A stretch of DNA of 64,000 nucleotides. Origin: Oopsacas minuta. Taxonomy: Eukaryota > Animalia > Porifera. The translations under genes were made by a program, and so were the position numbers. Shown piece by piece: positions 1 through 64,000 of the stretch (positions within the stretch are counted from its first letter, which is position 1; every line of letters begins with the position of its first letter). The DNA lies in the NCBI GenBank assembly GCA_024704765.1, contig JAKMXF010000221.1, positions 310,001 through 374,000 of the forward strand. Reading direction: 5' to 3'. A model generated the notes under the pieces. It saw only the letters and a program-made list of their open reading frames with translations, was not told the origin of the DNA and did no database searches.

Positions 1-210
1 CTGCGGAATTGACCCATCAAACTGGTAGCTCGTTGACGTATGTTGTTCTCTAGATTTGGCAGGTACTGCTTGCTTGGAAGGATCAGCTGTTTTTATCTTA
101 GATGGTGCACCCACATAACAGCTCCCCGAGTAATTGTGAACTTCTCTTAGCTCAAATGGTTTGTAGCTGCTTTCTGAGACGCTCCCCTTGCTGAGTACCA
201 ACACTGACAT
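1..210 (-). CDS. Partial CDS of unknown function running off the window start
   Basis: Open minus frame from ATG at 210 to the edge (MSVLVLSKGSVSESSYKPFELREVHNYSG...). No recognisable motif; it may have upstream exons. Confidence 0.3.
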   Translation of the reverse strand, partial: MSVLVLSKGSVSESSYKPFELREVHNYSGSCYVGAPSKIKTADPSKQAVPAKSREQHTSTSYQFDGSIPQ

Positions 211-1199
211 TTCTTTGAGGATTACTAGTTTGTAATTGAAAGGCTATTACTCTCTTTATCAAAGTATGGTCATACTCCTATATTTATACTCGCCCGATTA
301 TTTCGAATCGATCTGCAGATGAGCTTGAATAGGCTGTAGCTCTGACATCCAAAACGCTGTTAATGACTCTAGATTATGATGTCATAACTAACCATGTATT
401 TGTATCGATTTCACCCAGTTCTTTGTGTTTATCTCTCCTTAAATTTTAGTAGTCCATTTAGAGACTGGTATATTAGCCAGCTCATCAGTTTTCAGCATTA
501 GGGTTACACATGTTTTTGGTTAATGTTAATACATTATATAATGCATATTTCAATTCGTATATTTTGAAATAGTTCGATAGTTCATTTACAGTTTTTTAGC
601 GTTTTTCTTATAACCCTATAGATTATCCCAAATTTGGATATTGTTATGAAATTTTATGGCCAGGAATGCTTTGTTATACATCGAGTGGATTATTTACCTG
701 ATTAATTCATAATTTTTGCACTATTTGTATATTTACTTATCAATGGGGATTATTCCCAGAAATTATTCCAGTTATTTATGGCCTACGTGTACAAATGTAC
801 ACAGCCATCCGACTTGTTGTTATGATTGCCAAACTGAAATATTTAATTCCTTAATTTTCTGGATATTCTATTACTAGTGAAGTTACTTATTATGAGAAAT
901 TAACTGTGTACTTTATTAATTCGATTTGATAAAGACCGCGTTTAATTCAATTCCCATTTCGTGATTATGCCAGTAATTTTTAGTTTATACGTATGATTAG
1001 TGTAAATAATTATTCCCAATACGTGCTGTGCTGTATTATCACGTATAAACTAACACAATGACCTGTATCATATCCAATATCAGTTCTCATACAAATTGTT
1101 TACGTATTATTTAATCACTTCGTTCATGCTATTCTCTTGTAAAATCAAAATTAATGCCATCAAGTGTTTCTACATAGGTAATATTCATTTTATACTCAA

Positions 1200-1775
1200 A
1201 TGGCTCAAGATATTATCAATGCTGTGAGGGACTGTGCCTGTACGGTGTGGTCGCCTGCCCCTTCAGAAGATGAGAGCACATCACAAAGATTATATTACTT
1301 CCTTAAGCCAGAAGGTCTGCTTAGACTTGTTTTCATCATTACTTGTGTTCTAATAATATCCTTATGTATCCCTCTCTATGAACAGCCAAGCATGATAGGT
1401 TTCTTGGTATATGCTCAAATATCATGTGCATTAATGTCTATGTACTATCTATTCTCTATACTACTTCGTGTTGCTGGTCTTCTACTCCGCGACCTCTTAT
1501 ACTTCAAAATTGATTTATTATTAGAAATAGTATTCACTGCATTTAATATTGCTAATATAATTGTATGGTTGATTTATTCAGTAAATCTTACTCATGAGTA
1601 TAAGCAGAATACTGCTAGTGGTATAGCTACATCTGGTAGTCGTTATGATAATATTAGTCTTACTAATTTCTGCTTCACTGCTACACTTATCATCTGCTCT
1701 TTATACTTTAGTGTTCTTTCCTCTTACGTCATTATCAGAAAGCCAATTGTCCTCCAGAAGGAGTACAACAACTGA
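1200..1775 (+). CDS. MARVEL-domain (CMTM/plasmolipin-like) four-TM protein
   Basis: Four hydrophobic segments; YFLKPEGLLRLV resembles the MARVEL N-terminal motif; intronless. Confidence 0.6.
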   Translation: MAQDIINAVRDCACTVWSPAPSEDESTSQRLYYFLKPEGLLRLVFIITCVLIISLCIPLYEQPSMIGFLVYAQISCALMSMYYLFSILLRVAGLLLRDLLYFKIDLLLEIVFTAFNIANIIVWLIYSVNLTHEYKQNTASGIATSGSRYDNISLTNFCFTATLIICSLYFSVLSSYVIIRKPIVLQKEYNN

Positions 1776-1996
1776 CAGTATCTTCCTATTCTCTTATGTA
1801 ATCTTGTTAATACCATATTTTCACGTTTCACTTGTTTTCATATTTTTATTGTTCTGGTTATACTCTAGATATGTCAGATTATTTATGTATTCTTCCTTAT
1901 ACATTTTGTAGTCACTTCTATTAAATATATATGTTTGCTTTATTATCCGTTATTGCAATATTTTGTTGTTATTTACTAGTTCAATCTACCTAAAAT

Positions 1997-3188
1997 ATGT
2001 CAATTATTGACAAGTTACAGCAATCCAGCATTCAAACTGAAAACATTGAAGGTTGTGATGATCTTCCAGATGTTTCCAGTTGGCTACAGAGTCCAACTGC
2101 TACTTGTGTACAAGAAGGGGATATTATTCTCCTTACTCCTAGAAAATGCAAAGGACGTTGGCCAGGTTTGGTCAAATGTATAAATGTTAGATCTAGAAAC
2201 GTAAAATATAGACAGCTTAAACGACCGAAGAGAATTTTGAGAAACAACAGAACTCGTAGAGAAGAAGACTTTACTTACTCATATGATTATTTGACAGTTC
2301 ATTTGTTAAACTTTCCTGATGCTCTCAGAATACAACAAGAGATTAAGCCTCTGTCTAAAGTAGAATTTTATTCGTTTGACAAACAAAAAACTGTTGTATC
2401 TGAATGGCAGAAGAGCAGTCATATTGAATACATCTCGAATTTGTTTAAAGCTTTTGAAGAGGCAGAAACTTATCTCAGGAAGAGAAGTGTACAGACTCTC
2501 AATCCTGGTACAGCTGTAGAGCAGTACATGCAAGTATGTAATTACACTATTTATTGTTATTATAGACTTATATCTTATTTTATAGGTCAAACGTTCTAGA
2601 TTGGATTTTAACTTTGAAGGAATTGAACATACTGATCAAGATAAACATTTCCGTATTGGAGATATTTCCTCTAACAATCTTGATACAAGTGAGACAGTAG
2701 TATCAGAATATTTGAATTCTTGTGTTGGATCGAATGAAGATGCTGATTCCACACTAGAGAGACAATCAAATCCAGATTTGGATGCAACGGAAGAACCAAA
2801 ACCTTGTTTGAGTACTGAGGAGTTTGTATGTTTAACTGATCGGTTAAAATGCTGTGAAGAGTTATTACGTGCTATATACCTTGGTAGACGATACTCTCTC
2901 AAACACAAAACTTATTTCTGTAACAACAGACAAGATAAGAATTTGCTAAAGCTCGCTTACGTCACTTCATTTGATGGTATTCCATACACACTGGATAACG
3001 CACAGAAAACTGATATTCTTGATATTGTGTTAGAATTCGCGAATGGTTTCGTGAATCGCGATCCTCGCAAGGAGACCTTCTCTGTCCCTACTTATGCCTA
3101 CGATGTGTTACTCCCCGAGTGCACTACCTGGCTTACTGTAGAACTAGAATCCTACCCACTAATATTTACAAGTAACCATTTTAATTAA
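1997..3188 (+). CDS. PWWP-domain protein, PWWP3A/MUM1-like (at least 2 exons; 3' end uncertain)
   Basis: GDIILLTPRKCKGRWPGLV is PWWP-like and AYDVLLPE resembles the MUM1 C-terminus. An intron of about 2534-2586 (gtatgt...tttatag) joins ORFs 1997 and 2601 in frame (QYMQ|VKRSRLDF). Confidence 0.55.
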
Positions 3189-3527
3189 CAAAGTTCTATC
3201 ATTTCAAGTGTTGCATTTTACACAATAATTACCTAATGTACAGTTTCTAGAAAAATGTTTACATCATCCACATACTTGTCTGTAAGTCGATAACTATACT
3301 CCTCCCATAGCACAACCTCTCCATCGTACTACTCTACGTTTTCTTATGAACAAGCAGATATTACTTTTTTAACAACAATCATATTACTTTGGGAAATTTA
3401 TATCTTTGATCAGATCAAAATGATCTATATGTTACCTTGGCGATATGATCAACATTTGAAATATTATACTTGAGTTAAGGGTAGTAGTCATCCCCATTTT
3501 GCAACATTACCGCATTGTTTACTTAGC

Positions 3528-5645
3528 ATGGTTCAGCCTAGCCATTATGCTGAAGATGCGCACCCCTCATTCAAACAATCTCCTCCTCTTTTTGATATCT
3601 GGGGATGTTTATTTATACTACTGGTATCTGCTGGGGTATACAGAAATTCATTGAATGCTGGATTTGTATTTGACGATCACAGAGCTATTCTAACAAACAA
3701 AGATTTAGAAACTGATGGAGAGAGGACTATATTTGACCTGTTCTACAATGACTTCTGGGGCGGGGCTATGTCTCGTACACAGAGTCATAAGTCCTATCGC
3801 CCCCTTACCGTTCTAAGTTACCGTTATTTGAATTACTTAATGTTTGGGAGAGAGCCATTCACTTATCATCTAATCAATGTATTGCTACATAGTGCAGTTT
3901 CTATCTCGGTATATCATTTGTCCCGTTTGTTAGTTAGAGACAGTTTATCGTCTCTGTTCGCTTCTCTACTCTTCTCAGTTCATTCTATACACACAGAAGC
4001 AGTAGCAAATACGGTAGGTCGTGCTGAGATTCTATCTGCTCTATTCTATGTGTTAGCTATCCTCGTGTATATGAGATCTATCCGTGGTTATCAATTCTAC
4101 TCACATATATTTCTATCTGTATTTCTATCTGCATGTGCTATGCTATCTAAAGAACAAGGTATTACTTCTATAGGGATATGTATTATAGCAGATGTGTTAC
4201 TACATTGGAATCAGCTGATACTCGTATTATGCAATCTGCCGAAGTATTTGGGTGCTACCAGAGCTGTGGTGAGGGAGAGGGTAGATTGGATTCCTAATTT
4301 TGCGGTTATTCACAGTTTAATTGTAAGATGCGTTATACTGGGGATCAGTGGAACTGCGCTAATGTTCTTCAGATTGAAAATGAACCATGGATCTCAGCCT
4401 ATATTTAATGAAACAGAATTGAGGCTACTGTTTCATTCAGACAGACATGTACGAGTGATGAGTATGGGGTATCTATATGCTTTTAATTACTGGTTATTAC
4501 TCTGTCCGTATCAGCTGTGTTGTGACTGGACACACCCTTCTATCCTTCCTGTCCTGTCTCTATCAGACTCGAGGAACATTTGGCTACCTCTTCTCTTATT
4601 ATTATTCTCTGCTCTGTCATTTAGATGTATTAGCTCTAGAGAAGATAGACTCCCTCTCGGCATGTCTATTGCACTAATTATAATACCGTTCATCCCTGCT
4701 ACTGGTATAATATTTAGAATAGGATTTATAATAGCAGAGAGAGTTCTATACTTACCAAGTATTGGTCATTGTATACTAACTGCTTATGGAGCTGACAAAT
4801 TGAAAAGGTAGAGATCACTAATATTTAAATTTCTAACTTATCGATATAATATTTTGTTGTTATTTAGACATCTACACTTCTCATATTTTAGGAAGTTACT
4901 ATATATTTTTTGTTTATTTGTTGTGTTGATACAAGTGTGGCGTACATGGCTCCGAAATGAAGATTGGCTAAGCGATCTCAACTTATACAAATCAGGAGTT
5001 AAACTTAATCCTCAGAATCCTAAAATGCATAACAACTATGCAATGGAGCTTAAGGATTCTGGGAGAGACGCTGAAGCGGAGTTACACTACTTGAGAGCTT
5101 TGGAGATTGAACCAGATTATGCAGATTCTTATTTTAACTTAGGAAATCTATATGCTGACTTAAGTAAGCTAGAAATTACTATTTAATGCATTCAATATGT
5201 GTTTAGATTATTGTCTACAGATATGCATGAGAAAGCTCTCGAAATGTTCATTAAGTCCGCTTCATTCGGACAGATGCGTGCTAAAACTATGAATAACTTA
5301 GCTACTATGTATATGAAACTACAGCGTTATTCAGAAGCAGAGAAGGCATTCCATGAGCAGATAGCGATGAATCCTAATCATAACATGGCACATAACAATC
5401 TAGCTAGTCTATATGGACAAACTGGGAGGAGAGAACTAGCAAAGAAACATTTCTTAAAAGCACTTGAAATAAATCCTAGCTACGCAGAAGGTCACTTCAA
5501 TCTGGGAACTTTATATTACCAACTCGACCAGTTAGATTTAGCTGAAGACCATTTAAGACGGTCAATTCATATTAATCCTAAACACAAAGGAGCTGTCAAT
5601 AATCTAAACGTGGTATTATATGCTAAGAATCAAAAACCGAATTAA
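3528..5645 (+). CDS. TMTC: TMTC-family protein O-mannosyltransferase (TM region, DUF1736, TPRs), 3 exons
   Basis: Motifs FVFDDHRAI, DFWG, HKSYRPLT, SKEQG, GFIIAERVLYLPSIG and C-terminal TPRs; short GT-AG introns at about 4809-4890 and 5165-5219. Confidence 0.9.
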
Positions 5646-5915
5646 GAATTTTATATTTTGTATTCTCAGCCATGCAACCCAATTGCTTACCAAATCTTGC
5701 TTTTCTAAGTTTTATCAAACTTTTCGTTTTGTTAAGTAATGATGCTTTAGTTATTAAAATGAGGTTATTGAGTATTCTAAAAGTTTTAATAATTTATTAT
5801 AGGAAAATGCGAGTAGAATACAAGTAATTATGAGGGAAATATCGGTTAATTTACTAATTAATCTGACTGGATTCTCTTCTGGTTGACTTCTGGTTAAAAC
5901 ATTTACTAATTCTGG

Positions 5916-8900
5916 TTAATTTTCCGGGTACCACTCAAGAGGTTGTACTTCCATTAATTCAATCTTTTCTGTATCATCAGCTAGATTGATACCTTCCTCA
6001 ATCAATTCTGTAGATAAATCGTTAATATAGGTTGCTGTTGTATTTTGAGGAATGTCTGATGAAGTTGCTTTATCTATATCTGGTAAATGAAATGAATCAT
6101 CTGTGTCTGTAAGTTCATTGTTTGCTGGTTGAGTTATAACATTATCAGGAGTATTAACTTCATTCTGATCATTTACTTCTTGTAGAAAGCACCAGACCGA
6201 GCAAGATCTGAATCTACTAACTTTATACAATACCTTCTCAGTCTGTTTCATTATATAATTGTATAATTCTAGCAATTTATAATTATCGATATCACAGCCT
6301 AACTCCAAGAGCTGTATTAATTGAGAAGCAAATGTCCATCTTATAAATGTTATTGGCTTAGAATCATCGTATTTATTATTCATAACTCTAGTCTGTTTGG
6401 TGTCATTGAAATAAGAGATTATCGCAGTTCTTGAAGATTCTTTGGGAATATAGCTCAATATTTCATCCAGTGAAGCCTGTAATCAAATACACACAGTTTT
6501 AAAGAATAAAATGATACTTTAGTTATTACTAAACTAACCCATCTTAATGTATTCTGTGTTTTATGATACTGTGCATACCTTCTCAAGGTTATTTTCCTGT
6601 GATATTTCATTTTTGTTACTACCTTAACGTAGATAGCCTGTACAAATATACTGGTTATTGAGAAATCCTCTTCAGGGTACTCTAGCAATGGTTCATACAA
6701 CTTTTTAGACAATTTGTGTACGCAGATATCAGATATAATTCTATCTCTGAGATCGATAATACTCCAGAATGCTTGTGGTTCATCATCAGGAAATACGAAT
6801 CCCTGACATGCTAAGATCCTACCTTCATTTGAATTCGGTGATACCTATAGACAATGTAGGTAAGTTTATATTATTAATTCTATCACTAAACACTACTAAC
6901 CATTCTTTCCCTTGGTAAGTTATATCTCTTTGGTGTGGTATTGCTTAAGAGATCCTTGATGGCTGAGACTGATACCCAGTTATTAGAAGTACTATTCAAT
7001 CTCCACACACAAAAAGGAAGTAATTCATCATTATTTCCATTCTTTCTGTTAATCGTAAGAGTAGGACGAACAATATCAACAATGCGGTAATTGTAATCCT
7101 GTGAGAGATCTATGAATTTGAGATCTGTATTTGCCTTAACATTAAGGTAGTCAGTTATCCCTGTAGAATAGTATACAGATTAGTTGCAGGTAAACATTTT
7201 ATATCGTATTATCAAGTTAAAATCATACTTCCTACACTATAGATATGATTAACTTACAACTTGAGAATTCTTGTGGTCTTGTTACCAATACATCTATGTT
7301 CCTAGCGAATCCATTCCAGTTTATGTCATTAACTACTTTGATTAACTGAGTGGGATTAGCTCCTACTGCTAATAACAGTATTATCAACTCTAAACGCTCG
7401 TTGTATGTTAAGAGGTTCATACATGCTATTTCATTAACAGTAAGATCATCTCTTTGTATGCAAATATACCTAGTTTCTGATATTGAAGCTTTCCAGCATT
7501 TCACTCTTAAACTTTCACACAGTTTGTCAACCTCACATCGATTAGAAGAGATAAATGCTCTCTCTAAATCAGAGAGAAGAACAACTTCATAATTCTTTGG
7601 GTTATGCAGAATGTGTATTTTAATAACGTTATTGAATGTTAAGCCCTGTTTAGATATTATCCTAACCATCCTTCTATTAACTAAAACTGTTTTAATTAGG
7701 ATTTCCATTTCATTGTGTTCATATTTGGTTATAAGATTAGGACATAGTCTGTAAGGCCATTCTGATGGTTTATGAGATAATAATGAAGTTATTTGCTTGG
7801 AGTTGAGACGATCCAGATACACCATATCTTTATGGAGTAGATTTGATGAATGTAGGAAAGTGAAATGGTCAAATTCATCTGGTAAATAAAATCCTTGAGC
7901 TTGTAGAAGAATGTGTTCTAAAGAGTTCCGTTGGAATGTTTTAATCAAGTGTTTGTACTTTTTTTCCAAGAGTTCAGTCGAAACTCCGAGACTGCTCGTT
8001 ACCTAAATTAGAAAGTTAGAGTATGTGCTAGAGTAGCGCAAAACAAAGTACTTACTGATTGTAGAATTAATCCATCTCTGTTCTTAGAAACCATCCATTT
8101 CCTCAATTTATTCGGTTGATATCCTTTATTACAAATGTTTGTAAAGTCGTGAACTTGTCGTGTGTTGAAGTCTTGTATTAATCTCAGCTGTTGAAATATA
8201 TGTAGAGCTACTGGGCCAGGTAGACCGAGGCTATGCAACAAACTCAGAGATTGTAGATCCTCTACTCTTACTAGTGTGTATGGGAGCTGTAACGATTCAC
8301 AGGCTTCATCTACAGAAATAAATTGAATTACTGGAAATATGACCTTCGAAGATAATAATTTTTACCTCCAACTTGTTTTATGATTTTTTGGTAGAATACT
8401 AAATCTTTCGTTTTGAAGATTTGGTCAATTGAAATTCTCATTTCTACAGCTACTTCCTCTAGAATATAGTAGAATTCACAATAATCTGGAATACTATACA
8501 CGGGGCATATATGTTTGGGCAATACTTTCATTTTCCTGACATTATTAGTGATCACTAGTTTCGTTTTATGCGGCCCAATCTTAAAGAATTCTGTGACGTA
8601 TTTCTGATCAGGATTTATTTCTTTTGTACATTCAAATCCGTTACTCGTAATATTTTTACAAGCAAAGTATGTTAGCCATATTTTGTGTAATGGTATGCCC
8701 GTTAATCTGAGAGATATGAACAGCTGGAGATCTGGTGTGGCTGTTAGGACAGATATGTCTAAGTGTTCAGGACACCCTCCCTTAAATGCTATCACAAGCT
8801 CTTGACTACACATCCCGAGATAATCTCCTAACTCTTCAGCAGAGAAGTATATACAGTTAGACTTTATCATGGTTACAGGCTTAAGAGGAGTAGGAGGTGA

Positions 8901-11900
8901 GCTATGTATATATTTAAGAGGTAGTCTGAGTTTGATAGGTTTGTTTTTATTCCATACTGTTTTGATTTTAAACTCATCAGTTGAATCAAATTCACTCTCT
9001 TCAACATCAGAGGACTTATCATGATTTGTGAAGATTGTACCCAAAAGATTGGAAGAAAAAAAATATGTTACTTTTGCTGGGTCAGACCCTTCAATTGTTG
9101 ATTCTGAATGGTCTCTGGGTGTATAATATTTGTGTAATTTATCAAACATTATCCTGAAATTGATGGGAATTATCCCTAACATCTTAGCCTTAATAGCCTT
9201 ATTTACTATGTACTTTGGAGTTAGGAATAGTTTGTCTTTCCAAAGCTTCGCTCCTTGTTCCATGATTTCTAACAAATCCAATTCATCTTCAATTTCCAAT
9301 GAGAAAGGTTTGAGTTTGGAGTGCAGGAACTCAAAATTCCAATCCAGAAAATCAGCTAATTCGCTATGTAATATCCATTCCCCAGGCCTGCTGGATAGTT
9401 TGTAACTGCTAGGAACCCTGATTATATCTTCAGGTTTATTCACTAATGCTTTTAATTTAGTGACAGTGTGCGTAACAACTGGCTTTGCAATTTCTTTAGT
9501 GACAGTGTGCGTAATTCGCGGCTTCGGAATATCTTTGAGTTTTTTTCCACTTACTGAAGAGATCTTTGGTTTCTTGTCTGGCATTTTTTTGACAGTCTCG
9601 TCTTCCTCAATCGGCCTTTTGGTACCAGTCTCCTGAGATACTGTAGGTTTTATTGTTAGTAAAATTCTCTTCTGTTGTACAGGCGAGAATTTAATCATTT
9701 TATATACATTCAACAGTTTTTCTTTAAAGAACCCCAATTCTCTGAGATGCAGGAAGCTAGTTAGATATTCTTTCGGGTATAGTACTGTGTGTTTCATATA
9801 GTGAGGAATACCAAATGCGACAAGCATTTTAATATATCGTTTGAAAGTTGCTCTCGTTTCTGGATTAGCGTTTGTGTATGAGTATGATGGGATATTAGCA
9901 TAACTACTGAGAATATTTTGTAGACGAGTCAGTGGGATATTTGTAAATTTAGCCATATCGTGTAAAAGCACCATATTAACACTATTTTCACCTTCACATA
10001 TGTTATATACCATGATTTGGTCACGAGGCTTGAAAAGGTAGTGATCTTCAAATATTTTAAGAATGATCGTTTTATCAGATTCAGGATCTCTCACTGTATG
10101 TATTTTAAAATCAGTCGAGTATATATCTTTCTTACTGTTTATTGTATGTTTACTCTTTCTTATTAGCTTTGCTGTTGATACGATTGTGAGCACTTTTTGT
10201 GTAGTGCTATTTACTAGATTGTATAGTTCAATTAGTTTTACATTGTAAAAGCCGACTTGCCTTAATTGTAAGAGAATATTGATTTCATTCAAAGGGTATA
10301 TCGTTAGGTTTTTGTATCTGGGGACTCCTTGTAGAGCTAATTCCTCGGCATATAGCTGAAAATCTCTCTGTAAAACTACTGTTTTTGAGTTTTTGGAGTA
10401 ATAAGTAACTCCATAGCTGAGTAGAATAAGGAACAAGTTTGAAGGAGGTATTTGAGTGAATTCTGCCAGATGATGCAAGATTACAACTTGTCTGTCACTA
10501 ACAGTGTATACCTTTATTGATTTATTCTGTTTCTTCAAATTCTCAATATCCACAACCTTCAACTTGATCGACTTTTTCTTAACATTCTCAACAGTTAGAA
10601 TCTTGAAATCAACAGTTAGCATTTGTAATGCCTTGTATTTGAATATTTTCAGTGGGTCTACAGGCTCTTTAGCAATGTTAATTGAAAAATCTCTAAGTTC
10701 TATATCTCTGCTTGCTGCTGTAGCTGCAGGTGGGACCGGGGGAGGAACGCTTACCTTCTTCTCTTTGGTCCATAGACTGAAATTTATCTTCTCTTTTTTG
10801 GATTTCATGTCCAAGATCCATTTCACTTTTGAGCATTCAATCATACGGATAAGAGTGTAGCTGCCTAGATCAAACCCTTGTAGTGACAGGCTCTTTCTGT
10901 CTGTGTCTGACTTAACTACATAGATGTACACTTGGTATCTAACTTCAAGTATTGTAATTGGTACTTCAGCATGTTTCCCAAGATCTTCCAAAAGGATGTA
11001 TCCTCCCTTTTTGCTTGGTAGTTTCCATATCTTAGCAGGTTCCTTAGCTGGAGAGACTGCTTCCTCTGAGATTGAGGGAGGTTTCTGTTTATCGTCGTGA
11101 TCCCAGAATCTGATATCACTAAGAACTCTATTCACATAAGTATAGGATAGCAGTTTATTTCCATTTTGTTCAGTTATATAGAATCCGTTTGCAAACACAG
11201 TTTCCACCTGCTTTTTGTTCCACTTAAGATGCTTAGCCAACTCAGGTACAGTAACAAATTGCTCGCTATCAGACAGATCTTGGTCCTCCATTGTTTCTGG
11301 ATATACGCTATTCCGTCCTACGTCCTCTTCTTCACTGGATATCGTTATCGGAACAACTTTCAAACGTTCAAAAGTATTATGACTCGCAAGATCAGGTGTT
11401 GGTGGATAAGACTTTATTTGTGTGAATTTGCTAAGTATCAATTTCCCACGAGCATAGCCGTAGGTAGCATAAGTATCCAATTCAGATAGTGCCTATTTCA
11501 ACACGAATATATAAACTCAAATAGGAAGGGTTAACTGTACAACTTACCAGTTGTAGACGGTCTGTATAGAGACACACCATGGATTCGAGATAGTGAGGGT
11601 CTTTCTGAACATCTCTGACAATATTCTCCCATTTGCCCACCCTACATAGTCCAAGCCCTGCATCTAGTGCTGAAACACTGAATTCCATTATGGTAACCAT
11701 ATCCTGTAGATTCACATTCATTTTATTCATTAACTCACGGATAATAAAGTATGTATTATTCTTGTTATCTTCAAATTGTAAGAAATCTACTCCAGGCTTA
11801 GATCCTTTCTTCACACCTCTCGGTAATTGTTTCTGTCCAAAAATGTGAGTAATAAGATTATTACCTTTGTATTTCTCTCCCATAGTGTGTAGTTCCGCGA

Positions 11901-14900
11901 TATCTTCGTATTCAATAAGAGTAGTAGGGTATCTATAGTTTTCTTCTATCTTATACACCTAGATTAATTAAGACCTATTTTGAATTAATATTCTCTTATT
12001 TTCACCAAAAGTATGGAATACCTTGCTTAGATGTGTCTTCTCCTTTCTTTTAGTAACCCTCATTACAGCTGAATGGAATAGACACCCAAACGTAGCCTCA
12101 CTCCATCGCAGGTATTGACATAGTTCATGTCTAATCACATACTTCCTGTACTGAAGAGTTGGGAAGTAGTAGAATTTGAGTTTTGTTGGTGGATCATTTG
12201 TATCGATTCTTGTAGTTAATACCTCAGTTGGGGTAGTAATTGTATTTGCCTTTCTTGTTGATGTGGTTGATATTGTTATAGGCGATGGTGTAGTTATTTT
12301 GGGCATAGTAGTTGGTGTAGAAGACTGCGCCTCTCTATTTTCTAACAATTCTGAGTTTAAATACTTTAACTTTTGCTTGATAAGATTCCCAACCTATTGA
12401 AAATAATATTACTCATACAATTAGTGCTTTATCAGCACAAAAAATGAACTGTTACCTCATGGTAAGGGATGAGATATGCTATGGGAACACTCCTACTAAC
12501 ACCTTGAGCGTACAATGCATTCATTTCGGCTTGATCTGCTAGAATTGTAGTAAAGCACTGATGCATAGTTTGGTAGGAAATAGCTAAGAAGTCAGCGGTA
12601 GGAAGTGCTAATGCAAAATATCCCTTTCTATCAGGAAGCATGTACTGCTTGGGTGCATATCGTGTTATCAGCATTGGTTCTCCTGCATGCTGTTTATACA
12701 GAGTCTGTACATATTTGGCCATTTCTTCGCTGTCTCGAAAAGCCTGTTAAAATCGTCAATCATATAATCGTGTTTTTTAAGGGAATTATATTTGAAATAT
12801 TTCACATTACCTGTGAGCCAGGTGGGTATACACTCAGATAAGCGTATATAGTATAGAGAATAGAGTGAGCGAAGCTGTTTAGACCAAGATAGAGATTCTT
12901 CTTCAAACTTGTTTTAATCTCCAGTATAGTTGGGAATTTCTTTTTCTCAAGAGGAAATTTGAGTCCAGTGGGGGGGAGGAGAAAGGAGAAGAGTAGAACT
13001 CGTGAGTTAGAGTCTCTGTAACTCTCTAGGGCTTGATAGAAGTTTGTTAGTTGTTTTTTCTTCTTTATTTTACTGTAGTATGTTGTATATGAATCTTCGG
13101 CAGTAGCCGTGTTTTGAGATGTCAGATCAACTAAAGTAAACAAATTCTTAAATTTAGTAATTATTCTCTACAATTCCTGACACACCTATTTCTTCTCTTA
13201 ACAACTCTCTTAGCTTGCTTGTTATTAACTGTTTCAGTTTAAGAGCATCTCTCCCAATAAATGATCTAAGTTGATGCATCTTTATTGCGCTATCCAGCAT
13301 CAGCTCCATGTCTTTAACTAGCTCATTCAGTGACGTGTACCAACTAATCTTATTAATGTTAGTAGCTATAGTGTTTATATCTGGGGGTTTCCTAGGGAAA
13401 TGTCCGTATATTAATATTACTCTAATTCTACAACCATTATTAACATACTAACTTATAGTCAGTGCTTGTTTGATGCATGTCTAGGAAATGACTACACAAG
13501 TGATTGCCCTCTGAATCCTTCTGTGAAGTTATGTAGTTGTATAAAGCAAATTGTTTAGCGAGGTCTCCCTCTACACTCACCAGAGGAGGCGGTTGTAACA
13601 CTTCTAAGTGGTAGGGGATCTTAAATCTCATACCTGAGGATCTGTTATTAATATCTGGTACATTCTCTGGGGTAGAGCTGTAGCTGGGATATTTCTCTAA
13701 TGGTTGTTGTGTGAATGAAGAGAAATGAGAGAGTGATTGATTTTCCAGATTCTGGAGGATAGAGATTGTAGCCAAATGTTTATAATCAATTGTCACTTTA
13801 TTATTATTTTTCAATACCTTAAAACTGCTCATAGAACTCTGAGGGGGACTAGTAGGTCCAGATAAGGTACCAGTATTACCAAATTCTTCTAAAGTCCTCA
13901 TCATTAAGCGATTATTATTTCTCCTCGTGTTCCGCAGTATGTTCCTTATTTTTTTCCTAACTTCGTGTTGTTGTTCTGGATACTTTAAAGTGGCCTGTCA
14001 AGCATGTATTAAATGAATAATCCTATTTCTAAATTATCTTATAGCTCTCTCACCAATTTGGCCACCATGTCTAAACTCTCCTTCTTCTGGCAATTAATAG
14101 GTGAATATTTGTCTAAATATTTATCAATCAGGAACCTTATATAATTTTCAAATTCTCCTCTCATTAGTGTTGTCCTAGTCTTCTTGGCAGGTGCAGATAA
14201 ATATCCAGGCTCTGATTCTTCTGATCGTATCTGTATTAGATCATCTGATGGAGAAGCTAATGATATGCCTTGTGTATCTACTGGAGTCAGCTGTGAGATC
14301 AGAGGACTTAATATGTTACTTATTGGGGTGTTTAATTGAGTACTTATTGGAGTCGAAACTTTACGAAAATCTTGCTTTTCCTGAATGAGGATAAGTAGTT
14401 TAATTATTCGTAAGGATTTAGGGTATATGTAATGTGCAACTCACTTCGTCACTTAGAATCACAATGGATGAGTTATTAGAACATGTTTTTAGATGCTGTA
14501 CTAGAAAATCCTGTCGATGCTTAGTCTTTACTTGACTCTGTGAGAGTTCTAAATCCATATCCATCTCTAATTTCCTATTTGAATAAAGGGGATATAGAAC
14601 TGATTCAAGTAAGCTATCTAGAGCTAAGTATTTCACAATTCCTGAATTGAAGACAGATTCTAATTCCACTACAAGTCCAATCATGTAGTATTTCCCGAGG
14701 TTCTGCAGCCTCTCTTCCATCAACAAGAACATGTGATTCATGTCCATAGATACTTGCATGAAGTTTGTATAACCTCCTTCTTCAGATTTCTCTTTTATAG
14801 GCATGAACTTGTGTGATATCAGTTCCTTTCCCATCACTGCTATTAGCTTCTTCATAATGTTTATTCCATCTGGTTGTGATGCGTTTTGTACCTAAAATTA

Positions 14901-15486
14901 CGTATCTATTTGGCCATTTTGATAAATACGCTTCTTATACTTATCCACTTATTACGTTTGTATTATTCTCTATTATTCTTTTATTATTGATTCGTATTCT
15001 TAGTCTTACCTCTTCAATTAGATTCTTGACTGCATTATGGAACAGTTCACCATCATGTTCAATCAGACTACTGTTCAGTGCTCCGCTATTCTTCAATCTA
15101 CTAGTTCTATCTATCTTCGCAGAAGTCCGTTTAGATTTCCCTAATCCTTTGATGTTGACTTTAGCATTCGTCGGCACCACTGATAGTTGGGCTGGATGTT
15201 TACTCGAATGAGGAAAGGAGAATACAGAAGGTTTGCTTGGACTAAGTTTGTCATTCTTTGGTAGTTTCTGTTTTACATAGTTATGTTCATTATTAATTGA
15301 GTGGTCCTTTTTTATTCGTTTGAGTTTTAATTTCTTGAATTTTTTTAGAGAACGTTTGGGAACTTTTTCTGGAATTACGGAGGCAGGAAGTGTGAATGGC
15401 TCTAAATCTACTGTTAGTCGCTTCATCACAAATACCGAGGGGAAATTTTGATTTATAAATTTTATTTCATTTCTATTAGAGGCCAT
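5916..15486 (-). CDS. About 2,900-aa, 15-exon protein: basic N-terminus, two degenerate polybromo-like bromodomains, then repeated HTH-like modules
   Basis: Every gap between the minus-strand ORFs is a short GT-AG intron that preserves frame, e.g. NNTN|VQNASQ, SDE|EKQD, AKL|ATLK, DYK|KPPD, PPGSQ|AFRD, PYHE|VGNL, LSK|VYKI, LQL|ALSE, QVG|DEAC, LQS|VTSS, ERM|VSPN, LRW|ASLD. Confidence 0.72.
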
Positions 15487-15799
15487 TTTCCTAACAAATT
15501 TGGGTGCCTATAAATTCTTCCATTATACTATTTATATAGGGTGACCAAGATAGATTTTATATGTTATGGTTTATTTACAAGTTGAATCCATAGTGTATCG
15601 TATGTAAAACAATATATTATCCCGATTTGAGTCAGTGTCTGCTTTATAGAGACCTTGCTTATATCATGCAATACATACCCGAGTCTTATCCTAGTTATAC
15701 TCATAACGAACGACGATACTAGTACACATAATTTCGCCCTTCATTTATCAATTTTTTAGTTATTTTTGGCCTTGGTGCTAATAATAATCTGCTTAGTTT
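15487..15799. promoter_or_regulatory. Probable bidirectional promoter between the bromodomain gene and LIG1
   Basis: 313-nt gap between head-to-head ATGs; contains TGAGTCA (about 15628) and E2F-like TTTCGCCC (about 15732). Motif function is not demonstrated. Confidence 0.4.
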
Positions 15800-18493
15800 A
15801 TGTTTGGCCTTAGATGCCTTCGAAGAATATTAAAATTCAATCACTCAATTCAAAGTCCTTACTGTTATTACAGAATGTCGTTTGTTAGTATCAAGTCTTT
15901 CTTCAAACCCCTAGCTGCCCTTGATCCTCCTCAACCCTCCGCCTCCCCTGATAAGGTGCCTGTTATGGAGTCCCCTTCTCTGGAGTTAGGAGCTTCTCCG
16001 ATCCTCTCAGGAAATGTTTGTAAACGGTCGAAAGAGCTCAGTGCTGACCTGCCACTGCTCAGAGGGAGGAAGAGAAAGGTCAGAGCCAGATTACTGGAGA
16101 GTGATTCTGAAGAAGATATCCCTGATAATACTACAGATAATGTTGTGGATAGAAAGCTAGCTAGAGTAAGACCTGAACACAAACCTGATTCAAAGCTTCT
16201 TGAAGCTAAATTTGATAATTTCAGGAGTCCTGATACTAATAAATCAATGGTAGCTAGTCCAATATCTGCTAGTGTTATATCCAGTCCAAAAATAACTCCA
16301 GGTCTGAATGGGACATTTGATAAATTCGAGGAGAACAGTCTTAAGAGACTGAAGATTAGCGGTACTACTGTTATTCCTGTGACTCCAACCTCACCTCTTA
16401 TAGAGAGAGAATTAATGGATACTTGTGAGCAGGATATAGCCATTGAATCTCCTGTTCCCAAAACTAAATGCAACCCAATCTCTAAGAATACTCACACTCC
16501 AGAAGCTAAGAATTCCTCTCCTTCTATTTCCCATCCTCACATAGTCTCTAAGTCTAATTACTACCCTGATCAGAGGGATTATCATCCTGTAGACAGTGCA
16601 TGTTGGGAGACAAAGACTCCTATTCCCTATCTAGCTCTAGCTCGGACTTTCCAAGCGGTGGAGAGTAACTCATCTCGACTTCGCATACAATCAATTCTCT
16701 GTAACTATCTACGATCTGTTCTAGCCTTATCTTCCCCACAGGAGCTAATATGTAGCGTCTATCTAACTCTGAACCGTCTGGGTCCTGCCTGGAGAGGAGA
16801 GGAACTGGGTGTAGGGGAGGGGGTGCTGATACGAGCTCTGGTACAAGCAACTGGTCGTTCCCAGAAAGCGATTAAAGATGAGCTTTATAAAGTTGGAGAT
16901 ATCGGTCTGGTAGCAGAATCCAGCAGATGTACTCAGAGAATGATGTTTAAGCCCTCTGCACTAACAGTAGAAGCTGTATTCTCTAAGCTGCAGGAAATCG
17001 CTCGTTTCACTGGCTGCTCTAGTCAACAGAAGAAAGTTGAAAAGATATCTGCTCTCCTCGTAGCATGCAGAGACACAGAGACTAGGTACTTAATACGGGG
17101 TTTGTCTGGTAAGCTACGGATACGTTTACAAGAGCAGACCGTCCTCACATCTCTAGCTCATGCTGTCTGTCTGCATGAAATGGAGAGGTCGGGGAAATGT
17201 GCTAAAGGAGAGGAGTTGAAAGAGAAGATGGATACTGCTGTACAGACATTGAAGAGTGTGTATTGTGAACTACCAGATTATGAAAGAGTTATTCCCGCTC
17301 TCCTAGAGCAAGGATTGGAAGCATTACCAAAGTTCTGCTGTCTTACTCCAGGTATACCACTCAAACCTATGCTAGCACAACCTACTAAGGGACTAAGTGA
17401 AATATTCAAGCGTGTAGATCAGGCCGCTATTTCATGTGAGTACAAATATGATGGAGAGAGAGCACAGATACACGTCATAGCTCCTGGTAAAGTTAGAATA
17501 TTTTCACGTAATCAAGAAGATATGACAGATAAGTTTCCTGATGTCATAGATAGACTGCCTCGACATCTGGGTAATAACGTGGCGTCATGTGTACTTGATT
17601 CTGAGGTTGTAGCTAGAGATACAGAAAAGAATCAGAAACTTCCTTTTCAGGTTTTAACCACTAGAAAGCGTAAGGGAGTTAGTTTAGAAGAGATTAAGGT
17701 ACAGGTCTGTGTATACGCGTTTGACTTGCTTTATCTTAACGGAGAGAGTTTAGTGCACGAATCATTCCGTAGAAGAAGTAAGATAATGAGAAATAGCTTT
17801 AAACCAGTTGATGGAGAGTTTGTATTCTCAGAACAGAAGATAACTAGTTGTACTGAGGATATACAGGCATTCTTTGAGGGTTCTCTTAAAGATCAATGCG
17901 AGGGATTAATGATAAAGACTCTAGATCATAATGCTACCTACGAGATCAGCAAGAGGTCCTTCAACTGGCTTAAACTCAAGAAGGATTATCTAGATGGGAC
18001 AGGAGATACACTGGACCTAGTAGTAGTGGGAGCATATCAGGGTACTGGTAAGCGTACAGGTAACTACGGGGGGTTCCTACTAGCTTGTTACGATCCGGAC
18101 AGTGAGGAGTATCAGGTCATTTGTAAGACAGGAACTGGTTTCTCAGATGCTCAGCTAGAAGCTCAGTATAATATCCTCAAACAACACGTTATACCTATAC
18201 CTAAGCCCTATTACAGTTTGGGAACATGTCCTGCTCCAGATGTGTGGTTTGATTCTAACTACGTTTGGGAAGTGAAAGCAGCTGACTTCTCTCTTTCCCC
18301 GATATACCCAGCTGCTGCTGGGTTAGCAGATCGAGAGAGAGGGATCTCTCTTCGATTTCCTAGATTCATTCGTGTGCGAGAGGATAAGACCCCAGAGGAC
18401 GCGACTACTTCAGAACAAATAGCTCACATGTATCGCAGTCAGCAGTCAGTATCTGGTATTATAACCTCTACGACAGGAGAAGACTACTATTAA
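15800..18493 (+). CDS. LIG1: DNA ligase I, intronless
   Basis: PIP-like SIKSFF, adenylation motif CEYKYDGERAQIH, EGLMIK, WLKLKKDY, SLRFPRF. Confidence 0.97.
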   Translation: MFGLRCLRRILKFNHSIQSPYCYYRMSFVSIKSFFKPLAALDPPQPSASPDKVPVMESPSLELGASPILSGNVCKRSKELSADLPLLRGRKRKVRARLLESDSEEDIPDNTTDNVVDRKLARVRPEHKPDSKLLEAKFDNFRSPDTNKSMVASPISASVISSPKITPGLNGTFDKFEENSLKRLKISGTTVIPVTPTSPLIERELMDTCEQDIAIESPVPKTKCNPISKNTHTPEAKNSSPSISHPHIVSKSNYYPDQRDYHPVDSACWETKTPIPYLALARTFQAVESNSSRLRIQSILCNYLRSVLALSSPQELICSVYLTLNRLGPAWRGEELGVGEGVLIRALVQATGRSQKAIKDELYKVGDIGLVAESSRCTQRMMFKPSALTVEAVFSKLQEIARFTGCSSQQKKVEKISALLVACRDTETRYLIRGLSGKLRIRLQEQTVLTSLAHAVCLHEMERSGKCAKGEELKEKMDTAVQTLKSVYCELPDYERVIPALLEQGLEALPKFCCLTPGIPLKPMLAQPTKGLSEIFKRVDQAAISCEYKYDGERAQIHVIAPGKVRIFSRNQEDMTDKFPDVIDRLPRHLGNNVASCVLDSEVVARDTEKNQKLPFQVLTTRKRKGVSLEEIKVQVCVYAFDLLYLNGESLVHESFRRRSKIMRNSFKPVDGEFVFSEQKITSCTEDIQAFFEGSLKDQCEGLMIKTLDHNATYEISKRSFNWLKLKKDYLDGTGDTLDLVVVGAYQGTGKRTGNYGGFLLACYDPDSEEYQVICKTGTGFSDAQLEAQYNILKQHVIPIPKPYYSLGTCPAPDVWFDSNYVWEVKAADFSLSPIYPAAAGLADRERGISLRFPRFIRVREDKTPEDATTSEQIAHMYRSQQSVSGIITSTTGEDYY

Positions 18494-18619
18494 CTAATGT
18501 AATGCTATTATGTAGCTTGTATTATTTGGTGTAATCTGTCTGCTCATTATTAGTAGATAAATCTATTATTTTAATTATGTTTATACTTCATTGTTGTATG
18601 AATTCTATTAGAATATATA

Positions 18620-19222
18620 ATGCCCCCTAAAACAACTTCCAAGGCCCCCGCTAAGCCCAAGTCTGCCGCCCAAAAGGCTCAAGAAACTCAATCCAAGAAA
18701 GTAACTAAAACTACTAAACCAGCTGAGAAGAGCAAGATAGACACGACTAAGATAAAGAAGGTCTCTTATAAGAAAGGACTCTCTAAAAGTAAACAAATGA
18801 AATCTGCTCTAAAAGCTAAGAAAGCAGTCAATAAGGGTGTACATGGTGTCAAAAAACGCAAGATAAGAACTTCTATCAAATTCTACCGTCCCAAAACCCA
18901 GAAGCCTCCGAGAAGACCTAAATACCCTCGTATAAGTAGTCAGGGTTTGAAGGAGTTGAAGTTTGATCACTACGCTGTGATAAAGTATCCTCTTACTACA
19001 GAGACTGCAATGAAGAAGATAGAAGACAACAACACACTTGTATTTATAGTAGATCCTAAAGCTAACAAGCCTGGCATCAAGAAAGCTGTGAAAAAGCTCT
19101 ACAAGATCAATCCTATCAATGTTAATACACTGATGCGACCTGACGGGACTAAGAAGGCTTACGTGAAGCTGAATCAAGCTGAGGACGGTCTGGAGATTGC
19201 TAACAAGATAGGAATTATTTAG
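18620..19222 (+). CDS. RPL23A: 60S ribosomal protein uL23 (L23a) with Lys/Ala-rich N-terminal extension
   Basis: [41 protein letters not shown]. Confidence 0.96.
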
Positions 19223-19358
19223 CTCTAGTTGTGTTTTATACTTTAGCATTCTAGTTGTGAATTAGATCGTATTAGTTATATACAGATATATTATTAATTA
19301 GCAGGAAATTTATTACGCATAATATTTATCTGATGTATATTAACTCTGACATCAGTTA

Positions 19359-22300
19359 ATGCTGTGTTCACACAGATTAGCTGTGCGTGCAATACAACAT
19401 GCAATTAGACGGCAGCTCCCTTCTGTTCCTCGCTTCTCTTCCAGTCTTCACCCAAAGATTACAACTCACTACACAATACATCCCCGGGGGGCTGACAGCA
19501 GATGGAAGGAGGTTGATATGGAGAGAGTATCAGAGGACTATGATGTAGTTATAGTCGGGGGAGGTCCTGCCGGTCTGAGTGCCGCTATCCGACTGCAGCA
19601 ACTAGCCCAGAAAGGGGGAGTGGAAATGAGAGTTGTTGTTGTAGAGAAAGCTTCAGAACTTGGGAATCACACTCTTTCTGGTGCTTGTCTCGAGCCGAGA
19701 TCTTTGTTTGAACTCTTCCCTGACCTTACAGAGGTTCCTCTGGGTACCCCAGTCACTGAGGACAAGTTCTCTATCCTCACACCTACCTCTAGGATCCCTG
19801 TACCAATACTACCGTTAGTTTATATGTCCTTGTTATGTTACAGTTAAAGTTAACTCTATCATATTTGTAGATTCTTTCCAATGAATAACCACGGTAACCA
19901 GGTAGTAAGATTAGGACATTTCGTGAGATGGCTAGGACAGAAGGCTGAAGAGTTAGGAGTAGAGATATATCCGGGAATAGCCGCTAGTGAATTACTGCTA
20001 CATGAGGATGGTAGTGTTAAGGGTATAGCTACAGCCGATGTAGGAATTCATAAAGACGGATCTCCAAAAGAATCATTCGAGAGAGGAATGGAATTAAATG
20101 GAAAAGTAATTTATACAAATTATTTTAATGTTTTTAGTAATTATAATTATTTATTTTTAGGTGACATTATTCGCAGAAGGGTGTCATGGACACCTCGCTA
20201 AACAACTGTATAACAGATTCTCCCTCAGATCAGCCTGTCAACCGCAGACATATGGACTGGGACTGAAGGAGCTCTGGAGAGTAGAGTCAGGACAACATCA
20301 TGCTGGAAGAGTTGAGCATACTCTAGGATGGCCTCTGGATAGATCTACTTATGGAGGATCATTTATATACCATCTGGGAGAGGATGATAATACAGAGGCT
20401 AATCTGGTGGCTATGGGTTTTGTAGTAGGACTAGACTACTCTAATCCCTACCTCAGTCCCTTCCAAGAGTTCCAAAGGTGCATATGTGTAGTTAAGGTCA
20501 TTAACCAACTATTTCTATAGAATATTATTTTAGCATATTTTAGATTCAAATTACACCCTTACGTTAAGCGGATATTAGAAGGAGGAGAGAGACTCTCTTA
20601 TGGAGCTAGAGCTCTCAATGAAGGAGGGATACAATCTCTACCTAAGCTAGCATTTCCTGGAGGAGCTCTAATTGGGTGTAGTCCTGGGTTCATGAATGTT
20701 TCTAAAGTGAAGGGTACACACACAGCAATGAAAACAGGCATGCTAGCTGCTGAAACAGCTTTTGAGGTTATTTCTAATTCTACATCCACTACTAATACAG
20801 GATTGTATCTGGAAGATTATGAGAATAGAGTGAAGGGTAGCTGGGTTTGGGATGAGTTATTCGCTGCCAGAAATGCACGTCCCTCCTTCTCCACATCTCT
20901 AGGCGTGTATGGAGGTATCCTATACACTGGAATATCCTCTCTTATAAAAGGGAGAGAGCCATGGACATTGAAACACCATGGGGCAGATTCTAATAGTATT
21001 AAACCCAAGACAGAGTGCAAACCTATAGGTTAGTTGATTGATATGACGTCTTGATATACTTATAATATTTCTTAATCAGATATGTATTGAAACACATGAT
21101 AATATTTTATTAGAATAAAATAGTGACTTTTATATAGAAAAGTAAGTAATGCAGAAATAAAATTTCCGTCAATTCATATCCCTGTCAGCTTTTCCCATCC
21201 ATCTCCACTCACAGATAATTACACCGGCTCTCTGCATGCCGTATAGAATCCCGAAGTTGCCGAGAGTGAACAACACAAATTCAATTTTAGACAAATAATT
21301 GAACATTGGGTACACCCAGAAACCTGCATAGTACTTTACCCATACAAGTAGCCCCATGTATATCGTCAGTAATGAAGCTACTATAATAGTTTCTGCTATT
21401 ATCCCAGATGTCCTGAAGTGAGGTATCGCTAACATATCCACTAGTATCAATAACAGTATAACCGTGTGAATACAGTGGTTCATTAAGCTGGGTATGTAGT
21501 CATCCATGTAGCTAGGATAGATCAGTTCTCTGTTAACTGCTACTATTATCCAGAATAGAACTGATATAAATACGCCCAGCGGGAATACGATTGAGGTGAA
21601 TAGGAATTCACATAACCTCCTGAGTCCCATATAGCGTGTGAGGTGTGCCAGTAGAGATAGAATGAAATATGTTGATTGTATTATTATGTTAAAAACTGTA
21701 CCAAACTTATATTTTCCACAGTACGTGCCCAGATTAGTCAAGGTTAGAACTTCAGTAGAATTTGGTAGAGCGCGGATTGCATCCATGATTCGTTCATTGT
21801 AGAAATATAGCCATACATAATAGTATGTGCATAACCCATAGAAGAGGACGCCCCATCCCCATCTAATCTTAGTATGCTGCGTATGGTAAGATCCCTGTTT
21901 CTGACTCATGTTATTTCCCGTATATACCATTCTTTTGAACACTCAGCTATTTATGTCCACCAATGAATAGATTTAATAGATTAATATATGCCTAAGTATT
22001 CAACACATTATTGCTACCTAGCACGTGATGATACACTGCAAGATAGCCAGCTAATCATGGCGGGTGTTCTTATACATTAAAAAAACTCATCGTGTCGTTA
22101 ACAATACTCACCTCATTAACATGGCCAAAATGATATCGGGACTTTAATAATTTTCATTTAGATTACCCAAAGCCAGACGGTAAGATTACCTTCGACTTGT
22201 TGTCTTCTGTTGCATTGACTGGTACTAATCATAACCATGACCAGCCTCCGCATCTCACACTGAAAGATGATACTGTGCCTGTACAGAAGAATTTGAATAT

Positions 22301-22499
22301 GTATGGAGGACCAGAGCAGAGGTTCTGTCCTGCTGGAGTATATGAATTTGTCCCTAGAGAAGATGGAGAGGGAGAGAGATTGCAGATTAACGCACAGAAT
22401 TGTATTCACTGCAAAACATGTGACATTAAGGATCCTAGCCAGAATATTAACTGGGTAGTACCTGAGGGAGGAGGGGGACCTGCTTACAATGGTATGTAA
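19359..22499 (+). CDS. ETFDH: ETF-ubiquinone oxidoreductase, 5 exons; last intron 21029-22161 hosts an antisense gene
   Basis: FAD motif [22 protein letters not shown], 4Fe-4S motif FCPAGVYE...[11 protein letters not shown]; junction KPI|DYPKPDG in frame. Confidence 0.97.
21169..21942 (-). CDS. AIG1/ADTRP (FAR-17a) family FAHFA hydrolase, intronless, nested in ETFDH
   Basis: [10 protein letters not shown] (catalytic Thr position), RELIYP, NHCIHT (catalytic His position), WVYP; six TM segments. True start uncertain. Confidence 0.85.
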   Translation of the reverse strand: MFKRMVYTGNNMSQKQGSYHTQHTKIRWGWGVLFYGLCTYYYVWLYFYNERIMDAIRALPNSTEVLTLTNLGTYCGKYKFGTVFNIIIQSTYFILSLLAHLTRYMGLRRLCEFLFTSIVFPLGVFISVLFWIIVAVNRELIYPSYMDDYIPSLMNHCIHTVILLLILVDMLAIPHFRTSGIIAETIIVASLLTIYMGLLVWVKYYAGFWVYPMFNYLSKIEFVLFTLGNFGILYGMQRAGVIICEWRWMGKADRDMN

Positions 22500-22739
22500 A
22501 GTGATTCAGAGATTTATATAGATTTAGTTATGCAAATACTATCAAGTACTCAATTAATGGTTATTAATTAATTGACAAATATTCTTTTATTCGTATATTT
22601 CAAGTCTACAGTTCAGGAGGTATTTTAATGGTAGAAATATCTTTCCTGAATTAGTAGTTTGTATTTAGAGTTTTATCTCTCAAAATATGTAAGCGTTTAG
22701 AACATATCATTTGAGCTATTAACTTATAGATTAGGTAGA

Positions 22740-24140
22740 ATGGCCGATAACTCAGACAAACAGAAACTGCTAGATGATGAAAAGTCGGTTTGTTCTCCTC
22801 TCATAATCGTGAATCAAAAGTCAGTACAGTTTGATATATCAGATAGTTCTGCAGAAGTCCTTGAAATATTGCAAAACAAAGATTATACAAATCCCTGGAA
22901 GTTCCCAGATGCTTTCTCTGATTCAGATCCGAGTGATGATGAGGAACAAATATCAGCTGATTTTCTACCTATTGTAGTTAAGCGGAAACAGCTGTCTCAT
23001 AGCATATCTCTAAACGCAGTGCAGAGCCGTGCACACAAAGAACCAGAGCTAGTGCTAACTGATAGGAGACAACTGACACAGAGTAATAGCTATTATGGAC
23101 TGCTCACTTGTTGTCGATATCTACAACAGAAAGACATTCGTAGCAAACTTGATGTTATAGGTGTTAAGAAGAAGATTGAGACTGGTAGCTACACTGCACA
23201 CACACGCGAATACCTGCATCTACTCTATGAGTTTAAAGATCAGGAATCATACAATATAATGTGTTCTAATTTGATGGCTGAAATATCTAAGACTCTCGGT
23301 AAGAAAACTAAAAAAAGTGATCGTATACCTATCTCTTTACAACCTGCTCGTCCTATCTACTCAAAGTTGAAATGCTGTCTCGAGTTAAGTTTGACTCCAG
23401 AATCACTCTATGCGGTTATTGACGCCCTTAATCCTCTCTTCGTTTCTGTATCTCAATCTGTCTTCCATATAACAGCACATACCACAAATAAAGATGACGT
23501 AATTCCACATGACTCTCCCACACCTCAATCTAATCGTCTTCCAGCCTTTGCTCTGTGTATACAATTCAATAAAGTAATATTCCCAAATACTCTGAGATCT
23601 TTTGACCAGAGAGGTTGGAGTGCTCTCAGCGCCTTCCCTGGCAACAAATCAACCTTTTGTTATGCTAATATCTCATATGGAGAATCAATTCCATATATTA
23701 TATGTGAAACTGGGAAGGAATCTGGAATACATGGATCAAGTCGTCTACCAACTTTCGCTATTTATCTATTTGTATCTGGGGATGAATCAGCTATGTTAGG
23801 GATGAGAAATTTCTATGACATTCTGTTGTTAGAAAACAAGGTTAAAACTTTTGAAAGTAATAGGATTATATACCCACTCGTATCCGATGCTTACAGTGAC
23901 AGAGAGTTGATACTATTACACGTGCCTGACAAGACTACTGTCCAGCAAAAAGCTATATCTCTATACATAAATACTACTAATATTCTATCTCTTATTTGCA
24001 AATTGAAAAGTCCAGTTATTGAATGCGGTCAGGGCTGTGTCTCTCTTAATGATCCTCAAGGGAACAGAGTGGTACTCAGAGACCTGAGTCATATCCCTTT
24101 TTTCAAGAATGCTGTACAGAAATTTGAATTCACCGCTTGA
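22740..24140 (+). CDS. FAM124-like protein
   Basis: C-terminal half (AIYLFVS...FYDILL...LNDPQGNRVVL) resembles the FAM124 glyoxalase-like region; intronless. Confidence 0.55.
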   Translation: MADNSDKQKLLDDEKSVCSPLIIVNQKSVQFDISDSSAEVLEILQNKDYTNPWKFPDAFSDSDPSDDEEQISADFLPIVVKRKQLSHSISLNAVQSRAHKEPELVLTDRRQLTQSNSYYGLLTCCRYLQQKDIRSKLDVIGVKKKIETGSYTAHTREYLHLLYEFKDQESYNIMCSNLMAEISKTLGKKTKKSDRIPISLQPARPIYSKLKCCLELSLTPESLYAVIDALNPLFVSVSQSVFHITAHTTNKDDVIPHDSPTPQSNRLPAFALCIQFNKVIFPNTLRSFDQRGWSALSAFPGNKSTFCYANISYGESIPYIICETGKESGIHGSSRLPTFAIYLFVSGDESAMLGMRNFYDILLLENKVKTFESNRIIYPLVSDAYSDRELILLHVPDKTTVQQKAISLYINTTNILSLICKLKSPVIECGQGCVSLNDPQGNRVVLRDLSHIPFFKNAVQKFEFTA

Positions 24141-24323
24141 AATACCGCTTTTACGAGTGTTTTTGTATAGTTTAGATTAAAGCTTCTTTATTCTTGTGTT
24201 TACTTGCTGTTGTAATGTGTGTACACTTCCCTAATTATTCTCTATAATATTAATATACGTATTCGTTGCTATTTATTGTGTACTTACTTTCTGTATTGAT
24301 TTATATTTAAGATTATAGTATAA

Positions 24324-25109
24324 ATGGCTGAGGCTGAAGGAAAGAAGGGAGATGATATTATACCTAAAGAGGAGAAAGCTCTTGAACAATCAGAACCCGA
24401 GTTTGTATTTGCACTAAGAGATATCAATGGTGAATTGATATCCTGTTGGAAAGATGTGTTCGGGGATGATTGCTATAACAAATATTTTGAGATTAGTGAA
24501 GGTGATATCTTCAAGAAAGCTCCATCAGCTGATGCTATTGTCTCGCCTGCCAACAGCTTCGGATTCATGGATGGAGGTATAGACATGGTATATAGTCTGT
24601 ACTTTGGTTGGCAAATGCAGACTCGTCTGCAGGATGTATTAAGAAACAAACATGATGGAGAATGCTTGGTAGGACAATGTGTGATTATCCCTGCATACCC
24701 CCCAACAGAGAAATTCTCTGATAGAAAAATTGATATAGATAGGAATGAAGGTAAAGCTATTAAGTACCTTATTTCAGCTCCAACCATGCGTGTTCCAGTG
24801 GATGTATCTACCACGTGTAATGCATACTTAGCATTCCGAGGTATTATACTTGCTGCTAGGGAGTTTAACCGTGAGCTGAAAGAGAATGGCGATAAGCTAG
24901 GGTTAGGACCTATAAAGAAGATCCTCTGTCCTGGCTTAGGTACTGCTGTTGGTATGATGCCTGCTTACAGATGTGCTTACCAAATGAAGGAAGCATTTGA
25001 TGCTCTGATACTCAGGACAATTCCTATGCTAATATGTCCTGGAGCTCTGATTGATGTTACGAAACATCATTGGGCAATGGAATCTGCGGAGAAGAAAGAG
25101 AAGAAGTAA
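24324..25109 (+). CDS. Macro-domain protein (Appr-1''-p processing-like subfamily)
   Basis: EGDIF, ADAIVSPANSFGFMDGGID, APTMRVP, LCPGLGTAVG. Confidence 0.85.
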   Translation: MAEAEGKKGDDIIPKEEKALEQSEPEFVFALRDINGELISCWKDVFGDDCYNKYFEISEGDIFKKAPSADAIVSPANSFGFMDGGIDMVYSLYFGWQMQTRLQDVLRNKHDGECLVGQCVIIPAYPPTEKFSDRKIDIDRNEGKAIKYLISAPTMRVPVDVSTTCNAYLAFRGIILAAREFNRELKENGDKLGLGPIKKILCPGLGTAVGMMPAYRCAYQMKEAFDALILRTIPMLICPGALIDVTKHHWAMESAEKKEKK

Positions 25110-25354
25110 TGTACATAATCCTATATCATACTGATATTATTTCTTTAGTTTGTGTAGAAATGACATTGACTGCTAAAATGATATATTTTCCTCTCTCACT
25201 CCATTACTGTATTAATTCATAATGGAATAACCACTCCATTACATTATTTAAACAGATTAGCCATGTGATAATATCATATATAAATCTGGCTTTATTATGC
25301 GTACTTATTTAATAATTACTATATTGATCAATTCTGGCTCTAGATAGTTGCGTT

Positions 25355-26083
25355 ATGGGACAATGGAATGAACCAATCGATCTTGGTGTGGTTGAGTTTT
25401 ACTGGCTAGCTATTTTTCAGCCCAAAGGGTTTCTTAAAGTTATCCAATTCTTTATCGCAATTCTAACATTCTCTCTAACAGCTGGTTTCACCGCTGTAGC
25501 CGTTCAAAACTGTGTCATAACTGCTAATAATCAAAATACAACAGCTGTGAATAGAGTCCTCTCACCTTATCCCTTCTTCCAATACGAGCTACACGCTAAT
25601 AACACTGTATCATATGCTGATACACATATTGGTAATGGTCCTCAGTTCTTCGTTTGCTGGGGCGTATTTACGATGTTTTACTGTATTGTTGCTGTACTCG
25701 TGTATATGTTTCTGAGCAAAAAGTTCGTAATGTCTGGCCTTACCTCATTACCGGATTGGCTTGTCATTCTCGATCTCATAGGAACTTGTTTTTGGATATT
25801 TATGTGGGTCTTAGCCTTTCTAATCTGGGCCGTACAGTCTAATACACTCAAGTATTTAGTAGTTAATTATCTGGAGGCTAATAAAATAGGGAATTGTACA
25901 ACAGCTTATTCTCTATCTTTCGCACAAACTGACATAAGTCTTACCTTTTCATTTCTTCTAATATTCGTTTGGTGTTGCAATATTTATTTTATTGTGAAAG
26001 ACACAAGCTACTACATTCGGTGGAGTGAGAATAGGAAGAAGAGCTACGCTCCCCCACAGGCTGCAAGCCATGAAACGTATTGA
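25355..26083 (+). CDS. Synaptophysin/synaptoporin-family MARVEL protein
   Basis: QPKGFLKVIQFFIAILTF, QFFVCWGVFTMFY and WCCNIYFIVKDT match the physin pattern (EPLGFxKVLQ...WFVFKET); four TM segments. Confidence 0.78.
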   Translation: MGQWNEPIDLGVVEFYWLAIFQPKGFLKVIQFFIAILTFSLTAGFTAVAVQNCVITANNQNTTAVNRVLSPYPFFQYELHANNTVSYADTHIGNGPQFFVCWGVFTMFYCIVAVLVYMFLSKKFVMSGLTSLPDWLVILDLIGTCFWIFMWVLAFLIWAVQSNTLKYLVVNYLEANKIGNCTTAYSLSFAQTDISLTFSFLLIFVWCCNIYFIVKDTSYYIRWSENRKKSYAPPQAASHETY

Positions 26084-26281
26084 CCTACGATTCTCCTAGA
26101 ATTTTTATGTTTCTAGCTAATAATATATAGGTTTGTCTTGCTACCCCTTGGATACTTTATTAGCAGTGTATGATCTCCTAAATTGAATATATATCATTAT
26201 TAATGTATTCATCTGTACTTAAGGGTTTGGAATTATTGCAAGTTTCATAGAAATTCACGAATATATTTACTATTTACTAAT

Positions 26282-27511
26282 ATGTATAATTTGGCAGCTA
26301 AATATAAGCAAATGGCTGATAGAGATATCCAGATTCCTCATTCAATTCCCTCGCTTATCTACAAAGAAAGTAATGGAGCGCTAAGAGGATTCAAACAAGA
26401 TCTTATTCAGGAAGATATTACAGAAATATTTCAACAGTCCCTAGTCTGTTCAGTATGCTCTGGTGTAATCAGAGATGCTGTACAATCAATGGGAAGAACT
26501 GTCTCTCACTCATGTGCCTTAGAATCATTTGGCGATATAGACAAGAACGTACAAGATAATGTAATAGAATGTCCTTATAAGGCAATATGTTGCAATACAA
26601 AAGAGATAATGAAAAAGCATTTAGATGAATATCTAGCAGAGAATATTATACCGAAACAGAAGCAATTGCTAGCTCAGTTCAAAGATCTACAAGATAAGAA
26701 TGAAGAGCTGATCCGAATTAACGCAGATCTAAGACATAAAATGAATTCTAGTAGTGACATGAATATCTGGTACATAACATTAGCTATTCTGTTAGTAGTT
26801 ATGAATATATTCATAATATATCAGTTGGAGAACGATATTTTGTTTGGGAGAGAGAAGAATCAAGTACTGATAAATGAAAATATCCAAGAATTACCAACAC
26901 CATTATCTAGTAATTTTGAAGGGACTGAGCATATCTGCACCAATGAAGACAATACTTCTATAATTGACTTAGTGAATTTTTCAGAAAAGTTAGAGTTAAA
27001 ACTTGAAAATTCTATCAGCAAGATCAACGATAAAATTACAAACATTCAGAGAGAGATTCAGAAACAGCTGGATGAGAGACTGCCGGCTGTAAGCAAATAC
27101 ATTAAAGAGAGAAATAAAATACTACAAGGTGTTAAATGGACACATGAGTATATTGAATCTGATATCATAATACACGGACCTTATTTCTATCTAGGACTGT
27201 GTAGGTTAAGAATACACGCAAAGTTTGGTTATAAAAACAACAAGTCTGGTCTGAAATATTATGTAACAAGATCGAGTGGAGATTATGATGGAGCTGTGAA
27301 CAAGTGTCATATAGCTTATATTTGCCATTTCTACGAGCATATAGATGGTACTAAATCATCAATCCTTGAGGAAGAGAAAGACAACAATCTGGAGATAGAT
27401 GACCAGCTATCTATTCAGTTTTTCCATTATGGTTTTAATTTTGTACGTACACAACTAATTAGAAACGATAAAGTAACAGTAAAGATATACTTCGACACAG
27501 AAAATACGTGA
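26282..27511 (+). CDS. Divergent TRAF-like protein (eroded RING/Zn finger, coiled coil, hydrophobic segment, MATH-like C-terminus)
   Basis: CSVCSGVIRDAVQ, ECPY...KKHLDE, GPYFYLG...GDYD...NDKVTVKIYF. Confidence 0.55.
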   Translation: MYNLAAKYKQMADRDIQIPHSIPSLIYKESNGALRGFKQDLIQEDITEIFQQSLVCSVCSGVIRDAVQSMGRTVSHSCALESFGDIDKNVQDNVIECPYKAICCNTKEIMKKHLDEYLAENIIPKQKQLLAQFKDLQDKNEELIRINADLRHKMNSSSDMNIWYITLAILLVVMNIFIIYQLENDILFGREKNQVLINENIQELPTPLSSNFEGTEHICTNEDNTSIIDLVNFSEKLELKLENSISKINDKITNIQREIQKQLDERLPAVSKYIKERNKILQGVKWTHEYIESDIIIHGPYFYLGLCRLRIHAKFGYKNNKSGLKYYVTRSSGDYDGAVNKCHIAYICHFYEHIDGTKSSILEEEKDNNLEIDDQLSIQFFHYGFNFVRTQLIRNDKVTVKIYFDTENT

Positions 27512-27663
27512 TGTTACAAGGAATTTATTGTTTGTATATTATATTATATTTTCACTCTACGTATTTGTGTGTTTGAAGGGTTTTTTGAACTAAAAATGTA
27601 TTCAACTTAACAATATTGACTATTATTGAGGACTTTATTATTCACTATTGTATCTGTATTAGA

Positions 27664-28581
27664 ATGCTAATCAAGGTATTCTCAGCACCTATTACTGCAG
27701 ACCAGTATGCTCCTCTCCTTTCTAAAGCAGTCATTGTGAAGCTGTGTCTCCATTTACTTATCCTCATTCCGCCTTTCTTCATCGCATACTCCACAAAAGG
27801 ACTTTGGCTTAGAGAAGAATTCTACCAAGAACAACCAGATGTAGAGTTTACTCGAGAGCTTATCGTGATCTTACACGGCTCTACCCCTCACTCAATACTT
27901 ACATGGAGTACTCTACCTTCCTATAACAGACTCCTACAGACTCGTATTCGTATTCCTCTATTTAAGTTCCGCGAGGAGGACGCTAATCAAGACGGAATTA
28001 GGGACTACATAGACGTTTCTATGGAGTTTCCAATGCAACTGGATGATGACGTCACTCATGTTACATGCTTGCTCATACATGAAGTGAAGTTAAGTAAACA
28101 TGCTCTTGTCACGCTGCGTGGAATGAGTTACTTGGACTATGCAGCCGCAGGCCAGGGACATGCTATACATTTCTCTGGAGAGATGAGAGTGCGACAGAGG
28201 AATGCACTCCCTTCTTACGGCAAACTGACTACTTATAATACACAAATATTGAACTCATCTAGTCCCTACGCTAGTGATTATGATTTAAATACTATAATCA
28301 CTAACTATTTGACGAGGAATTTGTCAACATTTGTAGACAATATAATTCCTGTATGGCAATACGGACAAGCAGTAGGACAGCCTTTCACCTTATCGGCTAG
28401 AATATACTATCCTAATCAGCTGTTGTTCTACCAGCCCGAGTTCTGGCAAGTAGTTAAATTTGCCTGGATACAGTACCTTGCTATTGTTATTCTATTCATA
28501 TTTGTAGCTGACGTCATCACAAGGTACATATTCACTAACTTCCTTATCCCAACTATTGTCATGTCGAATGAAAAGTCCTAA
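27664..28581 (+). CDS. TMEM231: Ciliary transition-zone protein TMEM231
   Basis: IPPFFIAYSTKGLWLREEFYQEQPDV and YQPEFWQVVKFAWIQYLAI; ATG at 27664 preferred over the ORF-track start. Confidence 0.9.
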   Translation: MLIKVFSAPITADQYAPLLSKAVIVKLCLHLLILIPPFFIAYSTKGLWLREEFYQEQPDVEFTRELIVILHGSTPHSILTWSTLPSYNRLLQTRIRIPLFKFREEDANQDGIRDYIDVSMEFPMQLDDDVTHVTCLLIHEVKLSKHALVTLRGMSYLDYAAAGQGHAIHFSGEMRVRQRNALPSYGKLTTYNTQILNSSSPYASDYDLNTIITNYLTRNLSTFVDNIIPVWQYGQAVGQPFTLSARIYYPNQLLFYQPEFWQVVKFAWIQYLAIVILFIFVADVITRYIFTNFLIPTIVMSNEKS

Positions 28582-28673
28582 AGCTTATATAAGTACAAGT
28601 TTTATACGAATTATCTATCAATACATTTTATTAATTTCTCTAAATTTTAAATAAACATATTTCTAAGGTTGTT

Positions 28674-29414
28674 ATGTATACGAGACGTCTGAAGGCACTA
28701 GGCTACCTATCAGCTGATAAATTCAAGACAAACATCTCTCAAGTCCAACAGCTGGTCATATGGCTAGAAGATAACAAGATAAGATATCTGCCCATCGAGA
28801 ACAGAGAATCTTTGAAAGCAACAGAATTCAAAGATTTCAAAAGGGCGCTTAACAGCTATTTGTCTGGCTTAGGTTGTCCGTTTGAAATGAAAGATATAGA
28901 CTCTGTAATGACCTGGTTATTGGGTAGAGCTATCCGTAGTGAGTATACAGAGGTTCTGCAAGAGTACCCAGAACTAAATACAGCAGAGTTCAAAGGAGCT
29001 AGAGCTAAACGTCGAGCTGAAGCAGTACCAGCTGACGACTACAGACTGCCACTGCCTAGTGTAGATCACCCCGAATTCAAACAGATGGTTAATCAGCTGT
29101 GTAACTCTCTAATGATACCAGCACATGATGACCTCATCCTGCGGTTACAGGCAGCTGCTCATCTCATAGGAGAGAGAGACAAATTGGAAAATAGCAAAAT
29201 TGATAAATCTAGGAAATCTATAGGACTAACTCCACAGGATTTAGGATTTGACTTTGGGGATGCTGCATTGGATCAAGCTGCTATGGGACTTAGGCTATTA
29301 CATCAGTCAGAACTAAGGAACTTACAAACTAGGATTAACGAGATTATCGTAAAAGTACAGTCAGTAACTGCAGACCCTAGGACAGACGAGAGATTGGGAA
29401 GAGTTGGAAAGTAA
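28674..29414 (+). CDS. RTRAF: RNA transcription, translation and transport factor (C14orf166)
   Basis: RRLKALGY, LVIWLEDNKIRYLPIENRESL, LQTRINEIIVKVQSVTADPRTDERLGRVGK. Confidence 0.88.
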   Translation: MYTRRLKALGYLSADKFKTNISQVQQLVIWLEDNKIRYLPIENRESLKATEFKDFKRALNSYLSGLGCPFEMKDIDSVMTWLLGRAIRSEYTEVLQEYPELNTAEFKGARAKRRAEAVPADDYRLPLPSVDHPEFKQMVNQLCNSLMIPAHDDLILRLQAAAHLIGERDKLENSKIDKSRKSIGLTPQDLGFDFGDAALDQAAMGLRLLHQSELRNLQTRINEIIVKVQSVTADPRTDERLGRVGK

Positions 29415-29516
29415 AGGATAATATTTGTATTATGAATACTAATAGCTTTATTTCTAATTTACCAGATTACTAGATTATTATTACATTTCGTTATTATGTT
29501 TAGCTAGCATTTTAAG

Positions 29517-29954
29517 ATGTCTTACTACTTTGTAATGGTGGGACATGAAGATAATCCGATTTTCGAGCTAGAATACAGCCGTGTTCATCACATTAGTACA
29601 CTAGATAAGCAGAGCGCTATGCAGAAGAAAGATGACCAGCTCCATCTCCATCAATTCACTGCCCACGCATCTCTAGACATTATAGACGAGAATAAATGGA
29701 CATCTAACAATCTCTATTTCAAATCATTGGATCGATTCAATGAGTATTACATTTCTGCGTTTGTAACGCCCAGTCAGATAAGATTCGTTATGCTACATCA
29801 AGATAGAAATGATGACGGAATCAAAAACTTATTCCATGATGTGTTTGAGCTCTACACTAAGCTATCTCTCAATCCTTTCTACACCCCAGGGACTAAAATA
29901 AACTTCCAAAGCTTCTTGCAGCGAGTTAATACTCTCTGCAAGAAATATCTTTAA
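29517..29954 (+). CDS. TRAPPC2: TRAPP complex subunit 2 (sedlin)
   Basis: YYFVMVGHEDNPIFELE, HQFTAHASLDIIDE, FNEYYISAFVT, LNPFY. Confidence 0.95.
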   Translation: MSYYFVMVGHEDNPIFELEYSRVHHISTLDKQSAMQKKDDQLHLHQFTAHASLDIIDENKWTSNNLYFKSLDRFNEYYISAFVTPSQIRFVMLHQDRNDDGIKNLFHDVFELYTKLSLNPFYTPGTKINFQSFLQRVNTLCKKYL

Positions 29955-30073
29955 TTTGTTGTTCTAATTAGATGTTGTTAATATTCATTTTAGTCCATGG
30001 TTGCAAAAATGGGACTTTTCAAAATCCAATTTAATCAACTGTATATTTCAAATTTGTAGTATATTCAAATAGT

Positions 30074-31542
30074 ATGCGTTGTCAATGGGTTGTCAAAGAT
30101 AAAGCTTGTGGAATGTCGTGTCTATCTCTATCCTTCCTCAATATCCACCTTTCAGAACATCTAGACCAACTTTCCCTCTCTTCTCCACAGAGTCAAGGAT
30201 TTATCCGGCCGAGAAGAAACCTGCACACATACAAGTGTCCATGGTACAAATGTGAGTTCAGTATTGACTCAGTTGATGTCTTACGACTTAGACTGCATGT
30301 GTATTTCCATGCTTTCCAGCTTAGCTTACAAGTTGCTGGTAACAAATATATCAAGAAAAAGAATCTACCTGCTTGTCATATGCCTCCAGCTGATCTGTCA
30401 TCTGTCATACCGAGTCTATTACAGCCATATTCCTGTAGATGGAATGGTGATAGATGTAAGCAAGAGTGAGTTATTATGTAAATTATTGTATTATATTTAT
30501 TCTGTCATTATTTGTATTGTAGTTTTCATATCCCAGCTGATTTCTACCAGCACGTTTGGGAACATGGTTCTAATGCGGCTGTTGACTCGTCCAAAGAGTT
30601 GCAGTGTGAGTGGGCTAAGTGTAAGCATAAAACTAAGAAGAGATTCTCCTTACACACTCACTTAAAAATGCACACACAGGAAAAAGTGGTTAGTCAACGT
30701 ACGCAGATTACGGTTGAATATATTTAATGGTTAATACAGATTGCGTGTCCAACCTGCGGTAATCTATTCAGTACAAATCCCAATCTTGAGGATCATCTAC
30801 ACAGACAAGCTCCTATCTCCTCTCTCTATGCTTGCGATATTTGTCGGAAACAATTCTCTACTGAGCGACTATTAAAAGCTCATCTACACAAGCACATAAA
30901 TAACAAACAGTGCACTCTATGCGGTTTTACAATGCTAGATGAATCTCACCTTAAGAGACATATGTTATTCAAACACAATAATGAACGTAATGAAGTGTGT
31001 CCTCACTGTAGAAAGACTTATAAGGTAACGAAACAAATAAATACATATAATTCAAGTTAAATAATTGTAATTTTAAGAGCAAAGATGTTTTGGATCGTCA
31101 CATGATGCTTTCTCACCCTACCCCTCAAGTTGATGTTACCCCCAAAAGACCCAAGCCTTACAGCTGTCATTTATGTGACAATAAGTATAAAATATCTTCT
31201 AATCTCGGTAGACATCTCTCCCGTGGACACGAGTTCAGGTGCCAGTTGATACACCCCAAACTAAAGAGATTTAAATTCGTTAAACATGATGATGGATTCT
31301 ATAGAGTAGCTCTAAACTCTCAATTACAACCCATGACATCTGTCAAACCTCTCTCATACAGATGTCATATATGTCACAATAGATTCTCTTATGGTCATCT
31401 CCTGTCTAAGCACTTAATGTCGTTACATGCCTTCTCACTTCCCCCGGGATACTCCCGCTTCAGATATCTTAGGAACTCAGAAGGGTTCCATGAACTGGTA
31501 ACGTTCCGTATAGAATCTAAAATATTACATTCCGAAGATTAG
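30074..31542 (+). CDS. HINFP: HINFP/MIZF-like C2H2 zinc-finger transcription factor, 4 exons
   Basis: LHVYFH, MHTQEKV|IACPTCG, FSTERLL, C-terminal PPGYSRFRY; introns at about 30468-30520, 30689-30739 and 31025-31077. Confidence 0.85.
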
Positions 31543-31791
31543 TATATTAGCTACACTCTATTTCTTCAATTCACTGTCTTAACTTTACTTCAATCATGAT
31601 TAAATTTAACTAATCTGATCAGATATTATTAATTTGGTATTAGCGCGCTTCGCTTGCTAGGTTACTTCACGACTTGAGGCCTCGACACAACCTCCACTTA
31701 GTGACTGTTGGTTACCCTCGGTACTTAGTACCAGCATTACCATGTCAGTTATTGATATCAAACACACATATGTTAAAAATGTTAATTAGTA

Positions 31792-32454
31792 ATGTCTGGA
31801 ATTCTCTTGAGGAATTCTATCCGTAGCTTATACACAACTTCTATCAGACTTAATTACTACATTCCAATGGTCCTGGAGCAGACAGGTAAAATAGAGAGAG
31901 CATATGATATATACAGTCGTCTGCTTAAGGACAGGATTATATGTCTAACAGGTGCTGTGTCTGATCCTGTGTCTAGCGTATTGGTCGCTCAGCTGCTCTA
32001 CCTACAGAGTGAGAGTCCCACTAAACCAATAAACATGTACATTAACAGTCCAGGCGGTAGTGTTACAGCTGGACTAGCAATATACGATGCTATGCAGTAT
32101 ATTAACGCTCCTGTATACACCTGGTGTATTGGACAAGCAGCTAGTATGGGTGCGATAATATTGAGTGCAGGGGAGAAGGGGCACAGACACTCGTTACCTC
32201 ACGCACGTATAATGGTACATCAGCCATCAGGACAGGCAGTAGGACAAGCTTCTGATATCAGACTTCAGGCAGACGAGATTATTAGACTCAGACAAGATCT
32301 TAATGAGATTCTATCTAAACACACAGGAAAGAGTATTGAAGAGATAGAACCTGCTGTAGAGAGAGATAAGTTTATGTCAGCTACTGAGGCTAAAGAGTTT
32401 GGGATAATTGACATAGTCACTACTCAAACCATTCAAGCAATTAATGATAAGTAA
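31792..32454 (+). CDS. CLPP: Mitochondrial ClpP protease, intronless
   Basis: [31 protein letters not shown] (catalytic Ser), MVHQP, ERDKFMS. Confidence 0.97.
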
Positions 32455-32571
32455 TATAGGAAATATTTGTGCAAAAAATCGCTTAATAAATTTACATAGT
32501 TTGTTACAGCAAAAAAATCAATATTTATAAATTCTAGCACTTTAATATTAGAAAACACAAATCTTGTTCAA

Positions 32572-33000
32572 ATGTCTCGTCTGCTCTTTTCCAAATTGAA
32601 AACTATCTTTTATCCAAATATAATATCAAGACCCTGTCCACATTATCAAATCCGATGGAAAGTAAATATAAATGTAGACCCGACAAAGATACGATTTAAG
32701 AAGCTACCCAAGATAGAACTTGAGCCTGGAGAGCGTCTTCCTTTAATGAACACCGGTAAACACAGATTACGGGTATACAAAACCTTAGTAGTGAATACTG
32801 ATGGGTCCTCTTACTACGCAGAAAGTCCCTTACCTTATGAGATCACATTCTTACCGCTAGATTTAAGTAAGTTAACAAAGGAAGAGCTAGAGAAGAGACG
32901 GATAGCTCATCTTCCTGACAAGAAAGATGACGGATTAACAGATCAAGGATTCTCTGATGAAGAGATGCAAGTATCAGATGATTACAAACATTTGTTATAG
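32572..33000 (+). CDS. MRPL55: Mitochondrial ribosomal protein bL31m (L55)
   Basis: YKTLVVNTDGSS and LPLDLSKLTKEELEKRR resemble the MRPL55 core; mitochondrial-type N-terminus. Confidence 0.7.
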   Translation: MSRLLFSKLKTIFYPNIISRPCPHYQIRWKVNINVDPTKIRFKKLPKIELEPGERLPLMNTGKHRLRVYKTLVVNTDGSSYYAESPLPYEITFLPLDLSKLTKEELEKRRIAHLPDKKDDGLTDQGFSDEEMQVSDDYKHLL

Positions 33001-33165
33001 CTTACTAATGTAAATTATTAAATTTATGATTCGAATTATTTTCATATAAGTCCTGGTGAATAAGTACAGTAGGATTATTAGATGCACTGAGAAGTATAAA
33101 AGCGGAATTACACTAGCTTATTTACAGAAACACTACTTATTTATATATTCTGCATATAGCCTTAG

Positions 33166-36100
33166 ATGCGAAAAGCATTCTTACTGCAGTCCACAATTTC
33201 TAATGGTGTCATTTGGTGTTTATTTCTGAGCTGGCTATCACCAGGTGTTTCCTCCATACAAGCTAATCCAACTCTACTTGGGTTTCATCCCTGTAGTCAT
33301 GCAGAATGGGAATCAGGATACTTTAAAGTTCCATTTAGTGAGAATTGTAACTTTACCTTATATGGCAGAGACTTCTCGGTAGATACGTATGTCTACTTTA
33401 CTACAAATCCTGAGAACTGTACCTCAGAGAGCTATCCTAGATACTCCTTCAAGCTGACACTCCCTTCTTGGGCAAATAAGACTAGCGATGTGTCCTACTT
33501 GAATCTTAACCTACCAGATGACCCAGATGTCCTGGGTAACATGGTCCCCCTCTACTTCTGCTTCAACTATGATCAGAATACGACTGAAGGATCACATCAA
33601 GGTTCAATGCCTTGGTTACATTTCCGATTATTCAACAAAGATCTCTTGCCTGTCCCAGTCGAAATAATATTTATAATTTGCCTCATAGTTCTCTCCGCTT
33701 GCTTCTCAGGTCTTAACCTAGGCCTTATGTCCCTGAACTTGACAGAGCTTAAAATCGTGATCAGCTGTGGTAGTAAATGGGAGAAGAGATGTGCTCGTGT
33801 AATCCATCCTATCCGTAAGCATGGTAACTATTTGCTGTGTACTCTACTACTAGGTAATGTGTTGGTTAACAGTGCTCTCACTATTCTACTCGACAACCTA
33901 ACCTCTGGATTGATTGCAGTGATAGGTTCTACGATTATAATCGTTATATTCGGAGAAATTATTCCACAAGCTATCTGTAACCGTTACGGACTGTTCGTAG
34001 GGGCTCTCACTCTACCTCTGACAGTTCTCTTCCTGATTCTAACATTCCCTATATCCTTTCCTATCTCTAAGCTGCTGGACTGTATCCTGGGGGAGGAATT
34101 GGGTACCAATTACAAGCGGGAGGAACTGTTAGAATTGGTTAAGCAAGATAAAAAGAACTTAGAACAAGATGAGAAGAATATCATAGCAGGTAATAATCTC
34201 ATAAACGATAAATTAACATATGTATATATTTGTTTTTTGCTAGGTGCATTGGAATTCAAACATAAAACAGCCTCTGACGTCATGACTCCGATCAATAAAG
34301 TATTCATGCTGGAAATAAAGAGTATTCTAGATTTTAAAACTATGATGAAGATCGCTCAGAGCGGACATAGTCGTATCCCTGTGTATGAAAATGATCCCAG
34401 AAATATAATAGGATTATTGTTCGTAAAGGATTTAATATTTCATGATGCGGACGATAAAATCCCTCTCAATACAATCGTCAAGTTCTATAACCATCAAGTT
34501 AAGTCTGTGTATTTTGATACAACTCTTGATAAAATTCTTAACGAATTCAAAACAGGGAGAACTCATCTCGCTATTGTTATAAAGTAAGTTCGAGGACCCC
34601 TGCTGTAGATTAATTTATACAGATTGTTATTAATGTTATCCTATGTAGGGTTAATGACTCGGGAGAAGGAGATCCTTTCCATGAGAATCTGGGAGTTATA
34701 TCTCTGGAAGATATTATAGAAGAAATTATACAATGCGAGATAGTAGATGAATCTGATAGGTTTTTTGATAACAGATCTTATATACCTGTGGAGAGGAGCT
34801 CTTTTCCTGATTTTCACGTATTTCTAGATGCAGATTCAACTACAGGTAAATTTTATTCAATACGTACAGAGATGGATCTAGGTTCAAACATCAGGGGGGA
34901 GATTAACATGAAACTCACTACTTAAACACCTCTTCAGGGGGGCTAACACCCCTCTGAGGAGTTGGCTAGATGAAATACTGAATATGTATATGAATGTGCT
35001 GGATATTATATAATATGATGACATCACGTCACGTAATGATTACTCTTGAACTCTTATAACATCTAAAATAGTGAATATCACTCTATGTCGTCAGAAAAAG
35101 TGGTTTCATTTATTATTGACGCTATACAAATCCATTAAGTCACATTTTAATTTAATGTAACAACCTCACGTGATGAATAGGTAAGACAGTATTTGATTAT
35201 AGAATGTACCAGTAAATTGATGACTCTCTCACACACACACACACCCTCTAATCACGTGTACTATTCATTATATGCCCTTATAACCCTAGCACACCCTGAG
35301 GGATGTTCCTTTTAAATAAATATATATTATTGCATAATATATAGCTATGAGAAAGCTGTCGCTGCACTAATTCAATCTAACCCCCTATTAGAATCATTGG
35401 TCTGTTTTTGGTAGCTGCGATAATATCCATACCAGCGTGTTTTTTCTTCTTCCTATTTACTGCCATGTCAATAACGTCTAAGAGCTCTCTCTCATCTGCT
35501 CCTCTCCTCATCAGGTCTCTCAGCGATACTTCATTTGCTCCAAATAGACAAACCTTTAGATTTCCATCTGCTGTTATCCTCAGTCTGTTACACGAGTGAC
35601 AAAAGTGCTCACTCATAGAAGATATGAAACCAAATTGTCCCTTGTACCCCTCTACACGGTATGCCTTTGAAGTACTGTTATCTGGATCTGATTCTTTACT
35701 TATTGAAGGGAAATGTTGCTTCAGTTCTTCTAGCATTGCTGTATAGGGAACGAACTTATCTCTAGACCATGCGTTTCCATCGAAAGGCATAAATTCAATA
35801 AATCTGATATCCAAATTTGTATTCTTTGTAAGTGATACAAAATCTTGTAACTCATCGTCATTAAAATTCTTCATAACAACCACGTTAACCTTTACAACAT
35901 CAAATCCCATATCTAGAGCTTTGTAAATATTCTCTAACACACGTTTATGTCCTAACCTCCTAGTAATGAATTCAAATTTAGCTTCTACCAATGTGTCTAG
36001 ACTTATATTTAGAATTTTTAATCCAGCTTCCTTCAAAGCTGGTAGTTTCCTTCCCAACGTGATCCCATTGGTTGTCATGGCAACGCTCTCAAGTTCTTCT

Positions 36101-37448
36101 AGCTTAGAAATCTCACTGACTATATTAACCAAGTCTTTACGGACCAGAGGCTCTCCCCCGGTTAGTCGTATTTTCCTTACTCCCTGTCTAACGAATAGTC
36201 TAGATAAGTATACAATCTCGTCAGCAGTTAGGATCTGTCTATCAGGTGATAGTTCTACTCCTTGTTCTGGCATGCAGTACTTACATCTCAGATTACAGCG
36301 TTCTGTTAGAGATATACGGAGATAGCTGTGGTGTCTCCCAAATGTGTCCGTCAGTATTTTGGAGGGAACAGCTGTTTGAGTCTTTTTAGGGATTTCAATA
36401 TTTGCAGTATTTGACGAACAGTTAGCTAGCTTCTTAACACATGACCATAGCTTGATGCGAGTAGAGGATAACATTAATCTAACATATAAGACGATACAAA
36501 ATATATAATTAATTATTATTTTTAGCAATATCAGCACAACAGAGTCTAGCTGTATACCTGTACTTATCTACAACCGTAGAACCATTCAAGCATCCCTTAC
36601 TCACCAAACGTATTCTCCAGAGACTAGTAGAGCAAGATATATATTGGTCTATATCTAAAGAGCAGGTAGAAGTGAATGACTACTATCTCTATGAGAAAGG
36701 AAAGCAAGCTAACCACTTTACACTAATCTTGGAGGGGAAATTACAGGTAAATTTAAAGTACAGCTGATTACACAGGACTAAATTTATATAGTAACGCTAT
36801 ATAGGTAACAGTTGGTAATGATGAGCTACAGTATGAAGCTGGACCATTTACTACTTTTGGAACAAAAGTTTTAACCAGATATACAGAACTTAGTGACCAC
36901 AATTTTGGAAAACTCAATTTTATTCCTTACATTCCTGACTTCTCTGTCAAACCTCTGACAGATGTCACACTATTGTACATTCCATTCAGGCACTATATAG
37001 TAGCAGTCAAGGCATCTTGTGCTGAGAAAGATGCTGAACTGATATTTGAAGAGGTAGGAAAAATATATTAACTTGTATTATTATGTGAGATTATTAACTG
37101 TATTTATAGGAATGGCAGAAAACTAAAGAAGAAGATCCTATCCGTCCAGCTGACGCCTACATCCTGGTACATCACGGTACAGCTATTAACCACAAATCCT
37201 CTTCAGAAGATGTAGAGACACCTCCAGAACACATCCCTCCCGCAACACACAGATACAAACGGAAGATATCAACTCGTAGCATCACGAGTCCTGATCTCGG
37301 ACAGCTGGAATTAGAAGCACATGCTCATAAATCCACAAATGGGAATGAAATGTTGATTAGGAGAATGGCCAGTTGTGTTAACACCTCTGACAGTGAGGAT
37401 GATGACGATAATATTATCGCATCTGATAAGAGTCGTCTAATAAAGTAG
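33166..37448 (+). CDS. CNNM: CNNM-family Mg2+ transporter (DUF21, CBS pair, CNBH), 6 exons
   Basis: [61 protein letters not shown] exons resume at 36526 after the intron at about 34846-36525; stop at 37446-37448. Confidence 0.92.
35377..36474 (-). CDS. MOCS1: Molybdenum cofactor biosynthesis radical-SAM enzyme MOCS1A (MoaA), intronless, nested in CNNM
   Basis: [34 protein letters not shown]...CL, C-terminal RPMILIGG-stop; ATG at 36474 (MLSSTRIK) preferred. Confidence 0.95.
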
Positions 37449-37737
37449 AACATATATGTTAATATATGTGCATCTACTTTTGTTTTGTAATGTAAATAGT
37501 GATTGTAAACTGAATTATTTCATTTGTATTCGGCCTACAAATGGATGTGCTCTTAGGCTCTCTATTCATCAGATGTGATTTATTTTGTTTAATATGTTTA
37601 TATGGAATTACATACATGCATTCAAACATGTTTTATACATCAATTAATTGGCTTCTGTTAATATTTTTGTCGAATATTGGTAGCTGATATATTTACACAT
37701 AGTTAGTTGTATTATAATACGTATATGTTGTTAGCTA

Positions 37738-39897
37738 ATGAAGTTACTATTGCTACTCTTGAGTAGCATATTCCTGACACTACCCCCGTCTCAATCGGAT
37801 AGTCCATCAGCTAGCTTTGGATCTGGAGCCGTCCTCAAGATTCTATACTGGTAATAAATATCAAATGAGTTATAATATCTTAGTAGTTATACCCATTATA
37901 TTCTTGTAGCTACAGCTGAGGGTATAGAAACTTGTTCATGCAATATGAACATATTTTAAAGGAGAATTTCCCGGACTTAATAGTTGTTGGGGAGAATTAT
38001 CCACCATCAAGCCTCAGACTACAACTTAACAAAATAGTTTCTGTGTTTAAGCTTGTACTTATCGGTACCGTTATTGCTGGACCAACTGTATTCGGGACTT
38101 TTGGTAGAAATCCACCTGGTTGGTTCTTATGGACACAAGAAAATAAAGTAAGTCATGGTTCACGAGTAAGTTTATTAGGATCTTCAGTTTAATATAGAAT
38201 CATCATCGATTCATATCCGCAATTGGAATGAGTTAGTTTGCATCATTAGATCCTTATAACAGTACCCAGAGAATTTGGTCTCTTTTAAATCTTATAAACA
38301 GCATTGATTTATGGTTTGAAATAATGAATTACAAATGATTAATTCGTAAATGAAATATAAAACAAATACAATACCATTTAATTTTCACACATATTTCGAC
38401 CTTCTTTTCTCTCTCCATATCCTCAACCAGCTAGTAACTCCAAACCATTTGAGTTCTCCTGTTGGTTTTATGTGGAATAATATCAGTCCTGTTATGAGTG
38501 TACACAACCCTAATATATACAACCAGGAGAATCTGTAATTGAAGACTAGGGATCCCAAAACCAGGTTATAGAAGTTGGAAGTGATGAGAGATATATTAAC
38601 AGCTGTAGCTCCTGATAGCTTAATCAGTGACAGCAGCATCACAACAACCAGGATTGAATTTACTGTATAAGCAGACAAGAACAGAACTAATCTTGTATTC
38701 CACTCAACTTCCAACAAGGCTTTTCTCTCCAATATACAAACTTGTATTCCTAGAATTATAGCTGAAAATAACTGGTGTATTCCCAGAAACTCAGCTACCC
38801 CATACTTTCTACACAACACCTCACTTGATGTATTAGTAATCCCGTAGAATAGACTTGCTAACAGAACCAGACCATCACCTATTAGTCTCCTATCACTGGT
38901 GCCTATTAACACTCCGTAGGGATTGTCTCCATTAACGTCAACAAATAACAACACTACTATCCCAATAATTGCGAATGCTATCCCCATAAGATGTTGTATT
39001 GTATAGCTTATACTCAGGAATACAACAGAGAATATTGCTGTACAAACTATTACAAACGATTGCATTAGATTAACACTAGTTAGCGTTGTGTATTGAAATG
39101 ATAGTAGAATTAGATAGGCAGCTTCTATGTCTAGTATTGCAATAGGGAGATATAGTATTCCTCTGTAGAGCAAGGCCTTGGTGAAGAGTTTCGGTTTTCT
39201 AGCTAAATTTATAGTGAATATGAGGGTTATTATGAAATTAACTAGGAAGTATTGCGAATTGGGAGCATGGAACGGTCCTGGAGGAGAGGACTGTAAGATC
39301 TGACTGAATACAGAGGATCCACTCTTAAGTAGAGACAGGACTTGTCCTAGTACGATTCCTATAAAAAGCTTATTCTGCAGTAGAATTTTAGAAATCTGTT
39401 TCAGTTTATTTTCTCTCTCAGCTGGAATGAGAGGTAGTCTTTCATCTTCACTCTCAGTCTCCTCTCCATTTATCACTATATCTTGTCCTGTAGCCATATT
39501 ATAAAATATTCATATCGAGCTACTATTTTATAAATTCTATATAATATTGTTAGATAAAAACGTGATTGTTATAGCATTATCTAAACTGGCTTCAATACAC
39601 GTAATATAATTTCTAGTTCGCTTCAATATTTCTAACTTGGATAGTCTGTGGACAGGTAGAAAGTGCTCTGCTATCAACTGGGGCTTTTGAAGTATACTTC
39701 AATGGTGAGTTTGTCCCGATGAACTTTATTGAATTGGAAATAATATTGACACACTTAATTAATTAGACGTTCCTATACACTCCGCTCTAAAGACGGGACA
39801 TCCTCCCAGTATAGAACAAATAGCTGGATCTATCAATAATCATATAGTCCCCAACACCATAGACTCAGAAATATTTAATCATATTACTAATAAGTAA
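37738..39897 (+). CDS. SELENOT: Selenoprotein T, 4 exons (37738-37850, 37910-38147, 39617-39704, 39767-39897), Sec UGA at 37917-37919
   Basis: Spliced translation MKLLLLLLSS...KILYC|YS-U-GYRNLF...GENYPP...WTQENK|FASIF...STGAFEVYFN|DVPIHSALKTGHPPS: a CxxU motif plus the STGAFE signature. Confidence 0.92.
38385..39497 (-). CDS. SLC35F1/F2-family transporter, intronless, nested in SELENOT intron 2
   Basis: LGQVLSLL, DIEAAYL...FQYTTLTSV, GDGLVLLASLFYGITN, about 10 TM segments. Confidence 0.85.
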   Translation of the reverse strand: MATGQDIVINGEETESEDERLPLIPAERENKLKQISKILLQNKLFIGIVLGQVLSLLKSGSSVFSQILQSSPPGPFHAPNSQYFLVNFIITLIFTINLARKPKLFTKALLYRGILYLPIAILDIEAAYLILLSFQYTTLTSVNLMQSFVIVCTAIFSVVFLSISYTIQHLMGIAFAIIGIVVLLFVDVNGDNPYGVLIGTSDRRLIGDGLVLLASLFYGITNTSSEVLCRKYGVAEFLGIHQLFSAIILGIQVCILERKALLEVEWNTRLVLFLSAYTVNSILVVVMLLSLIKLSGATAVNISLITSNFYNLVLGSLVFNYRFSWLYILGLCTLITGLILFHIKPTGELKWFGVTSWLRIWREKRRSKYV

Positions 39898-39898
39898 G

Positions 39899-39900
<2 letters not shown>

Positions 39901-39940
<40 letters not shown>
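39901..39940. repeat. (ATTT)10 microsatellite in the SELENOT 3' UTR
   Basis: Perfect tetranucleotide run read directly. Confidence 0.95.
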
Positions 39941-39942
<2 letters not shown>

Positions 39943-39976
39943 TGTTTACAAAACTGTTTATTTATTTCATATAGAT

Positions 39977-40085
39977 AGTTGAGAAGAGAGATGACTGCTC
40001 TTTTCCTACATATGATGGTTCTTGTCTAAACCTAGGATATTAACTTGATCTTTTTGGAGAAAGGAGTAGGTTACCCTCTCAACTC
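39977..40085 (+). promoter_or_regulatory. SECIS element (core 40012-40049)
   Basis: ATGA(T), 11-nt helix, AAA loop (40028-40030), then TGAT (40046-40049); outer stems agttgaga/tctcaact and tgctctttt/aaaggagta; lies downstream of a Sec-UGA gene. Confidence 0.75.
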
Positions 40086-40209
40086 ATTTATCAATGTTTG
40101 TGTTATATTTCTGATATAAATAAGAATATATTTATGATATATTTTCTAATTAAATATTCGAGTTAAATCAATAAATATATTTTTAAGATATTATTGCAAT
40201 TAATATTAA

Positions 40210-40827
<618 letters not shown>

Positions 40828-40897
40828 TTAGTAGAGTAGTGTATGTTTGTAAATTCAACAAATTATCGATAAAGTATAATATCTAATATAAACTAGC

Positions 40898-41839
40898 ATG
40901 TCTCATATAGTACAGATTATACAGACACAAGGTGAATGGGATATTCTCCTGTCTGGGACAGAGAGGATTGTGTGTCACTTCTGGGCTCCTTGGAATGAAT
41001 ACTGTGTACATCTACAGTCGGTTATGCAGCAGCTCTCCATTGAGAATAGTCCTGGCATAAAGTTTATTCAACTTGAAGCAGAGAAGTTCCCTGAGATTTC
41101 ACTTGATAACAACATCTCAGCAGTTCCTACTTTTATACTCTATAAAGGTAAGCAAGAGTTTGAGAGAGTAGACGGAGCGAAAGCAGCTGAGCTAACAAAG
41201 AAAGTACAGCTATTAGCTGTAACAGATTCTGACATAAATCAGAGATGTAATGCTCTGATACTATCTGCTCCAGTACTGCTATGCATGAAGGGGAGTGGTG
41301 ATGAACCTAGATGCAAGTTCAGTAAGAGAATAGTAAACATTCTTAACCAGAAAGACATCGAATACTCTACTTACGATATTCTACAGGATCCAGAAATGAG
41401 GGAAGGTTTAAAAGAGTTCTCCAACTGGCCTACTTACCCCCAGCTCTACCATAATGGAGAGCTCCTGGGGGGATTAGATATCATAGAAGCACTATCAATG
41501 TCAGGAGAGTTAGATACCTTACCTAAGAGAGAGAAGCTACAGGATAAACTTAAGCAGATAATCAGCTCTAATAATGTGATGCTATTTATGAAAGGAGATC
41601 CTATCACTCCCAGATGCAAGTTCTCCCGTGCTACTATTGACATACTAAGTGAGACAGGAGTAGAGTATGGGAGTTTTGATATCTTAGAAGATGAGAGTGT
41701 TAGGCAAGGACTGAAGGAGTATTCAGACTGGCCTACTTATCCTCAGCTCTATGTTAATAATGAATTTATAGGCGGATTGGATATTATCAGGTCACTGAGG
41801 GAGTCAGGAGAGTTAGAAAGTACACTGAAAGCTAAGTAG
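40898..41839 (+). CDS. GLRX3: Glutaredoxin-3 (PICOT): Trx domain plus two monothiol Grx domains
   Basis: HFWAPW, PRCKFS twice, NWPTYPQLY and DWPTYPQLY, GGLDI. Confidence 0.95.
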   Translation: MSHIVQIIQTQGEWDILLSGTERIVCHFWAPWNEYCVHLQSVMQQLSIENSPGIKFIQLEAEKFPEISLDNNISAVPTFILYKGKQEFERVDGAKAAELTKKVQLLAVTDSDINQRCNALILSAPVLLCMKGSGDEPRCKFSKRIVNILNQKDIEYSTYDILQDPEMREGLKEFSNWPTYPQLYHNGELLGGLDIIEALSMSGELDTLPKREKLQDKLKQIISSNNVMLFMKGDPITPRCKFSRATIDILSETGVEYGSFDILEDESVRQGLKEYSDWPTYPQLYVNNEFIGGLDIIRSLRESGELESTLKAK

Positions 41840-41946
41840 CAACTGTTTGGAAATTTGTAGAACCGTGATGTTGTAATACAAATGCAATATTTCGAATAGT
41901 TTAATAGCCTATAGTTATATTACGTATTCTAGTATTCATAGCTAAA

Positions 41947-44900
41947 ATGTTAATCCTGAAGTCTGTACTGCTATTTATACTGCTATTTATACTGCTACTG
42001 TACACAACAGCTCAAGAGACAGACCCATCATCTTGTGACGACATAACACCTCTCAGTGAGGATGCTGTATGCAGTGAGGGGACTGACAGGGTGTGTTATA
42101 GAGCACGAGCTCCTCAGGATTTGGAGGTGACTATATCCTACAAGAATCTCTGTGATAATTCTCTATGTATAGTCTCACAACTTAATCCCGTGCTTGCAAT
42201 GAGAGGAGATTCCTTCTCTCTCTCATTCTCAGAAGAACCGTTCTTCAATGTTCCTCTAGGATTATCTGTGTATCTGTTTCCTGGTGAGCAGAGCTTCATT
42301 ACTTGTGACCAAACTACAAACTACGATCAGCTAGTGACGTCATCAAGTCAGGCATTGAATGCTACTCTCTCCAGTGAATCTCTTCTTGATGGAATAAACT
42401 ACCTAACATTCACTACAGATATTACTTGTGTGTATCTCAGAATGGTTAGTCAATAAACTCTACCAATAATATACGTATTCAATACTCATACAAGTAGGTA
42501 GTAAATGTACAGACAGTAGACTGTGTGTCTCCAGACTCCCCTGACGTAGATACTCTGTGTGGGGGTATAGGGGTGTGTGCTGCATCTACAAACCCCTTCT
42601 CTGAAGAAGGGTACTCCTGTGTATGTCCAGCAGGAGTTAATTTCAAAGACAATTACTGTGGAGATATAGATGAGTGCAGTTCAGAGCCTTGTCAGAATGG
42701 AGGAGATTGTATTGAGGGAGTAGAGTGTGGATTTACATGTGAATGTACTTCAGGATATACCGGTACATTGTGTGAAGTGAGTGACGTCATACTATAAATG
42801 GACTTAAGATTACCTTATCTATCGTTTTTCTTATAGACTGAGATAATAGATGCTTGTGATTCTAATCCTTGCGCTAACGGCAGTGAGTGTATTCCGGAGA
42901 ATAACGAGTTCCGATGTGTATGTCCACCTGGTATAACAGGACTAATATGCGATGAGAAGGTGAATAACTGTATGCACGAGCCATGTCTTAACGGAATATG
43001 TAACAACTTGCTAGATGACTACAGCTGTACTTGTCTACTGGGTTATACAGGAAGGAATTGTTCTAGTCTGATTGACTATTGTAATCATTTTCTCTGCTTG
43101 TCTGGAGAATGTATGAACATTACAGGAAGTTACGTGTGTATCTGTCCTCCTAACGGTAGAGAATTCTCTACTTGTAGCTGTTATGAGGGACTGTGTAATA
43201 GAGGGGAATGTAGTGATGATACTGGTTATGCATTGTGTAGCTGTCCTAATGGATTCTCTGGAGTTACTTGTGAGACTGACTTAGATCTTTGTGAGATACA
43301 AAATACTTGTTCAGAATTTGGAACTTGTCAAGAGACGTCAGATGGCAGTGACACAGTATGTATCTGTCAAGCTACTCACACAGATGTCAATTGCTCTACT
43401 CCAATAGACCCCTGTTTTGATATAACCTGTAACTCAAGAGGATCATGTATATCAATGGAGGATAGCTATGTATGTGATTGTATAGCAGGATACACTGGTA
43501 ACAGCTGTGAGATACCAGATCCTTGTAGCACTGAGCCATGTAGTAACATGTCTACTTGTGTTAATGCTACTAATACTGAGACAGGAGATGAGGTGAGAAT
43601 AGTTTATAATTTGTATATATTCTGTTTATTACGTATTTACCTTATACTGTAGTTCCAATGCGTGTGTCCACCTGGAGTAACAGGTCCCACATGTGACACC
43701 CTCATAACCTGTGATATATCACCCTGTAATAATGGTACTTGTATCACAGATTCTAACCCAGGGCTAATTACATGTATATGTCCGTTGGGAACAGGAGGGA
43801 TGTATTGTGAGAGAGAGGTTGATATAGTTACTCCATTATTCAGAGGAGAATATTCCTATCTTGGATTCTTAACTCCAATATTAGGACTCTGTAGTGAGCT
43901 ACGTATTCGATTTAGAGCTTCTCGTCCTAACGGTATAGTCCTATTCAGTAGTCTAAACAGTACAGATATAGGAGATTATATCCTAGTTCATATGTCTGAT
44001 GGATTTGTATCTGTACGCTTTGATTGTGGATCTGGCGAGGAGACTACACTGATCACAGACCAGAGACTAGATGATGACATCTTTCATATTTTAAATATTT
44101 CTATAGCTTCATGTAGAGTAGAACTAAGTGTAAATACATTTCACTCATCAGCAGTATCAGGCCCTGGCTCTAGCACTATTATCAACCTCAACACAGGGTT
44201 ATACATTGGAGGTGTACCTGAAAGTGTTAACCTGCCATTTGGTGTTGATAGAGTGGGACTGTTTGGGTGTATTTCTAATCTAGAGATTGGAGAATCTGGG
44301 ATACATCTAAACAACCCCATAGAAGGAAGACACGTAGAAAACTGTGAAGATGACGTATGTCAGGGTATAAATTGCCCTAATGGAGGGAGATGTGTTCATA
44401 GCGGAACTGGTATGACTAATTAATTAAAAATTTGATGATTTATTTTATTTCAGCTTCTATTTATAGTCTACAGTTGTATCTGCCCGGATGGATCTGAGTT
44501 GGATACCTGCGGACTATCTGCTTGTCTTGATAACCCATGTATGCACGGGGGGGAGTGCTTACTGCAGGGAGGACAAGCTGTATGCGTATGTCAGCCCTTC
44601 TTCACTGGTCCTTTCTGTGAACAGAAAGCTAGCATACGGACTCCATTCTTCTCAGGGAATCAACATAGCTTTATAAAACACGGACTTATCAATCAGGAAC
44701 TAGTTTCTATCTCTCTCACTGTAAGACCTAATGCTAGTTTCATATCAGGAGTAATTATGTATACAAGTGAGAACATGGAGAATGGATTAGGAGACTATCT
44801 GTTACTGGCACTCAGTGGAGGGTATCCTGTCATTCAATGGGACCTAGGGTCAGGTCAGGGACTACTGTCATCTTCTATACAACTCCTAGTAGATACCTGG

Positions 44901-46721
44901 TATCGGATACAAGTATGTAACTATTGACAATCAATTCTATTCAAATTAATCCTTGCATAAATAGGTGACAAGATCAGGAAGCACAACATCAATGAGTGTA
45001 GATGGTAGCAGTATTGTCAGTGCAAATAGTAGTGGATCCTTCCAGGTACTCAATACAGGGAGTTCTCTCTACCTAGGAGGAGTATCATTCCTGAACTTTA
45101 TATCCCCGCTAGCTGCTGCTCTTGGTATAAACGGGTTTATTGGTTGTATCGAGGAGTTTCAAGCTTTATCTATTAGGGGAGATAGTGTGTTATCAAATGA
45201 AGGGGGGTCAGAATCTGGATCGGGGGTATCTGAGTGTGAAGAGGATCCCTGTGTCCCTAACGTGTGTCAGAATGGAGGAGAGTGTGTAAGCATAATGGGA
45301 GGTATGTCATGTGTATGTCTACCTGGATATACAGGAGTATACTGCAGCAGTTTGTTAGAGGCAGAAGATTGTAGTACTCAGGAATGTGAAAGTGATGCTA
45401 TCTGTATTATGTTGAGCTCTGGACCTCAGTGTCTGTGCCCTCTCGGTAAGACTGGGGACAGATGTGGACAGGTTAGTTGTTGAAACATAATTGAGGATTA
45501 TTAGCTTAAAAAAATTATTTCTAGAATATTCTAATCAGTTATCCTTCATTCAAAAAGTCTCCATTCGCTTATCTACAGTACTCTATAGAGGATGTAACTG
45601 ATAACACAGATGTATTACTAGAATTCTATACACAATCTCGTTACGGACTTATTCTATTCACTTCACAGAATACAAAAACTAAAGCTGGAGACTTCCTCTC
45701 TCTTGCGGTATTTGAAGGGAGATTGGAGCTGAGATGGAACTTGGGTTCAGGAGTTGGACTGCTGCAGTGGCCGGAGGCATTAGCCCTCTTTCAGTGGTAT
45801 AGAGTAGAGGTGAGAAGAACCGCGAGATTGAGCGAGCTGAGGGTAATTATCCCCGGTTCACAGGGTAATGTATCAAGCATCATCGGGAACAGCCAAGGGA
45901 CTCTTACTTCTCTCAACACGAATGGAGTAGTATATATTGGAGGAGCTGATAGTTATGTACGTGCTGCTACTAGCTCAGGAGTAGCTTCAGGGCTAAATGG
46001 GTGTATCAGAGATCTGACTATCAATAATAGACCTTACACACATACTTCTGCTACTAAAGGGATAGATATAGAATCTTGTATTCCACATCCCTGTATCTCT
46101 CACGTGTGTTCTAGTGGTAGTACCTGTGAATCTTCTGGTAATTTTAATAGCTACAGCTGTGTGTGTTCTGTCCCACAGACGGGAGAATTATGTGACGTAA
46201 TAGCAACATTTGAGAATGCTTCATTTTCAGGAGATAGCTATGTGGAATATTCGTTTATAAGCAACCCTGTCACTACTGAGATAGCTCTAAGGTTTAGGAC
46301 TATGTATAGCGAGGGATTGATAGCCTGGGTGGGGATAGAGGGAGGAGATTATTTGTCGATTGGGCTAAGAGGGGGACAAGTCTATGGATACATTGATCTA
46401 GGTTCTGGAGTCACAAGTTGGTCATTTGATAATATTATCAGTTATAGTATTTGGCATAGTTTGACCCTATTTCATAAAAATAACGAGTTAATAGTAGTAT
46501 TGGATTCTGAATCACTGACTATTAGACTGACAGGATTGAGTATGCATTTTAATCCAACAGGAGGAATCTGGATAGGAGGACATGAGGATATTGAGATGAC
46601 AGGATTCACTTCTGGGCTGAAAGGTTGTGTCAGTCAATTGTCTGTATCAGGACTGATGATTGACTTAGATAATCCTAGCGAAATAATTTCTTCTAGAAAT
46701 GTTATTTCCTGTGACTCTTAA
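41947..46721 (+). CDS. Secreted multi-EGF plus four laminin-G protein (eyes-shut/EYS-like), multi-exon
   Basis: Signal peptide, many Cys-rich EGF repeats, four LamG blocks (e.g. LYIGGVP, LYLGGVS, VYIGGAD, IWIGGHE followed by GCI/GCV), no C-terminal TM segment. Confidence 0.75.
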
Positions 46722-46918
46722 ATTTATATTTATTTATTATTATTTATTCTATTAGTTTTACTGTATTCTATTCGCCTACATATTTTCTATTAAAAGTATA
46801 TTCAACATATTGTCCGTATTGGGAAATGAAAATAATACGTAAATGTCAATAAATTAGAGCTGTTACAGAAATAAAATACATTCATTAATATAATATTGTG
46901 TTAGCTCATTCTTAACAG

Positions 46919-49900
46919 ATGCGAATACGTCCTATTTATCAGATATTGGCTCATGCTCGCACCTTAATTACAAAACTGATTTGTACGACAGTCAGATGTT
47001 CATCATCTAGTGGTAGAGATAAGTTCATACCCTTCAACTCTCTACCCATGAGACAACGTGTTAAAGAGAAACTCGAAGAGAAGGGATTTCCATTCCGTGA
47101 GGGGTATTCGAACTTTATTATGAACTGTCCGTTCTGTACAAGAGATGATAGAAATATGTATGTGGATATGGACTCCGGTAAATAATACGTATATGAATAT
47201 TATCCTAGTGTATTTATTTATGATAATTGTTGAAGATTGAAAATTAGGAAAGAAACACAGAATAGAATAAATCTGTAGTAAGCAGCTATTTTGATTTCAT
47301 ATACTACACACTACAGTTATCTATTGCTTTACAAACTCGTTAATCTGGTTTGGCATCTCATCAATCTGTGTACTATAATACTGCTCTATGTCTCGTAGAA
47401 TTCGAATGTCGTCATCTTTCGCGAAATTTATCGCGACGCCTTTCCTCCCGAACCTTCCAGATCTCCCGATCCTGTGGATATAGAGCTCTCGATTCGGAGG
47501 TAGATCGTAGTTAATAACAAGTGATACCTGCTCTACATCAATCCCTCTAGCCCACACATCTGTAGTAATCATAACTCTACTCTCTCCATCTCTGAACTCC
47601 TTCATTATAGCAGTCCTCTCTCTCTGATGCATCTCTCCGTGCATGTAAGATAGAGTAAAATTAGCCTCTCTGAGCTTCTCAGCTAATAGCTCAACCTTTC
47701 TACGTGAATTACAGAAAATTACAGCCTGTGTGATTACTAGCGTATCGTACAGATCCACTAGTGTATCGAACTTCCATTCTTCTCTCTCTACAGATACGAA
47801 GTATTGCTTTATTCCTTCTAGAGTTAACTCGTCCCTCTTCACCAGAATACGTACAGGCTCTGTCATGAACTTGTTGGTTATTTCCAGAATCTCGTGGGGT
47901 AGAGTAGCACTAACTAGCACTACTTGTAGAGAGGGAGGGAGATAGCGGTATATTTCGTAGATCTGTTCCTTGAATCCCTTATTCAACATCTCATCAGCTT
48001 CGTCTAGAACCAGCATCTTTATATTACGAGTACGGAGTGTGTGTCTCTTGATCATGTCCAGAACACGACCCGGCGTTCCGGATATAACGTGCTGTCCGAA
48101 CTCTAATTTCCTCAAATCTTCTCCTATATTCGTCCCTCCTATACAAGCATGGCAATGCAAGTTCATGTAATCCCCCAGAGCTAGCATGACAGCCTGTATC
48201 TGTATAGCCAGCTCTCTGGTAGGAGACAGTACTAACACTTGTATTTCTCTCAGCTGTGTGTCAATACGCTGTAGTACTGCAATGCTGTACGTAGCTGTCT
48301 TGCCAGTACCGGATTGAGCTTGTGCTGTCACGTCACGTCCTGATATGATCGGCCGGATAGCTCGCTGTTGGATGGCTGAGGGCTTCTCAAATCCGTACGC
48401 ATATATACCCCGCAACAAATTGTCTCTCAGGCCCATCTGGTCAAACGTTGGTAACACATCTACACCTTTGGTACTCTCGAATATTAGAGAATTGTCTGTA
48501 GAGATAAGCCCAGACTTCCCTGGCGTATCTTCCTCTAGTGACACATATCTCGCTGCCATATTGGTTGTATTGATTGTATTGCTAGAGATTAATATTAAAC
48601 AAATTTAGGTTCATACTCTTGTCAGCCTTGTTGTAAAAAAGGCACATGGACAGACTTATCGAATTGGACAACACTAGGCGATACAGGCTCAGTAGCTAGG
48701 ATAGAACCGCCGAAAAAAAAAGTTCCAAAGAAAAAGCAATCTGCAGCTGATTCCATTGAGGTGGAGAAAGATACAGAAGTTGTACAAGTTAAACTGGATG
48801 AATATGCAAATGAAAATACACGGCCGTTCAATTCTGAAGACAAAATTTTGACTGATAAAGTAAGTTATTCTACCATCCACACAAGCAATGAATTATTTGA
48901 AATAACAAACTCTGTAGGCAATAGGGACTAGAAGTTTGGACCTGACAACAATTCTGAAATTCAACCTGAGAGTACTCAATCCTAACCAATCAGAATCCTC
49001 TCAGAAAGATAATATTACATTATGCTGGCCTTGGTACAACAACTATACAGATAAGGTATTACGTGAATTACATAGTTTAAGATTATTTTCATTCTATTCT
49101 ATGACAGGAATTGATTGGTCTTAAGAGAGAACAGATTATTAAATCTAAAGACAGTAACCCGGTAACTTATTGCCTGAAAGACGGGAGATCTGGATTGTTT
49201 GGTTGGAACATGATAAACTCAAAATCTAAGACTGTAGTACTGACTGCTAGGGAGGTGGATGTGATAGCTCTAGTGCAAGACTGTAAGGTAACTAAATTTG
49301 TGATTCCACAATTCAATATTGTAATACGTAAATTTAAAACCTACCACAAATTCTAAATAAGAAAGTATACTGAGTCAATACTAGAATCTTGTTAGTGCAG
49401 TAATGTTAGTAAGAAATGGGTTTTGCATTGAGAAAACTGAAAAATACGAATCGGCTAAAGCAGCCTTCCAAGGCCCTTGAATATGCTCAGAAAGAAAGAC
49501 GTGTGTCTAAACCATATTTACATGTAAAAGATAGAAATTTTATTTCCCGGTTGAGGGAAATAAAACTCACAGAGATCCCTGAAGTTCAAGATACCATTGA
49601 ACAACGTTATTCTCCTCCCCCAAGATCCAAATCTAAAGATGCAAGATCTATACCAATTGGTATGCTAGATACAGACCAGATTACACTAATTCTAGCCAAT
49701 AAACGAAAATATCCAGAAACATGGAACAAGGCTTACGTCTCCAATCAATTCCAAATTAAAGAGGAACACGCAGAAGGACTTATCACAAGTTTTAACAATT
49801 ATGTAGAACCTCCAGCTAAACGGCTAAAAGAACCAGGAAATACTGAATCTAGACCTGTAGTAGATAATTAATTATTTTATTAACTAGATAATAAAAATAT

Positions 49901-52900
49901 AATTTTCAAACATAAATCTATGAATACTATCGAAGCTAAACACTTAATGTGTTTTACAACACTGCAATACTAAGCCACCCGAAAAGCATGATCACCCCTC
50001 CAATAGGAGGAATAAACATTGTTGGAATATCGAAGAAACCTTTGAGGTACAGTGAGCCGCAAAACATTACTGTACCTACCGTGATGAGACAGCCACAAAG
50101 AGGATGTGTGTTGGTAGAGGTAGAGAGTGCGAGTAGAGCTAGACTGCTTATAAAATGGTATTTGTTAGCAGAGAGCACTAATTCCTTATTCTCTGGTGAG
50201 ATACTATGTGAGTGAGCTGCGTATGCACCTAAGGCAACAGCAAATGCCCCTGATAGTCCAGCTACACGTCCCCAAACGCGAGGACAGGCTTTAAGCGAGG
50301 AAAGTCTGGCATTCATTGAATTATACACTTTAAGCTATTTTTGGTGTGAAAATAATAAAAATAATAATACGATAAAACAGATATATAATTATCAATAATC
50401 AATAATTTATCAGAGATAAATAAGGAATAAATTTAATACCATTATTAGACCTATATATGTATATACGTTAACTGATATCCGCCCAACTGTAATGTGACCT
50501 ACAGTATTAGTTTCAATAAGCAAATATCATAGAGCACCAGGCTAGTCCATATAACAGCTGGCCTATGAAAGGCAGATGTCCTAATGAAAGTTCATAGAAA
50601 GATCTGAGGTAAGTACCTCCGCAGAATAGGAGAGTACCTATACATAGAAGTCCTTTAGGTACTCCATATGGACGACCGTTTGGTAGCGCTATTAATAGCA
50701 CGCTCGCTGCTAACTGGTGTTGAACTGCAAGACTGATGTCATTCTTACTTTCCTCAGTCAGAGATTCACTTTTTAAAGCGTAGTACTTAACCACGAGTGC
50801 TGTTATACCTCCCACTCCAGCCATCTTAACCCACATGGTCCCACAAGGCATATGTTTGAAGTGGGAAGGAAAGTTAGGTCGCATTGAAGTAGACATATAA
50901 AGTAATGTTATGTGCTAAATAATTATGTGACTACTGCTAGAGTTAATACATACGTATATGAATAACAAGAAATAAATAATTGTATGTGAAGCAGGAAAGT
51001 TAAAAGATACTCCAAAGTATTGGAGATTTTGATATCTAAATTCCTTACAGATTTAACAGACAGACAGACAGACAGCAGTAATTCTCTTTCAGAGGTACTT
51101 AGGCTCCGGACAGTAAATTTTTGGTAAAAATCTCTTTCAAACGAATCATTAATTGCTGGAAACACATGAACACACAAGGCCCCGATCAGCGTAATATACT
51201 CTTCTGTACACTCCCTCCCTTCCAGGAGCTGACAGCTAATATTTACAGAGTAAGCTCGGAAAATCAACCATCTAATTATGATCGCTTCTCCACTCAACAG
51301 CTGAGTCGTTACCTAGCTAGAAATATTCCTAGTTTCCTTGTAGGTCCAGCTGACCAGACCTCTCTTTATCTAGAATATTCTGAGTCTAAGAAGAAGCTCG
51401 TGATTATAACCAGCTCGTTAGCTACACAGACAGAGCGATACAGGGATAAATTGTCAGAGTTAAGACTAACAGATGGAAATAGTATTGAGATGAATTCTCG
51501 TATTTTTGAGGAATGTTATCGCTTCACTCTATACTCTAGACTCAGTCCTAAATGGAATAGATTTGGCAATATGCTTGTACTAAGACATAACTTTCTTTCC
51601 GGTAACAAGTCAGAAACAGTCCTAGCAGTTAAGCTGGAGTCTAATATCCAAGCAGGAGAGCTGTGTCTATCCGTAATACCATACACTATAACATTCAGAC
51701 CATTGAACCTGCTGGAAGTGTTAAACATATCTCAGGGAAGGTTCATGCCAGACACACCTCAATCTTTACAGCTGTTGCTAGGACAGGATTTGAGTAGAAC
51801 GAGTGTAGCTTGTCAGATTCTTCCTAATCTAACCAGAGGATATCTACACTCTGTAACAACACATCCCCTCAATACTTCACCGCTACAAGATTACTCAGCT
51901 GTTTGTGAGTATTGGAAGTATGTACACGGATATGAGCTACCCCATGGAACAGCTGACTACTTTGTTAACGTGTCATTTCAGAGACAATCAAGTCGTGCTC
52001 TGACTTATCCTCTTCCGTGTGTACTAACAGACAGGAGTATAGTATGGAGATATAGTCCTGCTAGTATTGGTGAGGTTGTGAGTAGTTTCTTACAAGACAC
52101 GAACAAGAGAGTTGCTTCTCTGTGTGGTTATCAGTTATATTTATCTCACAGAGTACATCCTACTACATCTATACAGATACACCCTGAACCTCCTACACAG
52201 TCATACTCTAATTACTACAGGACACATAAACCTAAAGAGAATACAGCTCTCACTCATCGCATAGCAGCTCAAGCATCACAGCCTATAATTAGCGGAATTA
52301 CACAGCCTATAATTAGCGGAATTACACAGCCTAATACTCTATCAGCTACACCTCCTCTACTTAATATTACAACAACACAATCTATAAGTTCTGCTATAGC
52401 TACACAGCCTAAACCTAATATTACAGCTACACAGCTTACTGTTCCATCACCAGAGAGATATAGACCTATCTTCAAAGCTAATAAGCCCCTCACTTCCAAG
52501 TTACAAGATGTAACAAAGAAACAAACAGTACCAGTGGCTGAGTACACAAACTCTCAACCTGTCTCTACCCCTATCAAGCCTGTGTTCTCATCTCTCCCAA
52601 CTACCTTCAAATCTACACATAACAAGAATTCTATCAAAACTACTAACATATCTCATGTACAAATAACCGGTCCTAACTCTTCATGCAAGGGGAATATTAG
52701 CTCTGGCTCACAGAGAGATCATCCTCCCACCTCTCCTACAACTCAGCCTCCTCCCGCTAAGAAACCGCGAGTATCTAAAGCTAGTATAAATGAACTAATA
52801 AAAGCTGATCAGCTGGAGAAAGCTAACGTGTCAAGTCTAACTGATTGGCTTAGAGAGAAAAAGATAACTTTCAAATCAAAAGATAAGAAAGCACAGCTTA

Positions 52901-55900
52901 TCGTGCTGGTACGTCAGCACTCTCTGCTCATGTCAGAACCTTGACATAATTTTCTTATAGCAAATTACCAAAGAAATAGTACATAAATGGAGATACGTAT
53001 ATTCAGTGTAACGTGTGTATAGAATAAATAATACATATATCGAATCGTTAGTAAGATTTAGTTAACAAACTCATCTCTTCAATCCTCTACTTCTTGCAGC
53101 TGACTGCTAATGAATAGGAACATGTCTTGATAGTATAGCTTGCTGATAACGATAAGTTCTTTTGCTTTTATTTCCTTTTCTTCTCCATGACAGAACTTTA
53201 CTACTGCCATGCCCTCATTACATTCTCTCACTTCTCCTGGCATAAATAGTCCCGCGTCCGGACTAGCTAACACATAGCTTCCATCTACAACCCCAGATTC
53301 TTCATCCCCCGGTGCTCTGAATATATGCACGATAGACTGTTCTTCTATAGCTCCATCGGGGAATTGAATCATATAGTGACGTGTTTTCCATGATTTCCCT
53401 ACTACTTGTGCTGAGTAAAATACACCAGATTGTTCTCTCCTACACACCACAGATTCTGTTATCCAACTACTGTCATACTGACTAGCTATCTCGCTGAGAG
53501 CAGAGCAAACGGCCTCATCTACAGGCTGTATTCTACTCCATGATATATTACAGGTGACGTCATCATAAAACTTTATCTCAGCTTCTCCAGTTTCTCCATC
53601 TATCCGTAGGATCTGTCCGGGGACGTAGCAGGTAGGGAAAGAGGGATGCTCTGCTAGTACCCTCTGATCAGAATACACCTCTGGGAGTCTGCTCTCTGAG
53701 CTAGAGAAGGGTAATAACTTGTCTGTCTCTTCCCATACAGTCTCTCCATTAATCTTCATACGTAGAGTAACCCCGCTATCTCTATCAATATCTTCACTCA
53801 ATACTTCTGCTGCGTAGAACCATCCGTCTCTTCTGCTGTCCACGAGCACTGATTCTCCGCTTGAGAATGTTACTACTGGGGGAGGTGATACCTGAGGGGT
53901 GAGGTCTTGGATTAGCAGAGTAGGACCCTGATCGCTCCTGGACAACTCGTGTGGAGATTCTGCGCCCTCTTTATGAGGTACCAGCATTGTCTGTCCGTCT
54001 GCTTGCATAACTAAGTAAGCATTTGGGGACTCCTGTACTTCTGAATTCCGGGCCTTAAGAGCAGTCACCTCTCTAGTCACTCCCTCTAACTCCTCCAGCA
54101 GTTTCTTCTGAGAGTTTTCCATGTCCTCCATCCTCGGGTCTGGAGTAGGTTCCAATAAACAATCATCTAACTGAGTACTGGTACCCTGGGTGTAAGTAGA
54201 AGGGAGAGACTCGGTCCATTTGTCATGCATCCCTGTAACCTGAACTCCCTGATCCACTAGATATGGGATGGTATCCGGAATACTGGCGCTTGTCTGGGTG
54301 TGTGCCGGAGCACTGAAAGGTCTCATCCGTTCCAAACTTAGGGTATCAACATTCATGTCACAGGTTGGAGTAAGTTCAAAGGTTATCGATTCTGCTTGAG
54401 CATCTGGTACCTCTGAATCAGGAAGTACAGATTGGGGCCCTGTCTCTCCAATGGGGTCACGAGAAGATAAAGATATCACCTAAGTATTGAATAAATTAAG
54501 CTATCTGTGCTATATTATAGTATAGCTAGTATATACCAGTGATAAGCGCTCCATTAACTCAATGTGTTGCTCGCTCTGTTTCTCCACCAGTTTAGAGAGG
54601 GTATCCATTGAGGGGGATTTCTGTAGCTTAAACTCTCCCTCATCCTCTACACTGTCATAGAGAGCTGGGTGTCTTCTCTCTTCTTGCTCGATGGAAGAGG
54701 ATAATCCAACCATCAGTTGTTGAATATACCGACACACAGACAGAAAATAGGCACGGGAAATACGGATCATACCGGCACGCAGACTTGATACCGGTCTCCC
54801 GTTGAATGATGTAGCAGCATACACGGGTACACTGGAAGGAGGGAATGTAATACCCCCTTTGTAAGGAGTCACTTGTACAATTGCTGGAATGAAGTAATCA
54901 CACATACCTAATTGGATAATTATATATTAGAGATATTGTTAAGCTAATTCGTAGCTATACTTAGTTACTTACCTGTACTGAGATTAGGATGCTGACCGTA
55001 TTTAGACCTGACTCTAACCAGCACATAGTCACCTGGGTGTAGTACTGGACAGGGACGAGCTCCACCTCGTGGAACTACAAGTCTAGTGCTAATACGGTCT
55101 GTCTGTCCGTCTGCGAACTGAACTATTACGTTGTTTGAGGTTACATGTTTGAGTACTATTCCAGGGTAGAATAGGCCGTCTCGACTGGAGCGAGCACAAA
55201 CCTATAAGAAAAATACGTTAAATATTAGAAGAATATTCTAGAATAAATTCACTACCTGTGTCCCTTTCATTGACTGAGGAATAGGTTTTGTGTGTTGTTT
55301 CTCAGAAGCGAAAGATTCGCGGGAAAGTGATCTCGCCACCTCTTCTTCATTCTTAGAGATGTTATGTGTGTGTAGTAAAGGATTGTGTTTTCTTCTCTTT
55401 CCCTTCTTTTTACCCTGAGTTGAGTTACTGACAGATGACAGCTCTGACAGACTCTGACTTAGCTCTGATTTTAGATCTTCTTGTCTAGATGTCTCTCTTT
55501 CCTTAACATTCAGTGAGCTGGGAGGTGATTGGGTTGCCATTGACAGGATTACTTATAGAGCCAACAAATAATTGAAAATATATAAAGTGGCCGTTAAGAA
55601 TGGTTGTATCCCCTTAGATTGAATTCAGTTAAATTCGATAATAATTAAATGATTGCAATAAATAAAAAGGAATTATTTATTTTCTTTCTCTTCTATTTCT
55701 TGATTATTCGTAGTATTTGTTGTATTCTGTGTTGAGTTGTTTGTCTCATTAGCTTTGCTCTTCTCTTCTATTTTTGATTTTATTCTCTCGTCTGAAGGAT
55801 CAATCGCGATTATTTTTTTCTGTAATTCTTTCCATTTAGCTCGGATTGGGTCTAGGATCGTTGGCTCAGGTCCGAAGTTGTCAGTATTCGCGAATAGAAG

Positions 55901-58086
55901 ATAATATACAGTTACCGTCACCACTACTACAGTCTTTACCGCTATAAATGCTTTCCTATTACGCAACCAGTAAGGATTAAATAACAATTCTCCTTCCTCA
56001 TACTCATCTATTATCTTTCGAGGTCTAGGTCTCTTTATTTTCTTTATGTAATTCCCCATTAATTCAGAATTTCTATATTTCTTAAATTTACTTTTAATAA
56101 TCGTGAAAAATATTTGTAATTATTTATTAAGTATTTATCTAGGCCACGGCGTTAGCACTTCCACAAGGCCTAGCAACACTCCCTCCTGAACTCCTCCCCC
56201 AACTAGAGATGTTTGACAATATTATCTTATGGCTAGGTGACGACATTAGAGCCAGACAGGCTGCTCTACAATTCGCGAAAAAATTAAATCTAAAGAGATG
56301 TTATATGGTGCGGAAATCTACAGACTTTGCACCAGACACACCATTCACACCTCTCAACGTAAGATCATTACTCTAAATTATACCAATAAAGTAATTAGAA
56401 GGTTTATGTAATAACGCCAGTGCCCCCTTTAATCGTTTCGGTTAAAATATAATATACAGAACATTAGTATACTATAAGTGAAGTGCCACACAGCTGGTTT
56501 TCTTTTCTGACCATTGAGATTTTGTTTACGTGAATTCTGATGTTTTCTTCACAATAATAACAAGTGTCTGTCCTATTGCTCCGAGAAATAGAAAGCACAT
56601 ATCTATGCTAAATACGATTATCTCTACTCTCAATACATAAGTCTGCCAGAGAGTGAAGTATAGGTCCCCTGCCAGGTCTGGCACTACCAATGCCAGTCCT
56701 ACCCCAAGTCCTAAATAACTTGAGGTCAGATTTCCTTTAATACTCATATAAGTGTGTGCTGTGTGTAAGAACGATAGAACCAAGAATAGTAGTATTAGCT
56801 CTAGAGCAAGGGAAGCTAGTTCATAAGGCAATACAAGCCCTTTGTATATGAATACGAATAATTCAAGTGAGAATAGCAACACTAAATACACACCTCTGAA
56901 GTAGAGTAGCATTTGAGAGGCTAGCTGGAAATAATGTATAACTGCTATCCCCATCTAACTAATGTAATGCTATTAAATAAACTTTTTAAAATAAATAGAA
57001 AATTGTATATACAAAACAGCTGTATTTACGTATAACAAGATTATATTTTGTAGCTATTGAATGAAGGCATACATTTAGGAGGGATTCTAGAATCTGCTCT
57101 AAAGTTACGTCATGATAAGATAATGACATTCTGGGATATTCGTAATGAGGTTTGGTATGAGTTGTATCACTCAGATAAAATAGAGGGACTTAAATGGGAG
57201 AGGTATCCTGATCTTACTAAGCTACTGAAAGGCTACCGTAGAGGAGAGCTGTCCATTTATACAGGGCAAACAGGTAACTTATTGTATAACATTAATACAG
57301 TGGATACTGGTTATAAGGACCACCTTGGGAGTAGCAATACATCTACTTTTAGCTGGCCTGTTTTTATAACCGGCATCCACTGTATTAACATTCATTTTTT
57401 TATTTCAAGGTTCTGGAAAGACAACTCTCCTAAGCGAGCTGTCTCTAGATCTATGTATGCAGAACGTATGCACTCTATGGGGGAGCTTTGAAATAAGTAC
57501 AATAAGATTAGCCAAGACAATGTTGAGACAGTACTCAAGAGTTAATCTAGAAGAAAATAACGAACTATTCGAAATCTGGGCAGATAAATACGAATCTCTG
57601 CCTATGTATTTTATGAATTTCTACGGAGCTACTAAGATTGAAGATATTATAGAGACAATAGACTATGCGGTATATATGTATGACGTAGAGCATGTTATAG
57701 TGGATAATCTACAATTCATGGTTTCATTGGAATTCCAAAATGATAAATATTTCGTACAGGACAAGATTGTAGCCGCTTTGAGAAGATTCGCCACTGAGAA
57801 AGCTGTCCACATATCTCTAGTTGTACATCCAAGGAAGGAGAACGATGAGGTGGTACTCGAGAAATCATCTATATATGGAACTGCTAAAGCTATACAGGAA
57901 GCTGATAATATTATGATTCTACATTCAAATCCTGGACAGGCTAAAGCACTGGAGGTATGCAAGAACAGGTTTGATGGAACTCTTGGGTTAGTTAGACTAC
58001 AGTACAGTACATCTGATAGTACATTTTCTAACTTAAAATCATCTAGAAGTAATATAATAGCTATGATGAATCAAGAAAAATGGTAG
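46919..58086 (+). CDS. TWNK: Twinkle mtDNA primase-helicase, 7 exons (46919-47177, 48609-48859, 48918-49055, 49108-49287, 56143-56358, 57054-57273, 57410-58086)
   Basis: CPFC...CQPC zinc-binding region, [47 protein letters not shown]|[29 protein letters not shown]; all junctions in frame. Confidence 0.93.
47321..48559 (-). CDS. EIF4A3: Exon-junction-complex DEAD-box helicase, intronless, in TWNK intron 1
   Basis: [60 protein letters not shown]. Confidence 0.95.
49416..49871 (+). CDS. NDUFAF4: Complex I assembly factor 4-like (UPF0240), same-strand nested in TWNK intron 4
   Basis: [36 protein letters not shown] resembles the NDUFAF4 PETWT motif region. Confidence 0.65.
   Translation: MGFALRKLKNTNRLKQPSKALEYAQKERRVSKPYLHVKDRNFISRLREIKLTEIPEVQDTIEQRYSPPPRSKSKDARSIPIGMLDTDQITLILANKRKYPETWNKAYVSNQFQIKEEHAEGLITSFNNYVEPPAKRLKEPGNTESRPVVDN
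49954..50328 (-). CDS. TMEM256: TMEM256 / DUF423 membrane protein
   Basis: [33 protein letters not shown]...GWL. Confidence 0.88.
   Translation of the reverse strand: MYNSMNARLSSLKACPRVWGRVAGLSGAFAVALGAYAAHSHSISPENKELVLSANKYHFISSLALLALSTSTNTHPLCGCLITVGTVMFCGSLYLKGFFDIPTMFIPPIGGVIMLFGWLSIAVL
50513..50896 (-). CDS. Divergent TMEM256 paralogue (tandem duplicate)
   Basis: Same length and hydrophobic pattern ([14 protein letters not shown]...AW) adjacent to the canonical copy. Confidence 0.7.
   Translation of the reverse strand: MSTSMRPNFPSHFKHMPCGTMWVKMAGVGGITALVVKYYALKSESLTEESKNDISLAVQHQLAASVLLIALPNGRPYGVPKGLLCIGTLLFCGGTYLRSFYELSLGHLPFIGQLLYGLAWCSMIFAY
51166..52944 (+). CDS. C18orf63: C18orf63-like protein with low-complexity linker and C-terminal SAP/HeH-like helix pair; same-strand nested in TWNK intron 4
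   Basis: [22 protein letters not shown] and TYPLPCV match the C18orf63 N-terminal domain; [22 protein letters not shown] tail. Confidence 0.78.
   Translation: MNTQGPDQRNILFCTLPPFQELTANIYRVSSENQPSNYDRFSTQQLSRYLARNIPSFLVGPADQTSLYLEYSESKKKLVIITSSLATQTERYRDKLSELRLTDGNSIEMNSRIFEECYRFTLYSRLSPKWNRFGNMLVLRHNFLSGNKSETVLAVKLESNIQAGELCLSVIPYTITFRPLNLLEVLNISQGRFMPDTPQSLQLLLGQDLSRTSVACQILPNLTRGYLHSVTTHPLNTSPLQDYSAVCEYWKYVHGYELPHGTADYFVNVSFQRQSSRALTYPLPCVLTDRSIVWRYSPASIGEVVSSFLQDTNKRVASLCGYQLYLSHRVHPTTSIQIHPEPPTQSYSNYYRTHKPKENTALTHRIAAQASQPIISGITQPIISGITQPNTLSATPPLLNITTTQSISSAIATQPKPNITATQLTVPSPERYRPIFKANKPLTSKLQDVTKKQTVPVAEYTNSQPVSTPIKPVFSSLPTTFKSTHNKNSIKTTNISHVQITGPNSSCKGNISSGSQRDHPPTSPTTQPPPAKKPRVSKASINELIKADQLEKANVSSLTDWLREKKITFKSKDKKAQLIVLVRQHSLLMSEP
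52277..52332 (+). repeat. 24-nt coding tandem repeat (QPIISGIT x2.3)
   Basis: cacagcctataattagcggaatta repeated perfectly twice plus a partial copy. Confidence 0.95.
53079..55540 (-). CDS. C11orf16/VWA3B-type (DUF4537, Tudor-like repeat) protein, 4 exons, nested in TWNK intron 4
   Basis: Spliced KGTQ|[16 protein letters not shown]...[17 protein letters not shown]...|[10 protein letters not shown]; further repeats [12 protein letters not shown] and [12 protein letters not shown]. Confidence 0.7.
55673..56059 (-). CDS. Small single-pass membrane protein, possibly UQCC4-like
   Basis: One TM segment followed by [16 protein letters not shown] and a charged tail; the family call is weak. Confidence 0.45.
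   Translation of the reverse strand: MGNYIKKIKRPRPRKIIDEYEEGELLFNPYWLRNRKAFIAVKTVVVVTVTVYYLLFANTDNFGPEPTILDPIRAKWKELQKKIIAIDPSDERIKSKIEEKSKANETNNSTQNTTNTTNNQEIEEKENK
56526..56954 (-). CDS. TMEM216: Ciliary transition-zone protein TMEM216 (TMEM17/80/216 family), in TWNK intron 5
   Basis: [28 protein letters not shown]. Confidence 0.85.
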   Translation of the reverse strand: MGIAVIHYFQLASQMLLYFRGVYLVLLFSLELFVFIYKGLVLPYELASLALELILLFLVLSFLHTAHTYMSIKGNLTSSYLGLGVGLALVVPDLAGDLYFTLWQTYVLRVEIIVFSIDMCFLFLGAIGQTLVIIVKKTSEFT

Positions 58087-58362
58087 AGAATATTACACCA
58101 TATAGAAAATCAACTATTCATATAAGAATGGAATAAAGAGATTATTTTCATTATTTTTACTTGTAGCCATGATTCCCAATGGGTGAACTAATGATCTGCA
58201 GAATAACCTATGGTTCATCCACTTAGTATAATAATACGTCTGAGTACGTTCACGTGTATAGTAGATTATTATCATTTGACTTAGGTAGGCATAGAGCTTA
58301 TGACTAGTCCCAGAACTTGTATAATAGTGATTCTAATACATTGTCAGAATATACATTAGATA

Positions 58363-60501
58363 ATGCCAGCATTAAAAGCATTCAAGCGTCGTTGGCCATT
58401 TGGCAGCGATGACTTAGTATTCCCTGGTGTAATCTCTTGCATTACACGTATACTGGCTACGATAATGATGGTAGCTCTAGCATGGAAGTTCCAGCTAATT
58501 TATGGAGAGAGGTGTCAAGCAAATGCTCTATTATTCATCTACCTAGCAGGGATATTATTCCTGAACCTGTTAAGTTGTTGTAACGACGGTGCTATTGCTT
58601 TTGTCAGCAGTAGAGGCTCAATAACTAATACAAGAAAGCGTAGCAGCATACCAACTCTACTACACATAAGATTAATAGTACTTGTATGTGAACTCATATG
58701 GACAATGGCGGGTACATTCTTTGTGCTACAAGCTTCTAACAATATGCAAAAATGTGCACCCAATCACGTAGAGAAGATGTTCTGGATATCTCTAGGAATT
58801 AACCTTGTAGCTTGGGGATTAGTGTTTATATTCACTATTTCCTCTCTAGTCTACTTTGATCCATGTAGGCTGTATAAGACCCCATTTACTCCGAAAGACT
58901 TTGGACTCAGTACTAGAGATGCAGACCCCGTGGATTCGGATAGAGTACCTTTATTACGGCCAGAGGTATGTCAGAGTTCTATTCATTATACAGAACGTAA
59001 ATGGCAACATTTGATATCAATATTCTGCTGCTGTCTAGGCAAGTCAAGGGATCAAGAAGTACACAGAGCAGCTTATTCAGCTCTTGCTCGTGTGCTGGCT
59101 AATATACTCTCTGACTTAAATCATGCAGTACCCTCTGACGTAGCTGCTGGTCTATCTCTTCTACAACGTGAGCAACAAGAGCTGCTAGACCACGGGATAG
59201 ATCCAGGCCGTCTTAGAAGAAAGATGGATACTCTCCAAGAATTAAACAATTTCGAAGATCCAGAACAGTTTCTGAATAATATCCTCAAAGACGATCTTCC
59301 TCCTCTCGATTTGAGTCATCGAGATGACTACTACACCATGGATAACGTGATACACTACATGGACTATGCATGTGCTGCATACGGATGGCTCCTCTACGTC
59401 TACACAAATCCTCTAACCTGGCATATGCGGTTATTCAAACACAAACGGAGCATGCAAGATGGGAAATCTCCAACTGAGATTCCTATTCTAGGAGATAACT
59501 CATGTCTCCTTAACTTCACTAGCTTATTAACCCAGGCTAACCTCAGAGTTGAAGATATCCTATTCGTATCATTTGAGAATGCTATCTATGAAACTCCTTT
59601 CTTCGTTGCTTTCGATCATTCTCGTGCTTCAGTTGTGATATCATGTCGTGGAACCTTATCACTTGAAGATGCTATAACAGACATAAGTGCTACTCAAGAA
59701 GCTCTGCCATTAGACGGATTCTCTGAGGAATACTACGCTCATAAAGGCTTCGTTATATCTGCCAGGAAGATACAAACTAAGCTAGAGAGAGATGAGATTC
59801 TAGTGAAAGCTCTAACCATACATCCTGACTACAAGGTAGTGGTTGTAGGTCACTCATTAGGTGCTGGGTGTGCCTCAGTCCTGGCTATTTTACTTAAACA
59901 AACTCATCCCAACATCAAGTGTTATGCCTACGCGCCCCCAGGATGTCTAATCAGCAAGAAGACCTATGAATACAGTCAAGGCTTTGTGACGTCACTAGTT
60001 ATGGGAAAAGATATTGTACCTAGGTTAAGTGAGCAGAACGGACATGAACTGAAAGCTAATCTCATCAGATTATTGGAACTAGAAACTCAGCCAAAATACT
60101 ATATCCTATTAAGGAATATTCTAGAAAATCTAGGCATATGGTGCAGAAAGGTTAGTCATTATCGTGAATTGAGACAGAGGATCTTACGCGCTAACGAGTC
60201 GGACACTATGCTTAATTCGTTCTGGAACAGTGCTAGCGGATACTCCCCTGTTCCCCCCTCTAGGATAACCAAACAGCTGGTGTTACCCGGTCGAATTATC
60301 TATGTTATACCTAGCGAACAGTCACCTCTCTTGTTCTGGAAGAAAAAGGACTATACGCTAAAATGGGCAGAACCAAGTGACTTTCAAGTTCTCTTGGTAG
60401 GACCTGCCATGCTAGCAGATCACCTGCCAGACAGAATGTCAAAAGCTCTGAGAAGAATTAAAAAGTCTAAACTCAAAAGTTCCTCTGTTGTGGAAATTTA
60501 A
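58363..60501 (+). CDS. DAGL: Diacylglycerol lipase (DAGL-beta-like length), intronless
   Basis: RRWPFGSDD, four N-terminal TM segments, RGTLSLEDAITD, AHKG, GHSLG nucleophile motif, DIVPRL, DHLP. Confidence 0.92.
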   Translation: MPALKAFKRRWPFGSDDLVFPGVISCITRILATIMMVALAWKFQLIYGERCQANALLFIYLAGILFLNLLSCCNDGAIAFVSSRGSITNTRKRSSIPTLLHIRLIVLVCELIWTMAGTFFVLQASNNMQKCAPNHVEKMFWISLGINLVAWGLVFIFTISSLVYFDPCRLYKTPFTPKDFGLSTRDADPVDSDRVPLLRPEVCQSSIHYTERKWQHLISIFCCCLGKSRDQEVHRAAYSALARVLANILSDLNHAVPSDVAAGLSLLQREQQELLDHGIDPGRLRRKMDTLQELNNFEDPEQFLNNILKDDLPPLDLSHRDDYYTMDNVIHYMDYACAAYGWLLYVYTNPLTWHMRLFKHKRSMQDGKSPTEIPILGDNSCLLNFTSLLTQANLRVEDILFVSFENAIYETPFFVAFDHSRASVVISCRGTLSLEDAITDISATQEALPLDGFSEEYYAHKGFVISARKIQTKLERDEILVKALTIHPDYKVVVVGHSLGAGCASVLAILLKQTHPNIKCYAYAPPGCLISKKTYEYSQGFVTSLVMGKDIVPRLSEQNGHELKANLIRLLELETQPKYYILLRNILENLGIWCRKVSHYRELRQRILRANESDTMLNSFWNSASGYSPVPPSRITKQLVLPGRIIYVIPSEQSPLLFWKKKDYTLKWAEPSDFQVLLVGPAMLADHLPDRMSKALRRIKKSKLKSSSVVEI

Positions 60502-60733
60502 GGCACTACTGAAACCTGGATAAACCATGGACAAATACGATCAACTAATTCAGCAGTATCCAACCATGTATGCACGCTATTTGATGTGATCTTTATAATA
60601 TAACTCATTCTTGATCTGTTCACAACCGATTTTATATTGAACACTAATCTATACGTAATTATAATATTTTGTATAATATGGAGTGGAGGGAAGTGAAAGT
60701 CCTAAATATTTATCTTGTATTAGATTGTAGGAC

Positions 60734-61200
60734 ATGGCAACTCAAGCCGATAAACTGGAAAACACTAACGATTCTTTCCTCAGGAAAACAGCTATAATCC
60801 GACAAGGGCTAGATACAAGTTACAAAGAGTATCACATCTCTCTAGATAAGAGGAAACAAGAATTGGTAACTGAACTGGACACGACAGAGGCTGAGTATAA
60901 GAAGAATAAGCTAGAACATAAGCAAAAACTACTAGCAATAGAATATAACCTAACACATCAAACAACAAACTGAACCATTCAAATCTATGGAGAATAGTTT
61001 GCTACCAGAAGTTACAAACAAATATTATCACTCGAACAAGAGTACATGGATGGAAAACTGACATTAATTTCGTCCTTTCTAAATCTTGTGGATTCCATGG
61101 TTCAAATGATAGTGTATTCAAAAGATCAGTGCGGATCCAGGGAATGGAGATGTGTATGTTTGTGTTGAAGGGAGAAACATACATGTGCTTACAATTATTT
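60734..61200 (+). pseudogene. Frameshifted fragment: coiled coil plus an NHL-like remnant
   Basis: 79-aa coiled-coil ORF stops at 60973; coding-like text continues in shifting frames (EPFKSMENSLL..., ILSLEQEY..., ADPGNGDVYVCVEG). Confidence 0.45.
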
Positions 61201-61427
61201 TGTTATATCATAATCAATAAAGATGTTTCCTGTTCTATCAGTTAATATTAGAATTACAGCAGTAAGAAAGTCTATAGACGGATACGTATAAACTCCAGCA
61301 AATGTTAAAATAACTTTACATTACCTCAATATGTAACAAATACCACTCAGTTAAAATCTTGGATTAAATTAATACACTACTTGCCTCCAAACAGTACAAA
61401 GTATTAATAATAACCACACCTGTGTGA

Positions 61428-64000
61428 CTAGACAGATGAGCTGTTGAGTAGATAGACAAAGTTCTTTAATACTTTTGATAAGTCTTGACCGTGGACAATA
61501 TCTGCCGCAGTGCACATGTAATTCTGTAGGAATTTTGGATAATTATTTGCATGCATTTATGACTCGTATTTCCTATTATTTTGTATTTTATGTGCTTACC
61601 GTGGGTACTCTCAGGTACTGACAACCTTCCAGAAATTTCTCAATATTCAATGTGACTTGTATTGTAGATAATACCTTGAAAGAGAAGTATAATAAGACAG
61701 TAAACATATTTAAACTATTTCTGTTTACTTTATTCTTCTCAGGAACATGAACAGGCACGAGGTTAGGTTGAACTAAGTTTACTAGCTTGCACGCTAATAC
61801 ACCATCTTGAATAAAAGTGTCAAAATCTTGTATTTCTATTCCTATTCTATCTTTTACTTCCTATATAATTCAATTGTAAATATCTCATTAATATTTATTA
61901 ACAAGAACTTACTGAGACAACATAATCTATTTGTGAAGTGAGAATATGAACGTTATATTCTCTCCGTTTAATTGTCAGGTTTCCTTGATCTTCCGTTGGT
62001 GAACACCTCTTAGTTTTAAAGTATTTATCTGAATCATGGGCTGCACCTGAATTTCCTTTGTCTATAGAAAGTTTAGCAACTTGTCCCTTTTCAGAAGCCA
62101 GTTTTGAGCTGAGCTGTTTCGTGAATGTTCGGGGAGGAGGTGGGGGTGGAGTTGACTTAGATAAATCTCTCTGTTCCTGAGGTATGAGAGTGGATACTAA
62201 TATTTCCCGGGGCTCTGGAGAAGCTTTAGGGGTAGGAGTATCTGACACAGTACTGGCATCACTAGCTGGAGAGGGAGGCCTCTCTGGAGGTTGTTTATCT
62301 AAGGTGCAATTAGCCAAATTTCAATTTAATGAATAAACTTCTAAAGTAAATACTAGCTTAATTATGTATTATATTTCCCTTAAATACAGCCAAACAACTC
62401 ACAACAGCTTTTCTATAACATTAATTTCAAGCTAGAATGGTTTAAGGAGCCTGTAGAGTTCTATGTAGTGTGTTTGGCTGTATTTCCGTTAATCAAGAAT
62501 ATACAACTAACTGTGATTTTAATGAACAAACTTGAAACTAGTTATAGAAAAGCTGTAACTGACTGCAGGGCAATAGCACTAGCTAGCTAGTTAAATATAC
62601 AGAATTCTAACAAACATATTATATATAATTGATGGGTCTCTCATCAGTTGTCACACATCATACTCACTTTGTGGATTGCTGTTTTTGGTGCGGTTTCTAT
62701 CGTCCATGGTTGCGTCAGGAGTATGGCTTATATATTTGTTAGACTAAAGTAGAAATTTTATAATATATCGTGTGGATAAAATATATTATAAAATACTGAC
62801 TGTAGATCTCCTGAGATCTGTGACGTAAGCATAAGGTGCCGCGAAGTAGTTCGCACTGGTGGAAGAACTTCTTGTTGATTCTGCTCTAGCTACTTGATTG
62901 ATTTGTCTGTGTATGAGTTTGGTGGATTGTCCTTCCTATTAGAATACGATTAAGTAATATAGAAGTCAATAAGGTTATGCAATTGTTTACTGAATTACCT
63001 CTTGACTATTTTCCAAGCTCTTCCTAGTATCAAGTCTAAAGAATAGATACATAATACTTAGCTATTACATAAGTAACTAAATTATACATACGGAGGATTG
63101 TTGACATGCTCATCAGATCCAGAATTCTCAAATGGTCGTCTCATGAAGGGACTCATTTTAAGGACGGGTCTAACCCTGGGCTGAATACGCAGACTCGCGG
63201 AGCCCTCGTGTTCTCCAGTAGGTGTTACGGACCGTCTGACTGTACGTGGGAGAGTAGCGTACATGCTGAGAACTGGTTTCTGTTCAGCTATCAAAGAGAA
63301 TGCAATAAATATCACTAAACATTAAATATTGATAATATTTAATAGAATTACAATCGTATTGACTTGATTTTCTCTTCATTTCTGATTTCCTAGTACGCTT
63401 TGGTCTCAGTAGTCCCTCAGAGTGTTTGTTATCATCTTTCTAAAGATTAAAAGATAATTAAAGTTTTTATTCAGAAGTAAATGAGTGAATTTATTATTTC
63501 TGCAAACTCACTCCAAATCCTACTTCCACATCCTCATTCGAGTTATGATTAATTCTCAGAAAGTCTAGATATATAGAGTTGTAATCCTGTCCATGAGAGC
63601 TGTCTACTCTCGTAAAACTCTCCTGTACATCTGGTGTAGTGAGTTTGTAATCATCAAGCTATATAGCAATGCATCGATCATATTAAATGTTATTATTACT
63701 AAAATTACCGATATTTATTCTGTTTACTTATTTATTTGATATAATAATATCTACATACATTTGTTCAATAGCTAATTCAATTAATAAACTATATTAAGAT
63801 GTTTTCTTAACTTCAGTGAGACAGCATAGAGGGATGTACCCTTTCATTTCCTCCTCTCCTCTTATTCGTATGCAATAACACCAGAAACTAATGAACGACA
63901 CCCCCAGCACTTGATCACCTTTGACAACGCTGAGCTTCTTGCCTGAGCACCATGGATACCATAAACACGCAAATATATTCAGCTTTAATACACCCAATAT
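61428..64000 (-). CDS. 3' part of a multi-exon gene: SH3-like domain, Pro-rich linker, C-terminal LRCH-type calponin-homology domain
   Basis: SH3-like KLSVVKGDQV...WCYC...KGYIPLCCL. CH domain from spliced YVVS|EVKDRIGIEIQDFDTFIQDGVLACKLVNLVQPNLVPVHVPEKNK|VLSTIQVTLNIEKFLEGCQYLRVPT|NYMCTAADIVHGQDLSKVL; stop at 61428-61430. Confidence 0.7.

Follow-up and report, generated by a model that had tools for sequence, protein, structure and literature searches.

We found that positions 5916-15486 of the window (64,000 nucleotides of an Oopsacas minuta contig) hold, on the minus strand, one expressed and conserved gene of 16 exons, whose product is most likely a nuclear, multivalent scaffold that binds chromatin or DNA. 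The 16 exons and 15 GT-AG introns (53-118 nt) yield a spliced reading frame of 8,577 nt, open throughout and encoding 2,858 amino acids plus a stop, rather than the ~2,900 originally proposed. From its lysine- and arginine-rich N terminus, the protein would carry a bromodomain-like module, a SIM-like motif, a tandem pair of polybromo/BRG1-class bromodomains, winged helices of the Dachshund-homology (DHD) type in at least six or seven copies, and a C-terminal third.

On the raw ORF track, where we confirmed a series of co-directional minus-strand ORFs, the preliminary description had read ten "orphan" ORFs as one gene whose gaps were short, frame-keeping GT-AG introns. RNA joints, the single open frame and the exon structure of seven orthologues bear this out, except that the introns number 15, not 14: the intron at 13752-13817 is hidden within an ORF because it is 66 nt long, in frame and stop-free. 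Exons 1-4 (15010-15486, 14445-14891, 14054-14380 and 13818-13994) and exons 5-8 (13453-13751, 13186-13391, 12811-13130 and 12456-12743) are placed by RNA joints, the open frame and orthologue maps. The open frame and orthologue maps, with RNA joints as far as the start of exon 11, place exons 9-12 (12022-12393, 11548-11958, 8366-11492 and 8056-8309) and exons 13-16 (7258-8002, 6901-7160, 6539-6844 and 5916-6476, with the stop at 5916-5918). The RNA-like contigs come from run X4, which shares its sample with DNA runs X1 and X3, and were compared over 9650-15600. They contain ten joints, CT..AC on the plus strand and hence GT..AG on the minus strand, at introns 14892-15009, 14381-14444, 13995-14053, 13752-13817, 13392-13452, 13131-13185, 12744-12810, 12394-12455, 11959-12021 and 11493-11547. 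These joints establish how the 5' two-thirds of the gene are spliced. For the remaining five introns, toward the 3' end (8310-8365, 8003-8055, 7161-7257, 6845-6900 and 6477-6538, all on the minus strand), support comes from the seven syntenic orthologous loci, from which we infer them.

The bromodomain part and the repeat part belong to one gene. The intron that links them, PYHE/VGNL between exons 8 and 9, is real, although its extent is 12394-12455 (62 nt, GT..AG) and not the 12394-12456 (63 nt) first given. Its X4 joint (12391->12454, cut +2) has a depth of 596.8 and a shorter flank of at least 255 letters, and X4 depth falls in two bins at the intron by as much as zero intron coverage would predict. 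A single X4 contig of 1,107 nt joins exons 7, 8 and 9, includes both adjoining joints as well, and splices out the stop at 12432, which contradicts a transcript ending there. The claimed link is further upheld by a repeat module (aa 781-857; hhalign E 6.5e-9, see below) that straddles the junction.

An orthologue search, as the preliminary description had suggested, recovered seven syntenic loci in the fixed order DNA ligase I – gene – TMTC. In all seven, the exons correspond one-to-one, and each locus assembles into an open 16-exon frame of 2,754-2,821 amino acids. For most orthologue introns, GT/AG matches the expected place and phase exactly; in others the closest GT/AG site lies a few codons away, and the exon 3 acceptor of one locus (L005) was re-chosen so that its frame stays open. 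In a ~96%-identical relative (X5), the listed exon indels are all multiples of three (+6 at 10853, +3 at 11014 and +3 at 13189), and the listed indels of other lengths (11505, 11530, 13179 and 13806) all fall in introns. dN/dS is 0.11-0.37 in all regions except the acidic tail, and the gene is thus conserved and under purifying selection across eight lineages. Three of the seven orthologues were found among 1.84 billion representatives, and that set held no relatives beyond the eight lineages. This supports the earlier view of a lineage-specific gene, known so far only from this sponge and seven close relatives. Because of the 15 spliceosomal introns and the fixed synteny, there is no sign of recent transfer.

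These data also bear on the reading that the raw ORF track and the public ORF-level gene calls invite, the latter giving the pieces of the gene as separate proteins: two or more genes, with a bromodomain gene ending at 12432 and repeat genes downstream, or intronless viral or transposon ORFs. With one RNA contig spliced over the key intron and both its neighbors, a frame kept by every intron, intron places and phases conserved in seven orthologues within fixed DNA ligase I/TMTC synteny, and a first repeat module spanning the key junction, we regard this reading as extremely improbable. Introns, synteny and selection in particular led us to reject a viral or transposon cassette.

Searching Pfam with the ten raw ORFs gave no match, because introns split the bromodomains and exon-exact pieces are needed. 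Bromodomain B (13199..13589, aa ~531-640, minus strand) spans exons 5-6, including intron 13392-13452. Exon 6 alone matched PF00439 at E 3.4e-5 (24.2 bits, where the cut-off is 21.7), and orthologues scored 38.5 and 29 bits. An eight-sequence profile of bromodomain B matched PBRM1 at 3.6e-24 when summed over its six bromodomains, PBRM1 BD3 at 1.5e-6 and BRG1 at 1.6e-5; the bromodomains of BRG1, Rsc1 and TAF1 score about as well as single PBRM1 bromodomains (1e-5). By these matches, B is a bona fide bromodomain and the only statistically secure one. A second, probable bromodomain, C, lies at 12681..13071 (aa ~665-772, exons 7-8, including intron 12744-12810, minus strand). All 12 PDB matches of a four-sequence exon 7 profile were PBRM1 or SMARCA2 bromodomains (E 0.022-1.6), and an eight-sequence profile gave four PBRM1 matches (E 0.08-0.13). 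C aligns collinearly with B over 101 columns, weakly and not significantly (hhalign E 0.03); it had no Pfam match, and the protein-language-model neighbors of exon 7 were unrelated ELO clusters. The bromodomains of PBRM1/BAF180 and SMARCA2/4 (family VIII) are thus the closest to B by profile and the sole matches of C. C also carries a PBRM1-like "PPGSQAFRDS" motif, and we take a "..PGSQ.F.DA"-like motif after the Asn position to be common to PBRM1 and the sponge protein.

A possible third module, A (14574..15039, aa ~150-265, including intron 14892-15009, minus strand), is a lead only, to a very diverged bromodomain-like module: in a comparison of protein-language-model features, bromodomain clusters make up nearly all of the 100 named clusters closest to it, at a score of just 0.78. 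It matched no Pfam HMM and no PDB profile, and its hhalign comparison with bromodomain B was not significant. Of the bromodomains in the preliminary description, then, one is secure, a second probable and a third a lead. At the end of exon 2 (14445..14465, aa 302-308, minus strand) lies the motif [IV]VILSD[DE], followed by E. It is conserved in 8/8 species, varying only between I and V at the first position and D and E at the seventh, and its hydrophobic core followed by acidic residues presumably makes it a SUMO-interaction-motif (SIM)-like element. Motifs of this kind have a hydrophobic core of four residues, with Ser and acidic residues at its flanks.

In bromodomains, an asparagine at the end of helix B hydrogen-bonds acetyl-lysine. 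In the HMMER alignment, "tYNe" of PBRM1 pairs with "klhq" of bromodomain B, which places at the conserved Asn a histidine that is invariant in eight species. In bromodomain C we read "SVYPPGSQ" by eye as the counterpart of "tYNePGSQ", which apparently puts a tyrosine in that place. Since Asn-less bromodomains occur in other proteins, the missing residue bears on function and not on fold membership. Acetyl-lysine reading by B and C may be lost, and the "reader" part of the earlier proposal of a lineage-specific chromatin reader or DNA binder is not established, because both bromodomains lack the anchoring Asn.

BLASTP self-comparison showed no repeats; phmmer and profile comparisons detected them. 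Two adjacent units of ~170 residues (aa 1396-1561 and 1562-1738; 9603..10631, minus strand) match each other at 2e-15 by phmmer and 3e-20 by hhalign, and are by sequence a tandem duplication. The first winged-helix-like module (12364..12656, aa 781-857, minus strand), which straddles the key intron, resembles aa 1801-1880 (hhalign E 6.5e-9, probability 95.8); the similarity runs across the splice site, and aa 1801-1880 are uninterrupted within the big exon (8366-11492). The hhalign comparison of aa 1401-1461 with aa 1946-2007 gave 1.5e-7, and all three hhalign pairs (3e-20, 6.5e-9 and 1.5e-7) survive correction for 2,080 comparisons. A core profile matches aa 781-857 and two additional modules (aa ~1801-1898 and ~1946-2053; 8658..9416, minus strand) in 8/8 species. 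Two weaker modules of a strand plus helix-turn-helix (aa ~1187-1236 and ~1262-1338; 10803..11258, minus strand) show a matching secondary-structure pattern in a low-confidence whole-exon model; within them, the core profile finds aa 1267-1286 in 7/8 species, above all 80 decoys, and aa 1186-1209 in 4/8 species, at decoy level. Overall, the comparisons support six to seven module copies. The array proposed earlier thus stands at this extent and is not demonstrable as the same module over the whole C-terminal 2,000 residues. A self-iterated HMM on the single protein was dropped as circular.

The repeats had no Pfam match (1,050-aa ORF, E up to 1), and a two-unit profile against PDB sequences found nothing related, only chance Rab matches; profiles of exons 2, 8, 10 and 13 against PDB sequences likewise gave nothing meaningful. 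Protein-language-model neighbors of the big exon offered weak helix-turn-helix leads only (score 0.73), and sequence comparison did not place the repeats in the SKI/SNO/DAC or INI1-type families.

In the AlphaFold two-unit model (m51743a8f5197), which is of medium confidence (domain cores at pLDDT ~80, mean pLDDT 65, pTM 0.41), each ~170-aa unit is predicted to form a double beta-hairpin, a DHD-like winged helix and two helices. The whole-exon model was too poor for fold search (mean pLDDT 40.9), and only its secondary-structure pattern was used. The DHD/INI1-type fold consists of a strand, a helix-turn-helix and a wing holding an extra helix, on a small sheet. Structural matches of the two-unit model were the DHD-like winged helices of SMARCB1/INI1, PHF10, SnoN and Dachshund, along with BCOR PUFD; in Swiss-Prot they were led by dac-1, PHF10, SMARCB1, SKIDA1 and SAYP. 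The top AlphaFold DB cluster match was a SKI/SNO/DAC-domain protein (E 5.6e-5, probability 0.96), with both units aligned. Allen et al. 2015 (PMC4509781) describe a single family of metazoan chromatin proteins with DHD-like winged helices, comprising INI1, PHF10, SnoN/SKI/DACH1, BCOR, DNTTIP1 and, by structure, Mbp1. We infer that the "novel repeats" of the preliminary description would be DHD-like winged helices, new as a sequence family with a predicted fold that is known.

The predicted fold agrees with that of DHD-like proteins (SMARCB1/INI1, PHF10/SAYP, SKI/SnoN/DACH, SKIDA1 and BCOR PUFD), with no detectable sequence similarity. Whereas each of the known proteins contains a single domain of this kind, the sponge protein would string together six, seven or more, and its best units, unlike theirs, add a double beta-hairpin before each winged helix. 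The best structural match, cluster A0A3M6TVL3 ("SKI/SNO/DAC domain-containing protein", 976 aa), aligns over its residues 11-336, which suggests that it too has tandem DHD-like domains; over the whole alignment, identity is 13%, TM 0.17 (query) and 0.07 (hit) and rmsd 34, and it has no known bromodomain. The phage and bacterial DNA-binding domains KilA-N, ORF6N, Bro-N and AntA, together with fungal APSES/Mbp1, were recurrent structural neighbors of the unit core, but as weakly scoring single domains from other kingdoms. The likeness of INI1 to Mbp1 was also noted by Allen et al. (PMC4509781).

The architecture is a new combination of known chromatin-protein domains and not a new domain type. 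We favor a multivalent scaffold, probably nuclear, whose winged helices would contact DNA or chromatin partners so that many weak contacts sum, and whose Asn-less bromodomains would bind a ligand other than acetyl-lysine or act as structural modules. Basic charge in the N terminus, bromodomain C and the repeat units speaks for such a scaffold. The DHD-type domains of SKI, SnoN and BCOR bind proteins and not DNA, and the best structural matches include SnoN, SKI, BCOR PUFD and Dachshund. It is accordingly conceivable, if less likely than the favored scaffold, that the modules serve protein-protein interaction in a co-repressor-type scaffold with no direct DNA contact, a role for which the conserved SIM-like motif, suited to recruiting partners, also speaks.

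We think it unlikely that the gene is an extremely diverged glass-sponge PBRM1 orthologue that kept two or three of six bromodomains and had its BAH and HMG parts replaced. PBRM1 is the best profile match of bromodomain B, C matches PBRM1 BD5 and SMARCA2 only, the bromodomains are tandem and N-terminal as in PBRM1, and the PBAF/BAF subunits PHF10 and SMARCB1 have a winged helix that the repeats resemble. However, the similarity is confined to the bromodomains, among which those of BRG1, Rsc1 and TAF1 match about as well as single PBRM1 bromodomains. The canonical layout of six bromodomains, two BAH domains and an HMG box is not seen: there are at most three bromodomain-like modules, two (perhaps three) of them bromodomains, with His or Tyr in place of Asn, and ~2,000 extra residues have no counterpart in PBRM1. 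The preliminary description had seen no BAH or HMG domain, which Pfam confirms (E up to 1, any ORF). In PBAF, polybromo-type bromodomains and INI1/PHF10-type winged helices sit on separate subunits. One speculative and rather improbable extension of the scaffold reading is that the protein is a lineage-specific accessory subunit of chromatin remodelling that unites both module kinds in one chain, reads another mark through its Asn-less bromodomains and might replace or supplement PBRM1. Glass sponges have compact genomes, from which several core metazoan genes are reported to be missing.

With this gene, the glass sponge gene set gains a large chromatin-type protein that is conserved and expressed, and we found no described counterpart that joins Asn-less polybromo-class bromodomains to a long DHD-like winged-helix array; the Oopsacas genome paper makes no mention of polybromo or chromatin. 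It offers a test case for the ligands of Asn-less bromodomains, for DHD-type winged helices in series as a means of multivalent DNA or nucleosome binding, and for the way in which SWI/SNF domains were assembled into lineage-specific chromatin factors in early animals. The gene further illustrates how short in-frame introns can disguise real sponge genes as cassettes of orphan ORFs: it is split into unrecognizable pieces in ORF-level calls and possibly also in the published annotation, which is low in introns.

The C-terminal third (5916..8633, aa ~2062-2858, minus strand) had no Pfam match, its exon 13 no PDB profile match, and the core profile finds no copy past aa 2060. It is conserved nonetheless, with dN/dS of 0.20-0.36 over aa 2151-2770. 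The last ~90 residues form an acidic, poorly conserved tail (pI 4.05, dN/dS 0.6-0.7). The full protein is basic (pI 9.1), with basic segments in the lysine/arginine-rich N-terminal region, bromodomain C and the repeat units.

On the minus strand between 5916 and 15486, open segments in changing frames form a chain, which the preliminary description read as one gene of ~2,900 aa with 14 splice junctions. We placed the reads of four public sequencing runs on positions 9650-15600. Runs X1 and X3 gave long, unspliced contigs and are therefore DNA runs. Run X4 comes from the same sample and carries TruSeq-type adaptor ends; its contigs contain ten joints, and the parts skipped are CT..AC on the plus strand and hence GT..AG when read on the minus strand. 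These minus-strand introns lie at 14892-15009 (118 nt), 14381-14444 (64 nt), 13995-14053 (59 nt), 13752-13817 (66 nt; joint 13751->13818, depth 558), 13392-13452 (61 nt), 13131-13185 (55 nt), 12744-12810 (67 nt), 12394-12455 (62 nt), 11959-12021 (63 nt), and 11493-11547 (55 nt; main joint, depth 691.7). The 66-nt intron, removed in the X4 RNA contigs, is invisible in the ORF track because it keeps the frame and contains no stop codon. A minor alternative joint at 11492/11549 (minus strand) skips 56 positions with one inserted letter, at a depth of 5.5 versus 691.7 for the main joint; its use would shift the frame, and it probably reflects a mistake in assembly or in splicing.

A single 1,107-nt X4 contig joins exons 7, 8, and 9 (placed on 12810-13130, 12454-12742, and 12020-12391), so the PYHE|VGNL junction between exons 8 and 9 is real, although its intron (12394-12455) is one base shorter than first claimed. 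X4 depth in the two bins including this intron was 464.9 and 542.9, versus 596.8 alongside, the value expected for an uncovered intron. Five further minus-strand GT-AG introns, outside the read-placed span, were picked by frame and typical length: 8310-8365, 8003-8055, 7161-7257, 6845-6900, and 6477-6538. Removing all 15 introns, rather than the 14 predicted, leaves a single open frame of 8,577 nt with 16 exons; the one-gene reading thus stands, with a protein of 2,858 aa.

A filter-free phmmer search with the largest exon (exon 11, 8366-11492; 1,042 aa) against 1.84 billion representative proteins returned three matches only, 46-54% identical, and a profile search of a 5.8-billion collection added four more relatives. 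All seven are catalogued as unnamed ORF-level gene calls. Judging from these sequence searches, relatives are limited to eight closely related lineages, including the window, in line with the claimed lineage specificity. Each of the 16 exons maps one-to-one onto all seven related loci, with AG/GT in most cases precisely where expected and the intron phase unchanged; a number of splice sites are displaced by a few codons, and in one locus (L005) the exon 3 acceptor was re-chosen so that the frame stays open. Once spliced, the orthologues read through without a stop for 2,754-2,821 aa. This recurrence of exon map, sites, phases, and open frames supports the five 3' introns. Run X5, from a relative with a ~96%-identical copy (compared over 9650-15600), provides an independent check on the exon map: its listed 3- or 6-nt indels are exonic, bar one intronic 3-nt deletion, and its listed 1- or 4-nt indels all fall inside introns. 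Among closer pairs, dN/dS was 0.11-0.37 in every region except the acidic C-terminal tail (0.6-0.7), and lowest in the bromodomain part. The RNA and comparative data exclude both a row of separate genes and a viral cassette at 5916-15486.

Pfam found no match in the raw ORFs because introns cut the bromodomains, of which three candidates of unequal standing emerged from the exon sequences. Bromodomain B (aa ~531-640) matched PF00439 from exon 6 alone (positions 35-82 of 84, E 3.4e-5, 24.2 bits, cut-off 21.7), and its orthologues scored 38.5 bits (L001) and 29 bits (L004). The eight-species profile of the same exon matched PBRM1 at 3.6e-24 (summed over the PBRM1 bromodomains), PBRM1 BD3 at 1.5e-6, and BRG1 at 1.6e-5, as well as Rsc1, TAF1, and ASH1L; its assignment to the polybromo/BRG1 class is secure at the sequence level. 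The tool alignment sets its 'KLHQ' over 'tYNe' of PBRM1, so the acetyl-lysine-anchoring Asn is replaced by His, invariant in all eight species. Bromodomain C (aa ~665-772) had no Pfam match and is a probable bromodomain: all 12 PDB matches of a four-sequence exon 7 profile were to bromodomains of PBRM1 (BD5) or SMARCA2, each aligned in the correct register (E 0.022-1.6), an eight-sequence profile gave four PBRM1 matches at about 0.1, and B and C are weakly collinear over 101 columns. Its 'SVYPPGSQAFRDS' resembles polybromo 'tYNePGSQvFkDA', and by our own reading of the motif, made with no tool alignment, Tyr presumably takes the Asn position. Module A (aa ~150-265) had no match in profile searches; by language-model features, bromodomain clusters make up nearly all of the 100 named clusters closest to it (score 0.78), a lead only. 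Directly after module A, at the end of exon 2 (14445-14465, minus strand), all eight species keep [IV]VILSD[DE]E, a pattern reminiscent of a SUMO-interaction motif whose acidic flank could be phosphorylated. Pfam detected neither a BAH nor an HMG domain, as previously noted.

The adjacent units aa 1396-1561 and 1562-1738 match each other (phmmer 2e-15, hhalign 3e-20) and are, by sequence, clearly duplicates. In hhalign comparisons of the eight-species alignment, aa 781-857 matched aa 1801-1880 (6.5e-9) and aa 1401-1461 matched aa 1946-2007 (1.5e-7), and both hold after correction for 2,080 comparisons. Module 781-857 straddles the PYHE|VGNL junction and therefore connects both halves of the gene independently of the RNA contig, confirming the proposed join of bromodomain and repeat parts. 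A core profile (the strand and helix-turn-helix of five copies; 80 decoys) found aa 1267-1286 in seven of eight species, above all decoys, and aa 1186-1209 in four of eight, at decoy level. The five aligned copies and these matches support an estimate of six to seven copies. The same module was not found beyond aa ~2060, and sequence profiles of exons 8, 10, and 13 found no relative among solved structures.

Four orthologues were included in an AlphaFold prediction for aa 1380-1745 (mean pLDDT 65, domain cores near 80). In this model each unit runs from a double beta-hairpin through a short hairpin, a helix-turn-helix, a long helix, and a strand to a closing pair of helices. Foldseek ranked Dachshund and SnoN top in the PDB (E 0.4-0.6). 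Among AlphaFold DB clusters the best match was a 'SKI/SNO/DAC domain-containing protein' (E 5.6e-5, probability 0.96, both units aligned), followed by KilA-N, ORF6N, Bro-N, and an 'INI1 DNA binding domain' protein; dac-1, PHF10, SMARCB1, SKIDA1, and SAYP headed the Swiss-Prot models, and ORF6N, AntA, and Bro-N clusters were matched in the ESM Atlas. Allen et al. 2015 (PMC4509781) describe INI1, PHF10, SnoN/SKI/DACH1, BCOR, and DNTTIP1 as a single family of metazoan chromatin proteins with a DHD-like winged helix, which Mbp1 joins by structure.

The protein combines domain types otherwise known from nuclear chromatin proteins. Its overall pI of 9.1 is basic; the repeat units are basic as well, and the N terminus strongly so. 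It may be a nuclear scaffold whose many predicted winged-helix modules would each contribute to an additive grip on DNA, nucleosomes, or partners; the bromodomains, lacking the Asn, could have a non-canonical ligand pocket or else be structural modules, and the SUMO-interaction-like motif might recruit SUMOylated partners. The main rival to the scaffold reading is that the modules bind proteins, like SKI, SnoN, and BCOR. A reading as a diverged PBRM1 is possible but finds no support outside the bromodomains. The architecture had been called unrecognised: its building parts are of known kinds, and in the literature we found no description of the repeat sequence family, of so many copies per chain, or of such repeats fused to Asn-less polybromo-class bromodomains.

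The first ATG, at 15486, lies 20 codons upstream of Met aa 21 (15426). At or near this Met (window aa 16-21) the alignments of the orthologues start, as do their first ATGs; translation may in fact begin at aa 21. DNA ligase I starts at 15800 in the divergent direction, only ~310-370 nt away, so a bidirectional promoter probably serves both genes. DNA ligase I (15800-18493, plus strand), the gene, and a TMTC-type TPR protein (3528-5645, plus strand) are neighbours in the window and in L001 and L003-L008, the order being kept in all seven related assemblies. The wider block runs ETF-QO, RPL23A, DNA ligase I, the gene, TMTC, and then a CBM21 protein, its outer genes being found wherever the fetched contig extends far enough. 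Public ORF-level gene calls on these contigs fragment spliced genes, and short introns like these might partly account for the only 1.59 introns per gene reported for Oopsacas (PMC10280926). The C-terminal tail (aa 2771-2858; 5916-6180, minus strand) is acidic (pI 4.05), poorly conserved, and under relaxed constraint (dN/dS 0.6-0.7), and is missing or shorter in the L001/L005/L007 group.

Follow-up and report, generated by a model that had tools for sequence, protein, structure and literature searches.

The window, that is, the whole 64,000-nucleotide stretch of DNA analysed here (Oopsacas minuta contig JAKMXF010000221.1, positions 310,001 to 374,000), contains on its minus strand, at approximately 15486-5919, a series of exons that would encode a protein of about 2,900 amino acids. 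The exons are separated by short introns of the GT-AG type, 53–97 nt in length, and the joins between them are inferred from the GT-AG sites and conservation. We read the exons as a single gene because they are colinear, their introns have compatible phases, all of them are conserved, and six other sponge assemblies place the gene between the same neighbours as here, namely DNA ligase I and TMTC. The nucleotide composition of the gene is host-like. Two bromodomains are found in the N-terminal part of the predicted protein, and an array of repeated units, interpreted below as winged-helix domains, makes up its C-terminal two thirds (Table 1).

Table 1. Features of the minus-strand gene, in order of translation. 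Motif p values refer to the motif test described in the text and E values between units to hhalign.
Feature	Position in window	Strand	Observations
Bromodomain A	13193..13562 (pieces 13562-13452, 13387-13193)	-	Pfam Bromodomain E 2e-5, above curated cut-off; split by a short intron, ends approximate
Bromodomain B, divergent	12811..13053	-	Marginal; best PDB sequence matches are polybromo-1 bromodomains, E 0.09-0.12
Unit 1, short type	12456..12668	-	Exon taken up by the core, strands 1 to 4; final helices probably encoded in the following exon (12393-12337); motif beats all background windows in 7/7 species
Unit 2, YVIRHELCQYLRWSEATF	12022..12183	-	Motif p 0.0006-0.002; E 2e-4 with unit 4; C-terminal part probably continues in the following exon (11958-11833)
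Unit 3, motif YFIIRELMNKMNVNLQDM	11548..11793	-	Motif p 0.0006-0.017 (7 species); column-permutation p 0.0017
VVPITISSEEED	11322..11357	-	Core PITISS..E invariant in 8/8 species (columns P48-S53 and E56 of alignment A1)
Unit 4, FVTVPELAKHLKWNKKQV, short, excisionase-like version	11103..11267	-	Motif p 0.004; E 2e-4 with unit 2, 5e-4 with unit 8
Unit 5, YILLEDLGKHAEVPITIL	10800..11036	-	Motif beats all background windows in 7/7 species; E 4e-4 with unit 1, 5e-4 with unit 7
Unit 6, long type, VVILHHLAEFTQIPPSNL	10176..10610	-	E 6e-26 with unit 7; additional N-terminal hairpin DFKILTV..IKLKV
Unit 7, long type, MVLLHDMAKFTNIPLTRL	9648..10112	-	Modelled with AlphaFold
Unit 8, short type, WILHSELADFLDWNFEFL	9123..9425	-	Modelled with AlphaFold
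Unit 9, long type, YFSAEELGDYLGMCSQEL	8643..8978	-	Motif p 0.0006-0.003; E 1e-7 with unit 6; N-terminal hairpin EFKIKTV..IKLRL
Unit 10, N-terminal part, YYILEEVAVEMRISIDQI	8367..8591	-	Motif p 0.0006-0.004; C-terminal helices in exon ~8307-8170, a half read by eye against units 6 and 7; exon junction inferred from GT-AG sites and conservation
Unit 11 (inferred)	7772..8121, including intron 8055-8003	-	Read from sequence, ..GLILQS / VTSSLGVSTELLEKKY..; strands 1 and 2 end exon ~8309-8056, helices open exon ~8002-7258; helix-3/wing part matches that of unit 13 at E 3e-4
Unit 12, long type, weakest motif	7316..7711	-	Motif test not significant; E 2e-3 with unit 9 over 102 colinear columns spanning hairpin, core and C-terminal helices
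Unit 13, WVSVSAIKDLL	6668..7095, including intron 6900-6845	-	Motif p ~0.01 in 4/5 species; column-permutation p 0.003; hairpin and core to helix 2 in exon ~7160-6901, helix 3 and wing in exon 6844-6539; the latter exon E 3e-4 with exon 8002 of unit 11
Unit 14 (inferred)	6219..6667, including intron 6538-6477	-	N-terminal half read by eye; hairpin DFSITSI.. ends exon 6844-6539, core and C-terminal helices in exon 6476-5919; C-terminal half E 3e-4 (BLAST E 1e-3) with its counterpart in unit 6

Judged by its sequence, the N-terminal part of the gene carries bromodomains of the polybromo/BRG1 type, which agrees with the claim of an earlier note, made from the sequence alone, that the repeats lie in a host chromatin gene. 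The profile of bromodomain A retrieves from the PDB polybromo-1 (E 1e-24 for the full-length chain, in four stretches), BRG1 (7e-6), and then SMARCA2 and Rsc1; it thus resembles the bromodomains of polybromo-1 (PBRM1/BAF180) and those of BRG1 type. Bromodomain B is 53–76% identical between species. The sponge gene differs from polybromo-1 in having only two clear bromodomains, followed by the array, and Pfam detected neither BAH nor HMG domains in the exons scanned. The conserved peptide VVPITISSEEED resembles a SUMO-interaction motif and is a putative site of this kind.

The repeated motif consists of strand, turn, strand, helix and helix and occupies a window of 38 amino acids. Nine copies quoted in the earlier note are all present in the minus-strand translation, and the register of the motif is fixed across them. 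Significance was assessed with a leave-one-unit-out position-specific score over the 38-residue window, the background comprising, for each of seven species, the ~1,500–1,800 38-mers of that gene that lie outside the motif. In 10 units, the window where the motif is expected ranks first or nearly first in each species scored, and in most species no background window equals it (p = 0.0006–0.017). The unit in the exon at ~7179-6889 (unit 13) reaches p ~0.01 and is a probable eleventh copy, whereas the candidate in the exon at ~8002-7235 is not significant by the motif test alone. Profile-profile comparisons link units 6 and 7 (E 6e-26 over 156 columns), units 6 and 9 (1e-7), units 8 and 1 (4e-7), six more unit pairs at E 2e-4 to 5e-4, and the long with the short subtype at E 8e-4 over 98 colinear columns. 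The repeat described in the earlier note is therefore confirmed, and its estimates of copy number and size were both too low. The repeat unit is a protein domain of ~95–165 amino acids rather than ~30, the motif being its core (strand 1, strand 2, helix 1 and helix 2), and one intron-containing host gene holds not 8–10 but at least 11 and probably 14 copies, including two additional ones upstream, in exons 12746-12456 and 11958-11548. Units 11, 12 and 14 are tentative members of the array, assigned from weak matches or by eye.

Two subtypes of the unit can be distinguished: a hairpin heads the long-type units, the short-type units are without it, and the core is common to both. Unit 4 looks nearest to the excisionase/MerR type.

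Identity between copies is only ~10–25%, and each single copy is kept at 40–70% identity across seven genomes, which argues that the array is old and that selection acts on each copy separately. No repeat between units was found at the DNA level; the copies are consequently ancient rather than products of a recent amplification. Conservation is 0.39–0.68 in the units compared to 0.22–0.49 in the linkers, which are charged and poorly conserved.

AlphaFold models were obtained for two of the 14 units, one of each subtype. The model of unit 7, based on an alignment (A2) that includes unit 6, has pLDDT 83 and pTM 0.76; the model of unit 8, co-folded with unit 1 in alignment A3, has pLDDT 77 (~90 in the core) and the topology bbaababaa, with elements E17-19, E26-29, H30-37, H41-51, E53-55, H58-66, E76-80, H81-92 and H98-110. 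The order of elements in unit 7 is the same, with an N-terminal hairpin and a C-terminal strand added. The two subtypes are thus independently predicted to adopt a variant winged helix whose wing contains an additional helix. The strand-strand-helix-helix order read by the earlier note agrees with both models, and the beta-hairpin plus helix-turn-helix that it described corresponds to the core of the modelled winged-helix domain.

The best structural match of both models is SMARCB1 residues 7-101 (6lth chain M), with Z 7.8 for unit 7 and 8.1 for unit 8, although a Z of ~8 in this search is in the range reachable by unrelated models and is not decisive alone. The superposition has an rmsd of 2.3–2.9 A over 79–82 residues, and a second SMARCB1 structure (5aj1) gives Z 6.6 and 7.4, respectively. 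For unit 7, the next matches are BCOR, DACH1 and SKIL (Z 4.8 each); for unit 8 they are SKIL (6.2), DACH1 (5.0), BCOR (4.9–5.1) and SKI (4.8), followed by a drop to 3.6. Across both models, the members of what has been termed the DHD-like group score Z 4.5–6.2 (SKIL), 4.8–5.0 (DACH1), 4.8 (SKI) and 4.6–5.1 (BCOR/BCORL1), with a gap below them down to 3.6–3.9 or less; one unrelated chain, 8glv_Le, reaches Z 5.8 in a wide search, and the Foldseek E values are only 0.12–0.2. The comparison with Ski/Dach folds suggested in the earlier note was therefore well chosen, SKIL, DACH1 and SKI being among the best matches.

The same topology and the same list of relatives have been described for the INI1 domain (Allen et al. 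2015; PMC4509781), and the extra wing helix is a hallmark of the metazoan DHD-like group, which is described as confined to metazoan chromatin-associated proteins (PMC4509781). The models place the sponge units in this group by topology, by better superposition than on other folds, and by their context in a chromatin protein. With the N-terminal winged helix of SMARCB1/INI1, a related copy of which is held by PHF10/BAF45a, they would share the bbaababaa topology and the extra wing helix; moreover, both SMARCB1 and the sponge array are found in a chromatin protein alongside SWI/SNF-type features. SMARCB1, however, has one copy while the sponge gene has 11–14 in tandem, and the long sponge units add the N-terminal hairpin and the C-terminal strand. 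The SKI/SNO/DAC domains of SKIL, SKI and DACH1, the PUFD of BCOR/BCORL1 and the C-terminal domain of DNTTIP1 appear from the models to belong to the same structural group, but they are single-copy in each protein, and the SKIL, DACH1, SKI and BCOR domains match the sponge units at lower Z than SMARCB1.

At the level of sequence the units are orphans. When the 1,054-aa exon was compared as a profile with 1.84 billion proteins, only its own orthologues were retrieved; profiles A2, A3, A5 and A9 found no SMARCB1, SKI or DACH chain among PDB sequences at E up to 10; and neither Pfam INI1_DNA-bd (PF21459) nor Ski_Sno (PF02437) is among the families listed for 105 unit sequences at E up to 10. DNTTIP1, where the fold recurs without sequence similarity and the domain binds DNA and nucleosomes (PMC4344507), provides a precedent for membership by fold only. 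The sequence-orphan family and the tandem architecture are new, and the underlying metazoan chromatin fold is known.

In canonical winged helices, helix 2 is the recognition helix. No basic residue of this helix is conserved across the sponge units, and units 6 and 7 have a mostly hydrophobic helix 2; as a consequence, binding of DNA by the units is far from certain. The basic residues by which INI1 contacts DNA, located in helix 2 and in the wing (PMC4509781), likewise show no conservation across these units.

The reading that we consider probable is that an array of old winged helices of the SMARCB1/Ski/Dachshund fold has been built by internal duplication, without a viral source, into a bromodomain protein that serves as a chromatin scaffold. 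The protein would be a multivalent nuclear scaffold in which the bromodomains dock on acetylated histones and the string of winged helices, connected by the charged linkers, makes many weak contacts. By analogy, these contacts may be with DNA or nucleosomes, as for INI1, DACH1 and DNTTIP1, and/or with partner proteins, as for the SKI and BCOR domains. It is also conceivable, though on balance unlikely, that the same fold serves purely for protein-protein docking, each unit being adapted to a partner of its own and no unit binding DNA, in the manner of the BCOR PUFD clamping PCGF1 or the SKI DHD binding co-repressors. The lack of conserved basic residues in helix 2, a net charge of the units that is only mildly positive (0 to +11), and the presence of the BCOR/BCORL1 PUFD among the top structural matches are in line with such docking, and copies that diverged strongly from each other yet are individually conserved would be expected for distinct partners; on the other hand, the best structural match, SMARCB1, binds double-stranded DNA, as do DACH1 and DNTTIP1 (PMC4509781, PMC4344507), most units have pI 8–9.8, and no partner is known. 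Doubtful in our judgement is a more specific version, in which the SWI/SNF-type (INI1/PHF10) winged helix expanded within this lineage and was joined to polybromo-type bromodomains, giving a PBAF-like targeting subunit or competitor restricted to glass sponges. Such a protein would recognise acetylated chromatin, and its winged helices, as many as 14 and not equivalent to one another, would simultaneously touch many nucleosomes or segments of DNA. More speculative still is the extension that the Rab-like hairpins at the head of the long units might functionally mimic the effector-binding surface of Rab.

The earlier note considered the spacing of the motif typical of Bro-N, KilA-N and excisionase-like domains and suspected a possibly virus-derived module amplified in the host gene. 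KilA-N/APSES, Bro-N, ORF6N/AntA and excisionase/MerR domains do share with the sponge units the general winged-helix architecture of beta-hairpin plus helix-turn-helix, the INI1 N-terminal domain itself resembles Mbp1 (PMC4509781), and models of ORF6N, AntA, P22 antirepressor and phage MerR-like proteins are among the fold-level neighbours. Matches in a viral structure library lie at E 0.01–0.5, with 0.012 for a Marseillevirus protein, 0.013–0.5 for models of antirepressors, KilA-N and Bro-N, and none at E <= 0.001; one PHROG match (E 2e-4) is confined to unit 4 of the window copy, and an excisionase PHROG is matched by 2 of the 105 unit sequences at E 0.16. SMARCB1 is nonetheless closer than any of these types, metazoan chromatin domains scoring Z 4.5–8.1 against at most 3.9 for Mbp1 (3.5–3.9), Xis and MerR (excisionases 3–3.9, excisionase/MerR-type domains together 2.8–3.9), and the extra wing helix of the modelled units is of metazoan type, which sets them apart from KilA-N/APSES, Bro-N, antirepressors and excisionase/MerR. 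Furthermore, no viral sequence relative was found among the 1.84 billion proteins, no family of PHROG or Pfam turns up repeatedly among the 105 unit sequences, and the gene is interrupted by introns, resembles the host in composition and lies in conserved synteny. Capture of a phage or viral DNA-binding module followed by its amplification is thus very improbable, and the origin would rather lie in an internally duplicated metazoan chromatin module.

Hardly credible is the possibility that the models mislead and that the long units are degenerate remnants of another fold, such as a decayed Rab-like GTPase domain. It is suggested by the profiles of units 6 and 7 combined and of unit 9, whose only matches among PDB sequences are Rab/Sec4 GTPases, with whole-sequence E values of 5e-4 and 0.07 and the alignment in every case at the beta2-beta3 interswitch hairpin. 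The match, however, spans only ~20–50 residues, with the hairpin region alone aligning to the Rab small GTPases; the P-loop GxxxxGK[ST], DxxG and NKxD motifs are absent from the units (alignments A2 and A9); neither of the structure searches with the unit 7 model has a GTPase among the 50 matches listed; and short-type units have the same core without the hairpin.

The motif, a beta-hairpin followed by a helix-turn-helix-like core, lies in a gene read as a series of minus-strand open reading frames that together span about 15486 to 5919, in a window of about 33–42% G+C whose eukaryotic genes have very short introns. A word-based protein search with the central exon of this array gene, which encodes 1,054 aa, returned seven proteins in other assemblies at 43–52% identity, none of which (0/7) has a Pfam domain. 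The order of ligase, array gene and TMTC gene is kept at all six loci examined from other assemblies, and conserved counterparts exist there for all exons of the array gene. The exons end in GT and AG sites, and the introns of 53–97 nt have compatible phases. Because synteny, exon conservation, splice sites and phases agree, we take the array gene, on the strength of its sequence, to be a single host gene, conserved and encoding roughly 2,900 aa. An additional open reading frame of 81 aa (12913-12671, minus strand) is probably not an extra exon, as the overlapping frame 13167-12805 stays conserved through its final codon in every species and ends at GT. The first ~600 aa are conserved in seven genomes; they matched no Pfam family, and one exon profile from this part found no PDB sequence.

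Features of the array gene and its flanks (window positions; introns assigned from GT/AG sites and phase)
Feature	Positions	Strand
DNA ligase I, flanking gene	15800-18493	+
First ~600 aa, four exons	15486-14941 and 14891-13443	-
Exon with Pfam Bromodomain match	13447-13157	
Bromodomain A, one of two exon pieces	13193-13387	-
Bromodomain B	12811-13053	-
Additional motif copies, exons	12746-12456, 11958-11548	
Introns within array	12455-12394, 12021-11959, 11547-11493, 8365-8310	-
Introns within array, further	8055-8003, 7257-7161, 6900-6845, 6538-6477	-
Central exon, 1,054 aa	11492-8331	
VVPITISSEEED, core PITISS..E	11322-11357	-
Hairpin opening units 6, 7 and 9 (~20 aa)	10551-10610, 10044-10112, 8910-8978	
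Similar hairpin strings	8540-8591, 7660-7711, 6610-6667	
Tandem duplication, linker of units 7 and 8	9447-9524	
Candidate in exon 8002	8002-7235	
Motif copy, exon	7179-6889	
TMTC mannosyltransferase exon, flanking gene	3528-4811	+

The nine motif strings quoted in the earlier note were all found (9/9) in the minus-strand translation of the window, and the copies do align, in one gap-free register when 14 preceding and 6 following residues are included; two additional copies occur upstream of these nine. Each candidate unit (units are numbered U1 to U14 along the gene) was given a position-specific score against a profile of the remaining units, with orthologues of seven genomes and a fixed register. 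Under column permutation (n = 20,000), 10 of the 12 candidate units reached p <= 0.003 and the candidate in exon 8002 reached p 0.035; unit 1 fell short in the permutation test because its register was off by one residue, as the alignment behind the unit 8 model (A3) showed. When compared with all non-motif 38-mers of the same gene (1,500–1,800 windows per species), 10 units ranked first or almost first in each species scored, and in most species no background 38-mer was as high (p 0.0006–0.017). On the same background the copy in exon 7179-6889 reached p ~0.01, and the candidate in exon 8002 was not significant. The consensus runs from an aromatic/aliphatic strand through a short turn to [YFW][VIF][LI]x2[ED]L[AG]x[FY][LTM]x[IWV][SPN], after which a second helix has L and F/L in fixed positions. 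Exon-versus-exon BLASTP, which is too insensitive for such copies, gave marginal matches (best E 4e-4).

Profile-profile comparison of the unit alignments (190 pairs, E-values per pair) indicates that the true repeat unit is longer than the quoted motif. The alignments joined U6 with U7 (E 6e-26, 156 columns), U9 (1e-7, 60) and the C-terminal helices of exon 6482 (3e-4, 46); U8 with U1 (4e-7, 70); U4 with U2 (2e-4, 50) and U8 (5e-4, 49); U5 with U1 (4e-4, 58) and U7 (5e-4, 40); and exon 8002 with exon 6844 (3e-4, 88) and U9 (2e-3, 102). Two subtypes can be distinguished, a short one of ~95–100 aa (U1, U2, U4, U5, U8) and a long one of ~110–160 aa with an additional N-terminal hairpin (U6, U7, U9, U12 and others), which align with each other end to end (E 8e-4, 98 columns). 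Ten units are solid and U13 is probable. A long colinear profile alignment suggests U12, and U11 and U14 are putative units read across introns, the C-terminal half of U14 with profile support. Searches were run exon by exon, so that the intron-crossing units 10, 11, 13 and 14 were covered as separate exon pieces.

Identity between units is 10–25%, compared with 40–70% for the same unit between species, and mean identity is 0.39–0.68 in units versus 0.22–0.49 in inter-unit linkers. The ligase and TMTC neighbours are 68–80% identical between the same genomes in which the 1,054-aa exon is 43–51% identical, and no DNA-level repeat was found among the units. These identity comparisons, together with the absent DNA-level repeat, argue that the array is old and that every copy has been retained while the array evolved at about twice the pace of its housekeeping neighbours.

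One unit per subtype was folded with AlphaFold from its orthologues and the nearest paralogous unit. The unit 7 model (alignment A2, 16 rows) has pLDDT 83 and pTM 0.76; the unit 8 model (A3, 15 rows) has pLDDT 77 overall and ~90 across residues 10–110. The order of elements is the same in both, with a leading beta-hairpin and a trailing strand added in unit 7. In a Foldseek-independent structure search of 48,161 representative PDB chains, where a Z of ~8 is not decisive by itself, residues 7–101 of SMARCB1/BAF47 (6lth chain M) matched at Z 7.8 for unit 7 and 8.1 for unit 8 (rmsd 2.3 and 2.9 Å over 82 and 79 residues). Further matches were the INI1 domain solved by NMR (5aj1; Z 6.6 and 7.4), Dachshund (1l8r; 4.8 and 5.0), SKIL (4.8 and 4.5), BCOR and BCORL1 PUFD (4.6–4.9), Mbp1 (3.5–3.9), excisionases, MerR and similar (about 3–3.9), and an unrelated flagellar doublet protein chain, 8glv_Le (4.6 and 5.8). 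Foldseek's own scores were weak (best E 0.12–0.2) and named the same proteins; after rescoring of its unit 8 candidates, the top 13 chains all belonged to the INI1/SKIL/BCOR/DACH1/SKI group (Z 8.1–4.8), the next chain scoring 3.6. According to Allen et al. 2015 (PMC4509781), the INI1 domain is a "DHD-like" winged-helix variant whose wing carries an additional helix; they list SnoN/SKI/DACH1, BCOR, DNTTIP1 and Mbp1 as related structures and regard the group as exclusive to metazoan chromatin-associated proteins. The match list of the sponge units corresponds to these relatives, and the topology is also alike. The two models, built independently, arrive at the same SMARCB1 residues and agree in topology, and on this ground modelled units 7 and 8 are assigned the DHD-like winged-helix fold.

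The earlier note had read the motif as Bro-N-, KilA-N- or excisionase-like, suggested structural comparison with Bro-N, KilA-N and Ski/Dach folds, and suspected a virus-derived module. The fold neighbourhood was right, with the SMARCB1, SKIL and DACH1 group coming first, but the viral families form its distant end (the KilA-N/APSES-type Mbp1 and excisionases at Z <= 3.9). A viral structure library gave no match at E <= 0.001, the best hits being to a Marseillevirus protein (E 0.012) and to models of KilA-N, Bro-N and antirepressor proteins (E 0.013–0.5). A shape search of the ESM Atlas listed models of ORF6N, INI1, AntA and the P22 antirepressor (TM 0.32–0.43), and a feature search of the Atlas with two units gave no informative match. 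When 1.84 billion representative proteins were searched by HMMER with a profile that was built from eight species and covered the entire 1,054-aa exon with its seven units, three proteins matched, all of them orthologues (3/3). Pfam scans of the window exons gave no family relevant to the units. Among 105 unit sequences no Pfam family recurred (E up to 10) and no PHROG family did (E up to 1), the single notable PHROG match being to a function-unknown family (E 2e-4) by unit 4 of the window alone. With orthologues as the only relatives and no recurrent PHROG, there is no sign that the module was captured from a virus. Four unit profiles searched against PDB sequences returned no winged-helix protein, INI1, SKI and DACH chains included, but only Rab GTPases or noise.

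Upstream of unit 1, Pfam detects a bromodomain at E 2e-5, and no BAH or HMG domain was found in the exons scanned with Pfam. The orthologue profile of bromodomain A matched full-length polybromo-1 in four stretches (E 1e-24), followed by BRG1, SMARCA2 and Rsc1; the more divergent bromodomain B likewise matched polybromo-1 best, at only E 0.09. The nearest solved relative of the array units, SMARCB1, is a SWI/SNF subunit, and the bromodomains of the array gene are also SWI/SNF-flavoured. Typical bromodomains anchor acetyl-lysine by an Asn. By eye, the anchor position of bromodomain A is Asn in 5 of 7 species and Ser here (..MLDSAIKMH..), and the equivalent position of bromodomain B is seemingly Tyr in most species. 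Both may be atypical readers.

We infer that the protein would most likely be a chromatin scaffold: acetyl-lysine would be recognised by its bromodomains, and many weak contacts would come from the winged-helix modules, which flexible charged linkers join. The DHD-like winged helix is normally present in one copy per protein, and its function is debated between DNA binding and protein docking; the SKI and BCOR domains are protein binders. Those of INI1, DACH1 and DNTTIP1 bind DNA or nucleosomes (PMC4509781, PMC4344507). Most of the sponge units are basic as a whole (pI 8–9.8), but the unit alignment contains no basic residue in helix 2 conserved across units, and for these reasons the chance that at least some units bind DNA or nucleosomes appears to be slightly less than even. 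That all units are purely protein docking modules would agree with a helix 2 lacking a common basic residue and sits less well with the mostly basic pI; we consider it rather unlikely.

Within the proposed scaffold the fold itself is already known. The novelty lies in a sequence-orphan family, which these sponge genomes have in this gene only, and in its tandem array of up to 14 copies adjoining polybromo-type bromodomains, the largest of the DHD-like fold of which any trace was found. A literature search found no publication on this gene or family. With as many as 14 natural variants of a single fold, each conserved in its own right, the array provides a resource for asking what the domain binds. 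Structure prediction was able to place a fully "orphan" stretch of ~2,000 aa, and the outcome corrects the tempting idea of a viral source for HTH-like orphan repeats of such kind in animal genes.

Several smaller features accompany the array. The long units open with a beta-hairpin, DFKIxTV(x4-5)KxIKLKI. Two separate profiles (U6 with U7, and U9 alone) matched only Rab/Sec4 GTPases among PDB sequences, always at the beta2-beta3 interswitch, where the Rab family motifs IGVDF and KLQIW lie. The match is confined to the hairpin region, and a whole long unit as a GTPase was rejected; the likeness may be due to chance, convergence or mimicry. The core PITISS..E, invariant in 8 of 8 species within an acidic and otherwise poorly conserved stretch, resembles a SUMO-interaction motif (a hydrophobic core, then Ser/acidic residues). 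The Lys/Pro-rich linker that separates unit 7 from unit 8 carries a tandem duplication of 39 nt (77% identical), which encodes THTVTK twice; the insertion is absent from the other seven species and is thus recent and specific to this genome.

Follow-up and report, generated by a model that had tools for sequence, protein, structure and literature searches.

The TWNK gene and its product

The TWNK locus extends from position 46919 to position 58086 of the window (the whole stretch of 64,000 nucleotides of DNA that was analysed) and is composed of seven exons on the forward strand, which join into a 1941-nt open reading frame of 646 amino acids with no internal stop. The six introns are all of the GT-AG type and measure, in order, 1431, 58, 52, 6855, 695 and 136 nt. 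Exon 1 (46919..47177) carries the start codon, a basic N-terminus and the first CxxC motif of a zinc finger, and ends in phase 1 at a GT donor found at the identical codon position in all seven genomes compared in this work (the window and the six relatives described below). The basic N-terminal stretch is free of acidic residues, a composition that makes it likely to be a mitochondrial presequence. Intron 1 (47178..48608) carries a gene for eIF4A3 and is followed by exon 2 (48609..48859), with the second zinc-finger CxxC and a variable linker, by exon 3 (48918..49055) and by exon 4 (49108..49287), which encodes the first half of the TOPRIM region and ends in the residues QDCK directly before the GT donor of intron 4. 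Six genes are carried by intron 4 (49288..56142). The second half of the TOPRIM region is encoded by exon 5 (56143..56358), and intron 5 (56359..57053) carries a TMEM216-like gene. Exon 6 (57054..57273) encodes a linker and the start of the Walker A motif and ends in phase 1, and exon 7 (57410..58086) the DnaB-like/RecA-type helicase domain up to the stop codon, so that the Walker A sequence GSGKTT straddles the joint between the two. Intron 6 (57274..57409), which separates them, has been made larger by an insert (57292-57388) that is MITE-like and whose inverted ends measure 25 nt.

The identity of the product as Twinkle is documented by exons 5 and 7 and by the spliced protein as a whole. 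Exon 7 matches the Pfam families AAA_25 (E=3.9e-15) and DnaB_C (E=2.5e-6), and in a homology search it reached E<=1e-30 with 287 proteins, of which the top ones are 54-55% identical. Exon 5 alone matches residues 280-336 of human Twinkle (E=5.6e-16); the match of exon 4 to the TOPRIM domain of T7 gp4 is weak (E=0.49). Over its whole length the spliced protein can be aligned with eight full-length Twinkles, and the joints between exons 4 and 5, 5 and 6, and 6 and 7 are free of gaps. Among 277 fetched proteins its best full-length match is the Twinkle of the demosponge Dysidea avara (42.6% identity over 605 amino acids). In the spliced model the primase-like TOPRIM region of the N-terminal part and the C-terminal DnaB-like/RecA-type helicase domain of superfamily SF4, complete with its Walker A motif, form one continuous polypeptide. 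A profile search with the protein P0001 and the glass-sponge peptides of exons 5-7 returned many animal Twinkles and no full-length glass-sponge one. Exact look-ups of the TMEM216-like product and of the exon 7 open reading frame, made for transcript contigs, gave no match.

The original prediction, made from the letters of the DNA and a list of open reading frames, had joined the TWNK exons in frame, and its borders of intron 4 and exon 5 are exact. It had also remarked that the TOPRIM exon at 56143-56358 does not appear among the listed open reading frames, and the cause is a simple one. Exon 5 is overlapped by a single ATG-started open reading frame of 55 amino acids (56209-56376), and such listings usually have a lower limit of 60 amino acids. 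An in-frame TAG lies immediately 5' of the exon, and the 22 codons ahead of its first ATG (56209) are conserved with human Twinkle; because of these two features exon 5 is not translatable on its own.

The eight genes within the TWNK introns

Eight genes, here called guests, each lie wholly between two consecutive TWNK exons, one in intron 1, six in intron 4 and one in intron 5, as had been predicted; the same placement is repeated in the six relatives. Six are antisense to TWNK and two, the NDUFAF4-like and the C18orf63-like gene, are on the host strand. TWNK itself makes up 17% of its 11.2-kb span and the eight guests 67%.

Guest 1 (47321..48559, minus strand) is an intronless gene for an eIF4A3-like DEAD-box helicase of 412 amino acids (DEAD, E=5e-46; Helicase_C, E=1.4e-33), and is 92-96% identical in the six relatives. 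Guest 2 (49416..49871, plus strand) encodes an NDUFAF4-like protein of 151 amino acids matching UPF0240 with E=1.6e-5 at a borderline score (25.5 bits, the cutoff being 25); its identity in the six relatives is 51-65%. Guests 3 (49954..50328, minus strand, 124 amino acids) and 4 (50513..50896, minus strand, 127 amino acids) are both TMEM256-like and match DUF423; guest 4 is an old tandem paralogue of guest 3, to which it is 30-35% identical. Guest 5 (51166..52944, plus strand) is a C18orf63-like gene whose product has 592 amino acids from the first ATG and matches DUF4708; there is in addition a weak HeH/LEM match at its C-terminus.

Guest 6 (53079..55540, minus strand) is a C11orf16-like gene of the DUF4537/Tudor-like type encoding 761 amino acids in four exons (55540-55256, 55201-54973, 54907-54537 and 54479-53079), separated by introns of 54, 65 and 57 nt. 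Guest 7 (55673..56059, minus strand) encodes a single-pass membrane protein of 128 amino acids for which no Pfam match was found, and which is 53-81% identical in the six relatives. In an atlas search guest 7 bore only a faint likeness to small membrane subunits of mitochondria. Guest 8 (56526..56954, minus strand), in intron 5, encodes a protein of the TMEM216/TMEM17 family of 142 amino acids (Transmemb_17, E=4.2e-16) with 64-87% identity in the relatives. A further open reading frame on the minus strand (50923-51297, 124 amino acids) was discarded as a gene, having no match in any of the six relatives.

All eight guests have intact open reading frames, and their identities across the six relatives range from 34% for one of the TMEM256-like copies (copy a in relative L009) to 96% for eIF4A3. 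As far as their coding sequences tell, they are functional genes and not pseudogenes. The identities that had been assigned to them by inspection have Pfam matches in seven of the eight cases (DEAD/Helicase_C, UPF0240, DUF423 twice, DUF4708, DUF4537 and Transmemb_17), and the four-exon structure of the C11orf16-like gene agrees with what had been described.

The packing of the introns is tight. Guest sequence accounts for 85% of intron 4, with spacers of 82-269 nt, and the start codons of the guests come as close to host exons as 49 nt (guest 1 to exon 2), 83 nt (guest 7 to exon 5) and 99 nt (to exon 6). The other TWNK introns, of 58, 52 and 136 nt, fall within the 50-140 nt that had been stated for them, and the view that the three guest-bearing introns are long only through their cargo holds. 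The GC content of the window is 33-42%. An AATAAA motif follows the stop codons of the two same-strand guests at a distance of 18 nt (guest 2) and 78 nt (guest 5), a motif that by itself means little in DNA so rich in AT. By eye, AG-rich sites resembling splice acceptors are seen ahead of the start codons of these two guests.

Conservation of the locus in six relatives

Six related loci (L003 and L005-L009) were found by homology search with the DUF4708 guest, whose identity to them ranges from 63 to 43%; they are located on long contigs of metagenome assemblies. In all six the order of genes, from left to right, is the same: a LamG/EGF gene, TWNK exon 1, the DEAD gene (minus), TWNK exons 2-4 and the UPF0240 gene (plus); two DUF423 genes (minus), the DUF4708 gene (plus), the DUF4537 gene (minus), the small gene (minus) and TWNK exon 5; and finally the Transmemb_17 gene (minus), TWNK exons 6-7, a lipase and an NHL gene. 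None of the eight guests is missing from any relative.

The exon structure of the host is conserved with the same precision. Every TWNK exon ends at the same residues in the relatives as in the window, and all six introns have GT..AG borders at homologous codon positions in all seven genomes, so that gene order, guests and splice sites are kept together in each of the relatives. The sizes of the guest-bearing introns vary within limits, from 1381 to 1818 nt for intron 1, from 6569 to 8438 nt for intron 4, where the donor AAG|GT and the acceptor TAG|GC are conserved, and from 602 to 875 nt for intron 5. The chance origin of such a layout is excluded, since exons, splice sites and guests all recur in six other genomes.

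When spliced according to the same model, the Twinkles of the relatives are intact proteins of 634-638 amino acids, 59-80% identical to that of the window. In every TWNK exon divergence is highest at third codon positions, intermediate at first and lowest at second positions; third positions differ by 30-66%, and synonymous sites are close to saturation across the seven genomes. This gradient indicates long-term purifying selection on both halves of TWNK, upstream as well as downstream of intron 4.

The physical continuity of the region was followed in reads and contigs. DNA contigs from the source sample span 52304-58299 with no differences from the window. Those of a second organism, whose DNA is about 95% identical, cover the greater part of 52301-57791 in unchanged order. 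DNA read depth is flat and continuous over the stretch, and the DNA reads show no joints.

Expression of the nested locus

The explanation that best accounts for these data is that of one functional TWNK gene of 11.2 kb, whose seven exons would come together in the mRNA although three of the introns between them hold eight independent functional genes, in an old and inherited layout. We put its probability at about 0.85. We infer the joining of the exons in RNA, their joining in cis and the guests' own promoters from the genomic sequence and its conservation. RNA polymerase II would start upstream of 46919 and transcribe the whole block, continuing past the AATAAA motifs of both guests on the host strand, and the spliceosome would pair the GT donor at 47178 with the AG acceptor ending at 48608, that at 49288 with the one ending at 56142, and that at 56359 with the one ending at 57053. 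Short promoters of their own would most likely drive the guests, and some of these promoters would have to extend over host exons, given guest start codons no more than 49-99 nt away. Genes located within the introns of an essential host could not be removed with the host left intact, which may in part account for the frozen gene order.

Two features of the locus speak against this explanation. The host transcript must read through two same-strand genes with a canonical AATAAA shortly past the stop codon, and intron 4 has to be spliced as a 6.9-kb unit, over 100 times as long as the introns of 52-58 nt next to it. The ends of intron 4, whose pairing might bridge its splice sites, are no more complementary than expected by chance in any of the seven genomes (z from -1.2 to +1.2).

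The TWNK transcript might also serve as a shared precursor. Polyadenylation together with spliced-leader trans-splicing would then free the same-strand guests from intron 4, and the fraction left uncleaved would be spliced over 6.9 kb to give Twinkle, so that the output of the host would depend on how far the splicing of its own transcript prevails over the formation of guest 3' ends. We regard a shared precursor as a tentative proposal with a small chance of being correct.

In a further possibility exons 1-4 and exons 5-7 are transcribed separately, the latter from a second promoter inside intron 4, and the two pre-mRNAs are joined in trans. No polymerase would then need to cross the six guests of intron 4, where the two same-strand genes with their AATAAA motifs are an obstacle to continuous transcription, and the conserved GT and AG sites would be expected equally well. 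According to Francis et al. (2023, PMC10282587), glass sponges have the machinery for spliced-leader trans-splicing; the study also describes a leader, about 37 nt long, that is trans-spliced. However, the 83 nt between exon 5 and the start codon of the opposite-strand guest 7 leave little room for a promoter, the unpaired ends of intron 4 offer nothing obvious that would bring two RNAs together, and trans-splicing of the two halves has no positive evidence in its favour. We therefore hold the joining in trans to be improbable.

A gene split into two proteins that are never joined, a primase-like one from exons 1-4 and a helicase from exons 5-7, meets with stronger objections. In many bacteria primase and helicase are separate proteins, and exon 5 does offer an ATG at 56209. 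Translation from it would, however, discard the 22 codons conserved with human Twinkle that directly follow the in-frame TAG; the break would cut the TOPRIM fold midway; the C-terminal product would be devoid of a mitochondrial presequence; and the donor of exon 4 and the acceptor of exon 5 are retained in all seven genomes. Such a split is very improbable. An artefact of assembly, with guests misplaced between fragments of TWNK, or a decaying TWNK pseudogene would have the unusual intron length in its favour and nothing further, and its probability is negligible given the identical layout in seven separately recovered assemblies, the agreement of source-read contigs and, over most of the region, of the second organism's contigs, and the intact reading frames under purifying selection in all seven genomes. 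Misassembly, pseudogene and two separately translated halves are all very unlikely for one common reason, namely that the relatives keep both the layout and intact Twinkles despite their third-position divergence.

As tentative as the shared precursor, and related to it, is a functional reason for the association of host and guests. Twinkle and NDUFAF4 are mitochondrial proteins and TMEM256 is listed as mitochondrial. It is a possibility that the block has been held together because several of its members act in mitochondria.

Age of the nest and comparison with other Twinkle genes

As judged from the shared layout, the nest is older than the common ancestor of the seven genomes. An outgroup is provided by Dysidea avara (locus L010), the Twinkle of which has the same end-to-end architecture. 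In contrast to the seven exons found here, the Dysidea gene is composed of 17 exons over 11.4 kb, and its neighbours are a USO1-like gene and a DENN gene. Homologues of the eight guests were not found inside the Dysidea TWNK gene or within 10 kb of it. When the guest-bearing introns were mapped on the Dysidea protein, none was at a position identical to one of its 16 introns; the nearest Dysidea intron is 11 codons away from intron 1 and 4 codons away from intron 5, and there is none within 15 codons of intron 4. The Twinkle gene at the locus of P0001 (L001), whose nearest named relatives are cnidarian, consists of a single exon and encodes the same protein architecture. These comparisons make it probable that the nest was formed in the line leading to the glass sponges, later than its separation from the demosponges. 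The clade of compact genomes that carries the nest is very probably that of the glass sponges, and the window comes most likely from Oopsacas minuta.

An arrangement of this age need not have been selected for. The original prediction had spoken of an extreme genome-packing strategy, a wording that goes beyond the data, which show a very old arrangement and nothing that points to adaptation; a very old nest would be equally expected if nesting were neutral and, when it has come about, difficult to reverse.

Annotation and significance

The genome of Oopsacas minuta has been assembled into 365 scaffolds with a GC content of 36%, with which that of the window is compatible, an N50 of 0.67 Mb and 1.59 introns per gene, and for its annotation RNA reads were mapped with an intron limit of 5000 nt (Santini et al. 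2023). TWNK intron 4 is thereby deprived of any possible RNA support in the published annotation, because its 6855 nt exceed that limit. The gene predictors behind this annotation rarely call nested genes. In Francis et al. (2023, PMC10282587), only 83 nested genes are counted in the O. minuta annotation, and low counts of nested genes in some genomes are ascribed in general to gene-prediction settings. It is thus likely that the O. minuta annotation breaks Twinkle at intron 4. A Twinkle cut in this way could look truncated or absent in comparisons of gene content, and the practical worth of the present analysis is the corrected gene model.

The TWNK nest adds one case, resolved in detail, to what has already been published for glass-sponge genomes as a whole, and it does not change the current understanding of these genomes. 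It provides a fully resolved example of how far nesting extends in them, with an essential mitochondrial replication gene as host. It may also serve as a test bed for two problems: how a spliceosome accustomed to introns of about 55 nt copes with one of 6.9 kb, and how a polymerase gets past polyadenylation signals on its own strand and past five to six units transcribed in the opposite direction. The gene order, frozen over seven genomes whose synonymous sites are near saturation, illustrates how nesting may lock genes in place.

Comparison with known nested genes

Hosts with several guests in one intron are known from other animals. Intron 27b of human NF1 hosts EVI2A, EVI2B and OMG, and a large intron of Drosophila dunce contains several nested genes. 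The likeness to TWNK consists in the presence of several complete genes in one host intron, mostly on the opposite strand. The difference is one of density. The NF1 and dunce introns measure tens of kilobases and are mostly non-coding, whereas TWNK intron 4 is largely filled by its guests with short spacers in between, and guest start codons approach the host exons to within 49-99 nt.

A second comparison is with operons resolved by spliced leaders, which the NDUFAF4-like and C18orf63-like genes resemble in lying head to tail on the host strand within the host unit. In contrast to such operons, only these two of the eight guests share the strand of TWNK.

The closest counterpart is found among the glass sponges themselves. 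In the glass sponge Aphrocallistes vastus, according to Francis et al. (2023, PMC10282587), 2432 genes, or 12.4% of all genes, are nested, "many of which are conserved", so that the one or two guests per host assumed to be usual in the original prediction are no yardstick for this group. The same source reports extensive microsynteny between A. vastus and O. minuta; the portion of it at our disposal contains no description of the TWNK locus, of Twinkle or of numbers of guests per host. A. vastus has, like the source of the window, a compact genome in which most genes have a single exon and complete genes are located in the introns of others, and the hexactinellids as a group share with the TWNK locus the conservation of both nesting and microsynteny and the poor performance of automatic annotation at such loci (PMC10282587). 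Where that study gives genome-wide counts, the present one resolves a single locus exon by exon in seven genomes.

Genes nested in the Twinkle introns

The two tandem TMEM256-like (DUF423) genes at 49954-50328 and 50513-50896, inside the host intron, share a mutual identity of merely 30-35%, and both copies are present in all six relatives whose loci, from metagenome assemblies, have the same layout. The conservation of both copies points to an old duplication which has been retained inside the host intron. Further along, the spacer of 269 nt that precedes the C18orf63-like gene contains a short (CAGA)n run at 51070-51095.

The third intron of the C11orf16-like guest (54480-54536, 57 nt) is found in the window and apparently also in L006, one of the relatives. 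In two others, the exons flanking it are fused into a single ORF, of 580 aa in L003 (11923-13665) and of 592 aa in L005 (12003-13781). The L003/L005 sub-lineage appears to have lost this intron precisely.

The single-pass membrane guest of 128 aa (55673-56059), which is without family, has 53-81% identity across relatives. Its language-model features show a weak resemblance to small subunits of the mitochondrial inner membrane (COX6C, NDUFB4, SMIM20 and similar), with scores of 0.8-0.9 that lie inside the range of shuffled proteins.

Introns and zinc finger of the host gene

In the published O. minuta annotation pipeline, RNA-seq introns were limited to 5000 nt (PMC10280926), and because of this limit the public Twinkle model of the locus (46919-58086) is probably cut at intron 4. 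TWNK intron 6 measures 136 nt because it contains a 97-nt element (57292-57388) with inverted ends of 25 nt each (57292-57316 and 57364-57388), which are 92% complementary. In contigs assembled from the DNA sequencing reads of the source sample, the element reaches about 8 times the single-copy level in summed depth, and many contigs diverge on either side of it; for these two reasons it resembles a MITE present in many copies. The 64-kb window contains no further copy, and the element was detected in none of the six relatives, where the homologous intron is 56-167 nt long. TWNK intron 2 of the relative L007 (6923-7220) has 298 nt where the remaining six genomes have 52-66 nt, and its length is likely due to an insertion.

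The four zinc-finger cysteines of TWNK (CPFC...CQPC), encoded at 47120-47135 in exon 1 and 48618-48632 in exon 2, are retained in all seven glass-sponge-type Twinkles, one of them with CHFC; they are lost in the vertebrate-like homologue included in the alignment.
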